DNA of 64,000 nucleotides, from assembly GCA_010093815.1 (NCBI GenBank), contig ML996567.1; one strand, 5' to 3'. This DNA comes from Pseudovirgaria hyperparasitica (Eukaryota). Of this stretch, positions 1 to 64,000 are shown piece by piece; position 1 is the first letter of the stretch, and each line of letters starts with the position of its first letter. Below the pieces are notes generated by a model. It worked only from the letters and a program-made list of their open reading frames with translations. It was not told the DNA's origin and searched no databases. Both the position numbers and the translations under genes were made by a program.

Positions 1-338
1 TTGCCTCATTAGTTGTTACCTTGGATATTACCTTACTAAACAGGCTTTCAGCCATCACCCAAGTAATTAATTATCAAGGTTCCCGACTTCTGGTAGCTCC
101 GAGCCTCCGTCGCCCGCGCACGGCAGCCAAAATAGCCTTACAACTGCTAGCGGCCCGACTGCTGCACCGCTCCCAATCCCCGGCCACCATCACTCTTCTA
201 TTCGTTGTCACTCTCTCCCTCCCACACTGACTGTACATCTCCACCACACCCTCAGCTCTCGCCCCGTCCTGGAGCAGACGCAGTCTCCCTCTTCCGTCTC
301 CCGACTGTCACGCGTCATTCCTGTCGCCGCCGGCATAA

Positions 339-2476
339 ATGGCCCCTTATGCCGACGACGACTACGAACACGCTGATCACCATCGTCCTAGACGACGCAA
401 ACATCGCTCCTCTCACAGAGAATCCTCACACAGCTACGAGAGAGAAAGAGATAGGGATAGTTTGAGATACGAGCAGCCCGACCTGCCAGAGCTGAGAAGA
501 GCTAGAGTGCAATACTACGACCGCGATTCGGATCAGCACAGACGTCGACATTCCAGAGACCTTGACGAAGTCGAGCGACGCATGGCATACGAGCGGTCAG
601 TACGGAGGAAACCAAGCGTAAGGCGGATCAAGGTGGTGAGGGAAGATGACATGGACGGACGCCGCCGTCGTTCCAGCAGGAGAGCAGACGATGAATCTAG
701 AAGCGGTGAACATGTCTACCGCTCCCGAGAGCGCTCCAGAGACAGGAGTGCTGAGGAACCTCGACGCAGGTATACCGTGCGTCATGTCCCGGCCGACAAG
801 GACTTGAGACGCTCGAAGACTAGAAAGCTTGCTGAAGAAGTCGTCGTTGAAGAAGAGCTTGCTGCGAGGCCTGAGGTTGACGCAAGACCGCATAGAGCTT
901 CGTCGATTCGCGAGTCGCCGAGGCCGTACATGGCCACGAGGCCGGCAAGACGAAGCACAAGCACCAGGGTAAGGGAAACCGCTCCGGAGGAAGCCCGGAG
1001 TCCGCCACCCACTGTGAGTGCGAGTCCTATGAAGACCAGGCGGCATAGTACGGGGATATTGGGCCTGTTCAGACCAATACCTGCGCCTACTCCTGTAGTG
1101 GAGAGGAGGTTTGTGGCCGAGCTCCCTTATACATGGAGCAATGTGACTAACAATCCTAGGGTTGAATGCGTAGTTTGCTTGCAGGACAGCTCGTATCCTT
1201 TGAAAGCTGCGAAGCTTTCCTGTGGCCATGGCCAATGCCACGAGTGCCTGCGAAGACAATTCTCCCTCTCAGTCAAGGACCCACAACACATGCCTCCACG
1301 ATGCTGTACTGACGAGCACATACCCCTGAAATATGTGGACCGCCTATTCAACGACAAGTTCAAGATGCTGTGGAATCAAAAATATGAGGAGTACACTACC
1401 AAGAACCGCGTCTACTGCCCTTACAGAGATTGCGGACAATGGATCAAACCTTCTAATATCAAGAAAGACTCCACCACTGGACGCATGTACGGAAAGTGTG
1501 GCAGATGCAGGCAGAAAATGTGCGTCAAGTGTAATGGGAAATTCCACACGAAGCGCAACTGCCCGAAAGATGAAGAGACCAAACGTGTCATCGAGATGGC
1601 AAAGGAGAAAGGCTGGCAGCGATGCTACAACTGCAAGACTATGGTCGAGCTCAAAGAGGGCTGCTACCATATGACCTGGTAAGTCACACATGTCGACATA
1701 CGTCTCACGCAGATGTCTCACCCCTGTCCAGCCGCTGCACCGCCCAATTCTGCATGCTCTGCGCCGCGAAATGGAAGACTTGCACCTGCCCGTGGTTCGA
1801 GCACCCCGACCTCGAACCAGCCGAACGCCTCCTGAACATGCAAGTTCCCCATGTCTACCATGTCCCCATCGACACATACCGCCGCCCGCCATCCCCCCCG
1901 ACATCGCAAGCCCAACCCCTCCGCCGCTCAAACACCACTACCTATACGTCCCTTCCACGCCGCTCAAACTCACTGCGCCAGCCCGTGGCACCAACAAATC
2001 CAATCGACCACGTCACCCGCTTCTTCCAGGCCACGCTCAACATGGGCAATCCCACCCCACCGAGCAGCCACGAACGCAACAGAGACGTCGACGTCCAGGT
2101 CTACGGCGTAGGCAACGCGGGCGGGCACCATCTGAACGAGAGCTACGCCATACGACCCACACATCGCCATTCCGTCTCCGCATCGGCTGCTTCGCGGCCC
2201 CGACCCGCCGCACCATCTGCCGTGGCGGCGCAGAGGGCTTGGAGATTCAACATAGCGCCTAGGAGGGAACGTGAGAGGAGAGAAGCCCCGCCGGCGAGGG
2301 ACGTGGCGGCGAGTATAATGGCGGGTCTGAGTAAAGGTGGGGGCCGAACTGGGAGTAATAGGGTTGATACGTGGAGGTTGCATGTTCGGCATGATCCGGA
2401 TGCCGTTGCTGTTGCGGATCGGTTTCCTGATGAGGTGTGGAGTGAGGTGGATAGTGATTTGGGGTATGAGAGTTGA
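339..2476 (+). CDS. RBR (RING1-IBR-RING2) family E3 ubiquitin ligase with Arg/Ser-rich N-terminus
   Basis: RING1 CVVC...CGHGQCHECL...PPRCC; IBR YCPYRDC...CGRCRQKMCVKC...H...C; RING2 WQRCYNCKTMVELKEGCYHMTCRCTAQFCMLC after splicing. Introns 1109-1159 (GTTTGT..GACTAAC..TAG) and 1679-1731 (GTAAGT..CAG). Confidence 0.9.
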
Positions 2477-2817
2477 TGAAGTTTTGGAGAGAAGGGTTGG
2501 GGGAGAGGTGGGTATATTTCGAATCAGTCAGTTATGATGAGCATGATGAGAGCATAATGAGCGCGGCATCTGTGAACTTTGGCGGGAACATCTTTTTGGA
2601 TTTGCACAGCGTGGTGTTTTTTTATTTTTTTTATTTCCTTTCGGGGATTTGTTTGGGTTAGGAATCTTCTGTGGCAGTTGGGTACCGGGGTGTTTTTTTC
2701 TTTTCGGTAACCACGTTATACCCAAACACATCTTCAGACAAACTCGGTACTTTTTATCTTTTCTAATCTACAATCTCGCTTCTTCCTCGCCTGTAGCAGT
2801 AGCAGTGTCGCCACCCT

Positions 2818-4270
2818 TCACAACACCTCAATAACCTCATCATCCTCGTCATCCTCCTCCCCCTCCCCTTTCTCCACGACGCCACCACTCTCCACATCCT
2901 CCACCCTCTTACTAACCTCACCCTCCCCCTCCCCCTCCCCCTCCTCCCCCTCCTCATCCCGCATAACAACCTGCACAAACCGATCACAGCCCTCCCTGAC
3001 CCCCTCATCCTCAACCGCAAGATGCAGCTCCCGCACAACAGGATACACCTTCCGCCCACGCAACTCATCCCGGCCCGCCCGCGTCGTCGTCAGCAACATG
3101 AGCGTCTCGAGATGCAATTTGATGATCTGCAAGTCTGACTCGCGCTGCTTGTCGGGCGGGAGGAGTTGTAGCTCGTCGTGCATGCCCTCGGTGTCCGAGT
3201 CGGGGTATTCTTCGCTGCCCATGAGGGGTTCGAGGATGTAGGGGAGGAGGGAGGAGGTGGTTGTGTTGTGGGATGGGGATGAGGAAGGGAGGGAGAGGAG
3301 GATTGGGTGGGCGGGGAGGTGGAAGGCGACGTTTTTGAGGGTGCTGGCTACGCCGAGACGGCGGGTGTGGGACGGGTGGGTGGTGAAGACTTGGAGCTTG
3401 GTTAGGGGGATGGTGTTTTTGTCGTGGGGCTGGGGCGTGGTGAGGTAGGTGCGGCCGGAGGCGTGCTGGTTGTTTTGTCGTCGTGTTAGATTTGGAAGAC
3501 GTTCGGGAGTGGTTTGGGGAGGGGGAAAAGGAGAAGCGGTACCTTTGCGATGTCGGCGAAGAGGTACGAGAGATAGTCGTAGTCTGCGTCTTTGTTGTAG
3601 CTGCCTGCCGCGCCCTTGACGAAGCAGTCCATGAGCTGGTCCATGGCGTTTGCGGACGTGGAGAGCGGGGACGGGACGGCGCGTTTGAGCGTGAGGAGGG
3701 TGAGGATGGCGTCGGATTTGGCGAGATTGGCGAGGAGCATGGCGAGTTCGTTTGCGTTGGGTTCTTTTTGGTTCTATGTGAGGGGGAATGATCAGCTTTT
3801 CATTCTGGATCACGACACCGTATGTGTGTGGGTTGGGGTGGACAGTACCGTAATACGAAGCAACAGCGTCTCCATGAACGCCTCATCCTTGACCAGGTTC
3901 TCCAGCACCTCCTTGTCATCAGAGATGTTTATGAGTATGGTCAGGGCATTCTTGGCGATGGGCGGGTAGTCCTTGACGAGGAGCTTCAAGTCTTTGACCG
4001 GCGTCAACTCGCCAGTCTTGAAGATTGACGGCTGAGCTTGGGAGTATCCGACGAGGTTTTCGGCCGCTGTGTTGGTGCAGGGTTAAAGATGGTATTCCGT
4101 TTGCGCGTTTGTGTGTGTGTGTGTGTGGGTGGGTGGAAGGTCGCATACCGATTTGACGTATTTGCGTGTTGCCATGGTGTAGGAATTCTACCAACTATGA
4201 TGCGTGAGTGGAGGCCTTGTTGTTGATATTGTCGCTGAATGTCACTTACCTCTTCTAGTTCTGTGGGCAT
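2818..4270 (-). CDS. HGH1: HGH1 / FAM203 family protein (eEF2 chaperone; DUF383-DUF384 armadillo-like), multi-exon
   Basis: Spliced reading MPTELEE|LVEFLHHGNTQIRQI|AAENL..., MLLANLAKSD, AMDQLMDCFVKG, DYLSYLFAD, RRLGVASTLKNVAF, LLPYILEPLMGSEEY, LQLLPPDKQRESD, HLETLMLL, VYPVVRELH, acidic tail. Confidence 0.9.
4110..4127. repeat. (TG)9 microsatellite in an HGH1 intron
   Basis: Direct reading tgtgtgtgtgtgtgtgtg. Confidence 0.85.
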
Positions 4271-5255
4271 CTCGAACTGTATAGGTGTGTCTTGTGGTGG
4301 GACAGTATTTTTTGAGTATGACGTGGTTATCGATAGGGTGATGGATAGCCTGAGGCATGATTGCATATGTCAAGATGATCTGATAAGATCACGACTAAGA
4401 ACACTATCCATCGATTCCATCAAAACTTTATACTACTATTAATACCTCTTCGACGACTCTTCCACTTCGCAACATGCTCCTAATCTAGCAAGACTCTTCC
4501 TCTCCTTCATACTACAGACTTTTCCTAGATACCACGACAACCACACCACTAGCATCAAGACGCAGCAAGACCCACTAATCCCCGTAAAACTCTCCGTACA
4601 TAGGAGAAATATGTAGCGACGGGATGTTTCTTGTAGTCATTTATCCCGAAGTGGATATTATAAAGCCCGTTTCGTCCAGTATACGTGTACGTGACGCGTT
4701 ATACAACCGGCTGGAGTCAAGCGGCAAACTACTCGGCCTAGGATGTTATATATGACTGAACAGATGGGGAAGTAGTCTGTTCCTGCCCGGTCTTGGGACA
4801 CTGTATGTCAGCACGGCATTCCACGATGGAGGTTCGAAATTGGTTTCCGTTTTCGTCAGGGCGAGTGGTATGTTTATGGGTGAAGATATAGTTTGTTTTG
4901 ACGGTATGGGCGGAATAGAGATGTGAGGTCGTTGAGTGTGATGGTCTAGTGTTAGATATAGTATTTAGGGTATGCGTGGGTGGATATCATATCTAATGTC
5001 GGAGAGAAAGGCACTGTAGTCTCTACCAAATCCATGAACGTGTCTTTCAATTACTGCCTGTTTCCTGGTCTTCCCACGTAGAGTAAGTAGGTCGTCTAGA
5101 GGATATATATGCGGGTATTAGTGAGTGAGTGAGTGAGCGTCGTCAAGAAGAACAAAATGCGCCCAGTCCAAAGCATGCCAACCTATACACAACAAGAAAC
5201 GCCTCGCAAGCATGCATGCAGCCATCCCCGTCTACCTCGAGTCCCCAGGTCCAGA

Positions 5256-7451
5256 CTACGTAGCGTGATGCCCATCAGTCCTCGCCAACACAACAGTGCT
5301 AACCTTCGTCACCACACCAGCCACAATCTTGAACGTCACGCTCAACACCCACACCACAGTCTTGAACCCCACCCCCAACACAGTCACAATAGTCCGCGTG
5401 ACAAACGGCATCCTCTCCTCATCCCCCACCTTCCCAACAACCTCACGTCCTGGTCCATCAAAATGTGGAGGCGCAGTCACACTGCCCATCTCCACCCCGC
5501 CGAGCATCTCCTTATCCACGACTCCCGCCGGTGCCAGATCTCCCTTGCTGCCCGGCGCACTCTTGTACATATGGCTCGGCGGAAGCACAGCCTTGACACC
5601 AGCCTTGGATTTCATAAACTTGAACAGCCGCTTCCGCTTAACCTTCGATTCGTCTGCGACGCTCAAGCCCGGCGCAGTAGAGAAGGAGTACGGCATCCCG
5701 ACCCCCTGCGGCGGGGCAGCGAACGCGATCGCCTTACGCAGCCTCTTCTCCTCCGCCAGCGCGACGGCGAGAATAGCGGAGACGAGCACATCGATGAGAT
5801 ATGGATTCGAAAACGAGAGAAAGGCGGAGATGTTGAGCACGAGCGTGTCGGCGCCAAAGTCGAGCTTCGCGAGCGGTGTGCCGGGGGTGAGGGACGGGTG
5901 TGAGATTGTGATTGTAGTGGGTTTATTGTTTCCGCGCGTGAGTGCGGGTGAGGGCGCGCGGGAGCTGAAGGGCAGGGAGCCGAGGACGGGCGACAGGCCT
6001 GGAGACGTGTCTCCTTCGTGGCTGATGGCGAAGACGCCGAGGGTGGGATGGTGCAGCGCGTATGTACCGGGTGATTTCGTGGACGGGTTGTGCTGGGGAG
6101 GGAGTGTGGAGGTACCGCGTGTCCAGACGAGAGCGCAGCATTCGCGCTCTGCGGTGCCGCGGAGGACGTCTTCTGCTAGCCGCTGGGCTGCGTCGGACGT
6201 GGCGTCTGGGTCGAATGCAGCGATGTGTGCGGCGGCAGGGGAGTTGGAAGCGATATCGAGGGCGTTCAAGGCGGCGAGCTTGGGGTATATGGTTGTGATT
6301 ATGGATGCTGGGTCGGGATCCCGGCCTGCTCTAGTTTTTGACATTGTGGGAGTGGGGGAGAGGGTAAGGTGAGTGACTGGTACGTTTGTAGGTTTGGTAG
6401 GATGGTGTCGACGGATGATAAGTTCGTGCTCATCGTCATCATCATCGTTCTCCTGTTCGCCGGGTCCAGGGGGTATGTCAGTGTGGCTGAGAGTGTAGAA
6501 TGGTTGCGAAGGCGTTGGTCCGAACGAGATCTGTGGCTCGGTATTGCTCTTCGATGCTGGATGTCTGTGCATCTGGAGAGTAAACGTCTGAACGACAGGG
6601 ACGCCTTGTCCGTTTGTAGCATCCCATAGTGAGTCAAGCATTGAGGCTGGCGTATAGTAAGGAGTTGGCGCCGGCATATTGACCTCGTCTCCGTGCTCCA
6701 GATTCGCGTAGGGAGTATATTTCGTTGGAGAGTAGAGTGGCCGGCTGATCTTACTCATAGGAATGTGCGTTGGTGAGGACTGAGTTGGCTTGTATGGCTG
6801 TTGGTCTAAGGGCAAACCCGGATTATACTGGGGAAACATGGAGCGCATTGGAGGTGGGCTTGTAGGGGATCGAGCGGTCGTTCCGGACAGAGCTGGAGAA
6901 GTGGCTTTCTCATCTGGACTAACTGACGAGGTGAGCCTTGAAGTTGCAGAGACTACATTAGTCCCAGCAGGTGAAACAACGACGTTGCCTGGGGGAGATA
7001 CTGCCGTCCCGGGTGGCACTTGAGAATCAGAAGATGTTGGGGATACAACGACTTGAGGTCGTTCTGGTGCAGCGGCTGGTGAGACTGAATGAGCCCTCGG
7101 AGGCAGAGGCGGTGTAGATGTAGTGTTCGACGTGTGCTGGTGTGATGTCGTTCGCGGCTCTGCAATGTGTGGTTTTTTTGACTCCTTGAGTCTTGGTAGA
7201 CCACCCGGCGCCGGCGGAGGGGGAGGAGGAGGGAGGACAGCAGCATTAGCCGGAGAGTCCACACGGATCACAAGTTCGTGGAGGTCGACCGGCGACTTTC
7301 CATTCTCTCGTCTCTCCACAGTAGGACTTGAATCGGACACTGTAACGGTGGGATTCTTCCGACTTGTAGTCCTCTGTGGCCATTGCTGGACGGGCTTTTT
7401 CTGATTAGGCGGAGGAGGCGGAGGGAACAGTTGCAGAGCAGGAGGAGCCAT
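5256..7451 (-). CDS. Uncharacterised 731-aa protein: Pro-rich N-half, likely folded C-half, hydrophobic C-terminal helix
   Basis: Uninterrupted long ORF starting MAPPALQLFPPPP; motifs MRSMFPQYNPGLPLDQQPYKP and IYPKLAALNALD; C-terminal FVTRTIVTVLGVGFKTVVWVLSVTFKIVAGVV. Confidence 0.75.
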   Translation of the reverse strand: MAPPALQLFPPPPPPNQKKPVQQWPQRTTSRKNPTVTVSDSSPTVERRENGKSPVDLHELVIRVDSPANAAVLPPPPPPPAPGGLPRLKESKKPHIAEPRTTSHQHTSNTTSTPPLPPRAHSVSPAAAPERPQVVVSPTSSDSQVPPGTAVSPPGNVVVSPAGTNVVSATSRLTSSVSPDEKATSPALSGTTARSPTSPPPMRSMFPQYNPGLPLDQQPYKPTQSSPTHIPMSKISRPLYSPTKYTPYANLEHGDEVNMPAPTPYYTPASMLDSLWDATNGQGVPVVQTFTLQMHRHPASKSNTEPQISFGPTPSQPFYTLSHTDIPPGPGEQENDDDDDEHELIIRRHHPTKPTNVPVTHLTLSPTPTMSKTRAGRDPDPASIITTIYPKLAALNALDIASNSPAAAHIAAFDPDATSDAAQRLAEDVLRGTAERECCALVWTRGTSTLPPQHNPSTKSPGTYALHHPTLGVFAISHEGDTSPGLSPVLGSLPFSSRAPSPALTRGNNKPTTITISHPSLTPGTPLAKLDFGADTLVLNISAFLSFSNPYLIDVLVSAILAVALAEEKRLRKAIAFAAPPQGVGMPYSFSTAPGLSVADESKVKRKRLFKFMKSKAGVKAVLPPSHMYKSAPGSKGDLAPAGVVDKEMLGGVEMGSVTAPPHFDGPGREVVGKVGDEERMPFVTRTIVTVLGVGFKTVVWVLSVTFKIVAGVVTKVSTVVLARTDGHHAT

Positions 7452-8366
7452 GGTAGATATTCTCTCTTCTTTGGCAGACTAGGACGACAGGAGTACTGGG
7501 AGAAGAAGCTCGTCTTATCGAGTCAGAGAACACAACAAGGTAAATAGTACAGGACCGGCCTGAGGGGAAAAAGGGACGATCAAGTCCCACGAGCAGCCAT
7601 ATAAGAGATTGCTGCCGCCATCCGGACGTGGGTGGTGGAGAGCTGACAGCAAGCCATCGGAGGATGGGCAATAGCGGCTCGCATGGTGGTAAGTAGACCG
7701 TCTACGTCCAGGCAAGGTTGACGAGGAGCGGAGCCAATGAAGCGAGTGAATGGATATAGGGCGGTTGTTTGCATGTCAAGTGTTTTGCGCGAGCGGTTGC
7801 AGGACGAACACTCGACTCACATTACGCGCCCGTCGTCTTTCGGATGCGGACGCTAATCGAGAACTAATGCCGTATGCACTGCAGTGTGATGGTCCGCATG
7901 CCTCTCGCCCTGCTGATTGGCCAGCTGCCCCTTCGCGTATCGTAAACAGAACAAATTGCTATTCATAGTCTGTTCTTCCTTGTTGGGGTGCTATACTACA
8001 ACATCCCAGGTCAGTGTCAGTGTCAGATCTGGCATTCGATTAGGTGCGGCTCGTTACGCTGCTCCACGAGACTCCTATACTCTCGGCGCCGATGCATGCA
8101 TATACATACGTAAGACCTGTGGATACGCTTTGTAAATTCATGGGCTTTGATTTGGAGCCTTGTGTAAAGTACATCCCATGCACCAAAAGTACAAATATTT
8201 GTATACAGCCAAACGTCCGACCATGCTTATGCTGCTGAGCTTTCTTCACCCAATGAGCTTGCCAAACGTAGTGTGAAAGGTGACCATAGGATACAGCCTG
8301 TATACATGTGTCCGTGTGGGACTGAGGCTGATCATCGCGCCGTCAAGCGTCTCTATATCTGCTCTC

Positions 8367-10996
8367 TTAGATATCCTTGCGGTAAAGCATTTTCGTGTCT
8401 TTGTCCAATCTGACAAACGGTCTCAACGACCTCGAGAATTCCGCCTTGTCCTCTGGTGTCCGAAGTCGGGGCTTGAAGATGCGCATCAGCTGCGACATGG
8501 TCAAGCCTTCTGGTGGAATCGCAGCAACCACTTCTTCAGGGGGCGGCCGACCTGTAGCTGCACTGCTGACGCCAGTGGGAGTCGCAGTTCCTGAAGCAGG
8601 AGAAGTACCTACACGAAGTCAGTAAGCAGATGTTGGAGCTCCAATCAGACTGGAAACGATAACAAGTGGACAATTAGGTCAGAGAGAAGATTACAGTCTG
8701 CATTGGCAGGAGGCGGCCCACGAGTCCAGAACACACCCTATATACCGCGCCTCTCACACTCCCTTGCTCGCCGCCCGTGAAGGCTACATGCTCGGGAATA
8801 TTCGCGACGGGCATACAGGTGCTGCCGAGGCTGCCTGTGTATTCCTTACTCGCAAACCTCAACCTTACCTCAGGCTAAGGATGACAGAGTTTTCATCATA
8901 TGAGAGAGAGAGGGAAAATATAGAGAGCAGTAATGAATGTAATGCATGCACTGACCTTGCATCCTATTGGTGCCGCCGGCACTCAGGACTGCGCTCCCTG
9001 CGGTGGAGCCTCCGACCACAGCCGGACTTCCAGCTCTGCTTCCCCCTGGAGTGCCGGGTGGTGATAGTCGAAGTTTTAGTTTTTGCTTTCTTCCACCTTC
9101 TGTCATATCGCTATCGCTCCCGGAGCCAGCGCCGCCGCGAAGTTTCGATTTAAGCTTGGTTGGTGCGGATGAGGATGGAGCATTGTCGGGAGACATCGGT
9201 CGCGCATTTGTATGCGTGGGCTGGGAAAGGGCGTGCTTCTTCTTGGACTTCTTTCGTGAGGATTCATTCCCACTCATTTCTGAGAGGTTAGGAGATCCTG
9301 GGCGTTTGAGGTTGTTGGTAGCTTTCTTGAGGACATCTGATGTTTTCGGACGGCCGGAGGGTGTATTAGTACCCTTAGTAGATGTGCCTGAACTGGTCTG
9401 TTTAGGTTTCTCGGCCTCTTTGGGTTCCTTCTCCTTGGCTTTCGCCTTCTTTTCCTCTTCTTTCTTTTGCTCCTCTTCGCGTTTGCGTTCTTCATCGGAA
9501 TCAAGAGATTCACTCTGTTTTGATATTAGTGTGGTTTGGGAATTGGAGGGAATGTGCCTTACTGAGTCTGAGAAGTACTTGTTGCCGTCACTGTCTTGCT
9601 CATAATCGTAATTCTTCTCTCGCTTCAAGAGCGCCTTTCGGATCTGCTTCTCAAGTTTCCTCTGCTCCTCCGCTGCCTTCTGTTGTATCTCCTCCTGCTT
9701 CCAAACATCTTTCTCATCCCGCAACTCGAACGCGTTGGCGGCAGCTTGCTCCTTCTTGATTCTTTCCGAAGTTTCTTTCGTGTCTTCGTCTTCACCTTCG
9801 AAAAGACCATTGACACCTTCTTCATCATCGGCGAAGTCTTCTTCGGCATTGTAGTCCATTTCGCCAATGTCCTCGACCTCTCCCCTCTCGTCATCACCAC
9901 CTCTTGGTCGTTTATTATCTGACGCACCCAAGTGTAATTTCCGTGTAAGTTTTTGCTCGCGCATCTTCATCTTTTTTTCGGCATCCTTTTCCTCCGCAGC
10001 GGCGAACCAGCGCGGTGCCTTGGCCTTTGCCTGGAAAGCAGCATCTGCCTGGTCTGCAGTCCAAGTCTTGCCTCTCTGCTTCGATGTGAATCTATACCAC
10101 TTCTCCACAGGAACTAAGCGGCAGCCATTCTGATCCTTCACGAGCATGACATAATGATCCGACAGTGCAGCTTCATAGGTGCCCACCCATGTATTTTTAT
10201 TGTCGAAATCCTCTAGATGCCACGGCAGCGACTCTTCGTATCGTAGAGCTGATTTCTTCCGTGCTTCTGGTGTGTCATCTCTTCTATAAACTTGCTCTGT
10301 CTTCTTTTGAAATGCAGCCGGTTTATTCTTCTTCACTGCGGGCGCGATTTGAGCTTGATTTTCCTCTCGAATGCGCTTCCTTTCTTCCTTCATGATCTCG
10401 AGACGTTCCCGCTCCTTGTCATCTGTCTGGTTGCTTTCGCCATCATCGACCTCTTCGATCGGACCAGCACCAACGGCCGGCGCGCGAGGGTCACGACGAT
10501 GAAGGCGAAGCGGAGGCGTGAATTGCGACTCGTCGAAGAGATCTACTTTGGACCGAGCTGGCGGTGGATGAAGTCGCAGAACGTGGTGTCGCAAGCCCTC
10601 GACCATATGTTTAGGTGTCGTGTATATGGGTATAGATTGCGTTGGTTGAGGTAGCGGCCTTTGCGGTGGACCGGTGGTCGAATGCTGAGCAGCAGGCAAT
10701 GGCCGTGCCTGTAAGGCTCCAGGCTTTGCTCCTCCATTAGCCTGTGGTGGAGGGCGTGGTGGTCTGTTTGGTTTCTGGCCTGGTCTTCTATTTGGGACAA
10801 GCGGGTTAGTCTGTTGTTTCTTCCTCTTGCGCATGAGAGGTGGATTTTGAGGAGTTGAGCCCGGTAGAGCAGCAGGTGAAGCTGTGTTCGGTCGCTGAGC
10901 ATCACTTAACGGCGCTGCCGTAGAGTGGCCGTTCGCAATCGCGTTGTTGGGCATGTTCATGCCTGATGCCGAAGCAGAATACTGGTTGTATGACAT
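8367..10996 (-). CDS. TFG1: Transcription initiation factor TFIIF large subunit (Tfg1/RAP74)
   Basis: FTPPLRLHRRDPR, LRYEESLPWHLEDFDNKNTWVGTYEAALS, LVPVEKWYRF, FADDEE, LKRPGSPNLSEMSGNES. Introns 9562-9515 and 8955-8609. Last exon 8608-8367 encodes a winged-helix-like tail (PPPEEVVAAIPPEGLTMSQLMRIFKPRL...YRKDI*). Confidence 0.92.
8679..8899 (-). ncRNA. Intronic box C/D snoRNA with two guides complementary to U6 snRNA (predicted Am47 and Am70 equivalents)
   Basis: Box C ATGATGA 8899-8893; guide TGTCATCCTTAG plus D' CTGA 8873-8870; guide TAATCTTCTCT plus D CTGA 8682-8679. Guides complement conserved U6 AAGGAUGACA and AGAGAAGAUUA, and the D+5 rule lands on known U6 methylation sites. Lies in a 347-nt intron ~55-60 nt upstream of the branch site. 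Confidence 0.85.
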
Positions 10997-11707
10997 CGCG
11001 GTCAGCTGTATTGGTAGCTGCTTGTGCGAATCGGTCGTTCGCGTTTGTGACTATCGAGCGTTGAGGCAGCCAGATAGGGATGCAGTACGTCTAGACTTGA
11101 AGGAGGGGTGTGTGATGAAGAGACAGGACAAGTAGTATTACCGCATAGCTCGACTGTCTTTCAGCCTCAAGGGTTACGGATGTTACCTGTTACAGTTCGC
11201 CATTCACTCTCTCACAACGGACGACGGTAGATCCATGGATGATAGTTGAGCTTATGTAATCAGGCGCTAAGATCCTGTCAATAGGTAATTAGGTGGTGCA
11301 TTCACACTAACCTGCTTTCTACGCGAAGCTTGGATGGACTTTGTATATTAAACACACAACATTCATTCATTAGTGATTGCTGCTGTTGCTGCACTTATAC
11401 ACTCTCACCATCGGGGGGGCACTACTCGCGATCTGATAGCCCTGTGATCTCAACAGTGGCTGGTTGTCTGTGCAAGATATCTGCGTCAATATATGGAGCA
11501 CCGCAGCTCTAGCACAAATGTCAAGGAACCCCGGATGAAACCTCCATGAAGATTCCTGTCCCTTGCGTCACTCAATCATTCACTCACTCACCCACTCACT
11601 CACTCACTCTCAGCCTCACATCCAAAACAATAATCTCAGCATTCACAGGACCTTTCCAACACAGCTCTAGCTATCTAAAGTGTCTCGCTGAACCCAGCCT
11701 CGCCACC

Positions 11708-13729
11708 ATGGGCAAGCAGAAAAACGGAAAAGGCCAGGACAGCTCGCTGGAGCATGACCTTAGGAACATGATCCTTGGTAACATCACAATTGCTGATTCC
11801 TCTACTGCACGGCCGCAACAATCTCCCCGGCGAGATAACAGCCACCGTCATCCACAGAATGATGGTCGGAACAGTGGTGGCCCAAACCGTAATGCACGGC
11901 AGCTTTCGTACGGGCAAGGACAGCAGGCGGCCATGTCTGAGCACACGTATTACCAGCCCTCTATGACATCGCCAAACAGTCGAGCTCTGCCGCAAGACAC
12001 TGGACGTAACTTTGGGTCGAGTGGGCAGCGAATCCCAGCACAGAACAGCTTTGCTGGTCACTTTACTCACCAACCGCAGAATCAGCCTGGTCAAAACAAT
12101 GGTCAAAGGACCTTGTATCAGCCTCCGGCGCAAGTTCCGACACCTCCACCATATGAGGTCTGGGCCGCTCAATGCCTTTTTCTGGAACAGCTAGTGTCCA
12201 TACACATACCAGAGTCTCAGATGACGGCCGAAGAAATGGCCACGAAAGATGCATTCAGGTCTCGTCTCGAGACGATTTGTAGGACTGCACTATCTGAATA
12301 TGATGGGACCGGTCTACTGAACTTGCAGCTGAAGGCATTTGGAAGCTTCAGTTCTGGTTTCGCAACAAAGGGTTCCGATATGGACTTGTCAATCGCTTTA
12401 TCCACGTCTGGCACTGACACTCACGCCGTCACAGTTGAGCCACCTTTGCTGCGAGCTCTAGAGAAGGCCCTCTTGAACTGCGGCCTCGGTGCACGTCTAC
12501 TGACACGGACGCGCGTTCCGATAATCAAGATATGCGAGACGCCCACGGAGGAGCTGTTGTATGCTCTAGTCGAAGAGCGCCGGAGGTGGGAAGCCCTACC
12601 AGAAGACGAGAAGTATGTCGTAGATGCTCCAGCACCACAGCAACCAGTAGACCCGAAAAAATCTGAACCGGCCAAAAGCTCGCGAGAGGGTAACGCAGCC
12701 AAAGAGAATGCCAATTCGCCAGCAACTCCTGTCAGGAAGCAAGGCCATCAGCGTCCTGAGTCGACATCTTCTCCAGTCACAGTGTCAAGTGCAGCCAAGA
12801 GACCACAGAACAGAGGTTCAGACAGAGCTTGGCTGAGAGAGAAAAAACGTGGCCCGCTTGACTTCCCGAAGAATGGCGTTGGTGTTCAGTGTGACATCAA
12901 TTTTTCGAATGACCTGGCTTTGCATAACACGCGCCTTTTGCGCTGCTACTGTCTCTGTGATGTTCGCGTCCAGCCAATGGTCTTGTTTGTCAAGGCTTGG
13001 GCGAAACGTCGGAAGATTAACAGCTCGTACAGCGGTACGCTCTCATCGTATGGGTACGTTTTGATGGTACTTCATTTTCTAGCCAATATAGCGAGTCCTC
13101 CTGTGATCCCTAATTTGCAACTGTCGTGGCGCCCACCACAAGAGGGAAGTTGGCGGTCTAGTCCTCCCGACGAGCACTATATCAACAACTACGATGTCCG
13201 ATTTTGGAGCAACGAAGATGAGATCAAGCATCTCGCGGAAGAACGTAGGCTTACGACGAATAATGAACCAATCGGGGCGCTCCTGAGGAACTTCTTCCAA
13301 TATTACGCACATCCAGCAGTCAGTTTTGGTACCGGTCGAGGCTTTCAGTGGACGCAAGATGTCTTGTCGCTGCGAACTGCTGGTGGTACTATGAAGAAGG
13401 CAGTAAAAGGCTGGACAGGCGCCAAGACAACCACGGTAGGACATCAGGAAGTGCGCAACAGGTACCTGTTTGCCATTGAAGATCCTTTTGAGATTGATCA
13501 CAACGTCGCGCGTACGGTTACACATCATGGAATCATTGCGATCAGAGACGAGTTTCGACGAGCGTGGAAAATCATTAGCAGTGCCGGGGGAGGTCTGTCA
13601 CAATACTATGGCAATGAGTCGCTCTTTGCAGAGGTTACGGAAGATGATGTGATTGAAGAGAGCGGCGCTAGATCGGTAACCGGTGAGCAGAGTATACGCT
13701 CGAAAGAACATACTCTACCGACTGGATGA
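11708..13729 (+). CDS. Cid1-family terminal nucleotidyltransferase (likely uridylyltransferase, Cid1/CutA-like)
   Basis: FGSFSSGFATKGSDMD catalytic motif, TRVPIIK, QCDINF, LALHNTRLL, FVKAWAKRRKINSSYSGTLSSYGYVLM, PAP-associated AIEDPFEIDHNVARTV. Start taken at gccaccATGG. Confidence 0.9.
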   Translation: MGKQKNGKGQDSSLEHDLRNMILGNITIADSSTARPQQSPRRDNSHRHPQNDGRNSGGPNRNARQLSYGQGQQAAMSEHTYYQPSMTSPNSRALPQDTGRNFGSSGQRIPAQNSFAGHFTHQPQNQPGQNNGQRTLYQPPAQVPTPPPYEVWAAQCLFLEQLVSIHIPESQMTAEEMATKDAFRSRLETICRTALSEYDGTGLLNLQLKAFGSFSSGFATKGSDMDLSIALSTSGTDTHAVTVEPPLLRALEKALLNCGLGARLLTRTRVPIIKICETPTEELLYALVEERRRWEALPEDEKYVVDAPAPQQPVDPKKSEPAKSSREGNAAKENANSPATPVRKQGHQRPESTSSPVTVSSAAKRPQNRGSDRAWLREKKRGPLDFPKNGVGVQCDINFSNDLALHNTRLLRCYCLCDVRVQPMVLFVKAWAKRRKINSSYSGTLSSYGYVLMVLHFLANIASPPVIPNLQLSWRPPQEGSWRSSPPDEHYINNYDVRFWSNEDEIKHLAEERRLTTNNEPIGALLRNFFQYYAHPAVSFGTGRGFQWTQDVLSLRTAGGTMKKAVKGWTGAKTTTVGHQEVRNRYLFAIEDPFEIDHNVARTVTHHGIIAIRDEFRRAWKIISSAGGGLSQYYGNESLFAEVTEDDVIEESGARSVTGEQSIRSKEHTLPTG

Positions 13730-15358
13730 TTAGGCTGGATTAGCACAGGGCAGAGCAAACACCAAGGACATCCGACAGTCAGAGTACAAAACGAAGACGG
13801 GAACGACGCCCTTAAGATACAGGCATGTCGGCGAAAGCGACAAAGAATCGCCTGTTGATTGTTCATCAGTCCCGAGTCTTTCAAGTATTTCAAGGGGCGC
13901 TATGCCCCGGGTAGATCAATGGAATCCGATCGGACACTGCGGCTAATGAAGACTTGAGTGGAGACATAGCAGTCAATATCAGTCTTGCCTAATATTACTG
14001 TCCCGTTTTCCTATCTGTGACTACGTGAGAGACTCCAGGCCATGTCACTAGCGCCTCAGGCAGCTTCATCCATCAGATCCATTTCCAGCCTAGCGCACTT
14101 GTCCCTTGTGATTCCATGTAATTCACACTTCACGTCTACCACACTTTTCTTCTATTGCAACTCACAATTCTCTTGCAAAGACACCCCGACGGCGCCCAAG
14201 GCTATACGCCCTCGCATTATCTTGGTCCGCACGTCCAATTGTAATACTTTACAGCCCCGCACATGTCGAAAGAGGATCGGGTATAACTTACCCATTTCAT
14301 CAGCTGTGGCGTTTGGCTTGACGAGCTGACTGGCCAATTCGACGGGCTGAATACGCCGCATCCTACCAGTTTTGAATCCTGTTGCAGCCGACCGTTGCAC
14401 ACACAATGCCATGTGGTACCCATAGTGCACACATGGCACAGCCTCCGTCCTTGAACAATGGAGACAGGACCAGGATCCTGGCAATGAATCAATCACCTGC
14501 ACAACTGCGTATTCTGGAAGGGAGCTTTCAGTCAACAAGTGTGTTTTGACTCGCGACGTGGCGAGGTAGAGGAACGACAGTGAAGCGACGGTCCTCGCTG
14601 ATCCTCGATGATCCTCGTGCCGCGACAGAGGGACGTGAGATGAGATGCTCTCTTGGTTGAATACGAAGACGAAGTCACCTCCGGGTACGCGAGGCTGCAC
14701 AGCACAACACCACGCAAGACTCTGCTCACGCCTAGAGTCTTCTCCATGATGCCGAGCAGTCACAGACAGGTAAGCGTTGCCAAGTGTGGACTTTGGACCG
14801 TCGCCTCCATCGGCAGCCTTGCTTACTTTAAGTCAACCACTCGGTTTCTCCAGCTACACAAACAACGCCATTCCACAGACACAGACGTGGCTGCAGCTTA
14901 TGCAAGAGGCGTCGACCAGTTACCAGTGACCAAACATGCGTATGTATCACTGGGAGTCTTGTGCCTGCCATGTGCGGGAGAGATTTGCACGACAGCCGAC
15001 AGGGTTCTACGTGTTGGAATTGGGATGTTTGTTGGTTCACACGGCCAAGTGTTGTTACAGCAAGTGAAGCCAGTGCCACTTTGTGATCTCTAGCCTGGGG
15101 CAGTTGGGTAGTCTGCCCGCAGATCTGGGGTTGGACACTAGCAAGGGGTCTCTAGTGTGCCCTGTGACTGTATCCCGATGTCTCCCTGAATGGCCAATGG
15201 TTGTTTGTGTTCTGAACTGCAAATATCCTGGGGACGGCAGAAGGCCTGTAGGGCAGATCGTTATGCTTTGCCATAAGAGTCGGACACCCCGCCTCGCGCT
15301 CGCATTTTTTTCTTCTTGAACCACTGGCAACCACAGCCTTGTGATTGAGTCCTCCATC

Positions 15359-17262
15359 ATGGTCAGATATATCACGAACACCTACGCTATTTGCGGCTTT
15401 GCCGCCATTGGTGGTGGCCTCTTCGGCTTCGATATCAGCTCCATGTATGTGAATATTTCGATACGTTCAAATTGCATGATAATGTACTAACAATTCATAG
15501 GAGTGGTGTCCTCGGCACGGAGGCATACAAGAACTACTTTGGCAATCCCACTTCGTATCGTCAAGGTGGCATCACGGCCTCTATGCCTGCTGGATCTCTT
15601 GCTGGATCCCTCGCCTCGTCTTTCATCGCCGACAAACTGTCCAGAAGGGCTGCTATTCAGATCGCAGCTTTAATCTGGATCGTTGGTGCAATTCTACAAA
15701 CCGCTTCCAATGGTATTCCTTTGCTTTGCGTGGGCCGTGTGGTTGGTGGCTTTGCCATCGGTATCGCCTCTTCTATCGTTCCTGTCTATCAGTCTGGTAC
15801 GCCGTTCTTGTCCGAAGACTGCAATGTCTGCTGACATCATACAGAGATAGCGGCAAAGGAGATTCGCGGACGTGTCGTCTCTCTACAACAGTGGGCTATC
15901 ACTTGGTAAGTAGTGATGTCCCTGACCCGTAATTTTCAAGGTCTCACGCGCTCTCAGGGGCATCTTAATCCAATACTTCGTTCAGTACGGATCTTCCTTC
16001 GTCGATGGAGGTGCCAAAAACCCCAATCAAGGTACTGCTGCGTTCCGGATTCCTTGGGGTATCCAGATGATTCCCGGCGCCATCCTGTTCGTCGGCATGT
16101 TCTTCTTGCCTTACTCTCCACGTTGGCTTGCCAGCAAGGACCGCTGGGAGGAAGCTATCCAGACTCTTGCTGATCTCCACGGTAATGGGGATATAAACAA
16201 CCCCAAAGTTCTTGCCGAGTACCAGGAGATTGAGGAAGCTCTCCGTTTCGAGCGTGAGGAAGCCATCTCAAGTTACAGTGCCCTCGCTGAGCCACGAATG
16301 CTGAAGCGTGTCATTCTTGGTATGTCCATTCAGATGTGGTCTCAGCTCTGCGGTATGAACATCATGGTGAGTTCACTCTTGTCACAAACCATGAGACCTA
16401 CAACTAATGACTTTAGATGTACTACATCGTCTATATCATGGAAGGCGCTGGAATCGGCGACGCTCTTCTCGCCTCCAGTATCCAGTACATCATTGTAAAA
16501 TGCCCCGTCCCATGTAACCCTCAAACATCCCACTAACAATAAGTAGAATGTTGTTCTTACACTTCCCGCTATCCTCTACCTCGACAAAATCGGCCGCCGT
16601 CCCTCTATGCTTGTTGGTTCTTTCTTCATGATGTCCTGGCTCTTCATCGAAGGTGCCCTCCAAGCAGTCTACGGCGAGCCCAACCCCGACACAACCGCGA
16701 AAGACATCTCATGGGTCGTCATTGGCAAGCCTGCCGTCTCAAAGGCCATCGTAGCATGCTCCTTCCTATTCGTCGCCACCTTCGCCACAACCTGGGGTCC
16801 ATCGAGCTGGACATATCCAGCTGAGATCTTCCCCGCGAAGATCCGTGCAAAGGTCAGTCTATCTCACGTCCAATTCACATCCGTATACACTTTTTCTAAT
16901 AAAGAAAAATACAGGCAGTCTCCCTCGCAACCGCATCAAACTGGACATGGAACTGCGCCCTCGCCTTCGCCGTACCCCCGCTTCTCTTCAACATCAACTG
17001 GAAAATGTACATGATCTTCGCCACCTTCAACGGCGCCGCCCTGATTCACATCTTCCTCACCGCGCCAGAGACCAAGGGCAAGACGCTCGAGGAGATGGAC
17101 GAGGTGTTTGACTCGGGCCGGCCGGCGTGGCGGGGTGTGTCCAAGGAGAGTCGCCTGGACAAGCTGCAGCAGGAGATTGAGCGCGGTGAGCTCAAGATTG
17201 CGGCGCCGATGGGTGCGCGTTCGGGGAGTGTGGAGCATGCTAGTGTGGAGCCGAAGAATTGA
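15359..17262 (+). CDS. MFS sugar porter (high-affinity glucose transporter-like), multi-exon
   Basis: MVRYITNTYAICGFAAIGGGLFGFDISSM, ADKLSRR, VPVYQSE, IRGRVVSLQQWAIT, PYSPRWL, SQLCGMNIM, WGPSSWTYPAEIFP, PETKGKTLEEMD. Confidence 0.93.
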
Positions 17263-19019
17263 GCAAAATTGAGCTAGACGGGCGAATATGAATGGGGCAT
17301 GGACGGCTTGTATTGTGTTTGGAACCATGCACATGGCCATGGCCTTTGTTGGTAGCAAGTAGGGCATGATACAGTGCTGCATGGCTACGCATTCTGGAGA
17401 ATCGTATCGTTTGTCGCATAGATACTTTCCACATCAAATGAATGACCCCCCGCGTACCCATTTCACACGACATTATCTCCACACCTCCCTCTGTCCGCAC
17501 TCCACATTTCTCTCCCAGCCCAAGCCTCATACTACCCTTGCCTGCCCTCTCCTCTAAGCTAAGTCACTGCGGCAGACTACTTCGTTAAAACATCATCCGA
17601 CGTATACCTTACATTCTACAATCGTGGTCTCGAAACAAACATATATACCAGTCTACAGTGGTATCTCGCTACCACAATATCTAGTATTTAAACAAGCGCC
17701 CCCCTCTAACCCTTATTCATCGTTTTATCGAGTCGTATAGATAGGTAGAATAGGACTCAGCCAATCAACGCCTAGAGACTTAGCGTCTGTGATAATCGAT
17801 TACACAATGATCTCCGCTATAACGATATAATCAAAGTGACCGTATTCGTATCGCTATAACGAGATCTAACTGTAATACAAGCTGCCTTGCGAATGCGAAG
17901 ATCTTTGTCTGTGCACTTGCGCAGATCAGTCCGGATGTGCGAGACTGTCGCGTCGCGGAGATCCATCCGTAGTTGCGGTGAGGGCGAGAGGAGCGAGCCG
18001 AGCCGGGGATGGGATGGGCTGGGATGGATACACCCCGGGAGGCTACGTTTCAGGAGGTGGGAGGAAGAGTCTCGGTGTCGATTACTTAGGTGCGGGATTT
18101 GAAAAGCTTGGGGTTTGATGAGAATGTAGTATATATATATATGTAAGGGTCCGGCACGGATGGATGCTTGGGTCTAGGGAATCATCCTGCATAGTTAATG
18201 GACTTTGTTTGCTGGATATGGAGTTTGAGGCTGTATGTAGTACACTGCGAATTTGGAGTCTCTGTCTGGTGTATGATATGATGCTCTGCGGTTTGGTGTT
18301 TTGGGGGTTATACTTCCGTCGCGGCCTCGTCGATGGTTATATGTAGCGTGTTGAGTTATGCTTATAATTAGTCTGAGGTGTCTGAAACCTACCGTCGTCG
18401 GCGCAATGGTGAAATTAATCGTCCGGGGATGGATCCGACTTATTAGGGGGCAGACGATGCTCGTGCACTGGCGGAATGATGGGCACGAATAGCGAGATAC
18501 CCATTTGAAATATGACCTCATTACAAAAAATCCCCAACAACGTCAGCTCTGCATCTTCACATAACCTTAATGATATAACTAACCCCAAGCATTAGCACGT
18601 ACGTGGTATACAACTTAACCTCCAAGCTTGCTGTCTGTAGTTTGTTTCACACCATCAGGTCAAAGATGGATCAGCACACCTTGTCGCAGGTAGACCTAGT
18701 ACACGAGCCGCTAACAGACAAGGACCCCAGGCTATCCATATATCTACCGAGGCTTTTGTACTAATTATGCTCTTTTTTGTGCCGCTCCGACGACTAACTA
18801 GCCTTGTCACGCATGCTATGTGATTGTACGGTGGGTCCGCGCAGGATTCTTGGTTGTGATCCGCGTTGTAAATGTCATAACGGGGTCGTGGTTGGGTTGG
18901 CTGTATACATTATATCTATGCAACAGGCCCCCGATATGGGCCACCTGTGAACGAACGTCAACAGGAACGGTTTTTTCTTAATTTGCATCTGTACTTCCAT
19001 TCTGTGAGACCTGGTCCCA

Positions 19020-20649
19020 ATGCCGTCGTTATTCCTGCTCGCTGTCGGTTCTGCCATCGCGTATGGCATTGCCCTCATCTTCTATCGCCTTTTCCTGAGC
19101 CCACTCGCCAAGTTTCCCGGGCCGAAGCTTGCTGCTGCGACGGGATGGGTGGAAACTTACTATCAGCTGTGGCATGGAGAGGGTGGGCAGTTCATGTACG
19201 CATACAAAGAATGGCATAAAACATACGGTGAGTGTAGACGTTGCGAGCGAGTAGAGAACGGTCTTGCGCTGAAACCTGTGAGGTCCCATTGTCCGAATCA
19301 GTCCATGGGAAGTCCACATCGAAGACTCGTCGTACTTTCACGTCCTCAACTCGACGTCGCAGCCCTACAAGAAGCTCCCAAAGTACGCGAATATGTTCAA
19401 CAATCCACAGTCGACCTTCTCGACCATTGATCCCAAGCTGCACCGTATTCGTAGAGCTGCACTGAATCCTTTCTTCTCAAAAATGAAAATCACCGAGCGT
19501 GGACCTAACATACAAGACGCCATGGATCGACTCACAGACCGTCTCCAGCACGATTATGTCGGTGAGGATAAGGTCCTGTCGATCAATGATATGTGGGGCT
19601 GCTACACGTCTGATATAATCGTGGAGTATGCCTTCGAAAAGCGCGAGAACTTCATTGAAACACCAGAGTTCCGCTCAGCCTTTCAACACGCGTTAATTAA
19701 CCTGTCGGAGCCGATACATACGGCAATGCAATTTCCATGGTTCACGGATGCCATGAAGTCCTTACCGGATTTCCTCTTAAACTACCTCGACCCACGAATC
19801 GCGGTTTTTAACAAATACAAGGCTGTAAGTATGCGTTCTGGAAGGCAATGATGAAGTCTGAACATGTGTTAGAACCTCCTTAATCAGGTAGAAGTCGCGA
19901 ATGCTAAATTCCACGAGGGGCACAAGAAAGGCGACAACATATTCCGTTCGATTTTCGCTTCGGATCTACCGGCATCTGAGAGACGCATCGAAAGAGTTCA
20001 CCAGGAGGCCTTGGGAATAACTGGCGCAGCGACGGAGACGACTATGCGCACACTGACCATCGCCGTTTACCATATCTTCAGCGACCCATCGATCAAGGCA
20101 CGACTTCTGCAGGAGCTTAAGACTGTAATGCCCGGTACCACGAGTGGAGCTTCAATACCCAGTCTTGAAACGATATGGCGACTTCCTTACCTAACAGCGG
20201 TCTTGACTGAATGTCTGCGCTTCTCTTACGGAATCTTTACTCGAATTCCTCGCATATCAGATGTGCCTGTCCAGTATGGCAAGTGGACCATCCCATCCGG
20301 CGCCGTCATCAGCATGGACATCAGTGACGTGCACCATGATGAGCAGATTTTCCCAGACTCTTTTGCTTTCAAGCCAGAGCGTTGGCTTGAAGACCCAAAG
20401 GCGTTTGACGGAAAACCCCTGACCCGATACATGGTCGCGTTCAGCACAGGCATGCGAAATTGCCTCGGGATGCAGCTTGCGTATGCCGAGCTGTACATTG
20501 GCATTGTATCGTTCGTCTGGAGATTCGATCTTGACTTGTTTGAGACAGACGTTACCGATATTCGTGCGGTCAGAGATCGCTTCGTGCCAAGACCAAAACT
20601 CGGGAGCAAGGGCGTTCGGGTGACAAACTTGCGCAGACGTGTAGATTGA
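19020..20649 (+). CDS. Cytochrome P450 monooxygenase (trichodiene-oxygenase-like clan)
   Basis: N-terminal anchor, LSPLAKFPGPKLAA, GPIVRISPWEVHI, I-helix GAATETT, ECLR, FKPERW, heme motif FSTGMRNCLG. Exons 19020-19227, 19283-19824, 19873-20649. Confidence 0.93.
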
Positions 20650-21452
20650 GGAGTACATTCATGATACGCCAGTATCTTTTCAACAATTCGACGAGTGCTG
20701 AGAGGTTGGGGTGAACGACTTTGCGAGACCTCGATTCTAAAAAGTCGCATTTTCGAGCGACGGATCTCTCTGACAACGATGACCACAGTGGTGACGTTCT
20801 CCTCGGCTTTAGGACCGATAGATGTCATCTATTAGAGTCTTCTTTCAAACTTGATTGTCAAGTCTTCTTATCTAGGACCTTTGGGCGTACAAGTAGGCAT
20901 CAGTCATTCATGGCGCTCACATTGACTACCAACCCCATGATATTCTCAGACATATGTGTCGTGTACTGATTTTTCATGAGTGTCACTATCCACGCAGCAA
21001 TCGCTGATCATAGTGTTGTAGTTCGAGCCACATCTGCTCTGCAAACATACTTGTAGAGCAGAGGTACGACATCGAGTCCCAGCGTGCCACACAGATAGGT
21101 ATCTGTATGCACTCAGATTGTAGAATTGAAAGCAGCTAGATCTTCCCTTGGGGTCCGACGTGCGGTGGCGTATAGCGCATTTTTGGTTTCGTCTCGAGCA
21201 TTTAGATGTCTTTAATATAGCTGTGCTCGACCGATGTGAATCCTCGAGGGCATCAGAAGCCATTATCGAGACTTTGATAGAGTGTAGATCTTGTCGGCAT
21301 CACCCATTGACTTCGAGGTAAAGCAGATGATGGAGTATAGTGCGTGAAGTTTCAAGCCCACGACCAGCTGTTGATGATCTGATCAATGCCTCTAATTGAC
21401 TTGCAGAAGGTCAACGACCGTATCAGGTTGTACTCGACCCGCATCGTGTCCA

Positions 21453-21821
21453 TCAGTACACCACACCTCCCAGCACACCAATAACAACCAATGGCGGCGC
21501 CACACTCCTTCCACTCCTCAATCTTGCATACGCGCCCTCTCCAAGATACAACATCGCTGTGACCGCCGTCCACTTCCTAGTCCGAGGCCAGACCAGAAGC
21601 CCGGCAACACCCAGATTTATGTAAGCCAGTATTTCCGTGAATATTTTAGCAGACACCCCTAGACGGCTATAGACAGGCTTCATCGACTCCGCAGTCTTCT
21701 GGTGTTGTTCGCGGTACGCGGTTTCGAAAAGGCGTGGTGTGAGGCGTGTGAGAGCTCCACCGACGAAGACTAGGGCGGCAAGGGAGGAGAAGATGGTGCG
21801 GCGTTCGTACTTAATACTCAT
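21453..21821 (-). CDS. Small 122-aa multi-pass membrane protein (possibly DoxX-like)
   Basis: ATG-initiated ORF with 3-4 hydrophobic segments (SSLAALVFVGGAL, ILAYINLGVAGLLVWP, PPLVVIGVLGGVVY). Family assignment is an impression only. Confidence 0.6.
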   Translation of the reverse strand: MSIKYERRTIFSSLAALVFVGGALTRLTPRLFETAYREQHQKTAESMKPVYSRLGVSAKIFTEILAYINLGVAGLLVWPRTRKWTAVTAMLYLGEGAYARLRSGRSVAPPLVVIGVLGGVVY

Positions 21822-22098
21822 GATTGAGATGAGTAGGAGGTTGGGTGAGTTAACTCAGTCTTGAATGAAGATAGCGCGATGCAGAGCTCTAGTGGACTGA
21901 ATGAGGCCTGGAGGAGCTCCCACGACAATTCCTGCCTCAGGCGCCAACCTAACACTTGCAATCATTTCGGAAAGGCAGATTGATATATCTGAACAGAACA
22001 ATACATGGGAGACTCTCCGTCTACATTACAGCCATACCAGATGCATACAAGAGAAATTCTTGTGCCCAATCAATGACATCAATCAATCATTCATTCAT

Positions 22099-25000
22099 TC
22101 ATTCCTTGTCCTCGTCATGCAGAACTTTGATATCGGCATTCGGCCCAATGCAGCAGACCTTCATCCCAATCACACAAATGGCGTTCCAAGGCTTGTCCTT
22201 GTACAGGTCATCCACTTCCTGCTCTTCGTCTGAGTCTGTTGCTACTGACCCATCGATATCGCTGTCCCAGTCGAAGTCATCGTCTACAGGATCCGTCACG
22301 TCGCTTACCGCATCATCGTCTTCCTCGTCCTCGTCTTCCACCTCGGCTTCAGGCTTCTCGTCAACCTTCACAACAACGTCGGTGTCCTTCTTCTCTGTCT
22401 CACCCTCGGCCCGGGGCTCGGTATCAACGGTGATCGTGATGCGTGTCTTGGATGCCTCGCTGGACTCGGCTGAATGCTTGCTTTCGCCCGTTGGGGGAGG
22501 GTGGCTTCCGGACGGCGCAGGGGAACCGTCAGGTCCTGGCTTATTGACCTTTTCCCAGTCTTTCGAGTTATCGGACTTGGAGTCATCTTCCTTCTTGTCA
22601 TCTTCCTTCTTGTCGTCGTCCTTCTTCTCGTCGGCCGTCTTCTCGTGATTTTCTTCCGCATTGACTTCAGCAGGGTTCGACTCTTTAGGTCCAGTCTCTG
22701 CCGCAGTATCTACATCTAGCTTAGGTTCTTCTTTCTTGCCTGTGGTAGTCGAGGATGATGTTGACTCGGTACCTGCAGTCGTAGAAGGTTCCGGTTTTAT
22801 ATCCCGGGACTTTGACTGCGACTTGGACCTTATCGGGATGACCTGCTGCTTTTCCGTGCTCCTGGCGCGTTCTGTGTCTTCTTCATTCTTGTCGGCAGCT
22901 TTCTTTTCCTCTTTTTCCTTCTTCTCCTTGTCCATCTTCTCTTTCTTCGCGGCCTTCTTGAGAGCCATTAATCGCTCCTTTTCATCTGCAATGCGCTTCT
23001 CTCTCAATTTCTCACGCTGTCTTTCCTTCCTCCTTGCATTACGTCCGGAAACATTCGTCTTCTTCGACTTGTTGCGTGCTTCCGTCTTGTCACGGCGGTC
23101 CTTGGCCCGTTCAGCCTCACGGAGCTTGCCTTTGGCGTGCACCAAGTCGAAGCTTTTGCCTATTGCCTGCAATTTTTCCCGCTTGCTTTCGCGGTTTCGC
23201 TTGATGACTTCCTCGGGGGTAGCATTATCATCGTAGCGTTGAGCACTGATTTTTACGTAGATGGTATATTCCCCCGCGTCAAGGTCGAGCTCTGCACTAC
23301 AAGATCTGCCAGAACCCGAGTCTTGAATACTGCGAGCTATGTATGTCTTCTCGCCGTTTTTGTACAGTCGGAAATGGAGATCGTATCTGTAGCGGCCGTC
23401 AAGGCCATTGAAATAGCGTTCGTCAGGTTGACTGAGGACTAGAACCACAGGGCTCTTTTCCTTTAGTGTTAGCGAGTACTTGGTGCTCAGGTAGTCGGCC
23501 GTCCATGGAACTTCAACGGAAGTCCACTGCTGAGTCACAGTCCAAGAGTCGTCGAATAAGCGTGTACGGTCAATCTCTGGGTAATACTTGAGAAAGTCCT
23601 TGTATGAGATCCAGAAGATACCGTCATCGCCGAAAGTGTGACCAAGCTCCTTCATCATCTCTGGCGTCCATTCCTTAGATCCGTCGCTCCAAGCGCCATT
23701 CCACTCTGTCTCTCCCCATGGATTGCGTATCTTGAGCAGTCGCAGCTCGTTGACCTCACGTGCTTCAAGCACACTGTACGCATGCCCTCGCACGAAACCC
23801 TCGTCATCTCGTGGGTCCGAGTCTCGACCGTAGCGGGAGCCACAGCCGAAGAGGAAATCCTTGTTGACTTGGGTAAGTTCAGACCATAGCTTATCTTTGT
23901 CTAGGACGTGCTCAGAGTAAAGATATGTGGCGACGCCACCCGTAAGGTCTTCGATACCTTCATGATGTCAGTAAGTAGGTAGTTGGTGATACATGGGCAT
24001 ACGACCTTCTCCGGGAAATCCGCCTTCGATAGCCTGATAGTCACCATGGGCCTTTGCATAGGCCTTTTCAAGCAGTGGAAGCCACGTCTCATTCTTGGAG
24101 CGGCAGCTGGAGAAATACAGCGCATTGGAACCCTTTCGAAGGTTCTCACGGAAGTCTTTCGGAAGGCGTGAGATGCTATATTCTCCTGCTTGCAGTGGAT
24201 ATATATCCTTGTACGCCTTTCTGCCGTCAGTAGTGATCATATACTCAGATGTATATGACCATTTATCGTCATTCTGTCGGAGAGCCAATCTATCGTCGAC
24301 AACTTCAGAGATCCATTCGCCATCTATAGCGGGCATTAGATACCAGACGGCTGACAAGTAAGGAGGACGTACCTCTATAGAAGACGAAGCCGTAAACACC
24401 GACCTTCTCATCGCGATCGACACAGATGCGCTCCAGTAGCTCCGGTTTCCCAGAGAGAGCAGTTATTGCTGCGAGGAACCAGCAATCGCCAACCGTGCCT
24501 TGACATACATCGTTCGCGGTCGCACCATCTTCGTAGAATTGTGGATTCTCGAATATATCCTGAAAGCCATCAGCATCTGAAAAAATTCACATGCAAATAC
24601 TGTAAGCTACCTCGACACGTTTGACACTCTGCACGCCTGCGAGACCTTGCAATGAATATGGGACCTCAGTAGCCTCAAGACTCTGTAAGGTATCGACAGA
24701 CCCTAGATCCCAGGTACGGTCATAGTACTTGACGTTCAATCGTTTGCATTCTTCGGCAATGGCACGCACTTTCGACTTGCATGCTCTCGCTGCCTCGTCA
24801 TAGGACAAAGAGGCCTTTTGGCTACTGTTTCTCAGCACTGTTCTCCTCCATCAATCTACACTCGTGCAGCATGAAGCATACCTTGTTACTATTCCCTCCT
24901 TGTTGCTATCAGGCTGATGCGACGGCTCGCCCTCAATATCAACATCCAAACTAGGTGTGACAGATACCTTGGGATACTTCGGACGCGCACAAAAGCGGTC

Positions 25001-25162
25001 CCAGAAATAGTAGAAGCGATCGTCTTTGGGCCCGGTGCTCCCGGAAGCCGGCAGCGGAATGCCATCCCCTTCTCCGGCCGCCATATCCTGTGGCTCGTCG
25101 GCGCCGAAGTCTAGGCCGAGACGTTTCTTCCGGAGGTCGTTGACTTTTGTTCGGAGAGGCAT
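22099..25162 (-). CDS. Fungal calpain-family cysteine protease (CysPc) with charged low-complexity C-terminal region, multi-exon
   Basis: Catalytic Cys in DVCQGTVGDCWFLAA (~24483), ETWLPLLEKAYAKAHGDY, His in GHAYSVL, Asn in IRNPWG, WNGAWSDGSKEW, DDGIFWISY. Confidence 0.92.
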
Positions 25163-26397
25163 GATGATGCTTTGAGCTCTGTCCCTTTCCTAGGTGTAGA
25201 TAGTTGCAGTGGGAAAGGAGCTGGATCCGAGAAGACTGTGGCCCAGCTGGTTTTTATCATGCTTCTTTCCCTTGCAGACGCTGCTGCATCTGACGCGGAC
25301 GGCCAGGATGTGGCTTGCTTTAGGAGCAGCCAGCACAAGGCTGCCGCCGTGCGCTGATACACGAGGCAGTTCAGCCGCAGACTTCGGCCCCAGGTTGGCG
25401 GCCTGTGCACCGCATGTGTGCTCTAGGGGTCAGCGCCAGCATTCCCATCACAACCATACAAATGCATCACAATCTTTGGCAATGCAGGAAGACAATTGCA
25501 CAAGCTTCTCATCTTGCCTGCTCAAGCCTTGTATCCATGTACAGTTCTACGGCGAGTTCGTCGAAGCGCTCCTATCAGCTGCTGTCGCCCCCACGACCAC
25601 AACATGGTCTCAGAATCACGGCAGCGCGTGTGGCGTTGGGTTTTGGGGGCTGTATTCCGTATCCATCTTCTGCATCTGGAATGGATCGTACTTGTAGAAA
25701 TCGGTGGCGACAGGCTCGTCTGCGAATGATTTATCAGTGCGACGTGTTTGCCTACTCTAGGATATTGCGCGCACATCTCAAAGTCTGTCTGGAATTAAGG
25801 CTATAAATAGCGCCGACTTGTATTTGAGTGACACTATCTTCGATAATTAGGGAATGAATACTATCATACTCTGTTTAGAAGTGAGGATTAGATCACCTTC
25901 AGAGTACAAGTGTTCCATAACAGCTAGCTTTATAACTAGAATATCGCCTTACATACGAATACAGAATGTCTCTATAGAGAGCGGCATGGTAAGCACTAAT
26001 TAAAGTACTAATATTCTAATGCTTATTCTTTCTATAATTCAATGCGATATATGCTACGACACACCCGATCGTTTCATATCTGCTTAGTAGACTTATTCAA
26101 TTACGACTTCGCATCTCAGATTGTGAGGTTTCGATAGCGACTTCAAGAATACTGATTTCGAGGATTTCGGTGTGCAGCAGTGTCTCTGCTTCGCTTGCAA
26201 GGTAATGTACAGACGTCATCGATTGAATAACTAAAAGACTGCAAGGGCAGATGGCGGGCACGTAGTGAGGATAGAGCAGAGACTTGTGAGTTGGAATTGC
26301 ATCCCATTCGCAGACTAGCTGGCTGGTAATGGAGGCGTGGTAGACCTAAAGCCGTGATAAAGCCTTTATATAACCCTCGTTCGTTCCGCATTCCAGA

Positions 26398-27402
26398 TCA
26401 GAGCTTCTCACTGATCGTGTACGCTCTCGTCTCTTTCTCACACCAGTCCCAGAACTCGCTCGCAAGCCCCTTTCCACCCTCCTCCTTTCCCTTCGCCGCC
26501 TCTAGCACATCTGGCCTCAACTTCTCCGTCCCGATCTGGCCCCATGGCATCACATACACGCCGTTCCTCTCCAACCCAATATCCGGCGAGCACCCGGCGT
26601 AAAGCTCCGTCGCAGCGCCAAACTCCGCATGGTAGCACCCCATCAACAATATCGCCCTGCCTATCCACCCCATATGTCTCTGCAATTCCGACCTCAGGTT
26701 GCCCGGGTTGAAGCTCGCACTTACGATGCCCTCGCGTCCATACCTCCTCGCGAACTCACTACCCAGGAAGAAGTTCCCAGCCTTCGACATTCCGTAGTTG
26801 AGCCATGGGTTCGGGTCGATTTCCGGGCCGTCGGGTCCAAGCTGAACTCCGTATTTGGGCGTGGCGACCTGGACCCCGATGCTACCGGCCCAGGTTACGC
26901 GTACGGAGCCAGGTGGAGAGGTCTGCGCCGTGGAACGGAGGACAGGCAGAAGAGCGGTGCTGAGCAGGAACGGGCCAAGGCAGTTCGTGCCCATCTGCAG
27001 CTCGTGGCCTTGCGCGGTGACGGAGCCTGCGGCGGGCACCATGACGCCGGCATTGTTGTACAGGACGTCCAGTCTCGACTCCTTGGCCATGAAGGCGGCC
27101 GCGGCGGCGCTCACGGTGGGCAGGTCGGACAGGTCGAGCTGCAGGAAGTCCAGCTTGCCGGTTGAGGATGGTGCAGCATGTTGGATGTCTGTAAGGGCGG
27201 CATTGTATTTCTCGGAGCTGCGTCCGGCGATGTAGACGGTTGCATTGCGGGAGTAGAGGATGCGGGCGAGCTCTTTGCCCACGCCGGCGTAGCCGCCTGT
27301 GACGATGTGGACGCGGCCGGTTTGGTCGGGAAGAGTGTCGATGGTCAGGGGAGGGCTGGGGATGAAGAAGGATTGCGAGAGGATTGATGATGCTTGTCCC
27401 AT
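26398..27402 (-). CDS. Short-chain dehydrogenase/reductase (retinol-dehydrogenase-like)
   Basis: TGGYAGVG Rossmann motif, LYNNAGVM, YGMSK catalytic YxxxK, NPGNLRSEL. Confidence 0.92.
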   Translation of the reverse strand: MGQASSILSQSFFIPSPPLTIDTLPDQTGRVHIVTGGYAGVGKELARILYSRNATVYIAGRSSEKYNAALTDIQHAAPSSTGKLDFLQLDLSDLPTVSAAAAAFMAKESRLDVLYNNAGVMVPAAGSVTAQGHELQMGTNCLGPFLLSTALLPVLRSTAQTSPPGSVRVTWAGSIGVQVATPKYGVQLGPDGPEIDPNPWLNYGMSKAGNFFLGSEFARRYGREGIVSASFNPGNLRSELQRHMGWIGRAILLMGCYHAEFGAATELYAGCSPDIGLERNGVYVMPWGQIGTEKLRPDVLEAAKGKEEGGKGLASEFWDWCEKETRAYTISEKL

Positions 27403-27800
27403 GTTTTTTTGCGGCTCACGTGAGCTGTACGATGCTGCACGATATATGCTAGTGAGTCGAGATTAGGATAAGCCCCCTCGGAATAGCGAGAGTCCTCGGA
27501 AATCACACGACTTTCTTCGGGTAATCGTGAGATGGATGGCTTTTGATACTTCGACATGAAATCGTCCAGGAGGTGATTAATAAGGTCAGACTTGGACATG
27601 GATTGTTTATGCGTGGAAAGTTCGAGTCATTGCACTAGTCCGATTCCTATCAGCAAGGATCCACAGCGTCGCTTACATGGATCATCAGTTCCAGGGAATT
27701 GGCACAGAGTGAAGTGCATGTGTTTATAGCGTTATGGGTCGTATGGAATTGCTTGACTACGGGCATGGTTTTATTTCTGTTGCCTAACTATTGTGAAATT

Positions 27801-28814
27801 TTATTTCAAATGAGCTATGTTTGCCTCAACACTCTCTCTAAGAGGAATGAGTTTCTCCTGGCCAAAGTTCTTGCGTAGAATCTCCTCAGTACGTGGCTTC
27901 CGCAAAATAACACTTAGATCATTGCCTGGGTTCTCCAAGCGGTTGTTGAACTTATGATCAGGACGAAGCTCCTGCAGAATGTCGATGATAATGTTTTTGT
28001 TGAATGGGTCAGTGAACGCGAAGACCCGCTCATTCTGTATCTCAGGATCGATCAAAGCGGCGACATGTAGCCGTGCACAATCTCGGACATCAACGTGATA
28101 CTGTGGAGCTGGAGTGTCCATTGCTGTACCTCCATTGTACGTGTCTGGAACCCAATTGCCAGTGCTCGCAGGCTGGTTGTCAGGGTCGATGATTGGGCCC
28201 ATGTTTGTATTTGGCAGTACGGAATTGGCAACGAAATGAGGCTTCTTCTCCTTTACAAACTTCCATAGCGCCTGCTCGGCTTGAGTCTTGCTCGCACCAT
28301 ATACATCCCAGGCTCGATCTTCCTTAATAGGACCTGGCGCCCACGCACGCTCGACGCACTCTTCGTTCCAGGTGTTCTCGTCGATATCGAACTTGACATT
28401 TGGCTTCGGATTTGTTGCTGCCGTGGACGAGCTAGTGTAAACTAAGCGCTTCACACTGGGCTCAGCGGCCGTAGATTCGAGAACATGTTCGATTCCAGCA
28501 ATGACAACCGGAATGACCTTTTGCGGATCTGGGTCGAAGGTCAAGATGCTTGCCATGTGGACGACTCCAGAGACTCCTTTGACGGCATTATCGAATGCAC
28601 CCTTCACAGACATATCTGGCACAACGGCAATCTCGAGTGATCCAGGGCCGTATTTCTTGTTGAAATGATCCAGCAACCATTTGCCCTTATCCTCTGAGCG
28701 GACTGTTCCCCGCACTTTGAAGCCTGCGATGAGAAGCTGGTCAACGGTATGACTCGCGATGAATCCATTAGCACCTGTCACTAGGACGAGGGAGCCTTTC
28801 GAAATTGCGGACAT
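27801..28814 (-). CDS. Extended SDR, aldehyde reductase II / dihydroflavonol-reductase-like
   Basis: VLVTGANGFIASH, VRGTVRS, VVHMAS, YTSSSTA, YGASKTQAE, VDVRDCARLHV. Start taken at MSAISKG. Confidence 0.92.
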   Translation of the reverse strand: MSAISKGSLVLVTGANGFIASHTVDQLLIAGFKVRGTVRSEDKGKWLLDHFNKKYGPGSLEIAVVPDMSVKGAFDNAVKGVSGVVHMASILTFDPDPQKVIPVVIAGIEHVLESTAAEPSVKRLVYTSSSTAATNPKPNVKFDIDENTWNEECVERAWAPGPIKEDRAWDVYGASKTQAEQALWKFVKEKKPHFVANSVLPNTNMGPIIDPDNQPASTGNWVPDTYNGGTAMDTPAPQYHVDVRDCARLHVAALIDPEIQNERVFAFTDPFNKNIIIDILQELRPDHKFNNRLENPGNDLSVILRKPRTEEILRKNFGQEKLIPLRESVEANIAHLK

Positions 28815-29123
28815 GATGGACGGAAATTTGGTAATGATCAAGGTGAATGAAACAAAGAAGCCCGTACCATATGTTGTAAACGAAAGCTTTTGTAGTGGAC
28901 CAAGTGAAGGGTTGTGTTGGCTTTGTAAGCTGGCTGCATCGATAGGTGCTCGGTTCGATGCGCCTCAATTGTACCACTTGTAGTTTTGAGCAATTTCATG
29001 CACGATAAACAATCCGTCATGAAGACCGAGGTGTGTTACAAAGAAATGATGACATATCCATACGTCTATCGGGACCCCACTTACCGAAGAGCACCTAAGT
29101 GGTTCCTCGTTCATGCTTATACA

Positions 29124-29563
29124 CAGACGTGAGCATATACAATCGGATACAATCCGAAGTACTAGATTAGGATTGTATGATTAGTCACCCTAAAAGTACA
29201 GATTGAGCTTGGAATCTATGCTAAGGGATTGAGATTGCTTGTGTTAGATTGATTAAAGTGGGTGTATAGCCGGGGCCCTATATTGGGCTATATTCAGGCA
29301 TTATTTATGCCTAAGGCTGCCATATTAGTGCCTTAGGCTAGACTTTGGGCCTTAGGTAGAAATAATGCCTGAATATGGCCTAATATTAGGCCCGCAGCTA
29401 TTTACCCCACTTTATTCAATCTAACACAATCAATCTGACCAATCAGATTAAGATTGTACCGTCTTGGCAATCATTTTGAGTCGTAGATTGAGCTTGTATT
29501 CTCTATCAAAATTTTGGCCCAGATTGAGATTGCATAGATTCGGATTGTATATGCTCACGTCTG
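29124..29563. mobile_element. Non-autonomous hAT-type DNA transposon (MITE), 440 bp
   Basis: Perfect 21-bp TIRs CAGACGTGAGCATATACAATC (29124-29144 and reverse complement 29543-29563); 8-bp TSD CTTATACA (29116-29123, 29564-29571); no ORF; many GATTG/CAATC subterminal motifs. Confidence 0.93.
29232..29436. repeat. Internal imperfect inverted repeat (~86-bp arms) within the MITE
   Basis: agattgcttgtgttagattgattaaagtggg...attcaggcattatt...cctaaggc pairs with gccttagg...aataatgcctgaat...cccactttattcaatctaacacaatcaatct. Confidence 0.9.
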
Positions 29564-29679
29564 CTTATACACTAGCAACACAAGGATTAGTTTAGTGGGA
29601 ACTCATGAGTGGGCCGAATAGAAATATTCAACATAGATCCTTTACTGGTCCAGTTACACGCAGATTATGATATTATGAA

Positions 29680-30912
29680 TCAATTATAGTACAACACATT
29701 GCCTTCGAACAGACGCCTCGCTGTTCGCGACACTGTGCACTGGACAACATGTGAACTGCTCTCCAGGAGTAGGACATCAGCGTCAACAGAAATTGAGCCG
29801 CCGGGATGCTTGACTGTGACAGCGCGAGTTTTGCCACTTGTGGCGGGCGCTTTACAGTACATAGTCTCTGCGTTGTTGGGACTCGGTGTACGTTCCGGTG
29901 TTGGTAGAGCCTCAGAGGTTGATAGCAGGTTTGGCACGGTGCCATCTATGCAGACGGCCGCACCAAGACACACTGCTCCTGTAAGTTGTAGACTTGGGTG
30001 CGGTTTTCCCATGCTGAAAGATTGGACCTGAATATCCATACCAGGACTTGAAGAAGGCCACACAATCGCGATCTTGGGCGTGCCTCGCCTGGCAGCGGCT
30101 TCTTCTTGATTATTGGCCATGTTCATCTTGATGGCACCAGCCCTGCGAATGCATTCGACCGTGTCCACGTAAAGTTGGTCTTGCGGCATTGCTGCTGACA
30201 ACCAAGTTGGGAGAGTAAAAGCGTTGACAAATACAAAGGGGTTTGCAGCATCGACTAAAGTAGCTTGTACGGTGAATGGAGTGTCAAAGGTCGATACGGT
30301 AAGCTCCTCAACCCGATTACCGCTGGGAAACAATGCCCCTGTGACGCTTCCTGCAGGATCAACAAATGCGACGTGGACTTGACGGCCACTATCAACCACC
30401 CCAGCCATGTCATATAAGCCATCCTCTTCGAAATGGTCGTTCTCATCAACATCCACGGTCTCGACCATGATTCGAGAAGTGTTCGTGTTGAAAATCCTGA
30501 CTTCGACCTGGCGAACACCTGGATCTGCTATCACCAATCGTTCATCCAAGGCAAAAGGGCCCACGCCGCTGGCCATGTTCCCACAATTGCCACTGAAATC
30601 AACAGTCTCCATTCCAACAGAGACTTGAGCAAAGGTATACTCCACATCAGCATCAGAGCGCTGGGAAGGACTAATGATCGCGACCTTCGAAGTTGTTGAT
30701 GTCGCACCCCCGACGCCGTCAATCTGACGAGGCTCGTTGTTCTTTGAGCCCATTGCTGCCAGTAGAGGCCTGACCCATTGATCTTGTGATGCTGGTAGAT
30801 CCTTTCTGTGTATAAAAAGTCCCTTCGAAGTCCCGGCCCGCATCAGAACGGCGGGCAGGACGTGTCGAACTCTTTTTCGTTTGAGTGTCGTTTCTTGCAT
30901 GTGGACACCCAT
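29680..30912 (-). CDS. PrpF-family (DUF453) isomerase; aconitate/methylaconitate isomerase-like
   Basis: MRAGTSKGLF, RQIDGVGGATSTTSKVAII, catalytic GNCGN, RIFNTNT, VDAANPFVFV, MGKPH, HPGG, RTARRLFEG. Start may be 30900. Confidence 0.92.
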   Translation of the reverse strand: MGVHMQETTLKRKRVRHVLPAVLMRAGTSKGLFIHRKDLPASQDQWVRPLLAAMGSKNNEPRQIDGVGGATSTTSKVAIISPSQRSDADVEYTFAQVSVGMETVDFSGNCGNMASGVGPFALDERLVIADPGVRQVEVRIFNTNTSRIMVETVDVDENDHFEEDGLYDMAGVVDSGRQVHVAFVDPAGSVTGALFPSGNRVEELTVSTFDTPFTVQATLVDAANPFVFVNAFTLPTWLSAAMPQDQLYVDTVECIRRAGAIKMNMANNQEEAAARRGTPKIAIVWPSSSPGMDIQVQSFSMGKPHPSLQLTGAVCLGAAVCIDGTVPNLLSTSEALPTPERTPSPNNAETMYCKAPATSGKTRAVTVKHPGGSISVDADVLLLESSSHVVQCTVSRTARRLFEGNVLYYN

Positions 30913-31212
30913 ATTGATCTTTGTTACTGTAATGCCCTGGGTTTGATGAAGTGTTCCGGTAGTGCGTGGCTGTGGTGATGAGATAGCTTGACCACGCAGC
31001 GAGACATATGTTCGGCACGACGTGGCCTATTGTACTAGAGTCCATCTTCTTATGATGTTATTGCGTACGACGGGTGCAGTGATCAGGTCTGCAATCCCGC
31101 GGCTACTACATCCTGTCAAAGTCCAAAAAGAGGCATCACGACGATCTTGTTACTGACATGAAGCGCGACTTCAGTGAGGGAAGTGTATGTGGTGAGTACA
31201 CACTGAGTGATC

Positions 31213-31225
31213 TGTACCCGCGGGA
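31213..31225 (+). promoter_or_regulatory. Putative cluster regulator site TGTACCCGCGGGA (prpF/TF divergent promoter)
   Basis: Identical 13-mer at 35711-35723; inverted TGTACCCGC cores at 31614-31622 and 35555-35563. Confidence 0.6.
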
Positions 31226-31763
31226 AGTTTGCCATCTGCTACATTAGGTAATAATAGTGACCACTGAGTAATCAAAGTCGGCGTCACTTTGGTCACTCAA
31301 ACAGTACTAGCCCGATTCTCCTGACGCCTGAACCACTTTGCGACCCCAAAGTGAAGAGTTGATAACGCATCGTTTCTGAAATTCTCAGCGTTGAAGAAAT
31401 AACGCCAATAGACCGCTCAGCATAATATGCTCCTCGCTATATGTTGATTGTTGAATAGTTCATCTTTCGTTCTCGCTGGTTGGCCTAGCATGGATGCGTG
31501 TGAGCCGGGCAGCGCTAAGGAAGGTCTCTATACCACCCAGGGCTTACGTCTCATCTCACTAATCCACTACTCAATAACACATGTGCCGTCTATATGGGGC
31601 GGCTGCCGAAGAAGCGGGTACATGGCCTACTTAACAAGGTTCAGTTCCCGCGGCCAGCACCACTTGTACGATTGACTACACCCATCACTGCCATGCTCCG
31701 TCACCTACCCGTCTCGAATCAGTTCACAGAGGATCCGACCGAGAAGGCGTCGGACGTATAGTC

Positions 31764-34077
31764 ATGCCTACTCGAGAGTCGCTTACAGCCAATGGAAAGC
31801 CCAGAAAGCGTGCTACCGAAGCTTGTACTACATGCCGCCGCAGAAAGATCAAATGCGATGGGGCCCAGCCCAATTGCGTCAATTGCAAAACTTTCAATCG
31901 GATATGCTCGTACGAGCCGATCGAAGAAGAAGTCCGCCGCCAGCAAAAGCCGAGGAAACGTGTTCGGCGTGGAACGACATCGGATGCATCGCCTACAAGC
32001 AGCCTAATCGGAAATGAAGGCGATCAACAAACAACTGTTCCTGCCAGAGGTAAGCGAGTGATTCGGGTTGTCGTGTGGCTCCATGTTCCGGATCTTTCTG
32101 CCTTTGTAGTTCAGTATTCTAGCGGCCTACACATAATATACCAGTTGAGCCCGGTAGGGCCTCTAGCATATGCCGAATCAGCCGAGCTAATATTTAGGAT
32201 CAGACACCCAAAGAAATGTTTCTACGATAGTCTTCTCCGCAAACGGAACTTCAAGCTACCATGGGCAAACGAGCGCTCTTTTTGAAGAGCTGCATTCTGA
32301 GCCTTTACTGCAAGCAAGACCGATACCCAGGATATCTGAGGCCTGGGCCGAAAAGGGCCTTGTCGCAGAAGCGGCTAAACAAAGACAGATGGAAGACGTG
32401 AACTTTGCCGCAGGAACCCTTGATTTCGATGGAGTTGATCCTGATCTCGGCATGCATCTCCTTTCTCTGCATTGGAATCGTCAACATCACTCATTCTTGA
32501 TTACGTATAGACCTGTGTTCATGAGAGATATGGCCTGCCAGGGGCCTTACTTCTCAAGGATTCTATTGAACGCCATCTACTTTGGAGCAGCAAAGTTTAG
32601 TCCTCGCCTAGAAGTTCGGAAGGACCCGAATGATGTTAGGACTGCTGGGTGGCAGTTCAGAGAGCGTGTTCGAGAACTTCTAGGGAGCGCACTAGACAAA
32701 AGTGAGATTACTACCATTCAGGCTCTCCTAGTCATGACAAACTCCCTATTCGCTCTTGGCGACGAACGAAGCGCAGCTTGGCTGTACGCTGGACTTGCAT
32801 TTCGGATGATCATCGATCTAGGCATGCATGTTGACGCGCCGGACATCTTGTCTGTTCGCAAACTTTCAGAAGAAGATATCGAAGTACGTCGTCGAGTCTT
32901 CTGGGGAGCGTTTGTTGTCGACAAGATCCAGTCGCTGTACCATGGCCGACCAGTGACTTTTCAAGGGCAAGACGCTAGAGTCCCCATAAAGTTCCTAGAC
33001 ACATTTGAGGAGCTGGAGAGGTGGAAGCCTTTTGCTTATACTCCACAAATCGAACAATATGGCGGTTGTCCTGCGTTTAGCGTATCGACCTTTAGCCATT
33101 TGTGCAAGCTTTCTGTCATTCTGGGGGACATTCTTACATCGATTTATGCTGAAAACAGCTCAGAAAGAACTCCAGACGAGCTATCCAGGCTTTTAGAGGA
33201 GCTGAATGGAAAGCTGGTCCAATGGCGCAATTCAATTCCGAAGCACATGGAATTCGATCATACTAAGCCGACGCTCTCAGATCCGCCGCCACATATTTTC
33301 TCTTTACTCATCATGCACCAAGTATTGGTGATCCTACTACATCGTCCCTTTGTCGCTGATGGCCACCTCTATCGCAATGCACGATCAGTTCCTGCCAATG
33401 CGTTTGCGGCGTGCGCAACAGCAGCCACTCAGATCGTACATCTTTTACGAGCCTACGACAAAGCCTTTTCGATCCGCAAAGCCCCGTATCTCATCTCATA
33501 TGCTTGCTACGTTAGTGCTACTATACATGCGCGGATTGTGGCGCAACGTGGCCGCTTATCTGAGGCATATTCTTCTGTTGAGACTTGTCTCGCTGTCTTC
33601 GAAGAGAACCAAGAGACTAACTGGGCTGTCAAGCGAGCCAATATCATCATCCAGAATCTACTCAAGAAGCTGGGTTCTACTTTGCCCCAGAGACCATGGA
33701 AGATCTCCAGTAATGCGAACATACCTAACTCCAGTGGCGATACTGACCCACCTCCTGCGACGGCGCCGTTATCACTTGCCGACTCCTCTGCCGTTGAGCA
33801 GCCGTCCCCAACGTCGAGTCTGGACTTGGACGCAATCATACAGAGTTTTGCCCCTGACCAGGATCTATCTCAGTCTGAGTTTACAATCCGCACCGATCAT
33901 CCGATTTCTGGAGATTTCTATCCACCACAAGGGCAGTCTGGTTCATACAACTCCGCGTATCCATTGCAGATGGCCTACAATCCATATAACTCTGATCCTA
34001 ACATTGACGATCTCTTGTTCGGGTTCAACAGCTCTACTCTCGACAATTTCTCCTTCCCAGACTGGACAGGTACATGA
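31764..34077 (+). CDS. Zn(II)2Cys6 transcription factor with fungal-specific TF middle homology domain
   Basis: ACTTCRRRKIKCDGAQPNCVNC...C; intron 32050-32197 (GTAAGC..GCTAAT..TAG) joins in frame; TTIQALL, AWLYAGLAFRMIIDLGMH, EVRRRVFWGAFVVDK, ILLHRPF. Confidence 0.92.
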
Positions 34078-34393
34078 TGCCAAAATAGCGTCGGAAACTT
34101 GTCTTTCAGTCAAAAGGAATCTACTTTCAGCGTGAACACGGAATATGGAAGATATGATGGATTGACATATAGGACTAAAAGACCAATAGCATTGGCGATA
34201 TCTCTTGGGTGCTTTGTCCGAAATTCATTCGTCTGAAGCATCGCACCTTTCAGGCAGGTACTAGGTCTTGATGGATATTGGTCAACCATCTAGCTCCTCA
34301 TTGCGGTGTTACAAGTGGAATGCTTAGCAAAAGCACCTACCCAGCCGAACACTGAACACAACTTCCTCGTAACATTCCATAATGTGATATCTC

Positions 34394-35436
34394 CTACATC
34401 AACACAGTCTCTGTCCTTGCATACATCAAGGCAGCTGTAATCTTCTCATACACTGTGAAGACAATACCACCACTAAACACCAATCTCCCGAGCCTCATCG
34501 TGCTGCCAGACCAGAACCCTCGGATACCAGAAGAGGACAGAATATCTCTCACTGCCTGAACAGTAGTCGCTCCTTGAGTACTCTGCGTACGAGTCTTGGT
34601 TGCATCGAACGGCTGCGTCGCGTAGACGGTCACAACACCTGCCGCAGCACCAACTCCAAAAGTCGTCACGCTATTCTGCGGCAGACTCAAGTTGACAGCA
34701 AAGTCTTTGAGGACGTTGTACGAACCCATGCGTACAGCTGACGTTGATCCTTGCTTCAAGGTCGTTGAAAAGAGACCTCGATATAGACCGCGGACGCCGT
34801 TCTCTCGGACGATTATGCCAATGGCATGGAAGCCTCCTCGAAATCTTCTGGCGCCCTTTGCGTCGTCAATTCTGGTCTACTCATCAGCCACAGCACAAGC
34901 AGTAATGGTCCTGATGTTCTTACAGCGCCGTCTTCACGCGTTCCGTCGGCGTCACAGCAATAACACTCTCAACACATCCTGCCACCATACCGGCAAAAAT
35001 CCCTCGCATCGGAGACAACTTCCCCTTTTCATCCACGAGCGTATTTCGTATCGAATCGAAGCCGAGAAATCGCACTCCGGCCTTGAATGCAGTGCCAATA
35101 ATCAGCGTCGAGCATCCTGTGTATACAGCCCCTGATATCGTAAGCCACGTCCGTCTTTGTGAACTATAGTAGTAGACTTACCTATGCCCTCCGTCCGTGC
35201 GACTTGCGTGATGATTTTGAAGGGGTTTCGCGAGCCGGACTGGCCGTGTAGCTGCACTCTGGTCTTCGCGAACTCGAATGGATACTGTAGCATCACGAGA
35301 TTAGCTTCAGGCTGGTATTACTGTCAGAGTGTGGACAGCGACTTACTGTGGCTGTGGCTTCGACAGCACCCGCAATGCTCCCGGCGAATAGGGACACGCC
35401 AGGCGTTGGTTTCTGTTTCTGTGTATCTGCACGCAT
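34394..35436 (-). CDS. Mitochondrial tricarboxylate carrier (Ctp1/Mtt-like SLC25 family)
   Basis: Exons 35436-35347, 35284-35182, 35131-34924, 34871-34394 give AGSIAGAVEATATYPFEFAKTRVQL, FKAGVRF, VTPTERVKTALIDD, KQGSTSAVRMGSY, QPFDATKTRTQ, RLGRLVFSGGIVFTVYE; three carrier signature repeats. Confidence 0.9.
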
Positions 35437-35710
35437 GCTGTCTATTTCTCCATGATCTATCCTCTATGCAGGCTGGAAATGATGTGTAGCTCTATGCAGA
35501 ATGCTTTATAATAGACTGCCTTGGGCTTGCGTTGCTTACACTGCTAGAATTATTGCGGGTACATTCGTCTGCCTGTTTTCGATAGGATTAGGACTACGTA
35601 GATATACATCCGGCCTTTTACTTCCGTCGCACATCCGCGTTCTACTAGGTTCCGGGTAGATCCCGAGGCATGCTACTAGTTACTAAGTGAGTAGTGTGTA
35701 CACGTGTGTA

Positions 35711-35723
35711 TGTACCCGCGGGA
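35711..35723 (+). promoter_or_regulatory. Putative cluster regulator site TGTACCCGCGGGA (carrier/MFS divergent promoter)
   Basis: Identical to 31213-31225. Confidence 0.6.
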
Positions 35724-35971
35724 CATGACTATACGGGGGCGGGATCAACGACCCGATTCAGACGACCCGCCTCCACATCGTAATTACCCCAGATCAGACA
35801 CTACATACGACCAGACATACCAAGACGCTTGCAACATGGCTGATGTTGGTTTAATTATAAAGCTTGTCACTACGACCTCGCCGTGAAAAAACAAGACCTG
35901 CAAGCCAAGACGCTGTCGAGTCGTCTGTATTGGTGACCGCAACCCGTCAGAAGTGGCATTCATTTCCCAAA

Positions 35972-37717
35972 ATGGCAGCCGAAATCGAAAAACAGTCTCA
36001 TGTTCACCAAGAGTACACCGGCTCAGAGACTCGCACGCCGGTGCAGATCCAGTCGCAATTTGCCCTGCTGCGCGACCTCTCGGACGACCAGATGCAAGCT
36101 CTGGACAAGAGAATAGTCAAGATCCTGGATTGGCGGATGATGCCCATCATCACACTGATGTTCCTAATGAGGTAGTTTCATCTCGCCTCGTCAAGGCAGT
36201 AATATGCGAAACATGAATTGACTCGTTTCAGCTATCTCGACCGCATCAATGTCTCCAATGCTCGTCTCGCAGGCCTGCAAGACGACTTGCACATGTCCGA
36301 CACGATCTGGAACGCCGGGATTTCGACATTCTATGTGGGGTATTTGATCGGGCAGCTTCCAGGGGTGATATGGATGACGAAGATGAAGCCGAATCTGTTC
36401 TTGCCGGGGGTGATGCTCGCGTGGAGTGCTGCGACGATATGCATGCCGGCGATGACGAAGTGGGTTTTCTGAGTGTGTTCGCAGAGGGGAGACTTTGCAG
36501 CGTTGACACGGTGCTAGTGGAACTGGCTTCGTGCTCTGTCGATTCGTCATCGGGCTCTGTGAGGCGCCGTTCTTCCCTGGTATCACGCTGAGTGAGTACG
36601 CAACGAGGAAGGAAGTGGTGGATGTGGTGCTGATTGAGAGTAGTGACGTCGTCGTGGTATAACAAGCGTGAGAGTCCCACTCGGATGGCAGTGTGGCATG
36701 CCGGCAACACCGTCTCTAACATACTGTCTGGCTTCCTTGCCGCTGGTATCTTGACAAACATGGAAGGCGTCCATGGTCTGCACAGCTGGCAGTGGTTTTT
36801 CATCATAGAAGGTGCAGCATCAATTGCGATAGCTGTGGCAGCTTTCTTCCTTCTCCCAAGTTGGCCACACGATACGAGGTTTCTCACAGAAGAGGAGCGT
36901 GAGATGGCTCAGTATAGAGTTCTGGTATCGAATGGAGGCGTCGAAGAAGCCTTGGGTGGAACGTGGGATGGCATAAAGGAGGCGGCCAAAGACCCTTTCA
37001 CATGGTTGTTTTGTGGAATGCATTTTGCCTTGGTTACGGCGCAGAGCTTCAAGGACTTCTTGCCATCGGTAAGCCTCTTCGTACCAGGCCATCCAGATTC
37101 AGAGCACTTACAGAAGCATAGATCATGGAGACGTTCGGCTTCGACACGCTAACCACGTACCTCGTCCAAGCACCTCCCTATGCAATCGCGTATGCTATAT
37201 CATGCGGACTTGCCTACTCGTCAGGTTATTTCCAAGAGTCTTGCTTTCACATCATCGTCCCGATAATCTTCAGTGCCTTGGGTGCTTCACTGTTGATCGC
37301 AACCCTCAACGTTGGCGCACGTTACTTCGGGTTGATCCTGCTTATAACCGGCACGTATAGCGGACTCAATCTGCAGCTCTCATGGGAGACTACAGTGGTG
37401 CCCCATCCACGTAAGAAGAAAGCTGCACTGATCGCCATTGCAAATGCTATTTCGCAAGTCTCGCACTGGTTCAGTAAGTATTCTGAGCTTCGATGGGAGC
37501 GTTCATCTGACAGCGCAAAGGCCCACAATTTTTCCCGACATCCCAAGAGCCGTTTTATCGCCTAGGGGGTGGATTGATCCTTTTTGGCTGTCTTTTCGCC
37601 GTCATAATATGTCTGTTGGTAACTTGGCGGGCGAAAGTCCTCAACAAAAAGCTCGATGAGGCGGAAGGGTGGTCGGAGCATACGGGTAATGAACGGGGTT
37701 GGAGATATGTATACTAG
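35972..37717 (+). CDS. MFS anion:cation symporter (Dal5/Tna1/tartrate-permease-like), multi-exon
   Basis: LDWRMMPIITLMFLM|SYLDRINVSNARLAG, FYVGYLIGQLP, RFVIGLCEAPFFPG, SWYNKRESPTRMA, WQWFFIIEG, FLTEEER, C-terminal GWRYVY*. Confidence 0.9.
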
Positions 37718-37862
37718 GCTCAGCTCCCGCAGGAATTTACAGTTTGACGATAAGATGATTTTTTGGACCTGGTCGTTTAAGTGTTGATAGGTCACGATCC
37801 GATAGACCAGGCAGATGATTGCATAGTTCGATGCAAGCACCGGGTGATATCAGTGCGTCATA

Positions 37863-39636
37863 CTATATCCCTCGTTTTCTTTTGCCTTGTTTCGTCCCCT
37901 TCCTTGCCTTTTGTGAATTTTTTGTGGGAGGAGAGATGCTTGCCAGATCGTTCAGTAATACAGTCACAGCTCTTTCCCACATGCTGTCGTCTTCAGACTG
38001 CTCTGAGTGAGCAAGGAACTCTGCCAATTTCAACGGCGGTTGCATACGATGGACGAGATCTCTAATCGTAGTTTTACATTTCTCCGTGACTTGATCATCT
38101 GAAGGCATGGAATTATGTACTGCTAAGCACTGAAATAAGATCCTGAGCGAGTAAAGTACGGCTTGATATTCGGCAGAAGTCTGGATATATTCCCAATCGA
38201 TTCCATGTGTAGCACCTCTAAACAAATCCACCATGTTTCGTTTGGAAGGGAGTCTTCTACCTCGAGAGATCCGGGTAATGCAAACATATCTCATGCACAT
38301 TAGACGCCATCGATCGTTTTGTTTGTGGCCTGGAAACAGGTGTGCTATATGCGTGGCATTTTCGATGAAAGTCTGGCAATGCTCGATAATCTCTGGCTGG
38401 GAAAGCGAATCGATATAAGTGCCACCTATCTGGTGGCCAATTCTCGAGAACTCACGAGTACCACCAGGCGTTCCATTGAGTCGAGCAATAGCGTATCCAA
38501 GCTGCCGGAAGTATCGACCAGAGTCCCAAGGCGAATGCTTATCAGGGTCATCAAGTAGCACAGGCATGTATATCCTGCAGTCCGACTGCAAGGAGTTGAT
38601 CTCCGAGAAGGCCAGTCGATCAGAAGAAAATACTCCGGCATGCAGTAAATACTCCGAGACTCTGGGATCAACCATGATGTTCTCTGTGAGGTGCCTCGTC
38701 ATAAAGGTTCTGCTGAACGAAGTCTCATGGCAATTATGCAAGTATGGTTGCGCAAACCTGTCTATGTCGTCTCCAACTGAATCTTGGGATAGAGCGGCGG
38801 ACGCACATTGCCTGAGCGATTTGTGGCTGTCCAGGGTAAACTGAAATGCAACCTGAGTCATTGCGGTAACACCAAGTTCACGTGTAATGCCTCGAGGTAT
38901 GAAGCATGGGACACTGAACATCGCTCCAGACTCATCTGTCGGCATGTGCACTCCAAGGTCATTCAGAAAAACTACAGTTCCGTCGCCAATATCGTGAATA
39001 ATGAGATCTGAGTCTGACGTAATGACTATCCCACCAGTAGAGTGCGCCAGCGTTGCACAATGATCATCAGCTTCGCCATCAACAAGTGACACCATGTTCT
39101 GATATTTGCTCAGCAGCAACGCCTCTATCACCGCCGGCACCAAGAATGGTAGGGGTGGGAAAGTGCCGAGAGCCCATGCGCGCGTATGGATGTTCTGCTT
39201 TGCCTTGAAGGATATCAGGCGATTCAAGCTGCTTGTAAGTCGATCGAGACGTTCTTTACGCTTCGATATTGGTAGACCGCCATCAAAATAGATTGCCTTA
39301 CTAACAATTGTCAGTATAGAGAGACTGGATTAGGGCCGAAATGTCAAAGCATTCAAATAATGGAGTCTACTCTATTTTGACGTCAACATACACCTGCCCA
39401 TTGTAAGCTTCCAACTTCGACAGCCAATCTACAGTAGCTTCCCCGATCGCATGGTAAGTGAGTGTAGAGGCGAATGTGTTTGTCGCCCCACTCGCTAAAA
39501 TCTCTTGGGAGAAGATGAAATGCGCCAATGCAGGTCCATCAATGATGAGTTGTTTTGGCTTGTCGTCATTCGTAATTTCGAATTGTAGAGACGTCGCATA
39601 GGGCTGTACCTTGGATAGAAAGCCAGGTATACCCAT
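37863..39636 (-). CDS. Asteroid/XPG_I-like PIN-domain nuclease family protein
   Basis: MGIPGFLSKV, IIDGPALAH, IYFDGGLPISKRKERLDRL, PFLVPAVIEAL, GEADDHCA, ITSDSDLIIHD, DPRVSE; one intron near 39300-39390. Confidence 0.85.
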
Positions 39637-40018
39637 ATTGAGAGGCCTCTGGTCCTTGGCTGAGAGCTGACGCGATCATCAATATTAGAGTCTAGAAATG
39701 CGAATACGGCTGATGCTCGGCGAGCTTGTTCAATTTCTGCTTGTGATTGGCCACAGATTTTTAGCTCCACAAGTGGGGACTAAGCTCCGGAAGTGAATGA
39801 TTTACGAGTCGGCACACATCAACATCAACAACTTCGGATGGCGTCACAAACCGAAAATATACTCACATAAGAGGCGAACGGATATATGAAGGAGTGATAC
39901 CCTCCTTGACATGAGAGTCATAACGTATAGTAGGCTGATCATCATGTTGGTGTACTCTTTTCAACAGTCCCATCCCAGACTGACGAGTGTCCAAGTCCTC
40001 TTCATAGATACAAAATAG

Positions 40019-41113
40019 CTATGTTGGCTCCCCGGAAGGGCCCTGCATGACAGTCCCGAGTGGTTCAGGACTCCCAAATATTGGTTGCCCATTCCTATCC
40101 CACTTAACAATCTTCGCCATCGTGTATCGCGACCGGTCGCATGCGCCATTGCTATTCGCCGTGGCATGATATACATTCCATATCTGAGTTCCGTCTGGAC
40201 TCTGGAAGAAGCTATGAATCATTATCAGCATATGTTCTCAGATCCTCAAAAGCCTAGAAAAAAGTATAGCTTACCCATTATGACCCGGCCCAAAATTCCC
40301 ATTCGCACTTTGCAAGAATGGCCCAGTCTTTGTCCAGCTCGCCTTCTTAAGCGGATCCCCGCCAACATAAGTCAATACGCCCAGCTGGTAACTGCTTGTC
40401 CCACAGTAGCTCGCGGAGAAGCTCAGAAACGTCTTGCCCTTGTGGTACATAGCAGCTGGACCCTCATTCACGCCGAACCCAACAGTCTCCCAATCTGCTT
40501 CTGGTAACGACAGCTCATGCGTCTCACCCAGCGTACCAGGCTCGAGCAATTCTGCAATACAGAGGCCTTGGAGGTCGGATGTAATACATGACCATACGAA
40601 ATAGAGCTGATCTGGGAAACGAAGGACCGTACCGTCGATGCCAAACTCCGAGGTCAGCGTCGACAGATATGTATATGTGTCGAACGGGGTGGCACCGCCA
40701 ATGAGTACGTGCGGGCGCTGTGTGTCACAGCATGTAGTGCAGAAGCCAGCGCTAAAGTAGAGATACCATCTAGATGACACATTAGTACGACTTGAACGTC
40801 TGTCTGTGCAAGAGGCGAAATATTACCGGCCGTGGATATAGTGCAGCTCTGGCGCCCATAACTCGCAGCTGCGCGACGGGTCGTCGGGGGTGAAGACGGT
40901 GCGTGTCTCGCCATCCTTGAGTCCCTCGAGAGTGGTAGCCCGTGTAATCTGGACGTTGCTATATGTGGTCGTGGTCAGATAATAGTAGCCATCGAAGACG
41001 ACTATGTGTGGATCACTCCCTAAGTCAGGTTTCAGGGGATCAGAGTAGTTTGCTGCGAAGACGAGGGAGATGGCGGATAGGCATATCGCCGAGAGTAAAG
41101 TAAGAAGTCTCAT
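40019..41113 (-). CDS. Secreted glycoside hydrolase family 43 (arabinofuranosidase-like)
   Basis: Signal peptide; SDPH, LWAPELH, WYLYFSAG, IDGTV, VNEGPA, FGPGHN, WNVYHA; two introns. Confidence 0.9.
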
Positions 41114-42238
41114 ATCTTACAAGAGAGAAATTGAGATTTACTTGTTGTGGTCTTCCAATATGCCTTCTCTCGAGCTTCTCATATGCTTACTGTCACGAGA
41201 AAACTAGACATTGGACTAAGTGATCTTGGCATGAAATTTTCGGTTATTAGGGAATGATCATCTTCAATCGGGATACAGTAAGTAAAGCGAAGTCAGAAGA
41301 TGATTCCAATGTTCATGATACCAAAGTTTCATCAGTTTGTGCAATATGCCGAGCACACCAAGATCTTGGAGATGATGGAGACTCCACATTACGAATAATG
41401 AATGACACAGGGGTGGGCCTCTCATGATATTCTTTTGTTTTCCTTGCTTGTATCAAGCCCTAATTGAAGTAGTTGGGTGAATTTCCTACCCCGCAAAATG
41501 CTAAAAGGGCTTGTTGCTCTTTCTTGGCAGCCCGCCGGATGCAATGTCGATCCATCCTTGAGTATAGACAATACCGGCTAAGTTGCGAACAGCATCTTCA
41601 AGTCGCGTGGTCCTAATAACGGATCATGCCTCCAAGCTCCCGTGAACAACATCCCTGCTTGGTGTGCACGGCAATCAATCCTTTGCAAACCCACCGGAAC
41701 CTCACTATTACTAGACCAATCGTCCCGAACGCTTCCCCGGATTTCGGCCTATCAAGTTCCGGATCTAGTAATGGCGCATCGCCTTCACCTGGGGTCCTGT
41801 TTAAGTTCGCAACGGGCCTGCATCTGATTCTTAGCGTAACATCTGGGAGGGTATGTCATAATCCTGGGCTCACGTCATGTGAACGATGTCGCCTGATGGT
41901 AAGTTTTATCCATATAGTGCTCGGGCGAACCATACACTTGCAGCCGTCTTGGCAGTTCGATTGTTATACCTCACTCCTTTCTGACTTGGGAGCACGAGAT
42001 TGGGAAGAGAATTCGTCCTATAAGCAAGGATCGTGTAAGATTTTCCCAATTTTGACAAGAGATACCTGGAGGCCTTCGCGAGACTTTGGTACCTGATCTG
42101 CTCTCACTACCGAGCGCGGCATATGGAAGTGGAGAGACATCGTTTTCTGCGTATATATGATCGTCATACCTATGCCTATAACCTCACATAGGAGTCACTG
42201 AACCGTTCTTCCTTTCTTTACTCACAAATTCCACCGCA

Positions 42239-43361
42239 ATGCATCTCTCCACATGTCTTCTCGCAGCCGCCACACTCAACTTCGCCATCGCTCTTCCTTC
42301 TAACCTCGAACACCGGAATGACAAGGTCGGCTACCTCTTCACCCACTTTCCCCCTGATGATGAAGCAATCCACATGCTCCTCTCAGACGGCAACAATGCC
42401 CAGACCGGCTGGAAGACGCTCTCCTATGATGGAACCTCTAACACCTCCGCCATCCTGCGTAGCGACGTTGGCACTAAAGGCGTACGCGACAGTCATATCG
42501 TCACATCTCCTGATGGATGCAAGCACTACCTCATTGCCACGGACCTAAACGCCGAGGCCCTTAATTACGACTACAACTACGCCAGCCGCTTTGGCAGTTT
42601 GTCCATTGTCGTCTGGGAGTCCCCGTAAGCCTGTTCCTTCCCATTCTCCGGCTTGCAAAGCCCGGCCCTCCTAACGCTGTGATAGTGATCTCATCAACTG
42701 GTCCTCCGCACGCCTCACTCCGCCCCTTGTCGACGCATCCGCCGGAAACGTCTGGGCACCCGAAGCAAACTGGGACTCTCAACTCCAGGCCTACATCATC
42801 GTCTTCGCTGCCCGCTACTGGTCCGCGTCTGACCCGGATCGAACTGGCGCACAACCGCCCAACATCCTGCAGTACGTCACAACAACCGACTTCCGGACCT
42901 TCTCCGCGCCAACAGAGTATTTTGCACCAGGTTATCCCGTTATCGACGCCACGTTTCTCCACGTACCAGAGCAAGGCCCGGATGTGTGGTATCGCTGGGT
43001 GAAGTCCGAGGTCGACTACATGGTGTTTCAACAGCGGAGCGAGGACGGGATCCGAGGGACGTGGACGAATGTGGGTGGAGCACCGGATTCGGAACGGATC
43101 GAGTTTGCGAGACAGTATTCGAACAATGAGGGGCCGCTGATCTTCAGAGATAATGTTGATCCGGGTTTATTTCATCTTTGGATTGATGAGAGTACTTTGG
43201 ACAGCTACATCCCAGGGCAAGCAAGAACCCTGGATGACATGGCGGCGTGGGAAGGGCTAGGGTTGGATGGATTCCCGACGCGGGCAAAGCATGGTGTTGT
43301 GGTGGCGTTGAATCGGGAGCAGTATCGTGGAATTAGCACAAAGTACAAGGTAGTTGCGTGA
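42239..43361 (+). CDS. Secreted GH43-like beta-propeller glycosidase (arabinosidase/xylosidase-like)
   Basis: Signal peptide; VGYLFTHF, KGVRDSHIV, YLIATDL, SIVVWES, AGNVWAPE, VIDATF, WYRWVKSE, NEGPLIF, KHGVV; one intron near 42625-42685. Confidence 0.85.
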
Positions 43362-43815
43362 AGAAGGCGGTGCGATAGAAAGATATCATCTTGAAAAGGA
43401 TTGGGAACAGACGTTACGGTAATGATCAACCATATCTCAAACAAAATAATTGGATCCATGGCTCTCTGATGGTCATATCGTGATGGTTGTGAGCCGTCTG
43501 AAGTAACAATGCAATGTAGAGAATATAATGACAAACAGTGCGTGAGTATCGATATTGCACTTTAAGAGCTAGTCCAATAGCATTGTGCAGATACGGAACT
43601 TGTACAACAATATGGCAGTCTTGCTTTGTTACTCCGTCGCAGGGGAGATGCATGACTACTAATGGTTGTTGTAGCGTGTTGTATAGGATCTTAAGCATTG
43701 ATCCATGAGATATCTACGAGATACAGATGTCGGAGTGTTATGATGCTCATGAGCTTTGAGCTATATCGAAAGTCCGGTAAGTGGAAGCTGCGAACTGGGG
43801 GCATCTACATAGAGT

Positions 43816-45988
43816 ATGAGGGTGATGGTGACTGGCGAACGTGTGTTCTTGCCCCCAAACATATTCCTCTGTCGACGACTCCCTCAACGATATTGCAAGT
43901 ATTCATTTGAGTCTGAGGATGATGTCCCGGTGCCATCAGATGGCATGATCGCCATGGAGGCCGACACCAGTCCATCGAAGAAGAGGTTCGACGCAATCAG
44001 AGCCAAGTGGGAGAAGGTCGCAACACCGAAGCAAGAAAACCTCCAGTCGAACAAAGGAACAACAGCGCACATGTTCAACATGAAACGTCTGCCGCAGTCT
44101 TTGTCCGAGCCCAATCTCCCCAAACAACAACAACAGCAACAACAACAAGATACGGAGCCACTACAGAGCCGAATAAAGCGTTTCACCTCCATTGCTAACT
44201 TAACCACGCCTCTGTCCGCCATCACTTCACGCGCCCGTCGACGCGACCCACAGCTTCTTCTCCCTCCATCCTCCCAATCGTCGAACCCCAATCAGTGTGC
44301 CTCTTCGACCGCGATCGTGATCCGCCAGTCGCCCGTCAAAGCAAAGATCCACGATGCCGAAGCCATGATTTCTTCACCCAAAAAGCACCAGAATACGCTG
44401 CCGAGGAGTGCTACGACGAGCAACCTCCCCGTGCTTGCAAGATCGCGTCCTGTCTCAGGCACGTCCTTGAGCTCTTCGCTCCGCTCAGCCAACGCACCTC
44501 TCCCACAAAGCAGGATTCCAACACCAGGCCAAAATGCAATCGACCAGCGCAGTGCCAAGTTGGCCGCAGCTGGCAAAGCTCTCGCCAGTATTGCCAATCC
44601 CCCAGACTTGACCCGATCTCTGACACAGCCCATGTTCCCATCCATGGCGATGCCTTCTCGTTTCATAACTCCGAGACCTGAGAGCTCGCGAAGGGAACAG
44701 CCATCTGGCACGTCATTGAGAGGAGGTGGCGGTAGCATGAGACGAACCTCCTCGTACCTCAAGAGAGACAAGGTGGATACGCTTGGTCAGATCAAGGAAT
44801 CGTCAGACATGTCGGGAGGCACCGAAGATGACAAGAAAGACAAAGCAAAAGATAAAGAAAAGCTTAGTAGAAATTCTGAAGAGAAGGACAAGACCATGCA
44901 TGCCAATGGGTCGCGCCACGTCAAATCACCGCCATCAAACGAGCAAACACCGAAAGCAAAGTACCACCTCATCCCGCAGCAGAACGGCAGAGATAAAGGT
45001 AGAAAGCACAACTCTCTTACCGTACCGCAATTGAGAACCCCACGGGCGATTACAATTGATACAAAGAACGACCTAGCATTGGTCCCCGTGACGGCCAAGA
45101 AGCTGCAAGTACCTTCTGGCATGATGAGGCATGCTTCGGTCCATGATATGATAGCCCAACCTACCCTTACCAATGTTTCCAAGCCCGAACTACCACGCAG
45201 CCATACTTTTAGCGGTATCAATAATTTCTTCAAGAGCTCCCGCGACAGTATAGGAAGCATGGCGAGCATTACTGCGCGACGGCGTTCCGACTCGAGACCC
45301 AGAAACTGTCTTGCTGGAGCGGAGGATCTCGACGTGGAAAATATTCCTCGAGAGGTGAGTGGTCTTATTTTTACTTCCGTCTAGACAACCACGAATCCTC
45401 CTATCCCATTCTTACGGCGCGCTTGTTCTTTCACTCTCTCTCTACTAAGCCCTTAACATCTATGCCCTTTTTCCTACTGCTCGTCAAATCTGACCATATT
45501 TCCCATCTCAGGTACATAAATCAGAGGACAACGGATACTGGTGCGGCCGCCTGTGTACCATAGACAATCGTCTCCGCGACGAAGGCACAATGTATTCCCA
45601 CCGCCACGCCGCCCGTGACGACGACGCACGTCTCCGCAAAGCCTTCCGCGAGCTCAAGGGGCTGTGTAAGACCGAAGAAGCAACTTCTAGCCTACGGGTA
45701 TGTACATAATCAGCTACCCAGTTCTCTTCTTTTTATGATTTGAGTTGAGGCCAAAGATTAATCTTGGAAATGCAGCGCTACATGCATCGCTACGCCACCA
45801 CGCAGCAGAACATGACCTGGGTTATGCAGGAGTTGCCCCGGGAACCGAAAAGAACGCCCATCAGGGACGCTGATCGAGGATCTTTCGGTTCGTTTGGCAG
45901 TGTTGGTGGAGGTGGCCGTACGCCGAGTGTAAGGATTGGACTTAGGCATTTGTTCGGTAGGAATGGAAGTAAGGGACAGCCGGCGTAA
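43816..45988 (+). CDS. Uncharacterised Ser/Pro-rich disordered protein with short helical C-terminal domain (start uncertain)
   Basis: 522-aa ORF with polyQ (44124-44148); GT-AG introns link to an exon encoding GYWCGRLCTIDNRLR...DDDARLRKAFRELKGLCKTEEA and a last exon ending at 45988. Confidence 0.65.
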
Positions 45989-46413
45989 TGTGCGAGCAGG
46001 AAAGCTTATTGCAGCTACGGGCCGAGTAGTAAGAGTGGTATTGCATGGCGTGGTATGACGGTGGAGATACGGAAGGGAAGACAGATGTATGGCGTACCGG
46101 GGCGGGGGAGTTCAATTGCCAATGTTCTGCATTATTTGGCGAGTCGAATGTGCGCGGCCTTGCGCGAACAAAAAGTATGTGTCAAGAGGATCGATAAGAC
46201 ATTCTACTTTTGTATGTCTGAGGTGGTTGGTTTCAAGATGCTACAAAAGAGCAGCTGGTCGGGGTGTTAGCCAGACAGGAAGCTCACATAACGCCGTGTA
46301 AATGCCCACGTAAAAAACGCCGTCTCTGCACGTCCCATACCCGCGAGTTCTAAACTTTTGTCATCATCTCCATCATTTTCCTGCTCCTTGGCTGTGAACA
46401 TGCCATCTCCACT

Positions 46414-47924
46414 TCAATCCTTTCCTTTCTTGACAGCAGCAGCTTTATTGGTCATGTACGTCTTCATCTGTTCAATGCGATTCACAAAAAACACCCTCTT
46501 GACATCGTTCTTCCATACCAAGACACCGAGATTTCCGGCGTACGCCACCGCGTCCGCATACTCGTCCTTGCTCCCAAACTCCTTGAGCAAGTATCCATGA
46601 GTGGCCTTCATCCGATCCCCCTCGATTTGCCATAGGCGGATCTGATCAACGACTGTAGGAGGCAGGACTGGATTGCTCTTCGCCATCTGTGGGTGCGCGT
46701 GCGTGGCCAGATAGCTGATGATCTGATCGGACGTGATGCCATACCCGATAGCTCGTTGCACGGATGATTTCGTGAGTTGGCCGGCGACGAGGTTAGGGTA
46801 ACGGGTTTTGAGTTTGGTGAAGAGATTGAGCACGGCGATTTGGAGGACCGAGGAGGTGTAGGCGTAGAGACGGTAGTTGGTTTCGATTATGATGTAGCCT
46901 TTGCCGGCGGCTGGGGCGCTGGTCGGGGTGGAGGATAGGGACGTGTTGGAAAGGGCGGAGCCGTCCGATGTGAGGGTTGTGGCAAGTCGAGTTGGGTAGA
47001 AGACTGGGGAGGAGGGCGACGGCCGGTATACGATGCCGAAGTCGTTGAGATCGTCCAGCATATGTTTTTGAGTGGGCGTCAGGTTCTCTGCAGAGTAGTC
47101 TTGCCCGAGTTCGAGAGAGCCCAGCATGAAGAGAAAAGAAATGATATCGACGTGTTCCATTTGTAGCGATTTAGCGTTGTTCAAATATACGACAAGTAAA
47201 GACCAAATCTGTGCATTGACTTCTTGAAGTAAGAAGGTAAAGCCGACCTGGGTTATTGAGACGCGACTGTTCTTATTTGTTACAAAGTTGCCGGTGCTGA
47301 GAAGAATTTTCGTGCCGGTGCTGATTTCTGCGGCTGAGCGAAGACCTGCGCCGGTGCTGGCGACCATGTAGTAGAGGATTGCTTCCCACTGCTGGCGAGC
47401 ATAATCATCGAGGAATGTTATATCCTTTTTCTCTGTCTCAGGCGTGTTGCACGGTATGCCGAATGACCTGTGGTTTCCGCCGCCTGTTAACGCTTGCCGC
47501 AGCGATTTTGCGAAGATCGGGGAGAGGCGGTAGACAGGTTTGGAGGGGATTTCTTGGTCGATGGACAGGATGTGTAGCCCCTGGAGGAGAGTGACAGCCT
47601 GTTCCTTTTCCCTTTACTTTTTGTCAGTCGTGGCCTGTAGTGGTAGCTGATATCACTTACGCCTTGGCGTCCGGACGTATCCAAGCATCAAGATCTGTAG
47701 CGGCGAGCGGACCTGGCATGTACAGCATAGCGGCGACAATAGTCTTTGCTACAAACAGCGCATTAGCAAGTGATAAGAGCACCATGAAGCCTTTACCAAC
47801 CTAAGTGCGGCAGCAATCGTCGAAAGACAGCTAGGACAGTGCTCGGCAGCTGGTACAATTTCTTGTGGTCGACGCCGGGCAGACTCTCCAGGTAGTCCAG
47901 AGCCTGGGTTGATGACGCCGACAT
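46414..47924 (-). CDS. TFB2: TFIIH subunit Tfb2 (p52)
   Basis: LDYLESLP, TVLAVFRRLLPHL, FLDDYARQQWEAILYYMV, ITQVGFTFLLQEVNAQIWSLL, FYPTRLATTLTS, IIIETNYRLYAYT, LPPTVVDQIRLWQIEGDRM. Confidence 0.95.
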
Positions 47925-48201
47925 CGTGAAAAGATGTAGGGTCGTAACAGGTATATCGTCACCTAAGTATCATTGTAATGTGGATAAGACGCGTACAAGT
48001 AAAATCTGCTACGCGCGATTGTGAAGTGAGGCAGAGGTATTGAAGTCCGAACGTTAGAGAAGGCTGCTCTGATGTCAATGGATCAAGAACTCCACAATGT
48101 CTTGGCACTATCTATGCTAAGCCCTTTAGGGCTGAACCCAGTGTCGACGTTTCGGAACAGGCTGTGATCTTAATTCCTCTCATCTTTACAAAAAGCTAGC
48201 C

Positions 48202-49164
48202 ATGGCATCTCTGAAGTTTGTTCGCTCGGTGGGTGAAATCGATCTAAGCTTTGGAGCACTGAACTAATGAGTCAGGTATGGGAATCGTTCAGGGCGAATT
48301 CCGGACTTGAACCAAGGTACCTCGGTCAAGATCAATATACTTACCTGTTTGTACATATACTCACAAGATGATCATGCAATAGGCTTCTTGATGAGGTATC
48401 TAGGGTATCCTACCAATATGGGTCTGCCAATGTTAATCTCTATCAAAGCTGAAAATAATCTCTGCCGTTCCTGGTTGCGTGAACTTTGAACTTCCGATTC
48501 AGAAGCAACACACCGTATGTATCTATTTCTTCACAGCACTGTAACCAATGGTCATTGGCTAAGTAATATAGAATAGGCTAAACATCCTGCATGGTGGAAC
48601 CATAGCAAGCATGGGTGCGTCTCGTATTATTACGTCTACCACGCCTCTAACACACACACATAGTTGATTTGGGTGGCTCCTTGGCTGTAGCGTCGAAGGG
48701 GCTATTCTCAACTGGCGTATCGACAGACCTGAACGGTGCGTAACAATGGCGACTTGTTCACTCACTAATTGACTTTTCGTTCAAGTTACGTACATCAAGT
48801 CGGGGGGCAAGATCGGAGACACCATCAGAGCGGTGAGATTTCGCATGCACGTATCAATCTGGTCCAATTGCTGATATCTTCACAGGAAGCCACATGTGAC
48901 AAATGTAACAACACTCGGCATTGGAGCCGTCTCTGAAGCTGACTGGTGTTTTTAGTCGGAAAGACTCTAGCATTTACATCGATCCGCTTTACAAACGCAC
49001 AAGACGAGCTGGTCGCTCGTGGAAGCCATACTAAGTAAGCTGCGGTTATACGATCAAATCGAATGTTGCTAATGAACCCAAGGTATATCGCACCAGCTTG
49101 GAAAGACCCAAAAAACATTACAGACGAACTTGCGCCCAAGCCAGAAGAAACACCTGGTCAGTGA
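48202..49164 (+). CDS. PaaI/ACOT13 (THEM2)-like hotdog-fold acyl-CoA thioesterase, 10 exons, 162 aa
   Basis: Exons 48202-48228, 48276-48316, 48383-48395, 48449-48514, 48572-48614, 48664-48735, 48786-48832, 48886-48904, 48956-49034, 49083-49164 (489 nt) read MASLKFVRSVWESF...HTNRLNILHGGTIASMVDLGGSLAV...GVSTDLNVTY...FGKTLAFT...VARGSHTK. Confidence 0.9.
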
Positions 49165-49557
49165 ACGCCTCACACGAGGCAATTCATACGTCGGAGTGTA
49201 GTACAGTATTGTCCTAAGACTCCACTAATCATGACTTGGTTTATAATTTAGACATCGATAAGCAATGTCGAGTACTTACATACATAACTGGGTATCTAAG
49301 GACCCATGTTCGTCCACTCCTTCTCTTTCGCTCACTACCTATTCCAATGCCCATTCCTTCTGCTTGCCTATACGCAGTCGCCCAACCATGCAATGGTATT
49401 CCTACATTGATGATCAAATTGTGCTTGACCCTCCTTTTGCCCTTGATTTAGGCTCGCAGTATCTTCCAAGAAAGTATTCGCCACACTAACGCCTCCGCCG
49501 CCGATGTCTTGGCTCAGGTGAAACGCAAAAAGATCTAGTGTTTTTCATGCATTCCTC

Positions 49558-52500
49558 CTAAGATTGAAGCGCTCCGTTACTCGCGGCTTGCTCAGCGGCG
49601 ACAGCAGCAAAAATAGCATCAGCTTGGTGCACTGCACCCTGGAGGACTTGTTGCTCCTCAGGAGACAGGTTCTTCGTCAAAGATTCGTACATCTGTGGCT
49701 CTCTCGATTGCAATTCTATTAGATATTAGCAGGCCGTTGATTATGTCAGGGAAGACAGCATCTGTACCTATGAGAGAACTTTTTAGCATGCTGTATGGCT
49801 CTAGCTTATCGAGCGGTGTCTCGAGCAAGCTCTCCTCCTCCAAGTCATCGTCATCCTCAATGGAAGAAAACTTCTGGGCCTCCTCATTCAAGAAATCCAG
49901 ATAGGCGGTACTTTCATCTTTGACATCGTCGCCTTCGTCTTCGCCTTCCCATTCCTCGACTTCCCACTCCTCGTCATCCTCCTCCTCGTCGTCATCGTAG
50001 CTGCCAGCAAAGTCTTCTCTCTTCGCCTCTTCACGATCTGCTCAGGGGTTAGCATATATGACAAAATCTGTTGCAGGAAAAACTTGCTTTTTAGTGCGGC
50101 AGGGAGGGTTTGAAACAACCGGACGAGGCCCTGTAGCAGTCGCGACCACCCTGGTTGAATTGTGACAGGTACTTCCTCCCCTCTCAATGAGAGGAGCAGT
50201 GTTATCGCAGCAATAGAAAGCTTCTTGTCGTGAACTCGGGTGAAACTGTCCATATTCGCAAACCATTGACTGAAGAATTTGTTGGTCCACTGGTTCGCCT
50301 CAAGGATCTGGAGAGTAAGCCTTGGGTTGTAGTAGACGGCGTTGATGACCATTTCCATGAGATGAACTCGGACGGACTTGACTTTGGGCTCATCGTTGTT
50401 AAGTTTCCCCATAGCAAGGCTGATGAACTCTGGAATGCATGCATCAATACTGCCACGAAGAGAGAGCATGAGGTTCTCGGCGAGCTTGCACCCGCATATT
50501 CGCTCAACACCCCCGACTTTGTCGTCTTTAAAGATAGTCCGGATGATGTCTACAATAGCTTCGAGATATGGGGGATTCTGTCTGAGTGCTTCGTGACCAA
50601 AGCTAACAAAGTTCTCCAGTGCTGGTAGCATATCTTCGAGATAGAGCTCAGCCCCTGCTTTAAAGGTCTTGTGAATGAGCTCAAATGCCTGCCACATTGT
50701 AGGTGAGATGCTCTTTGCTGCGAATGTACAGCTGTCGATTATCTCGAAGACTTCATTGTATAGGTCATAAAGCTTATTTTCGAGCGTGATCGTGATGACA
50801 GGCATTAAGACAACTTCAAGGTGTAGGAGCACGTCTGGCGTACTCTCCAAGGTAAGGATAAGAGTTCCGATGGTCTGAAGCACTCCCAATGCATTGATGC
50901 TCTTATCATCCAGGTACTCACCATTCTCGTCGTCATTGCCTCTTTCGATAACAACCCTAGCGAGACGGAGGTAGGTATCGCGAAGCTGTTCACTTAAAGC
51001 CACAGCGAATGGGGTTAGTTCGTTAGCGAAAACCTCCACAAAGTCTTCCATGACATTCGCTAATGCATCGACATCGACCTCGTTGGCGAGTTTCAAGAGT
51101 TGCTGCATGACCTGGGGAATGTTATGTTGCATAGCCTGCCGAATGAGGTCATGTCTGATAAGAGGCTGAAGTGCCAAGGCAGCCTCGACACGTACAGGAA
51201 GATCCGGGTCCGCCATACATTCAAGTATGTTCTTGTAGATAGTCACGAGATTATTCTCATCCTTGAACTCTAGTTGCTCAAACCTTTCCAGTGTATCGCA
51301 TGCGCGGGCGCGAAGGAAACCATGTTCGCTGTGGAATTCCGGAAACACATGCCTGACGAAGAAGTATTCCATCTGGTCCGCAATAGGACTCTTTTTCCCA
51401 AGAAGAACTGTGGACAAAGATCCAACCATTCTAAGAGCTCCTTCTTTCTGTCTTGGGTTCCTTGCCTCTACTGGTGTTGTCTCCCATTGGTTCATGATGT
51501 TATTCACAAAGCTTAGCACCGTATATGTCTGCTTCCTTCGATTCTTGGTGAGGGTGGTAAGGAAGGTCGTTGCGGCGGCATCGGGTGCGGTCAGTTCCTC
51601 GTAGAAATTTAATCTCCGGTGAAGGTACTCCTGTGGATCAGATTCGAACAATTCAAGGTCCTCGTCCGACTGGCAGAGTACCGGAAACACAAGGTGAGCT
51701 ATCAAAGTTTCCGTGTGTGGCTTCAGAAGAGCCCACATCGCTTTGGGCTTGACACATTCATCCAGAAAAGTCAAAGTAAAAGACAGACATGGTTTGCTCA
51801 GCCAAATGGTTTTAGCAACCCATTTCTCGATCTGCTGTAGATAAACTTTGAAGATCTCCGGGGCAAAAACTGCGCTAAAGTTCTTAGCTACTTCAGCATA
51901 GTCGGCTTCGTTGTTTTTGCCGAGACTTTGCGGGTTGCCGTATCTAGTGGCGTCTGTCAGTCAAGCCCAAAGTAACCGGAGCGGACGTCTTACCTCATAT
52001 ACAGCCTGTTCAAATTAGCGTACGCCCATTTTTTAGATCTCCACCAGTGATTATTTTCTCTGTCTTCAGTATCTTCTGGCATCGCCATCGTCTGCAAGTC
52101 TTTGCCGACAACGTTGATGAAAAGTGTGCACCAGTTGATCATGGTTTGCTGTTCACGTAAGCAAACTGGGAGTTCGTACTGTGCGGGATCAGCATATCTT
52201 CCAAATGTCATTCGTGCGCTCATACTTACGTATATTGCCTGCTTGTAGACTTTGAGAACTGTGTGGAGCATATCGCCGGCCTCGGGCGTAGTCTGGTTCA
52301 AGACACCGTTTCCGATATTCAGGAGTTGAGGGAATGTCATTTCAACAATCTTGTCGAATTCAGCTCTTGCTTCCCCTCCCTTGTAACGGTATATTCGGCA
52401 GAGGGCGAGGAGACATTGAACACCTGCAAAGACCGAATTTTCATCGCCGGCGTTCAGTAGATTGATGGTCAGCTCTAGATAGCTCGGCCATTTCGAGGGA

Positions 52501-52972
52501 AAGTCGGATGCGAGTATTTTTTGAAGCGTAGGCGTAAGCTGAGCGCGGATAGAGGACGGAGAGGCAGCGAGGATGGGCACTAGGCGGTTTCTGAAAACGG
52601 CCTTCTCTTCCTCAGGTATCGGCTTTGCTTGCGTGAATTCTTCATCCGACCAGCCCTTCTGAACGCGATTTTTGGCATATAGGACAGCTACGCGGCCAGT
52701 CAGCGTGCCAATTTTCCCGAAAAGCTGGATGAACTTGTCGGGATCACATACTAGCTAGTCTCACAGCGTGAACTTGCTCGGACTCCAAAATGTTCAAGAG
52801 CGCGTCGGTGAAGCCAGGTTGCTCCTCTGCCTACGCACATTGTGAGTTCAAAGGCAATGGAGTGGAGTACTGGCTACCATACACGTTTAAGATCAAGCTC
52901 TGCTTTCCTTCGCGTATCGATGTCAGCCTCCAGAGTCAACTGGATGCAGGCCCTAAGTGCTGTGACGTCCAT
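49558..52972 (-). CDS. NMD5: Importin-beta family karyopherin, Nmd5/importin-7-like, multi-exon
   Basis: MDVTALRACIQLTL...RRKAELDLK, DFPSKWP, WWRSKKWAYANLNRL, DPQEYLHR, KEGALRM, FLRARAC, LPVRVEAALAL, FTRVHDKKLSI, acidic loop, LEEESLLETPLD. Confidence 0.9.
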
Positions 52973-53622
52973 CTTGGTACCGTTTGAGGAGCTCTTGAGG
53001 GTTTGCCAGGACTAAACACGTGGGGTCGCCAGGATCGCGAAGCTTGCACAGACGGTGCTACAGGCACACGATCGATGTACAGGGCAGGATGATCTGCAGA
53101 AAGGACTTAAAGTGAAGCAGTTTGTATCTAAGCGAAGGGAAGAGTTTTGGGCATGTATGTACGGAGGGGTGTGGGAATTTTTGTTCGTGATGGTTGGCCG
53201 AGGGGTGGAATGTACTAGTGCTGTGGGCCTCCTTTTAGCTAGGGCCGGCCTGCTTAGATAGCGCGACATGGCCTGCCACCTATCAATCATCATAGCTAGC
53301 TGAGAGTCTGTGTGAGCTGTCAACACTCTCTTCGGTGGAACACATGCACAACGCTGTGAATTGCTCCACCACTCCACTGGCTGGCTACAAGACACACGGT
53401 ATCACCATCCAGACGACGTGTTTCTTCAACAGTCAAGCACAACGGGATCGATCGTATGACGTGCGTTCGCGCTCTGCTGTGATGCGATCGCTGACTGACA
53501 CCGGCGCACTTTGCTTTGTATGTACTATGTACGTACAGAACAGAATGTCATACGACACTCTCAGTATTGCCTCCCTATCAACAACGGCAAGTAAAGCGCC
53601 GCTTGTCGTCAGTCAGGCCAGC

Positions 53623-56600
53623 CTACATGTATAAAGATGCCACTGCGCATACGTCTCGCTTGATCATCTCCTGCGCTGTCTGCATCTTGGTAAACAGCTC
53701 TGGATCGCCAATGATGCGTGCCGCATTCTTCACCTCGCGACAAGTCTCATCCAACCTCGTGATGACACGAACAATAGTCCCTTCCATGACGTCTGTCAAA
53801 TCCGTGATACGGTTGAAGGACATGCCGCGCGCCCATTCGTAGACGACTTCGACCATTCCAAACCGTGGCTTGCTAACAAAGTCGTTCGAATCGTCAGAGG
53901 ATAGAATGACCTGATGGAGTGTCTGAATCTGATTGACCTTTTCCGATATCTCCACAATCTTTGCCTGTCCCTCTTCCAGCCTGGACGTCAAAGTCGGAGT
54001 GGCGTCCGTTTTCTCTTGGAAGACGAATGCTGAAAGCAGCGCAACAATCTCCTCAGGCTCATATTCTGACAACACATTTTCGAGGATAAGTTCGGTCAAT
54101 ACCAATTCGTCGGCAGAATGGATCTAGGCATATCAGTAAGACAGTGCGCTTGTATCAGAGTAGGACACATACTTCACATGCAACTTTCCCTTTTAGCTCG
54201 ACTCGCGACTTGTCGTCAATGAAGCCTAGGTCCTTTAAGACGGAGAGGCGCTGTTCATAATCTGGAAGCAATTGTAGATTCTGATCCGACATCAGTTGCT
54301 TGAGCTGCGTTATGGACTCTTTGATTATCCATTCGTTATGTTGCATGGTAAACTGCTTTCATCAGTATAGGACTAGTACGAAGGTATGTTGCAAGGCTCA
54401 CGTGTTCTACAAATTTCGGGCACTGCAAGCATGCTCGGTGCTGTGCGGTTTCCGCCTCCTGTTTACGAGCTTCTAGGATGTTCTGAAAAGACAGATCCTT
54501 GATTTTAGTCCAGTCTAGCTCATTCCAGTCAGAGAAATCCCAAGACTTGCACACAGGAACGAATTGGTCTTTGGCGACTTCAAGCGCGCCTACGTTAAAC
54601 ATTAGTATCATAGCTCGTTGCCAGCGAGCTCGTAATACTAAACACTCACCTTTACGATCGTTGAGGGATTTGAGCGGAGCGACTACTTTTATGGCTGTGC
54701 TAGTCACACATTCCACGTCCGCAAGATCGACAAAGACAGGCTCTAGGCTCATATCTTCCACGGTATGAGGCAGAGGAGCAAAAAACTTGCCAAAGTCTGC
54801 CAGGTATGGCAATGCATCACTGATATGCTTTCCTCCTTGGGAGGATGCTATCTCCAGGACGCATAAAGCTCCGGTACCCTTATTGATCCCGTCGCGTATT
54901 AGCATGCCTGCGGTCCGTACACCAGCCTGTGATATATTAGCAACTTTTGGGGAGACATGAATGGGTTCGGCAGTCAGAAACCTTTTTGTAAACTATCAGT
55001 CTCCTTGCAGTGAACCACTTTCTTCCAAGAGGAGATGCTAATGCTGCAAGAAGGAGATCATTTGTTAACCGTTTCCAATTTATACAAGCTTGGTGGCACT
55101 GCTCGAGATCAATGTCGCAAATCTCGCAAGGCTCTCGTTTGATTTTGGCCAGGTCAGCCTCGGACAGCTTCACTTTCTTCTCGTGCTCTGGTAACAGGGT
55201 TTGTGTAGCGTTCTCACTGAAACTGCGCTTAATCATTTCCTCGATCTTCAAAGCCTCGACACGGAGAAGATTTAGAATCATGTTGTATGTCAACCGAAAC
55301 TGCGATCGTAGCTTTGTCGGATCGCCTAGCATCATCTGCCGAAGTCTGGCTATTGGCGGTGCTTCATCTGCTCCAGGAGCAACGATAATGACTGAGCCAA
55401 CCGGGTCAAGGCCTCTTCGTCCAGCTCTCCCAGCCATTTGGGTGTATTCGCCAGGAAGTAGGTCTCTAAACGCTCTACCATCATGTTTACGAAAGCCAGA
55501 GAAGACGACAGTCCTGGTGGGCAGATTGAGACCCATGGCGAAAGTCTCTGTTGCGAACAAAACTTTCACGAGGGACTTTGCAAATAGGATTTCAACCACC
55601 TCCTTAACAATAGGTAGCATACCACCATGGTGGACAGCGATGCCACGCCCAAGAAGCTCTCTTAGCCGTCGAATTTGTGGGAGAGTCCGGTCTTCCGGTT
55701 TCAGTCGAGCGATAGATTTCTCGATAATCATATGTACAGCGCTCTTTTCTTTGGCATTGCAATAGTCCTGGTTCGAGAGAGCATCGGCATTCTCTTCACA
55801 TCGCTTCTTCGAGAAGACAAAGATACAGCATGGAAGTAACTGCTCGTTCCGAAGATGATTGACTAGATGGACCCAGATCGTGCGGTCCTGTGCAGCCGTT
55901 GTACGCCCGCCGCCTCGCCCTGTTCGAGCTATGTTTCCTCTACCACGCTGCGCAGGTGCTTGACCCCGTCCACGTTGCTGAGGGCCACCCCTTAGTGAAC
56001 CACCCCGTTGAGCACCACCTCTTTGTTGTCCACCACGACCACCTCGTTGATTACCACCGCCTCTTGGGCCTTCAGGTTCTGGAGGGGGGGCTTTGATTTT
56101 ATCTTTGCCTGATAGTGCATCGTTCGCATCCTTCCAGCCTTTCTCGATAAATCTTTTTTCGGCATCAACGATCTTATGCATAGCCTTGTTCGCCCACAGG
56201 AAGTGCTCCAAAGGCACAGGCCGCTTTGACGTCGAAATAACGTATATGTCCTTCTTTTTCGTTCTTCCTACCCACGAGGCAAATTCATATGTGTTAGGCA
56301 CTGTTGCGGAAAGTAGAATGAGAGTAACGTGCTCGGGAAGCATGATGATGACCTCTTCCCACACGACTCCACGCTCGAGGTCGTTTACATAATGGACCTC
56401 GTCAAATATCACAAATTCGACGTCACGGATAAGATCTGCACCACGGTAGAGCATACTTCGCAGGATCTCAGTCGTCATGATCAGACAGCTTGCTTCAGGT
56501 CTGATCTGCACATCACCAGTCAGGATTCCGACGTCATCGAACTCGTTGCGAAAGTCTCGGAATTTCTGGTTACTGAGCGCCTTGATTGGCGAAGTATAGA

Positions 56601-57711
56601 TAGCTTTGGTCATGTGCTTTGCTGCTAGTGCAATTGCATATTCAGCGACCACAGTCTTGCCCGCAGACGTGTGAGCAGCCACAAAGACGGAGTCTCCATT
56701 CTCCAAATGATAGACGGCCTCCTTTTGGAACGTGTCGAGTTCGAAAGGCCACTCTCTTGCCATGTCTGGGACGAGGTCTCGAAAGTTGGCAATGCCGCGA
56801 TTGATATCGACCATATGAGCCCACTGTCGACCTCCTCTCTTGGACGAGGCTGTTGCTAGCTGACCGTGGGGAGCAAGGGATGGGAACTCCACGGGCAATA
56901 GAGCATCAATGTCGTCTTCGCTTTCACTTTTATCGTGATCTTCGGAGCCGCTTTCTTTGTTTGCATCGCGAGACCCGTGCGGTCTCTTTGAAACGACATC
57001 ATCGGCATCATACTCCTCCGTCGTCTCCTCTAAAGTCTGCTCTACTTCAGCCGCGGTAGCATCATCTGCTTCCTTTCTTAGTTCAACCTTAAGGCCTCTC
57101 GAAAAGCCAGGAGGAATCTCCAAAAGGCCGCCCTCAACTCCAAATTCAATGATACGATCTAGACCACCGGCTTGCACCCTTGTCTTTCCGGCTTGTTGCT
57201 TAGATATTGCGTCGTCTTCTATAGCTTGTATTGATTCGACGTCATCTAGTCCGCCTGGTGCGAAGGGAAAGAAACCTGCTGCCCCACGAACAAATTCTGC
57301 TCTGTTGGCAGGTTTCCTGAGCAGTGATGTTGAGTTCTTCGCAGTGGCACTGCCAGCAGGAACTGTGATCTCCTTATAGCCAGTCACACGACCTTCGAGT
57401 CCTTCGCGTGTGAACCGAGTGATTGTTCTCGTCTGCGTTGGTGCGATCTCGAAGAGGTTGGTATAGTTGGCTGGAGTTTCCCACCTGTGCTGGAGCTTGT
57501 TGAGCCACTGCGTACTGAATGACGTTGAAGGGGTAAGGAATTCAGTTTGAAGCTCAGATTTGAGCTGTTCTTCACTTCTTCTGGCGCGTTTGCATGGGCG
57601 TTGTTCATGAAGAATCGTGTCTATGAAGGCGTCGTCCTCTGTCTCCAGTGCTTCCGCGACTAGATGCACTTTATGAAATGCATCAACCAAGTCTTCCATC
57701 CTGTCAATCAT
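53623..57711 (-). CDS. SKI2: Ski2 DExH RNA helicase (cytoplasmic exosome cofactor), multi-exon
   Basis: FVRGAAGFFPFAPGG, WPFELDTFQKEA, AHTSAGKT, SPIKALSNQK, DEVH, LSAT, ATETFAMG, QMAGRAGRRG, C-terminal EGTIVRVITRLDETCRE...ASLYM. Start 57711 or 57699. Confidence 0.95.
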
Positions 57712-57919
57712 AGCAACAGGATTGCACTTAGTGGAAAGACGTGGCACCAAGAGTATGTTGTTCTTGTCTGTGACGTTGACGGCCTAGGTGTGGAACTCTT
57801 AGCGTCTTTCTGTTACTAGGAGCCCCACTTGCACTTGGGCACAATTAGAACATGGATGTAAAGACAATGCCGGACAAACCAGGCGATTGGCGCCGGTTGC
57901 CACGAATTTATCATAATTA

Positions 57920-58899
57920 TCACCACGGATCATCCATTCCACCCATCTCAGCCATTGCTTCCATTTCGTCCGCAAATTCTTCTTCTTCGGGATGGGCTTT
58001 CGGCGGTTTGGCCGTGGATTTGGTTGCGTTGATAATAGATTCTTCCTCTGCCAACAAAGCGTCAAGATCGTCATCATCAACTTGATCGCCAGAGCCTTCA
58101 TTCCTATGAGATTCTTGTTCTTCAGCTAACAAGGCGTCAAGCTCGTCATCATTTGGGGTGTGTGAGAGAGGTTCACTAGCATTCTCCTGGCCCCTTGAGC
58201 TCTGCGCCAGTCTTGCGTCTAATCTTGATTCACGCGCTTCATTGTTGGCTTGGTCACCGTTCATAAGCCCTTCGGACGCCGGACGTCTTGGGACATCATA
58301 TTCGTCGACATAGTCATCTGGTTCCGAGACTCGTGGTTTTCCTTCGTCAATCCATGCCCTCCTCATCATCTGTATTGTCTTCTTGTGACCCAATTTCTCT
58401 ACCATCACCAAAGCGTCCGTGAACTTCGCACGTGGGTATAGATCGTCGAGCCAGAATTGGTAGGTGTTGAGTAGGCGAGCGATATCAGAGAACTGCATGT
58501 AGGATTAGTAGGATGGTAGACCTAAGTGAAACTCTGTTACGTGCCTCGTGTCCCTTGCCCTTGAACCTCAGTCGATCCTTGGATATTTTGCGCAGCTTTG
58601 GGATTCCAGCAGCTGACAATAATCTAGCCAGTATAAGCATGCATGCCGTCGTTGTTCATCAGATTCTGGCATCACCTTGCCTCGTCCAACTTGGGTATCG
58701 GCTGTCGTTTCTTAACTATCTTGACTTCCTCCTCGATACCCAAATCATTCTTGACATTTACAGCATTGGTGCGAGTTTGCTCTGCGTCGTTCGGTGCATT
58801 GCCTACGTCTCTAAATACGTCGTCCATACTGACATCATAGTTGAACAAATCGTCCAGGTCGTCGCGACTTGCAGACGCTTCCGTAGTGGCTCCTGGCAT
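57920..58899 (-). CDS. CSM3: Replication fork protection complex subunit Swi3/Csm3 (Tipin)
   Basis: LGIEEEVKIVKKRQPIPKLDEAR|LLSAAGIPKLRK...FKGKGHE|FSDIARLLNTYQFWLDDLYPRAKFTDALVMVEKLGHKK. Confidence 0.9.
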
Positions 58900-59045
58900 T
58901 CTGGCTTCGTGGATATTCAGAGTCTTGTCTACAGATGGTAGCGCCTTGATGTCTAAGTGGAGAGCCCAGCTGGTAGAGGTAATACTGTGGAAATATAGTG
59001 TGTATCTCACAAATATCCGATGTAGCCTCTCCGTGGTATAGAGAC

Positions 59046-59075
59046 CGCGCATCGCGAAAGACGCGTCGCGGCGCG
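59046..59075. promoter_or_regulatory. MCB/SCB-like CGCG cluster upstream of Swi3/Csm3
   Basis: CGCGAAA 59053-59059, ACGCGT 59061-59066 and further CGCG cores, ~160 bp upstream of the ATG. Confidence 0.6.
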
Positions 59076-59463
59076 GGCGCGGATCAGTAAGTTGCACTAG
59101 TCCTAATTAGGCTAAGGCCCTCACCACACTTTCAATCGGTTCCTTTCTCATCGCCGACAAAGCCTATTGAGCGCGACAATAGCAGCAACCGTGAATGAAA
59201 TCTACCATATAAAATCTATCGACGTCTGATCTGAAGTCCTGAAACAAATTGATGTCCAGTCTTCGTCTTGCTCCTTGCCCAACGACATTAAATAAGCATC
59301 AACCCGCGCATTCTGTCCAGGAGACATTGAGAACCAAAATCTTCGCCGGAAACATACATCGCGAAGCAAACCAATCTTGTTCTACCAACCAAAAGCCCCG
59401 CCAAGTCAAGTGTTGTGGCCCATCAAAACTGCTATCCTTACGAGCACAACGCAGGTCATTACG

Positions 59464-61699
59464 ATGGCTGTGTCAGAGGTGGAGTCTGTCGACTCCATCT
59501 CGTACAGACTGCGAGACTTGCTGGCCCACGCTCGCCGATTGAAAAGCTCGACTTCAATAGATCCTCGTCTGCCAGTGTCAGATCTTTTCCAGGAAGCAGG
59601 GCAACCCAAAGTCCGTTCCCACCCAGTTCTTGCGAAGGGAATACTGGAGGCAGCGGCCAGAAAAATATTCTATGGTATATTGGTGAGTCACGTGCAAAGT
59701 CTGACTTTTAGGTTTACTGACTTCATAGGACGAATATGATATAGAAGAGCCTGAATTTGTTCAAATGTGGAATCTGTTGGATATTCTACAGCACTATGAA
59801 GACATCGGTAAGCATGCACTCGTGACCGCCTTGGTCGCAAAGTCACTAAATACCTCATGTACAGGTCAAAGTTCACCAGCTCTGGTACTCTGGCTTCTCG
59901 AAGAGATGCTTGACAGTCAGAACATTGAAGCTTGTCGCCGTGTTTTCGATTACATGGAATCGCGGAGAGAAATCTTGATCGCCGTGAGTGAGAAGCAAAG
60001 TATTTGACGGTTCTACAGCTAAAAGACCATAGAGCAACTTCTCAAGGAACAAAGATTTAGTCATCTTGAGGTCTTGCAACGAACTTCTTCGGCGTCTTTC
60101 TCGAGCTGAAGATGCCGTATTCTGCGGTCGCGTCTTCATTTTCATGTTCCTCAGCTTTCCACTTGGCGACAAGAGCTCCGTCAACCCCCGGGGCGATTTC
60201 CATGTGGAAAACGTCACGACGTTCGCCGACTCGCCATCAGGAGTATCGAACGGAGAGCCTGATGAGATGGATGTGGATGGAACGGAGGTCACTGAAACAC
60301 AAGTCACAGTGAATGTTCAGTCGGACGATGCCGAAACCAACACATCCGCGAATCCAGACGAAAAGGTGGTGCAGAAGAAGACACCAACCTCTCAGGTCGA
60401 TATTGATACGCTCTATCCCATCTTTTGGTCCTTGCAACAAGCATTTTCCAATCCTACTCGACTGTTCTCTCAGGAAGCGTTCGACGAGTTCAAGAAAGGA
60501 CTCGAGATGACTCTACAGAAGTTTAAAGAGATCCCGACGGTAATTTCAGGAGAGAAACTGGGTGTCGGCCGTGGGCTAGCCAGTAGTTCTGACGATTTCG
60601 CGAGCACATTCAACCCCAAATATTTGACCAGCAGAGATCTATTCAAACTAGAGGTACGATCTGTTCCCGGGCCGGACGAACTGTAAGTGCTAATGCCGAA
60701 GACCAGTTAAGCGATCTTGCGTTTCAACGACACATCCTCGTGCAGTCACTCATTTTGATCGACTTTCTCCTATCCCTAACCGAGGCATCGAAAAGCAAGC
60801 TAGCCCCAATCACCACGCAGAAAGCACTCCGGTATACCTTTACAGTGAGCGAACACGACGTACGTATACCCTAGCATCACTAGTATGACATGCAAGTGGC
60901 TGACACGAACACAGGCCGGATGGGCTCTTGGTATCAAGCGAGCTATCGTAAATTATCTGCAGGAGGGGCCCGAAGGCAAATTCTATCATCGCATGGTTGA
61001 AGTTGTCTTGTCCCGAGACAAGAATTGGGTCCAATGGAAACTGGAAAACTGTCCGGAGATCAAACGTGCCCCTGTGCCGGCAGACGTCTTCCAGGAATCG
61101 AAATCTGGAGCGCAAAAAACATGCGCTGGAAGGGTCATGCGTGCAGCGCCCATGGGGTCTTTAAGCTTGGCATTTCTGTCAGATAGCGATGCAACAGATG
61201 GAATGGAGGGTCTCAGAAATGGCGATCGGTAAGGTTCCGCTCATCCGAGAATTTTTGATGCGAAATTGTACGAAGGCTTACTTGGGACAACAGCACGGTG
61301 GTACCAACGCCAGAGAGCTTCATTCATGGCATTCAAGGGGATGACCTGGATCTGGAAATGGCAACTGAAGATGAAAAGGAGTCATTGCACACGGCTAAAA
61401 CCAGTAAGACATGGCGGGCTCTTCGCATTTCAAGCAGGGATAAGCTCAGCCGCTTCGATCAGATTGATGATGGAAAGAACATCCAGAAGCTTACGCAGGT
61501 GGAGCCATCTGCAGAACCGCACGCAGAACTTTCCAACGTCACTGAGCAAGGCGAGGCTGGTTCTGGGCCAGTAGAATTGACAACAGAGAGCTCCGTGACC
61601 GAAAAGGGTGAGAAGGTGCAGGGAACACCGCCCTTGGAGGAACAGCGGGCCGGTTCTTCAGATCAAGTGACAACAGCAGCATCCGAGGGCACCGGTTGA
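59464..61699 (+). CDS. THOC1: THO complex subunit 1 (THOC1/Hpr1/p84), multi-exon
   Basis: LEEMLDSQNIEACRRVFDYMESRRE, ILRSCNELLRRLSRAEDAVFCGRVFIF...FPLGDKSSVNPRG, LYPIFWSLQ, FNPKYLTSRDLFKLE, VLSRDKNWVQWKLENCP, SKTWRALR. Confidence 0.92.
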
Positions 61700-64000
61700 A
61701 GAAGCGACAGCACATTTCCAGAAAGACTAGCCAGGCGCCGTTGAACCAGAGACTAATAATTGGGCCATCGACAAACAGATCGACTACGATCTATAACGCA
61801 GGCACATATTGAGTATGGGGAAGAGAAATCATCCTGCAAGATAGCAGCAAGGGTGCGAAATGTGGGGTTGGGATTATGATGAAATGAAGAAGATGATGAG
61901 ATATGTTCTTGCCATTGAGCTTCATCGGCAGTTACTGGTGGATATATTTGGGACAGATGATAGGACCGGTGCGAGAACGATCTCGGCGTAGACCAGAATT
62001 GGTTATTGTCGACGACTGAAGCAGAGAAATGGGCCGTGGAAGCCAGGAATCGTGTGAAGCGCTAATGCTCGAGTTGGGCGCATGCCAGCCTTCTCTTCGA
62101 ATACTATGCCTATCGCGTTCTTCTTCTTGGACTTGGATGCGGCGGAAATATTTACCGTCGTGCCTGCTGATCGTCTGTAGAGGAATGTCTTTTCCTTCTA
62201 GGGCAGACTTACGCGGGGAAGATGCAGGGTCAGTTGCATGCATGCAGGTAGGTCCTGTCAGACAGGCCTTGGATACGATGAGGTTGTGTCAATAGGTTCT
62301 GTCATTAAGGCCTTGTCATTCAAGCCTTGTCGGTGAGGTTGTGTCAGTAGGTAGGAAGACGCTTCCACTGGCACGTCAAGCTGGCTATACGATGCGTATT
62401 GTATGTACGTTTCCTGACACGCCAGAACCCTTCCTCTCGATCAACGGTCTACGCTGTACATCTGCGCCTTGTGGAGATGCATAGCTAGCTATAGCACACG
62501 GCGCCTCAGGTTGATATGATGTAGTGGTGGTCGCAGTAGTGTCACCGTAGCAGAAGTTTTGCATGGTATGCCACCAATGAGCAAACACCGGTCCAGCGGA
62601 CACAACATCAGAGAGACGTGAGCTGCCGGCTAGCCTCACCGTCTACGATGGGAATGTTAGTAGTATAGATTGTAGCATCATATTCGCGTGTCGATGCATG
62701 TGCCGGTCGGTGGTGTGTTATTTTTTCTTCTCGCAACACATCTATGCATCTATCTATGCATCTGGCTCATCGTGGCGGTGGCGTGCAGAACGAAAGCATA
62801 ATGATCCTTCGCTGCATGTCAAAAGCAAACTATCCCAGCTGGCGAAACGAAACTAAGGCTCATCTCATCTTGTTTGTTGACGGTGGAGCCACGGGGAGAT
62901 GCAGGGTATCGTTGTATTATAAGTGTGCTATGAATCTTGGATGAGTGTTGTTGTTCCCCCGGATGGTTACAGACAGACATGGGTTCGAGATTGAAGGGCG
63001 ATTCGCTTGTCTGTGCGGTGCGATGGGATGCGGCACTCTCTATCTCTGCCCTCCCCCGTCTGTGTATTGTGTATTGTTGTATTGTGGGTTGTGGGTTGAC
63101 CGCCATCCATCTAATACCATATCGCGATCTATGCCCATATCTGCCATCTACCATTCCTCCCCGTTCCCCGCGCATCATAACCCGAAACCGAAACTTCAGC
63201 CCATGCTCGTCCGCGGCCGCGCGCACATGGCACATGGCAGCACACGCACGCAACATGCCCATCCCAGCGGGCATCATCATCTCAAATGTCTGAGGCAGTG
63301 AAAGCTGACGACAGCCTGCGACAGCTTGCGACTCCAGCTGGGTCTTCTTTTTTCCGGGGATAACACAGCCCGGCTGCCGAATGCGAGAATTTCCGTGGCT
63401 CTCCCCCCCCCTCCAATCTCTTCTCTCGCGCGCTGGCTTGAATCCGACGCGTCTGCAGGACTCCATCGGCGAGCAACCTGCGACAGTGGTACAAGGGAGA
63501 GACGTGGAGACTTTGAGTAGCAACAGTGGAATCGCACGAATCCCATTGCTTCATCTGGGATGGCCTCGCGGCCTTTCCCCTGGGTTTTCTCATCTTACGT
63601 CGTCCGCCGTTGCAAACCCAATTTCGCACAGCGGTATCAGAGAGAGAGCTACACGGCACGAGTGGGTGGGGCACGGAAAAATCATGGCAAAAGGACGTAA
63701 TACAGTACAGCAGGATGGCTATAGCTAAGCAAAGCATGGCATGGCATGGCTGATGGTCTGGAGCCTACTTGCCATGAAATGACACGAACATCCCAAGCAA
63801 ATCGGCGAGGCGGTTCGGCCCTATGGAAAACAAGGCCGCCTGTCCCTCTGTTCCTCTTCCTCTGTGTTGCGTCTGTTGGTTGTGGATAATAATGCCGGCC
63901 TGCATCTGGGAAAGAAGTGGGTAATTGGTAGCTCTACATCGTATGGCATTGCCGACGGACACGGAGACATCCCCGGCCAGTTCGCTGCTATTGTAAGGAC

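Follow-up and report, generated by a model that had tools for sequence, protein, structure and literature searches.

Does a single intron of the window, the 64,000-nt stretch of Pseudovirgaria hyperparasitica DNA analyzed here, encode one box C/D snoRNA directed at two sites of U6, the catalytic center of the spliceosome? A sequence-only reading of this DNA had proposed such an RNA, with two U6 guides, inside an intron of the TFIIF large-subunit gene. The order of the boxes, the registers of the guides, and the location within the intron are all as expected of a single box C/D snoRNA with a pair of U6 guides, and the arrangement recurs in a second fungus, so that the proposal is supported at the level of sequence. 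We consider it likely that positions 8899-8679 of the minus strand encode, within an intron, a box C/D snoRNA about 221-230 nt long, which would guide both U6 methylations.

Host gene and its last intron

The gene that harbors the predicted RNA lies on the minus strand and comprises the following parts near its 3' end:

8956..10996, minus strand: coding sequence of Tfg1 upstream of the last intron, with a 48-nt intron at 9515-9562
8609..8955, minus strand: last intron of Tfg1 and putative snoRNA host, 347 nt, GT..AG, defined by sequence, spliced joint, and junction peptide
8618..8624, minus strand: branch-site-like UACUGAC (TACTGAC), from sequence
8370..8608, minus strand: last coding exon of Tfg1, with the stop codon at 8367-8369

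The last intron starts with GT at 8955-8954 and ends with AG at 8610-8609, and the exon frames that flank it are joined in phase 1. The resulting junction peptide, NRMQGTSPASG, is found in a public protein with 98% identity to the exon translation. Contigs of runs X3 and X4 (the type of run is unrecorded) contain the joint 8606->8954, with 347 bases skipped, and the 48-base second intron is likewise skipped in them; no spliced joints were present in the contigs of runs X1 and X2. The spliced contigs and the public protein model agree with the intron as first proposed, at 8955-8609 and 347 nt, and the second intron supports the accompanying statement that most introns here measure about 50 nt.

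A search with the host protein returned 828 relatives at E <= 1e-10, the best of which, at 98% identity, comes from Pseudovirgaria (Acrospermales). Many of these relatives are named TFIIF subunit alpha, tfg1, or Rap30/74 interaction domain. The Pfam family PF05793 scored 20 bits on the host protein, which is below its curated cut-off of 27.1. Judged by its orthology to the named TFIIF-alpha proteins, the host gene is TFIIF alpha/Tfg1, as the sequence-only reading had assigned it.

Intron-containing contigs occur alongside the spliced ones in X3 and X4, contigs resolving neither RNA ends nor levels. This cover over the intron may represent unspliced pre-mRNA or an antisense transcript, and an antisense origin is favored because a canonical plus-strand GT..AG joint lies at 8622-8677. 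A step in X4 depth at 8678 was considered as an RNA 3' end and rejected; a variant joint, 8621->8678, falls at the contig break, and the X4 contig depths are flat means.

Boxes, guides, and predicted pairing with U6

Within the last intron, we annotated the following elements, several of which are shared with a second locus, L006, described below:

8679..8899, minus strand: predicted box C/D snoRNA, 221 nt between and including the C and D boxes, based on boxes, guides, and a homologue in L006
8893..8899, minus strand: C box AUGAUGA (ATGATGA), from sequence, same in L006
8875..8886, minus strand: D' guide UGUCAUCCUUAG (DNA TGTCATCCTTAG), antisense to the 3' strand of the U6 internal stem-loop
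8870..8873, minus strand: D' box CUGA, from sequence, same in L006
8697..8703, minus strand: candidate degenerate C' box AUGCAGA, agreeing with RUGAUGA at 5 of 7 positions and lying 3 nt ahead of the D guide
8683..8693, minus strand: D guide UAAUCUUCUCU (DNA TAATCTTCTCT), complementary to U6 AGAGAAGAUUA, same in L006
8679..8682, minus strand: D box CUGA, from sequence

All of the boxes and guides, as well as the branch site, stand where the sequence-only reading had placed them. The C box is followed by aaactc, the 12-nt D' guide, a single c, and the D' box, and 176 nt then separate the D' box from the 11-nt D guide. From the end of the D box, TACTGAC lies 54 nt and the 3' splice site 70 nt further on; the branch-site-like A at 8619 has the last D-box base 60 nt upstream and the 3' splice site 10 nt downstream. 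Both diagnostic motifs are single in the window: TAATCTTCTCTCTGA at up to one mismatch and the C-box/guide/D' pattern at up to two mismatches each occur once, and neither was matched in any of 100 shuffles.

The residue modified by a box C/D snoRNA lies opposite the fifth nucleotide upstream of D or D'. Aligned by hand, the fifth nucleotide upstream of the D box (U 8687) lies opposite the last A of ACAGAGA, the equivalent of human A47 and S. pombe A41, within a duplex of 11 bp, while the fifth nucleotide upstream of the D' box (U 8878) pairs with the A located 5' of GGAUGAC, the equivalent of human A70 and S. pombe A64. The D' guide forms 10 bp with a metazoan-type U6 taken from a paper, and up to 12 bp are possible; both duplexes were scored against U6 sequence conserved in other organisms. 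On this conserved U6, the registers originally claimed, A47 for the D guide over 11 bp and A70 for the D' guide over at least 10 bp, are both confirmed. The two D'-proximal guide bases would predict C-U at the corresponding positions in the U6 of this lineage. The paired A's are 23 nt apart in metazoan-type U6, which matches the human (70-47) and S. pombe (64-41) numbering, and the guides and their sites are colinear and antiparallel, with the 5' guide facing the 3' site and the 3' guide facing the 5' site.

Both target residues are established sites of modification in other organisms. The reported 2'-O-methylation sites of human U6 are A47, A53, G54, C60, C62, C63, A70, and C77 (PMC8599867, PMC5855946), and S. 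pombe U6 is reported to be methylated at A41 and A64, with guides backed by knockouts (PMC10484740). Ascomycota do not all methylate U6, that of S. cerevisiae being described as carrying no 2'-O-methylation whatever (PMC5855946).

Recurrence in a second Dothideomycete

The same arrangement of boxes and guides, contained in 126 nt, was found on a metagenome contig of a Mycosphaerellaceae-like fungus (L006). It was the only one of 19 loci matching the C-box/D'-guide pattern in a metagenome scan that also had the exact guide and a D box downstream; the remaining 18, with no exact D guide and D box downstream, were set aside as chance matches. Under a looser pattern, the guide pair occurred at none of 112 prokaryotic and viral control loci (109 genome-contig and 3 viral loci), and 34 of the 131 pattern-matched loci had less than 400 nt of downstream sequence. 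A neighboring DUF3807 protein in L006 shares 69% identity with Septoria and Cercospora proteins. On sequence similarity, the L006 fungus is a second Dothideomycete, belonging to a different order from the window fungus.

The C box, D' box, and D guide of L006 are identical to those of the window, and 11 of the 12 nucleotides of its D' guide (GUCAUCCUUAG) are identical, at an equal distance from D'. Its C' equivalent, CUGUCGA, lies 5 nt before the guide. Both C' candidates keep UG..GA without the first GA of the consensus, as far as a call made from two sequences allows, and the D' site may assemble poorly because its C' box is degenerate in this way. The position within the intron is similar as well, with the D box 70 nt (window) and 76 nt (L006) before the 3' splice site. 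Outside the boxes and guides, the two sequences are not alignable; MAFFT misaligned the 3' halves owing to the difference in length, and the blocks were compared by eye. Conservation is judged from one homologue.

The RNA of L006 sits in an intron just downstream of the DUF3807 coding frame, and a tblastn search for Tfg1 exons in L006 found none (best E 0.2). Such snoRNAs thus move between host introns, the host being Tfg1 in the window and an intron beyond the DUF3807 frame in L006. An alignment of the last TFG1 intron across Pezizomycotina, which had been suggested as a test of conservation, would partly mislead because the host gene differs in L006.

The features shared by the two loci bear on the role of the D' element. 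In a snoZ30/mgU6-47-type RNA, the D guide alone could methylate, and the D' element could provide accessory pairing with U6 that serves recruitment or unfolding of the stem-loop. The degenerate C' box of both loci would suit such a role, as would the colinear antiparallel sites, which by hand analysis could allow both duplexes to form on one U6, and Porat et al. liken sno530 to divergent C'/D' motifs that add complementarity near a methylated site (PMC10484740). However, the D' CUGA is perfect in both species and the known methylated A falls exactly at the fifth position, and accessory pairing is disfavored because it needs neither a perfect D' box nor an exact register. We therefore regard it as unlikely and prefer to read the D' element as a second methylation guide.

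Spacer, internal stem, and hairpin

The region between the D' box and the D guide is predicted to fold into a short stem that carries a much longer hairpin:

8863..8869, minus strand: D'-side half of the spacer stem, GGUAAGG, starting directly after D', from the MFE fold of the spacer
8716..8858, minus strand: long internal hairpin, 143 nt with about 55 bp, G.U pairs accounting for 14
8705..8710, minus strand: 3' half of the spacer stem, CCUGCC, pairing with the 8863..8869 half in a 6-bp stem

The hairpin is single-copy within the window, and four consecutive wobble pairs form its base. Its predicted stability is strand-specific, at -74.8 kcal/mol for the sense strand versus -40.1 kcal/mol for its antisense; the mean over 200 mononucleotide shuffles was -49.3 kcal/mol (sd 3.8), the best reaching -61.8 kcal/mol. 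The fold of the whole predicted snoRNA has a z of -3.68. In L006, a counterpart stem, AGCUGG/CUGGCU, flanks the spacer in the MFE fold, and the spacer itself is 80 nt long and weakly folded (-21.9 kcal/mol), versus 176 nt in the window. No terminal stem of the short kind that links the two ends of box C/D snoRNAs beyond C and D was found, the 12-nt flanks giving +1.0 kcal/mol in the window and -1.8 kcal/mol in L006, no better than shuffles. Nor was there an external stem, since the whole intron flanks fell within the shuffle range at both loci.

The difference between strands and the proportion of G.U pairs (14 of 55, four in a row) raise the question of whether the hairpin is a separate module, for instance a protein-binding element, a localization signal, or a small-RNA precursor. 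Wobble-rich stems are described as localization signals of vertebrate C/D scaRNAs (PMC6298559), which is consistent with this idea. We consider it doubtful, since the short and weakly folded L006 spacer indicates that the family does not conserve the hairpin, and a search for a hairpin homologue found none.

Proposed function

By analogy with other intronic snoRNAs, the Tfg1 intron would be spliced and debranched, and exonuclease trimming would then release the snoRNA, which would be shielded by Snu13, Nop56, Nop58, and the methylase Nop1/fibrillarin. The D guide would pair with its U6 complement and direct 2'-O-methylation of the last A of ACAGAGA, while the D' guide would pair with the 3' strand of the internal stem-loop and direct 2'-O-methylation of the A 5' of GGAUGAC. 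The short stem between D' and the degenerate C' box may draw the internal boxes together, and in the window species this stem would bear the large strand-specific hairpin. The sequence elements, their registers, the intron, the recurrence in a second fungus, and the stability of the hairpin are established here; we infer processing, protein binding, the two methylations, and which bases the fungus's own U6 has where the guides pair.

A more far-reaching reading, to which we give little credence, is that one snoRNP clamps both halves of the U6 catalytic core and methylates both A's in one encounter, with an ancestral coupling of the guides and a docking role for the hairpin. One snoRNP could clamp both halves because the guides are colinear with sites 23 nt apart. 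The internal stem-loop would then be held open, and instead of providing two independent guides the RNA would serve U6 maturation as a dedicated chaperone. The coupled form could possibly be ancestral, with snoZ30 and sno530, and likewise SNORD7 and SNORD23, arising by fission, and a LARP7/Pof8-like protein or another factor specific to U6 could possibly dock on the wobble-rich hairpin.

It is very improbable that the D' guide really targets another RNA (rRNA, another snRNA, or tRNA) and fits U6 only secondarily. In fungi, snoRNA elements are reported for which two targets are predicted, 18S and U6 in the case of the D' element of snR53/CD11, but this explanation is opposed by a fit of 12 nt, by a register that falls correctly on a U6 site known to be methylated, and by the occurrence of the D' guide alongside an undoubted U6 guide in both species. 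Least credible of all is a decaying, non-functional relic or chance arrangement in an intron that is long for other reasons (a hairpin or an antisense transcript), which would suit the missing terminal stem and the unusually long spacer but not the retention of both guides and of perfect C, D', and D boxes across orders while the rest diverged, nor the absence of both motifs from the shuffles and of the guide pair from the control loci.

The predicted dual-guide snoRNA against Rfam and published catalogues

Rfam 15 gave no match to the window at gathering score, so that the comparison proposed with the sequence-only reading turned up no known dual guide at that threshold. Below it, the window aligned to RF00288 (snoZ30) with 14.4 bits against a gathering score of 50, over its 3' end only, where UAAUCUUCUCUCUGA, comprising the D guide and the D box, equals the 3' end of the snoZ30 model consensus at 15 of 15 positions. 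L006 scored 22.4 against 54 bits with RF01221 (snoU6-47) and 14.7 against 80 bits with RF01196 (snoZ30a). Afu_190 (RF01498) was rejected as an orthologue of L006; it aligned over its full length with 15.8 against 35 bits, but its consensus lacks both guides. Matches to SNORD38, SNORD51, snoR25, and similar models were dismissed as based on the C box and adjacent bases only. No match to a SNORD23 model came up in the scans of the window and L006 at E up to 10.

As far as covered here, the N. crassa and A. fumigatus surveys report no such RNA, and the Pezizomycotina catalogues covered contain no guide for the ACAGAGA A or the stem-loop A. SnoBIRD and Gao et al. 2021 make no mention of a U6 guide or TFG1. 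A search for the guide strings in literature text gave unrelated primers among the matches listed, and one for U6 motifs yielded qPCR primers for the most part.

Comparison with known U6 guides

Two-guide snoRNAs and U6 guides are each well known, and only the combination, two U6 guides on one RNA, appears to be new. A guide for the stem-loop A has been hard to find, with that of S. pombe, an atypical one, appearing only in 2023 and a mammalian one proposed only in 2025. The canonical C-guide-D' stem-loop module, coupled to an ACAGAGA guide, offers a search handle across filamentous fungi. The coupled guides predict both U6 methylations in Dothideomycetes and provide a natural system for asking whether modification at the two sites is coordinated. 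Because it carries two U6 guides, one RNA would cover the tasks of snoZ30 and sno530 in S. pombe and of SNORD7 and the proposed SNORD23 in mammals.

The closest known relatives are snoZ30, mgU6-47, and SNORD7, which are likewise box C/D RNAs with a D guide on the last A of the U6 ACAGAGA (A47/A41). They differ from the window RNA in size, the snoZ30-type Rfam models having 92-132 positions against 221 nt, and in the region upstream of D', where the snoZ30 consensus has no U6 complementarity, whereas the window RNA has its second U6 guide. For snoZ30, the function is reported as proven by knockout in S. pombe (PMC10484740, PMC5855946).

That fission yeast uses separate RNAs for the two sites, as the sequence-only reading had stated, is borne out by the description of snoZ30 for A41 and the atypical sno530 for A64 (PMC10484740). 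The latter (SPNCRNA.530) is reported to act on A64, the site also predicted for the window D' guide, through about 12 nt of complementarity, as a separate RNA whose C box is close to consensus and whose architecture leaves C and D apart (PMC10484740). The window stem-loop guide, unlike sno530, is a canonical C-guide-D' module on the same RNA as an A41-type guide. In mammals, a D'-box element of SNORD23 is placed on U6-Am70 by chimeric eCLIP (PMC11863803), again the residue predicted for the window D' guide; SNORD23 is an RNA distinct from SNORD7, whereas the window RNA joins both guides. The comparison draws on the published description for sno530, and on description together with the Rfam scans for SNORD23.

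Among dual guides of the mgU6-77 (SNORD10) type, the second target is rRNA, whereas that of the window RNA would be a second U6 site. The sole U6 guide in the Pezizomycotina catalogues covered, N. crassa CD11/snR53, is intronic and of the box C/D class like the window RNA, but has neither of the window guides. Its D' element is complementary to GAUUAGCAUGG and is directed at the N. crassa 'A47' (supplement 4, PMC2780460), which corresponds to human A53 and not to the ACAGAGA A (PMC2780460) that the window D guide would address.

Host gene and intron

The predicted box C/D snoRNA occupies the last intron of Tfg1, which encodes the alpha subunit of TFIIF. A protein search with the translated large exon returned 828 relatives (E <= 1e-10), the closest of which, at 98% identity, bears the source name of a Pseudovirgaria hyperparasitica protein, while others are often named TFIIF subunit alpha, tfg1 or Rap30/74 interaction domain. 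The Pfam TFIIF_alpha match reached 20 bits, short of the 27.1-bit cut-off. The exon frames flanking the 347-nt intron are joined in phase 1, and the peptide spanning this junction is found in the 98%-identical protein.

Features of the Tfg1 locus in the window
9515-9562, minus: second Tfg1 intron, 48 nt
8955 (GT) to 8609 (AG), minus: last Tfg1 intron, 347 nt, read from the sequence
8899-8893, minus: C box AUGAUGA, followed by a 6-nt spacer
8886-8875, minus: D' guide UGUCAUCCUUAG, 1 nt before the D' box
8873-8870, minus: D' box CUGA
8869-8694, minus: 176-nt spacer between D' box and D guide
8858-8716, minus: internal hairpin, 143 nt, in the spacer
8693-8683, minus: D guide UAAUCUUCUCU, directly 5' of the D box
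8682-8679, minus: D box CUGA
8624-8618, minus: branch-like site UACUGAC in the last intron
8622-8677, plus: canonical intron GTAAGC ... GATAAC ... TTAG, antisense to Tfg1

Contigs of two sequencing runs of unrecorded kind, X3 and X4, join 8606 to 8954, skipping exactly 347 bases, and also skip the 48-nt intron. Both runs additionally contain intron-containing contigs (for example X3 record 4, 8581-8983); none of the contigs listed is unspliced over the 48-nt intron, unlike the snoRNA intron. From these joints we infer that X3 and X4 contain cDNA; their contigs are uninformative on the ends or level of any small RNA. Contigs of runs X1 and X2 have no joints, and these runs may be the source of the window DNA.

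X4 alone has a contig, at depth 4.4, in which 8621 is followed directly by 8678; the 56 bases skipped correspond to the plus-strand intron. This antisense intron lies in exactly the stretch that separates the D box of the snoRNA from the branch site of Tfg1. The joint suggests a spliced antisense transcript over the last Tfg1 intron, which may account for part of the intron cover in X3 and X4.

Each of the two composite motifs, comprising a guide and its boxes, occurs once in the 64-kb window, and neither appeared in 100 dinucleotide-preserving shuffles. The D box ends 54 nt upstream of UACUGAC and 70 nt upstream of the 3' splice site. Re-reading of the minus strand showed that the sequence-only reading had placed the snoRNA elements and the intron correctly, distances included.

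A homologue in a second fungus

A metagenome scan for a C box, 3-10 nt, GTCATCCTTA, NN and CTGA matched 19 loci, of which one contig locus, L006, alone carries the remaining elements. The other 18 were rejected as homologues, as nothing in them fits beyond the scan pattern. As a control, a looser pattern was applied to other DNA, where it matched 109 loci in prokaryotic genomes and 3 in viral contigs. The D guide plus D box was found within 400 nt downstream in 0 of these 112 loci, although 34 of the 131 loci of all scans extend less than 400 nt in that direction.

Features of L006
1057-1183: homologous snoRNA, in a putative intron
1272-1883, minus: DUF3807 (PF12720) reading frame, upstream of the snoRNA-bearing intron

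The L006 unit spans 126 nt in the order AUGAUGA, 8 nt, GUCAUCCUUAG, 1 nt, CUGA, 80 nt, UAAUCUUCUCU, CUGA. Within a putative intron, GUACGU ... UGCUGAC ... UAUAG, it lies 40 nt downstream of the 5' site and 76 nt upstream of the 3' site. Since this intron begins about 46 nt past the DUF3807 stop codon, the snoRNA would lie in an intron of the 3' UTR or of a separate non-coding host. The best named relatives of the DUF3807 frame are Septoria and Cercospora proteins (69% identity), which points to a source in Mycosphaerellales and makes the contig Mycosphaerellaceae-like; the best relative of the window is from Acrospermales, like Mycosphaerellales an order of Dothideomycetes.

No match to Tfg1 was found in L006, and the two RNAs (n = 2 in this comparison) are unalignable beyond boxes and guides. 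This argues that what is conserved is the unit as a whole, as judged from sequence, and not its host intron.

Predicted U6 targets

All 15 positions of the D guide plus D box agree with the 3' end of the snoZ30 consensus in Rfam; in S. pombe, snoZ30 is the proven U6 A41 guide (PMC10484740, excerpt). Counted by hand against a published C. elegans U6, used in place of the species' own, the D guide forms 11 bp with AGAGAAGAUUA, placing its fifth nucleotide from D opposite the last A of ACAGAGA. On the same U6, the D' guide and AAGGAUGACA form 10 bp, with the fifth guide nucleotide from D' opposite the A that immediately precedes GGAUGAC. These registers reproduce, on C. elegans U6, the earlier proposal of an 11-bp D guide on A47 and a D' guide of at least 10 bp on A70 (human numbering). 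Like the sequence-only reading, we take human A47 to be the last A of ACAGAGA, consistent with the snoZ30 register. The two guide-facing A residues are 23 nt apart in C. elegans U6, as are Am47 and Am70 in the human site lists (PMC8599867, PMC5855946, excerpts) and Am41 and Am64 in S. pombe (PMC10484740, excerpt).

The two D'-proximal bases of the D' guide (A, G) are unpaired against metazoan-type U6. Because both are kept in the second fungus, C-U is predicted at the facing U6 positions in this lineage.

The C box GAUGA is complementary to UCAUC of the D' guide (8879-8897, minus), with the same module in L006, owing to the likeness of the U6 target GGAUGA to a C box. Folding of the free RNA pairs the two, and before proteins bind this pairing may interfere with recognition of box C.

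Architecture and internal hairpin

In both RNAs, a short stem, recognized by eye, lies immediately 3' of D' and ends 1 nt before a degenerate C'-like heptamer.

Stem and C'-like elements
Window: stem GGUAAGG / CCUGCC, heptamer AUGCAGA, 3 nt to the D guide
L006: stem AGCUGG / CUGGCU, heptamer CUGUCGA, 5 nt to the D guide

With the heptamer read as C', the elements follow the canonical order: C box and first guide, then D', stem and C', then the second guide and D. A terminal stem is absent from both the window RNA and L006, flank pairing being not above shuffles. The window and L006 RNAs lie 70-76 nt ahead of their 3' splice sites, a placement typical of splicing-dependent intronic C/D snoRNAs.

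The 143-nt hairpin folds at -74.8 kcal/mol on the sense strand versus -40.1 on the opposite strand, and its shuffles average -49.3 kcal/mol (sd 3.8, n = 200). G.U accounts for 14 of its 55 pairs, with four consecutive wobble pairs at the base. The structure is strand-specific and belongs to the RNA level; the window has a single copy of it, and L006 has none.

Elsewhere in the window, one further hairpin gave Rfam matches.
29282-29384: palindromic hairpin with repeated GCCTAAGG motifs
Each of its strands weakly matches miRNA-precursor models, at 35 bits where the gathering scores are about 80, and the element resembles a MITE-type inverted repeat.

Comparison with known U6 guides

The Rfam scan proposed in the sequence-only reading (Rfam 15) returned no known family at gathering score in the window. 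Partial sub-threshold matches to three U6-A47 guide families all arose through the D-guide end.

For the Pezizomycotina, the survey of N. crassa lists one U6 guide, CD11 (PMC2780460). Its printed duplex pairs with GAUUAGCAUGG, so its target is the equivalent of human A53 and not the A of ACAGAGA (PMC2780460, supplement 4). This target was published as 'U6-Am47', and the table names mgU6-47 as human counterpart (PMC2780460). Both of our guide strings are absent from the 55 snoRNA sequences printed there, where PDF line breaks could mask one. No guide for U6 emerged from the survey of A. fumigatus, and the fungal snoRNAome paper, in its main text, names U6 for snR53/CD11 only. In the literature searched, we found no description of one snoRNA with both these U6 guides.

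In S. pombe the work is divided between snoZ30 and the atypical sno530 (PMC10484740, excerpt), as the earlier reading had stated, whereas a single RNA would serve here. In mammals, A47 is guided by SNORD7 (PMC8599867, excerpt), whereas here the D guide is part of a joint RNA; A70 is assigned by chimeric eCLIP to a D' element of SNORD23 (PMC11863803, excerpt), likewise a D' element here. The RNA would merge two known guide functions in one molecule, which is no new mechanism.

Follow-up and report, generated by a model that had tools for sequence, protein, structure and literature searches.

The window, i.e., the entire stretch of 64,000 nucleotides of Pseudovirgaria hyperparasitica DNA under analysis, contains four genes arranged as two divergent pairs, PrpF(-)/TF(+) and carrier(-)/MFS(+), with no further coding sequence in between:

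29680..30912, minus strand: PrpF-family isomerase gene (PF04303; 100% match to database protein P0001; unspliced contig)
31764..34077, plus strand: Zn2Cys6 transcription factor (TF) gene (Zn_clus, Fungal_trans; contig-supported intron)
34394..35436, minus strand: Ctp1-like mitochondrial tricarboxylate carrier gene (four exons; P0121; three introns contig-supported)
35972..37717, plus strand: MFS permease gene, anion:cation symporter (ACS) type (TIGR00893, 185 bits; P0241)

Open reading frames (ORFs) were called from stop to stop and assigned to families with Pfam, and the gene models were fixed by database proteins identical to the window. PF04303 is matched with 311 bits on ORF 29680-31026(-), and the isomerase gene is a single exon (29683-30912; 410 amino acids plus stop, identical to P0001) covered as one unspliced contig piece (29615-31184). 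Zn_clus (40.9 bits) and Fungal_trans (99 bits), the domain pair that identifies a Zn2Cys6 factor, are located on ORF 31635-34077(+); the TF of ~719 amino acids is encoded by exon 1 (~31764-32049) and exon 2 (~32204-34077), and the intron between them (32047>32202, GT..AG) is skipped in contigs of both public runs. Mito_carr matches fall on three minus-strand exons (34394-35317) of the carrier, whose model comprises four exons (35347-35436, 35180-35284, 34923-35129, and 34397-34870; 292 amino acids, identical to P0121); its three introns (CT..AC) are also skipped by the contigs, which were obtained from two public runs of one sample in one study. MFS_1 matches are found on plus-strand exons (36203-37152) of the permease gene, which comprises six exons within 35972-37714 (495 amino acids, identical to P0241). 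The positions and family calls of the four genes in the initial annotation are confirmed: all four family assignments are upheld by Pfam and curated family models, and the ORFs and Pfam agree with its description of two divergent pairs without an intervening enzyme.

Co-location of these genes in other fungi, on which the initial annotation had made its proposal depend, is borne out by NCBI locus tags and by metagenome loci. In 11 other ascomycete species, two or three cluster genes lie at most three locus-tag numbers apart, e.g., PrpF, carrier, and MFS at ACHAQA_000747/748/749 in Verticillium albo-atrum and cluster genes at MCOR25_007938/007936/007935 in Pyricularia grisea. Among the metagenome loci, which were retrieved by a carrier search, at least one partner gene is present in 36 of the 45 loci of the cluster type; when only the 17 cluster-carrier loci of at least 10 kb are considered, at least one partner is present in 17/17 and all three in 13/17. 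A TF homolog adjoins the carrier in related loci. The gene set, for which no description in print was found in the literature searched, is more than a chance adjacency, and it stays together despite rearrangement, because approximately eight different gene orders or orientations occur among 12 complete clusters.

The carrier is assigned as Ctp1-like by Mito_carr on three exons and by relatives named "tricarboxylate transport protein" and "solute carrier family 25 citrate transporter 1." The phylogenetic tree splits cluster-linked carriers from unlinked Ctp1-like carriers without mixing, and the window carrier falls in the partner-linked clade and not in the clade occurring without the cluster. 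Because this second Ctp1-like clade never has cluster neighbors (partner genes in 0/30 loci), the cluster carrier is, as judged from its sequence relationships, a dedicated paralog. The possibility that the carrier is simply the housekeeping Ctp1, which would have undermined the original proposal, is contradicted by the separate cluster-linked clade in the tree and by loci outside the window genome.

Both intergenic regions of the divergent pairs contain a common palindrome:

30913..31763, no strand assigned: divergent PrpF/TF promoter region (three CCGCGG sites)
31097..31102, no strand assigned: CCGCGG site 1, candidate Zn2Cys6 binding site (motif scan)
31218..31223, no strand assigned: CCGCGG site 2 (motif scan)
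31648..31653, no strand assigned: CCGCGG site 3 (motif scan)
35437..35971, no strand assigned: divergent carrier/MFS promoter region (one CCGCGG site)
35716..35721, no strand assigned: CCGCGG site 4 (motif scan)

In the 12 loci used for motif counting, which are related by descent and whose counts are not independent, the 26.1 kb upstream of cluster genes contain 54 copies of CCGCGG versus 33 in the remaining 234.9 kb, i.e., a 14.5-fold enrichment that ranks first among all 6-mers, whereas other GC-rich palindromes reach 0.5-1.4-fold. The element is found upstream of PrpF in 12/12 loci and upstream of TF, carrier, and MFS in 10/12 each, and its density upstream of carriers of the other clade is 0.20 per kb. 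This top enrichment points to a single common regulator, and the shared upstream element argues for co-regulation of the cluster genes; the Zn2Cys6 factor of the cluster would be the candidate protein that recognizes it.

The isomerase passes the PF04303 gathering score (311.3 bits vs. a cut-off of 27), and Lys76 and Cys110 of P0001 occupy the alignment positions of the catalytic Lys and Cys in solved structures (2pvz, 2h9f), these residues being Lys73 and Cys107 in Shewanella PrpF. The TSK and GNCGN motifs of P0001 line up with those of 2pvz, and among 120 homologs, 118 retain the K motif and 94 the strict C motif. By phmmer, the window isomerase is matched by 2pvz (solved PrpF; E = 1.3e-52) and by 3g7k (E = 2.5e-49), the latter being the structure of the 3-methylitaconate isomerase Mii of nicotinate fermentation. 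Two specific assignments were rejected: with the 2-methylaconitate isomerase PrpF equivalog (TIGR02334), the window isomerase scores 235 bits and thus stays below the curated threshold of 440.55, while a true PrpF reaches 739.8 bits, and the 4-oxalomesaconate (OMA) tautomerase GalD/LigU (NF033377) yields 266.5 bits against a cut-off of 440. The OMA tautomerase is the best curated model for the window isomerase; nevertheless, its score carries no substrate information, because this model also gives a true PrpF 276 bits and is likewise the best characterized match of Adi1 (PMC4720413). Identity to every bacterial subtype examined is about equal (27-41%), with 37.5% for the best plasmid-borne true PrpF and 26.6% for a Bacillus thuringiensis plasmid PrpF protein in a TbrA-like context. 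In a tree constructed without Adi1, TarA, Mii, and LigU, the fungal isomerase, true PrpF, and a pair linked to TcuA or GntR emerge as a trichotomy, the B. thuringiensis protein and an Agrobacterium gene beside a CHA aldolase lie outside the fungal clade, and the window PrpF is placed on a long branch (0.97 vs. a median of 0.21). On sequence criteria, the isomerase is assigned to none of the characterized subfamilies. At least 45 residues precede the first motif in 30 of 120 orthologs, and 20 of these 30 extensions are presequence-like; the isomerase of the window species has a short N-terminus only.

Among the bacterial relatives kept by the scan, aconitase-family hydratases are the typical neighbors (43 of 80 loci), and an MFS of the fungal type is found beside 0/80. 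Many of them lie with LeuCD-like and PrpB-like genes, a combination known from the Mii pathway, whereas these partner enzymes are absent from the fungal cluster. The claim that the window contains no Tad1/CadA-like decarboxylase is also substantiated, since PrpD/CadA-type, Lyase_1/Tad1-type, aconitase, and dioxygenase domains were detected in 0/77 long window ORFs scanned; furthermore, the PrpD, Lyase_1, aconitase, and dioxygenase families were detected in 0/130 extra ORFs of 13 related loci. A Lyase_1 match indicating a Tad1-like (Lyase_1/CMLE-like) decarboxylase, acnD, prpB, or prpC neighbors, and any recurrent enzyme other than PrpF were likewise not found in the window or the 13 loci, and a ring-cleavage dioxygenase, hydratase, or CHA aldolase was matched by none of the same ORFs (0/130 plus 0/77).

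TIGR00893 is the best of five models for the MFS protein, with 185.2 bits over positions 1-394 of 399. The proposal that it belongs to a family of uptake permeases is thus sustained in part: the nearest family is that of the anion:cation symporters, the characterized members of which are uptake permeases, although the score is below the curated cut-off of 395. Transport direction is not readable from sequence. AexA is, to our knowledge, the one fungal aconitate exporter described.

Several known systems share parts of this inventory. The itaconate cluster of Aspergillus terreus comprises CadA, MttA, MfsA, and a regulator; it resembles the present cluster in that an MFS protein is combined with a mitochondrial tricarboxylate carrier in one acid-metabolism cluster, but its decarboxylase is of the PrpD family and a PrpF-family enzyme is missing, the reverse of the window. 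PrpF of the AcnD-dependent 2-methylcitrate cycle of Shewanella (2pvz, 2pw0) shares the fold family and the conserved Lys and Cys, whereas the window lacks AcnD, PrpB, and PrpC, and its isomerase remains under the TIGR02334 cut-off; in fungi, the methylcitrate cycle relies on a dehydratase of the PrpD type. In the Ustilago maydis itaconate cluster (Adi1, Tad1, Mtt1, Itp1, Ria1, Cyp3, and Rdo1; PMC4720413), the initial description of which agrees with that report, the genes for a PrpF-family isomerase and a pathway regulator are clustered with those for an MFS protein and a Ctp1-like carrier of mitochondria, as in the window. By contrast, the Ustilago cluster contains a Tad1-type decarboxylase, found neither in the window nor in the 13 related loci, and Itp1 is EmrD-like instead of ACS-type and the regulator is a helix-loop-helix instead of a Zn2Cys6 protein; moreover, Ustilago is a basidiomycete, whereas the present cluster type occurs in ascomycetes, and the flow is likely opposite in direction.

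The closest analogy is provided by tarRAB of Bacillus velezensis FZB42, a bacterial trans-aconitate assimilation system in which a regulator and an MFS importer accompany an isomerase of the PrpF superfamily (PMC11495376). By analogy of parts, these three components are adjacent in both systems, the genes for regulator and isomerase are transcribed divergently in both, and one isomerization feeds the citric-acid cycle, as is proposed for the fungal cluster. However, the regulator is of the LysR type in tarRAB and of the Zn2Cys6 type in the fungal cluster, the importer family is possibly not that of the fungal MFS (TarA and TarB being likened by description), and a mitochondrial carrier is added in the fungal cluster because of compartmentation. 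Fungi have 0 occurrences in PMC11495376. The same paper describes tbrAB, the trans-aconitate production operon of B. thuringiensis, in which a dedicated transporter is likewise associated with a PrpF-family isomerase; here, the flow is export, the transporter at the TbrA-like plasmid locus belongs to the DMT family, and the isomerases are 26.6% identical. Interconversion of cis- and trans-aconitate by PrpF-family enzymes is reported for Adi1 (PMC4720413) and for TarA and TbrA (PMC11495376).

The preferred reading, with a probability of roughly 0.47, is that a conserved, jointly regulated cluster of filamentous ascomycetes serves the uptake of an external unsaturated tricarboxylate, most likely trans-aconitate, which is isomerized once and passed to the mitochondrial citric-acid cycle. 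The combination of one isomerase with transport fits uptake of trans-aconitate, formation of cis-aconitate, and mitochondrial hand-over. In the catabolic trans-aconitate module proposed in the initial annotation, the co-located four-gene set and the lack of a decarboxylase have stood, whereas its substrate and direction, like the localization of the cluster products and the link between the factor and the motif, are given here as we infer them. The ACS-type permease would bring in the anion together with protons, and the isomerase, via its Lys/Cys pair, would convert trans-aconitate to cis-aconitate. The dedicated Ctp1-like carrier would exchange the tricarboxylate over the inner mitochondrial membrane, where mitochondrial aconitase would pull the unfavorable equilibrium forward. 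The Zn2Cys6 factor would bind T-N-CCGCGG-N-A in all cluster promoters, including its own, and turn the set on. In the window species, the isomerase is predicted to act in the cytosol because its N-terminus is short, and cis-aconitate would be imported by the carrier; in species with a presequence-like extension, the isomerase may also work in the matrix, in which case trans-aconitate would be what the carrier imports.

It is rather unlikely that the cluster is a genuine uptake, isomerization, and mitochondrial module for another unsaturated di- or tricarboxylate; candidates would be a methylaconitate, an acid of the itaconate/citraconate type, a ring-cleavage product akin to oxalomesaconate, and some further plant acid. 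The isomerase shows no closer relationship to known aconitate isomerases than to those acting on methylaconitate, methylitaconate, or oxalomesaconate, and the first rank of the OMA tautomerase model (266.5 bits) would suit such a substrate but for its being uninformative, as explained above. Five non-redundant cluster loci also contain a sugar-porter-family transporter, which could indicate a different or additional substrate, and at a single locus, L047, PrpF is flanked by genes for a lactonase, a CMD protein, and a hydrolase; nevertheless, other substrates would require a CoA transferase, hydratase, aldolase, or dioxygenase, none of which recurs in 13 loci, and established pathways suggest that only aconitate enters the citric-acid cycle after one isomerization.

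An opposite flow, in which the carrier exports cis-aconitate, the isomerase makes trans-aconitate, and the MFS protein secretes it, either as a Ustilago-like step before decarboxylation or as a fungal counterpart of tbrAB, is improbable. The same parts could run toward production because the aconitate equilibrium favors the trans over the cis form by 88:12, and the Ustilago cluster brings together Adi1, Mtt1, an MFS protein, and a regulator for precisely that direction (both from PMC4720413). TarA and TbrA are stated to be interchangeable in PMC11495376, so that the isomerase does not set the direction, and, according to a 2026 paper, engineered A. niger with MttA, an isomerase, and an exporter yields trans-aconitate. 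Against this, the MFS protein scores best on the anion:cation symporter model, whereas Itp1 is EmrD-like and the TbrA-like neighbor belongs to the DMT family, and trans-aconitate secretion by these ascomycete groups was not found in the literature searched. That the four genes are neighbors by descent alone, without a common function, is scarcely credible: homologs do lie on different contigs in Thermomyces stellatus, Aspergillus pseudoustus, Zasmidium cellare, Bisporella sp., and Fusarium decemcellulare, but the association has survived approximately eight rearrangements, with a specific upstream element and a carrier paralog exclusive to the cluster context.

Extended by analogy, the trans-aconitate reading leads to a more tentative proposal, to which we give somewhat less than even odds, that the cluster may be an undescribed, widespread, self-regulated ascomycete regulon assimilating or detoxifying plant trans-aconitate, i.e., a compartment-aware eukaryotic counterpart of tarRAB. 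Its putative parts would be an ACS permease, an isomerase targeted to the cytosol and mitochondria in many species, a dedicated aconitate carrier paralog, and a Zn2Cys6 factor that operates via T-N-CCGCGG-N-A sites.

Grasses, sugar-cane residues, and soil are rich in trans-aconitate, which inhibits aconitase. A defined bacterial utilization system was published in 2024 (PMC11495376), whereas no fungal trans-aconitate isomerase, permease, or regulator was found assigned in the literature searched, although A. niger takes the acid out of vinasse, in which it falls from 5.71 to 1.59 g/L. According to the 2026 paper, A. niger has no known aconitate isomerase of its own. If the preferred reading is correct, four genes and a promoter element would be named at once, the missing native fungal aconitate isomerase would be supplied, and a testable case of a catabolic cluster recruiting its own mitochondrial carrier paralog would be provided, along with a native isomerase, carrier, permease, and inducible promoter for aconitate/itaconate engineering. 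If the substrate differs, the cluster would still be a clean, widely conserved entry to another fungal acid pathway. With trans-aconitate as the substrate, the cluster could be relevant to the way in which fungi deal with a plant acid that inhibits aconitase and would raise the question of whether it helps plant-associated fungi on aconitate-rich hosts.

All four genes that the initial annotation had placed within 29680-37717 were recovered from stop-to-stop open reading frames (ORFs) and Pfam domains, and its statement that no other enzyme lies between them was borne out, no further coding gene being present there.

Gene models of the four-gene cluster in Pseudovirgaria hyperparasitica
29683-30912, minus strand: PrpF-family gene, one exon (P0001, 410 aa; PF04303, 311 bits)
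31764-32049 plus 32204-34077, plus strand: Zn2Cys6 transcription factor (TF) with Zn_clus and Fungal_trans domains; model from ORF and contig intron
34394-35436, minus strand: mitochondrial carrier, four exons (P0121, 292 aa, mapped back to the window; Mito_carr on three exons)
35972-37717, plus strand: MFS permease, six exons (P0241, 495 aa, mapped back to the window)

Proteins identical to the PrpF, carrier, and MFS products were returned by database protein searches, and the source names of P0121 and P0241 give Pseudovirgaria hyperparasitica, a dothideomycete of the order Acrospermales. Contigs from two public runs of one sample skip the GT..AG intron of the TF gene (32047>32202) and all three carrier introns (CT..AC ends) and therefore derive from RNA; the PrpF gene is covered as a single unspliced piece (29615-31184). 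These contigs define no inducing condition, and a ranking of expression lies beyond them. The MFS introns are not skipped by any contig listed from the two runs, which is no evidence of gene silence because contigs drop rare forms. A 53-base joint (37059-37111), with the CT..AC ends of a minus-strand intron, is present in contigs of both runs; it falls within the plus-strand MFS gene, 10 bases off its own predicted intron. One contig (37112-39300 region) reaches from a minus-strand XPG-domain gene at 37866-39329 across the 3′ end of the MFS gene, and introns 1-3 of the MFS gene itself are not skipped among the contigs listed. This pattern suggests antisense read-through across the permease gene, in contigs that do not give strand or abundance.

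The initial annotation had reported no decarboxylase in the window, and indeed no PrpD/CadA or Lyase_1/Tad1 domain was detected in the 77 long ORFs scanned, nor any aconitase or dioxygenase domain. A short-chain dehydrogenase/reductase (SDR) gene (26401-27462) and an NAD-dependent epimerase-like gene (27804-28964), the latter two genes away from the cluster, both close to PrpF, were weighed as additional members but dismissed, since neither domain type is seen again in the 13 related loci. A contig whose depth is very high (about 1870 in X1) ends at 29000-29153, on the 5′ side of the epimerase-like gene, which seems to be strongly represented in the sample, although contig depth is an unreliable guide to expression. 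In an Aureobasidium record (759 aa), the MFS is fused to NmrA/epimerase-type NAD(P)-binding domains, and a Fusarium record is a 923-aa fusion (P0319 and P0252); both are probably merged neighboring genes.

The association of the gene set is more than chance by two independent lines, locus tags and metagenome loci. In three protein searches, NCBI tags of two or three homologues at most 3 numbers apart were found in 11 species, which we take to span Dothideomycetes, Sordariomycetes, and Eurotiomycetes.

Linked locus tags of cluster homologues
Verticillium albo-atrum: ACHAQA_000747/748/749 (PrpF, carrier, MFS)
Pyricularia grisea: MCOR25_007938/007936/007935
P. pennisetigena: PpBr36_04211/04213
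Monosporascus: DL771_003389/003387
Paraphaeosphaeria minitans: PMIN02_006727/006730
Didymella pomorum: SLS61_003694/003696
Cercospora zeina: BST61_g9488/g9487
Clonostachys chloroleuca: V2G26_004116/004117
Exophiala bonariae: LTR84_010942/010941
Helicocarpus griseus: AJ79_07422/07421
P. sporulosa: DPSP01_008587/008588

Homologues are unlinked, on other contigs or with distant tags, in Thermomyces stellatus, Aspergillus pseudoustus, Zasmidium cellare, Bisporella sp., and Fusarium decemcellulare. Furthermore, an alignment of 32 cluster-type carriers served to scan metagenome contigs; the 80 loci kept were compared by tblastn with the window's PrpF, MFS, and TF exon 2. A carrier tree of the window and the 75 loci with 200 or more aligned residues (five fell short) divides at its midpoint into two clades. 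In the clade of the window's carrier, 36 of 45 loci hold at least one partner gene (PrpF 17, TF 30, MFS 24); among its loci of at least 10 kb, at least one partner is found in 17/17 and all three in 13/17. Several of these loci are near-duplicates from related samples, which leaves 11 distinct loci among the 13 complete ones. No partner gene was found by tblastn in the 30 loci of the other clade, 17 of which are at least 10 kb. Identity to the window's carrier is 56-72% among cluster-linked carriers and 42-51% in the unlinked clade. This split argues against the carrier being the sole housekeeping Ctp1, one of the findings by which the initial annotation would have been undone; judged by the carrier tree of metagenome loci, the cluster has its own carrier paralogue. 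Three cluster-type carriers (P0135, P0171, and P0240) are called 'CtIP-related endonuclease' in NCBI records, presumably an annotation slip via the common gene symbol CTP1.

A shared promoter element emerged when the 700 bases preceding each cluster gene, taken from the window and the 11 distinct loci, were searched for CGG/CCG pairs: the palindrome CCGCGG, with no spacer, was conspicuous. The 26.1 kb of upstream regions contain 54 copies, against 33 in the other 234.9 kb, a 14.5-fold enrichment that ranks first among all 6-mers and is followed by its own overlapping variants; CCGTGG is 4-fold enriched, and other GC-rich palindromes 0.5-1.4-fold. Because the loci share ancestry, the Poisson figure of 3e-43 overstates independence, although the bases flanking the sites show no conservation. 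CCGCGG lies upstream of PrpF in 12/12 loci and of TF, carrier, and MFS in 10/12 each, is often paired with 23-170 bases between, and has the extended form T, not-A, CCGCGG, not-T, A. The window holds nine copies, four in the two divergent promoters (31097, 31218, 31648, and 35716), one in the carrier coding sequence, and four in the other 56 kb; as a control, 19.8 kb upstream of other-clade carriers contain 4. According to excerpts of the yeast literature, the CCGCGG core is the known Pdr1/Pdr3 element, so that a Zn2Cys6 dimer site of such shape is ordinary. We infer that the cluster's own Zn2Cys6 factor would bind CCGCGG, and the cluster is probably self-regulated.

The isomerase aligns over its full length with solved PrpF, PA0793, Mii, YbhH, and LigU structures (E 6e-53 to 7e-39) and keeps the active-site Lys76 and Cys110. 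It falls below both curated equivalog cut-offs, with 266.5/440 bits for oxalomesaconate (OMA) tautomerase and 235/440.55 bits for PrpF. The OMA score carries no substrate information, because a true PrpF, encoded in a prpB-prpC-acnD-prpF operon, reaches 276 bits against that model and, according to the Ustilago paper (PMC4720413), the best characterized match of Adi1 is also a Pseudomonas OMA tautomerase. A tblastn search against plasmids yielded 503 records, in which no full-length match reaches 40% identity and one short partial match stands at 48.9%. Identities are 36-37.5% to plasmid-borne true PrpF, 37% to a Hydrogenophaga gene in a TcuA operon, 31-36% to GalD-type genes adjoining a CHA aldolase, and 26.6% to a TbrA-like Bacillus thuringiensis plasmid gene adjoining a DMT transporter. 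A quick maximum-likelihood tree was built from six bacterial proteins and every third fungal homologue (41 of 120). Its fungal clade is monophyletic, on a stem 2.05 long, and forms, with true PrpF and an Agrobacterium/Hydrogenophaga pair, a three-way split of unsettled branching order; TbrA-like and GalD-type proteins fall outside, and the window's PrpF sits on a long branch (0.97 vs. a median of 0.21). A prokaryote scan of one genome per species, with peptide patterns that favor Mii-like proteins, kept 80 relatives with 33-45% identity over the best segment; their neighbors include a LeuCD-like hydratase (43/80), a PrpB-like lyase (41/80), TcuA (8/80), and TctC (5/80), and a fungal-type MFS adjoins 0/80. 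The LeuCD-like and PrpB-like context matches that of Mii in nicotinate fermentation. Placement of the enzyme by its bacterial relatives was abandoned, as contexts among the 80 loci are mixed and no subtype is clearly nearest. From the missed cut-offs, bacterial comparisons, tree, and mixed contexts, the sequence does not single out a substrate; what the cases share is that PrpF-family isomerases pass a cis-unsaturated acid to an aconitase-family hydratase.

The Hydrogenophaga plasmid (L002:580-7146) has its PrpF-domain gene in an operon with the tricarballylate dehydrogenase TcuA, a LeuCD-like hydratase, and two TctC binding proteins; the operon resembles a tricarballylate/aconitate pathway, with the isomerase perhaps correcting double-bond geometry. 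In one metagenome locus (L047:72-4754), PrpF has as its neighbors genes for a 7-bladed lactonase-type protein, an alpha/beta hydrolase, and a member of the carboxymuconolactone-decarboxylase family, a set that looks like part of a fungal beta-ketoadipate-type pathway in this single occurrence. Among the fungal orthologues, 30/120 have at least 45 residues before the first conserved motif, and 20/30 of these show, by composition, a basic, acid-free start like that of mitochondrial presequences. These long forms (P0002, P0005, P0008, P0016, P0020, P0029, P0043, P0045, and others) carry an internal Met exactly at the start of the short annotated forms, which suggests two start codons and possible dual cytosolic and mitochondrial targeting; the window's PrpF has the short form only, with an in-frame stop upstream. 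Verticillium papers naming 'methylitaconate delta2-delta3-isomerase' contain nothing on this cluster; one of them reports interaction of VDAG_01341, not equated with the window gene, with a peroxisomal protein.

The initial annotation proposed import of trans-aconitate, isomerization to cis-aconitate, and delivery to mitochondria. The gene set that it described is confirmed and proves to be conserved, and its functional reading is, we infer, the most economical one, with trans-aconitate as the best guess for the substrate; we give assimilation of this acid a probability of about 0.47. The cluster contains one enzyme and two or three transporters, and PrpD, Lyase_1, aconitase, and dioxygenase families were found in 0/130 additional ORFs of at least 130 aa in the 13 related loci, a length that shorter exons escape. 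trans-Aconitate would require only one PrpF-type isomerization before the mitochondrial citric-acid cycle, so that one enzyme with no second one recurring favors this acid. By model comparison the MFS is nearest the anion:cation symporters, at a score below the curated cut-off of that family, whose characterized members import their substrates. Aspergillus niger lowers trans-aconitate in cane vinasse from 5.71 to 1.59 g/L in ten days, and according to a 2026 paper this species has no native aconitate isomerase identified so far. The bacterial tarRAB system for trans-aconitate assimilation follows exactly the same logic as the fungal cluster, and fungi are never mentioned in the paper on that system (PMC11495376).

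Use of the same machinery for another acid is unlikely, if the strongest of the alternatives. Another substrate may be indicated by a sugar-porter-family transporter (TIGR00879), which joins the cluster as a fifth member at five distinct metagenome loci.

Sugar-porter genes in metagenome cluster loci
L015:2656-4553
L019:8793-10642
L040:14309-16270
L041:5065-6537
L033:840-2131

These copies are 58-81% identical to each other and share a CCGCGG divergent promoter with PrpF or MFS in 3/5 loci; the window's cluster has none, its Sugar_tr gene (15349-17011) being about 34% identical and 13 kb away. However, itaconate-type acids, oxalomesaconate, and tricarballylate need further enzymes in their established pathways, and none recurs in the 13 loci. 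To our knowledge, AexA of Aspergillus pseudoterreus is the one known fungal aconitate exporter, and an A. terreus protein is 79% identical to the window's MFS over one exon. Production and export of trans-aconitate by the same parts is decidedly improbable: they could serve this end, since the equilibrium lies on the side of the trans isomer (PMC4720413) and PrpF-family isomerases work in either physiological direction (PMC11495376), whereas the window's MFS is nearest an importer-type family and the Ustilago exporter Itp1 is EmrD-like (PMC4720413). Finally, tblastn coordinates reveal about eight gene orders or orientations among the 11 distinct complete loci and the window, and a set that stays together through about eight rearrangements is being kept together, which makes four genes without a shared function scarcely credible.

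In the full-text literature searched, which includes few subscription journals, no description of the ascomycete cluster was found; the matches concern the Ustilago cluster, the Tar system of bacteria, and engineering work. The original observation is confirmed and extended: the four genes constitute a conserved cluster of filamentous ascomycetes with a defined promoter element.
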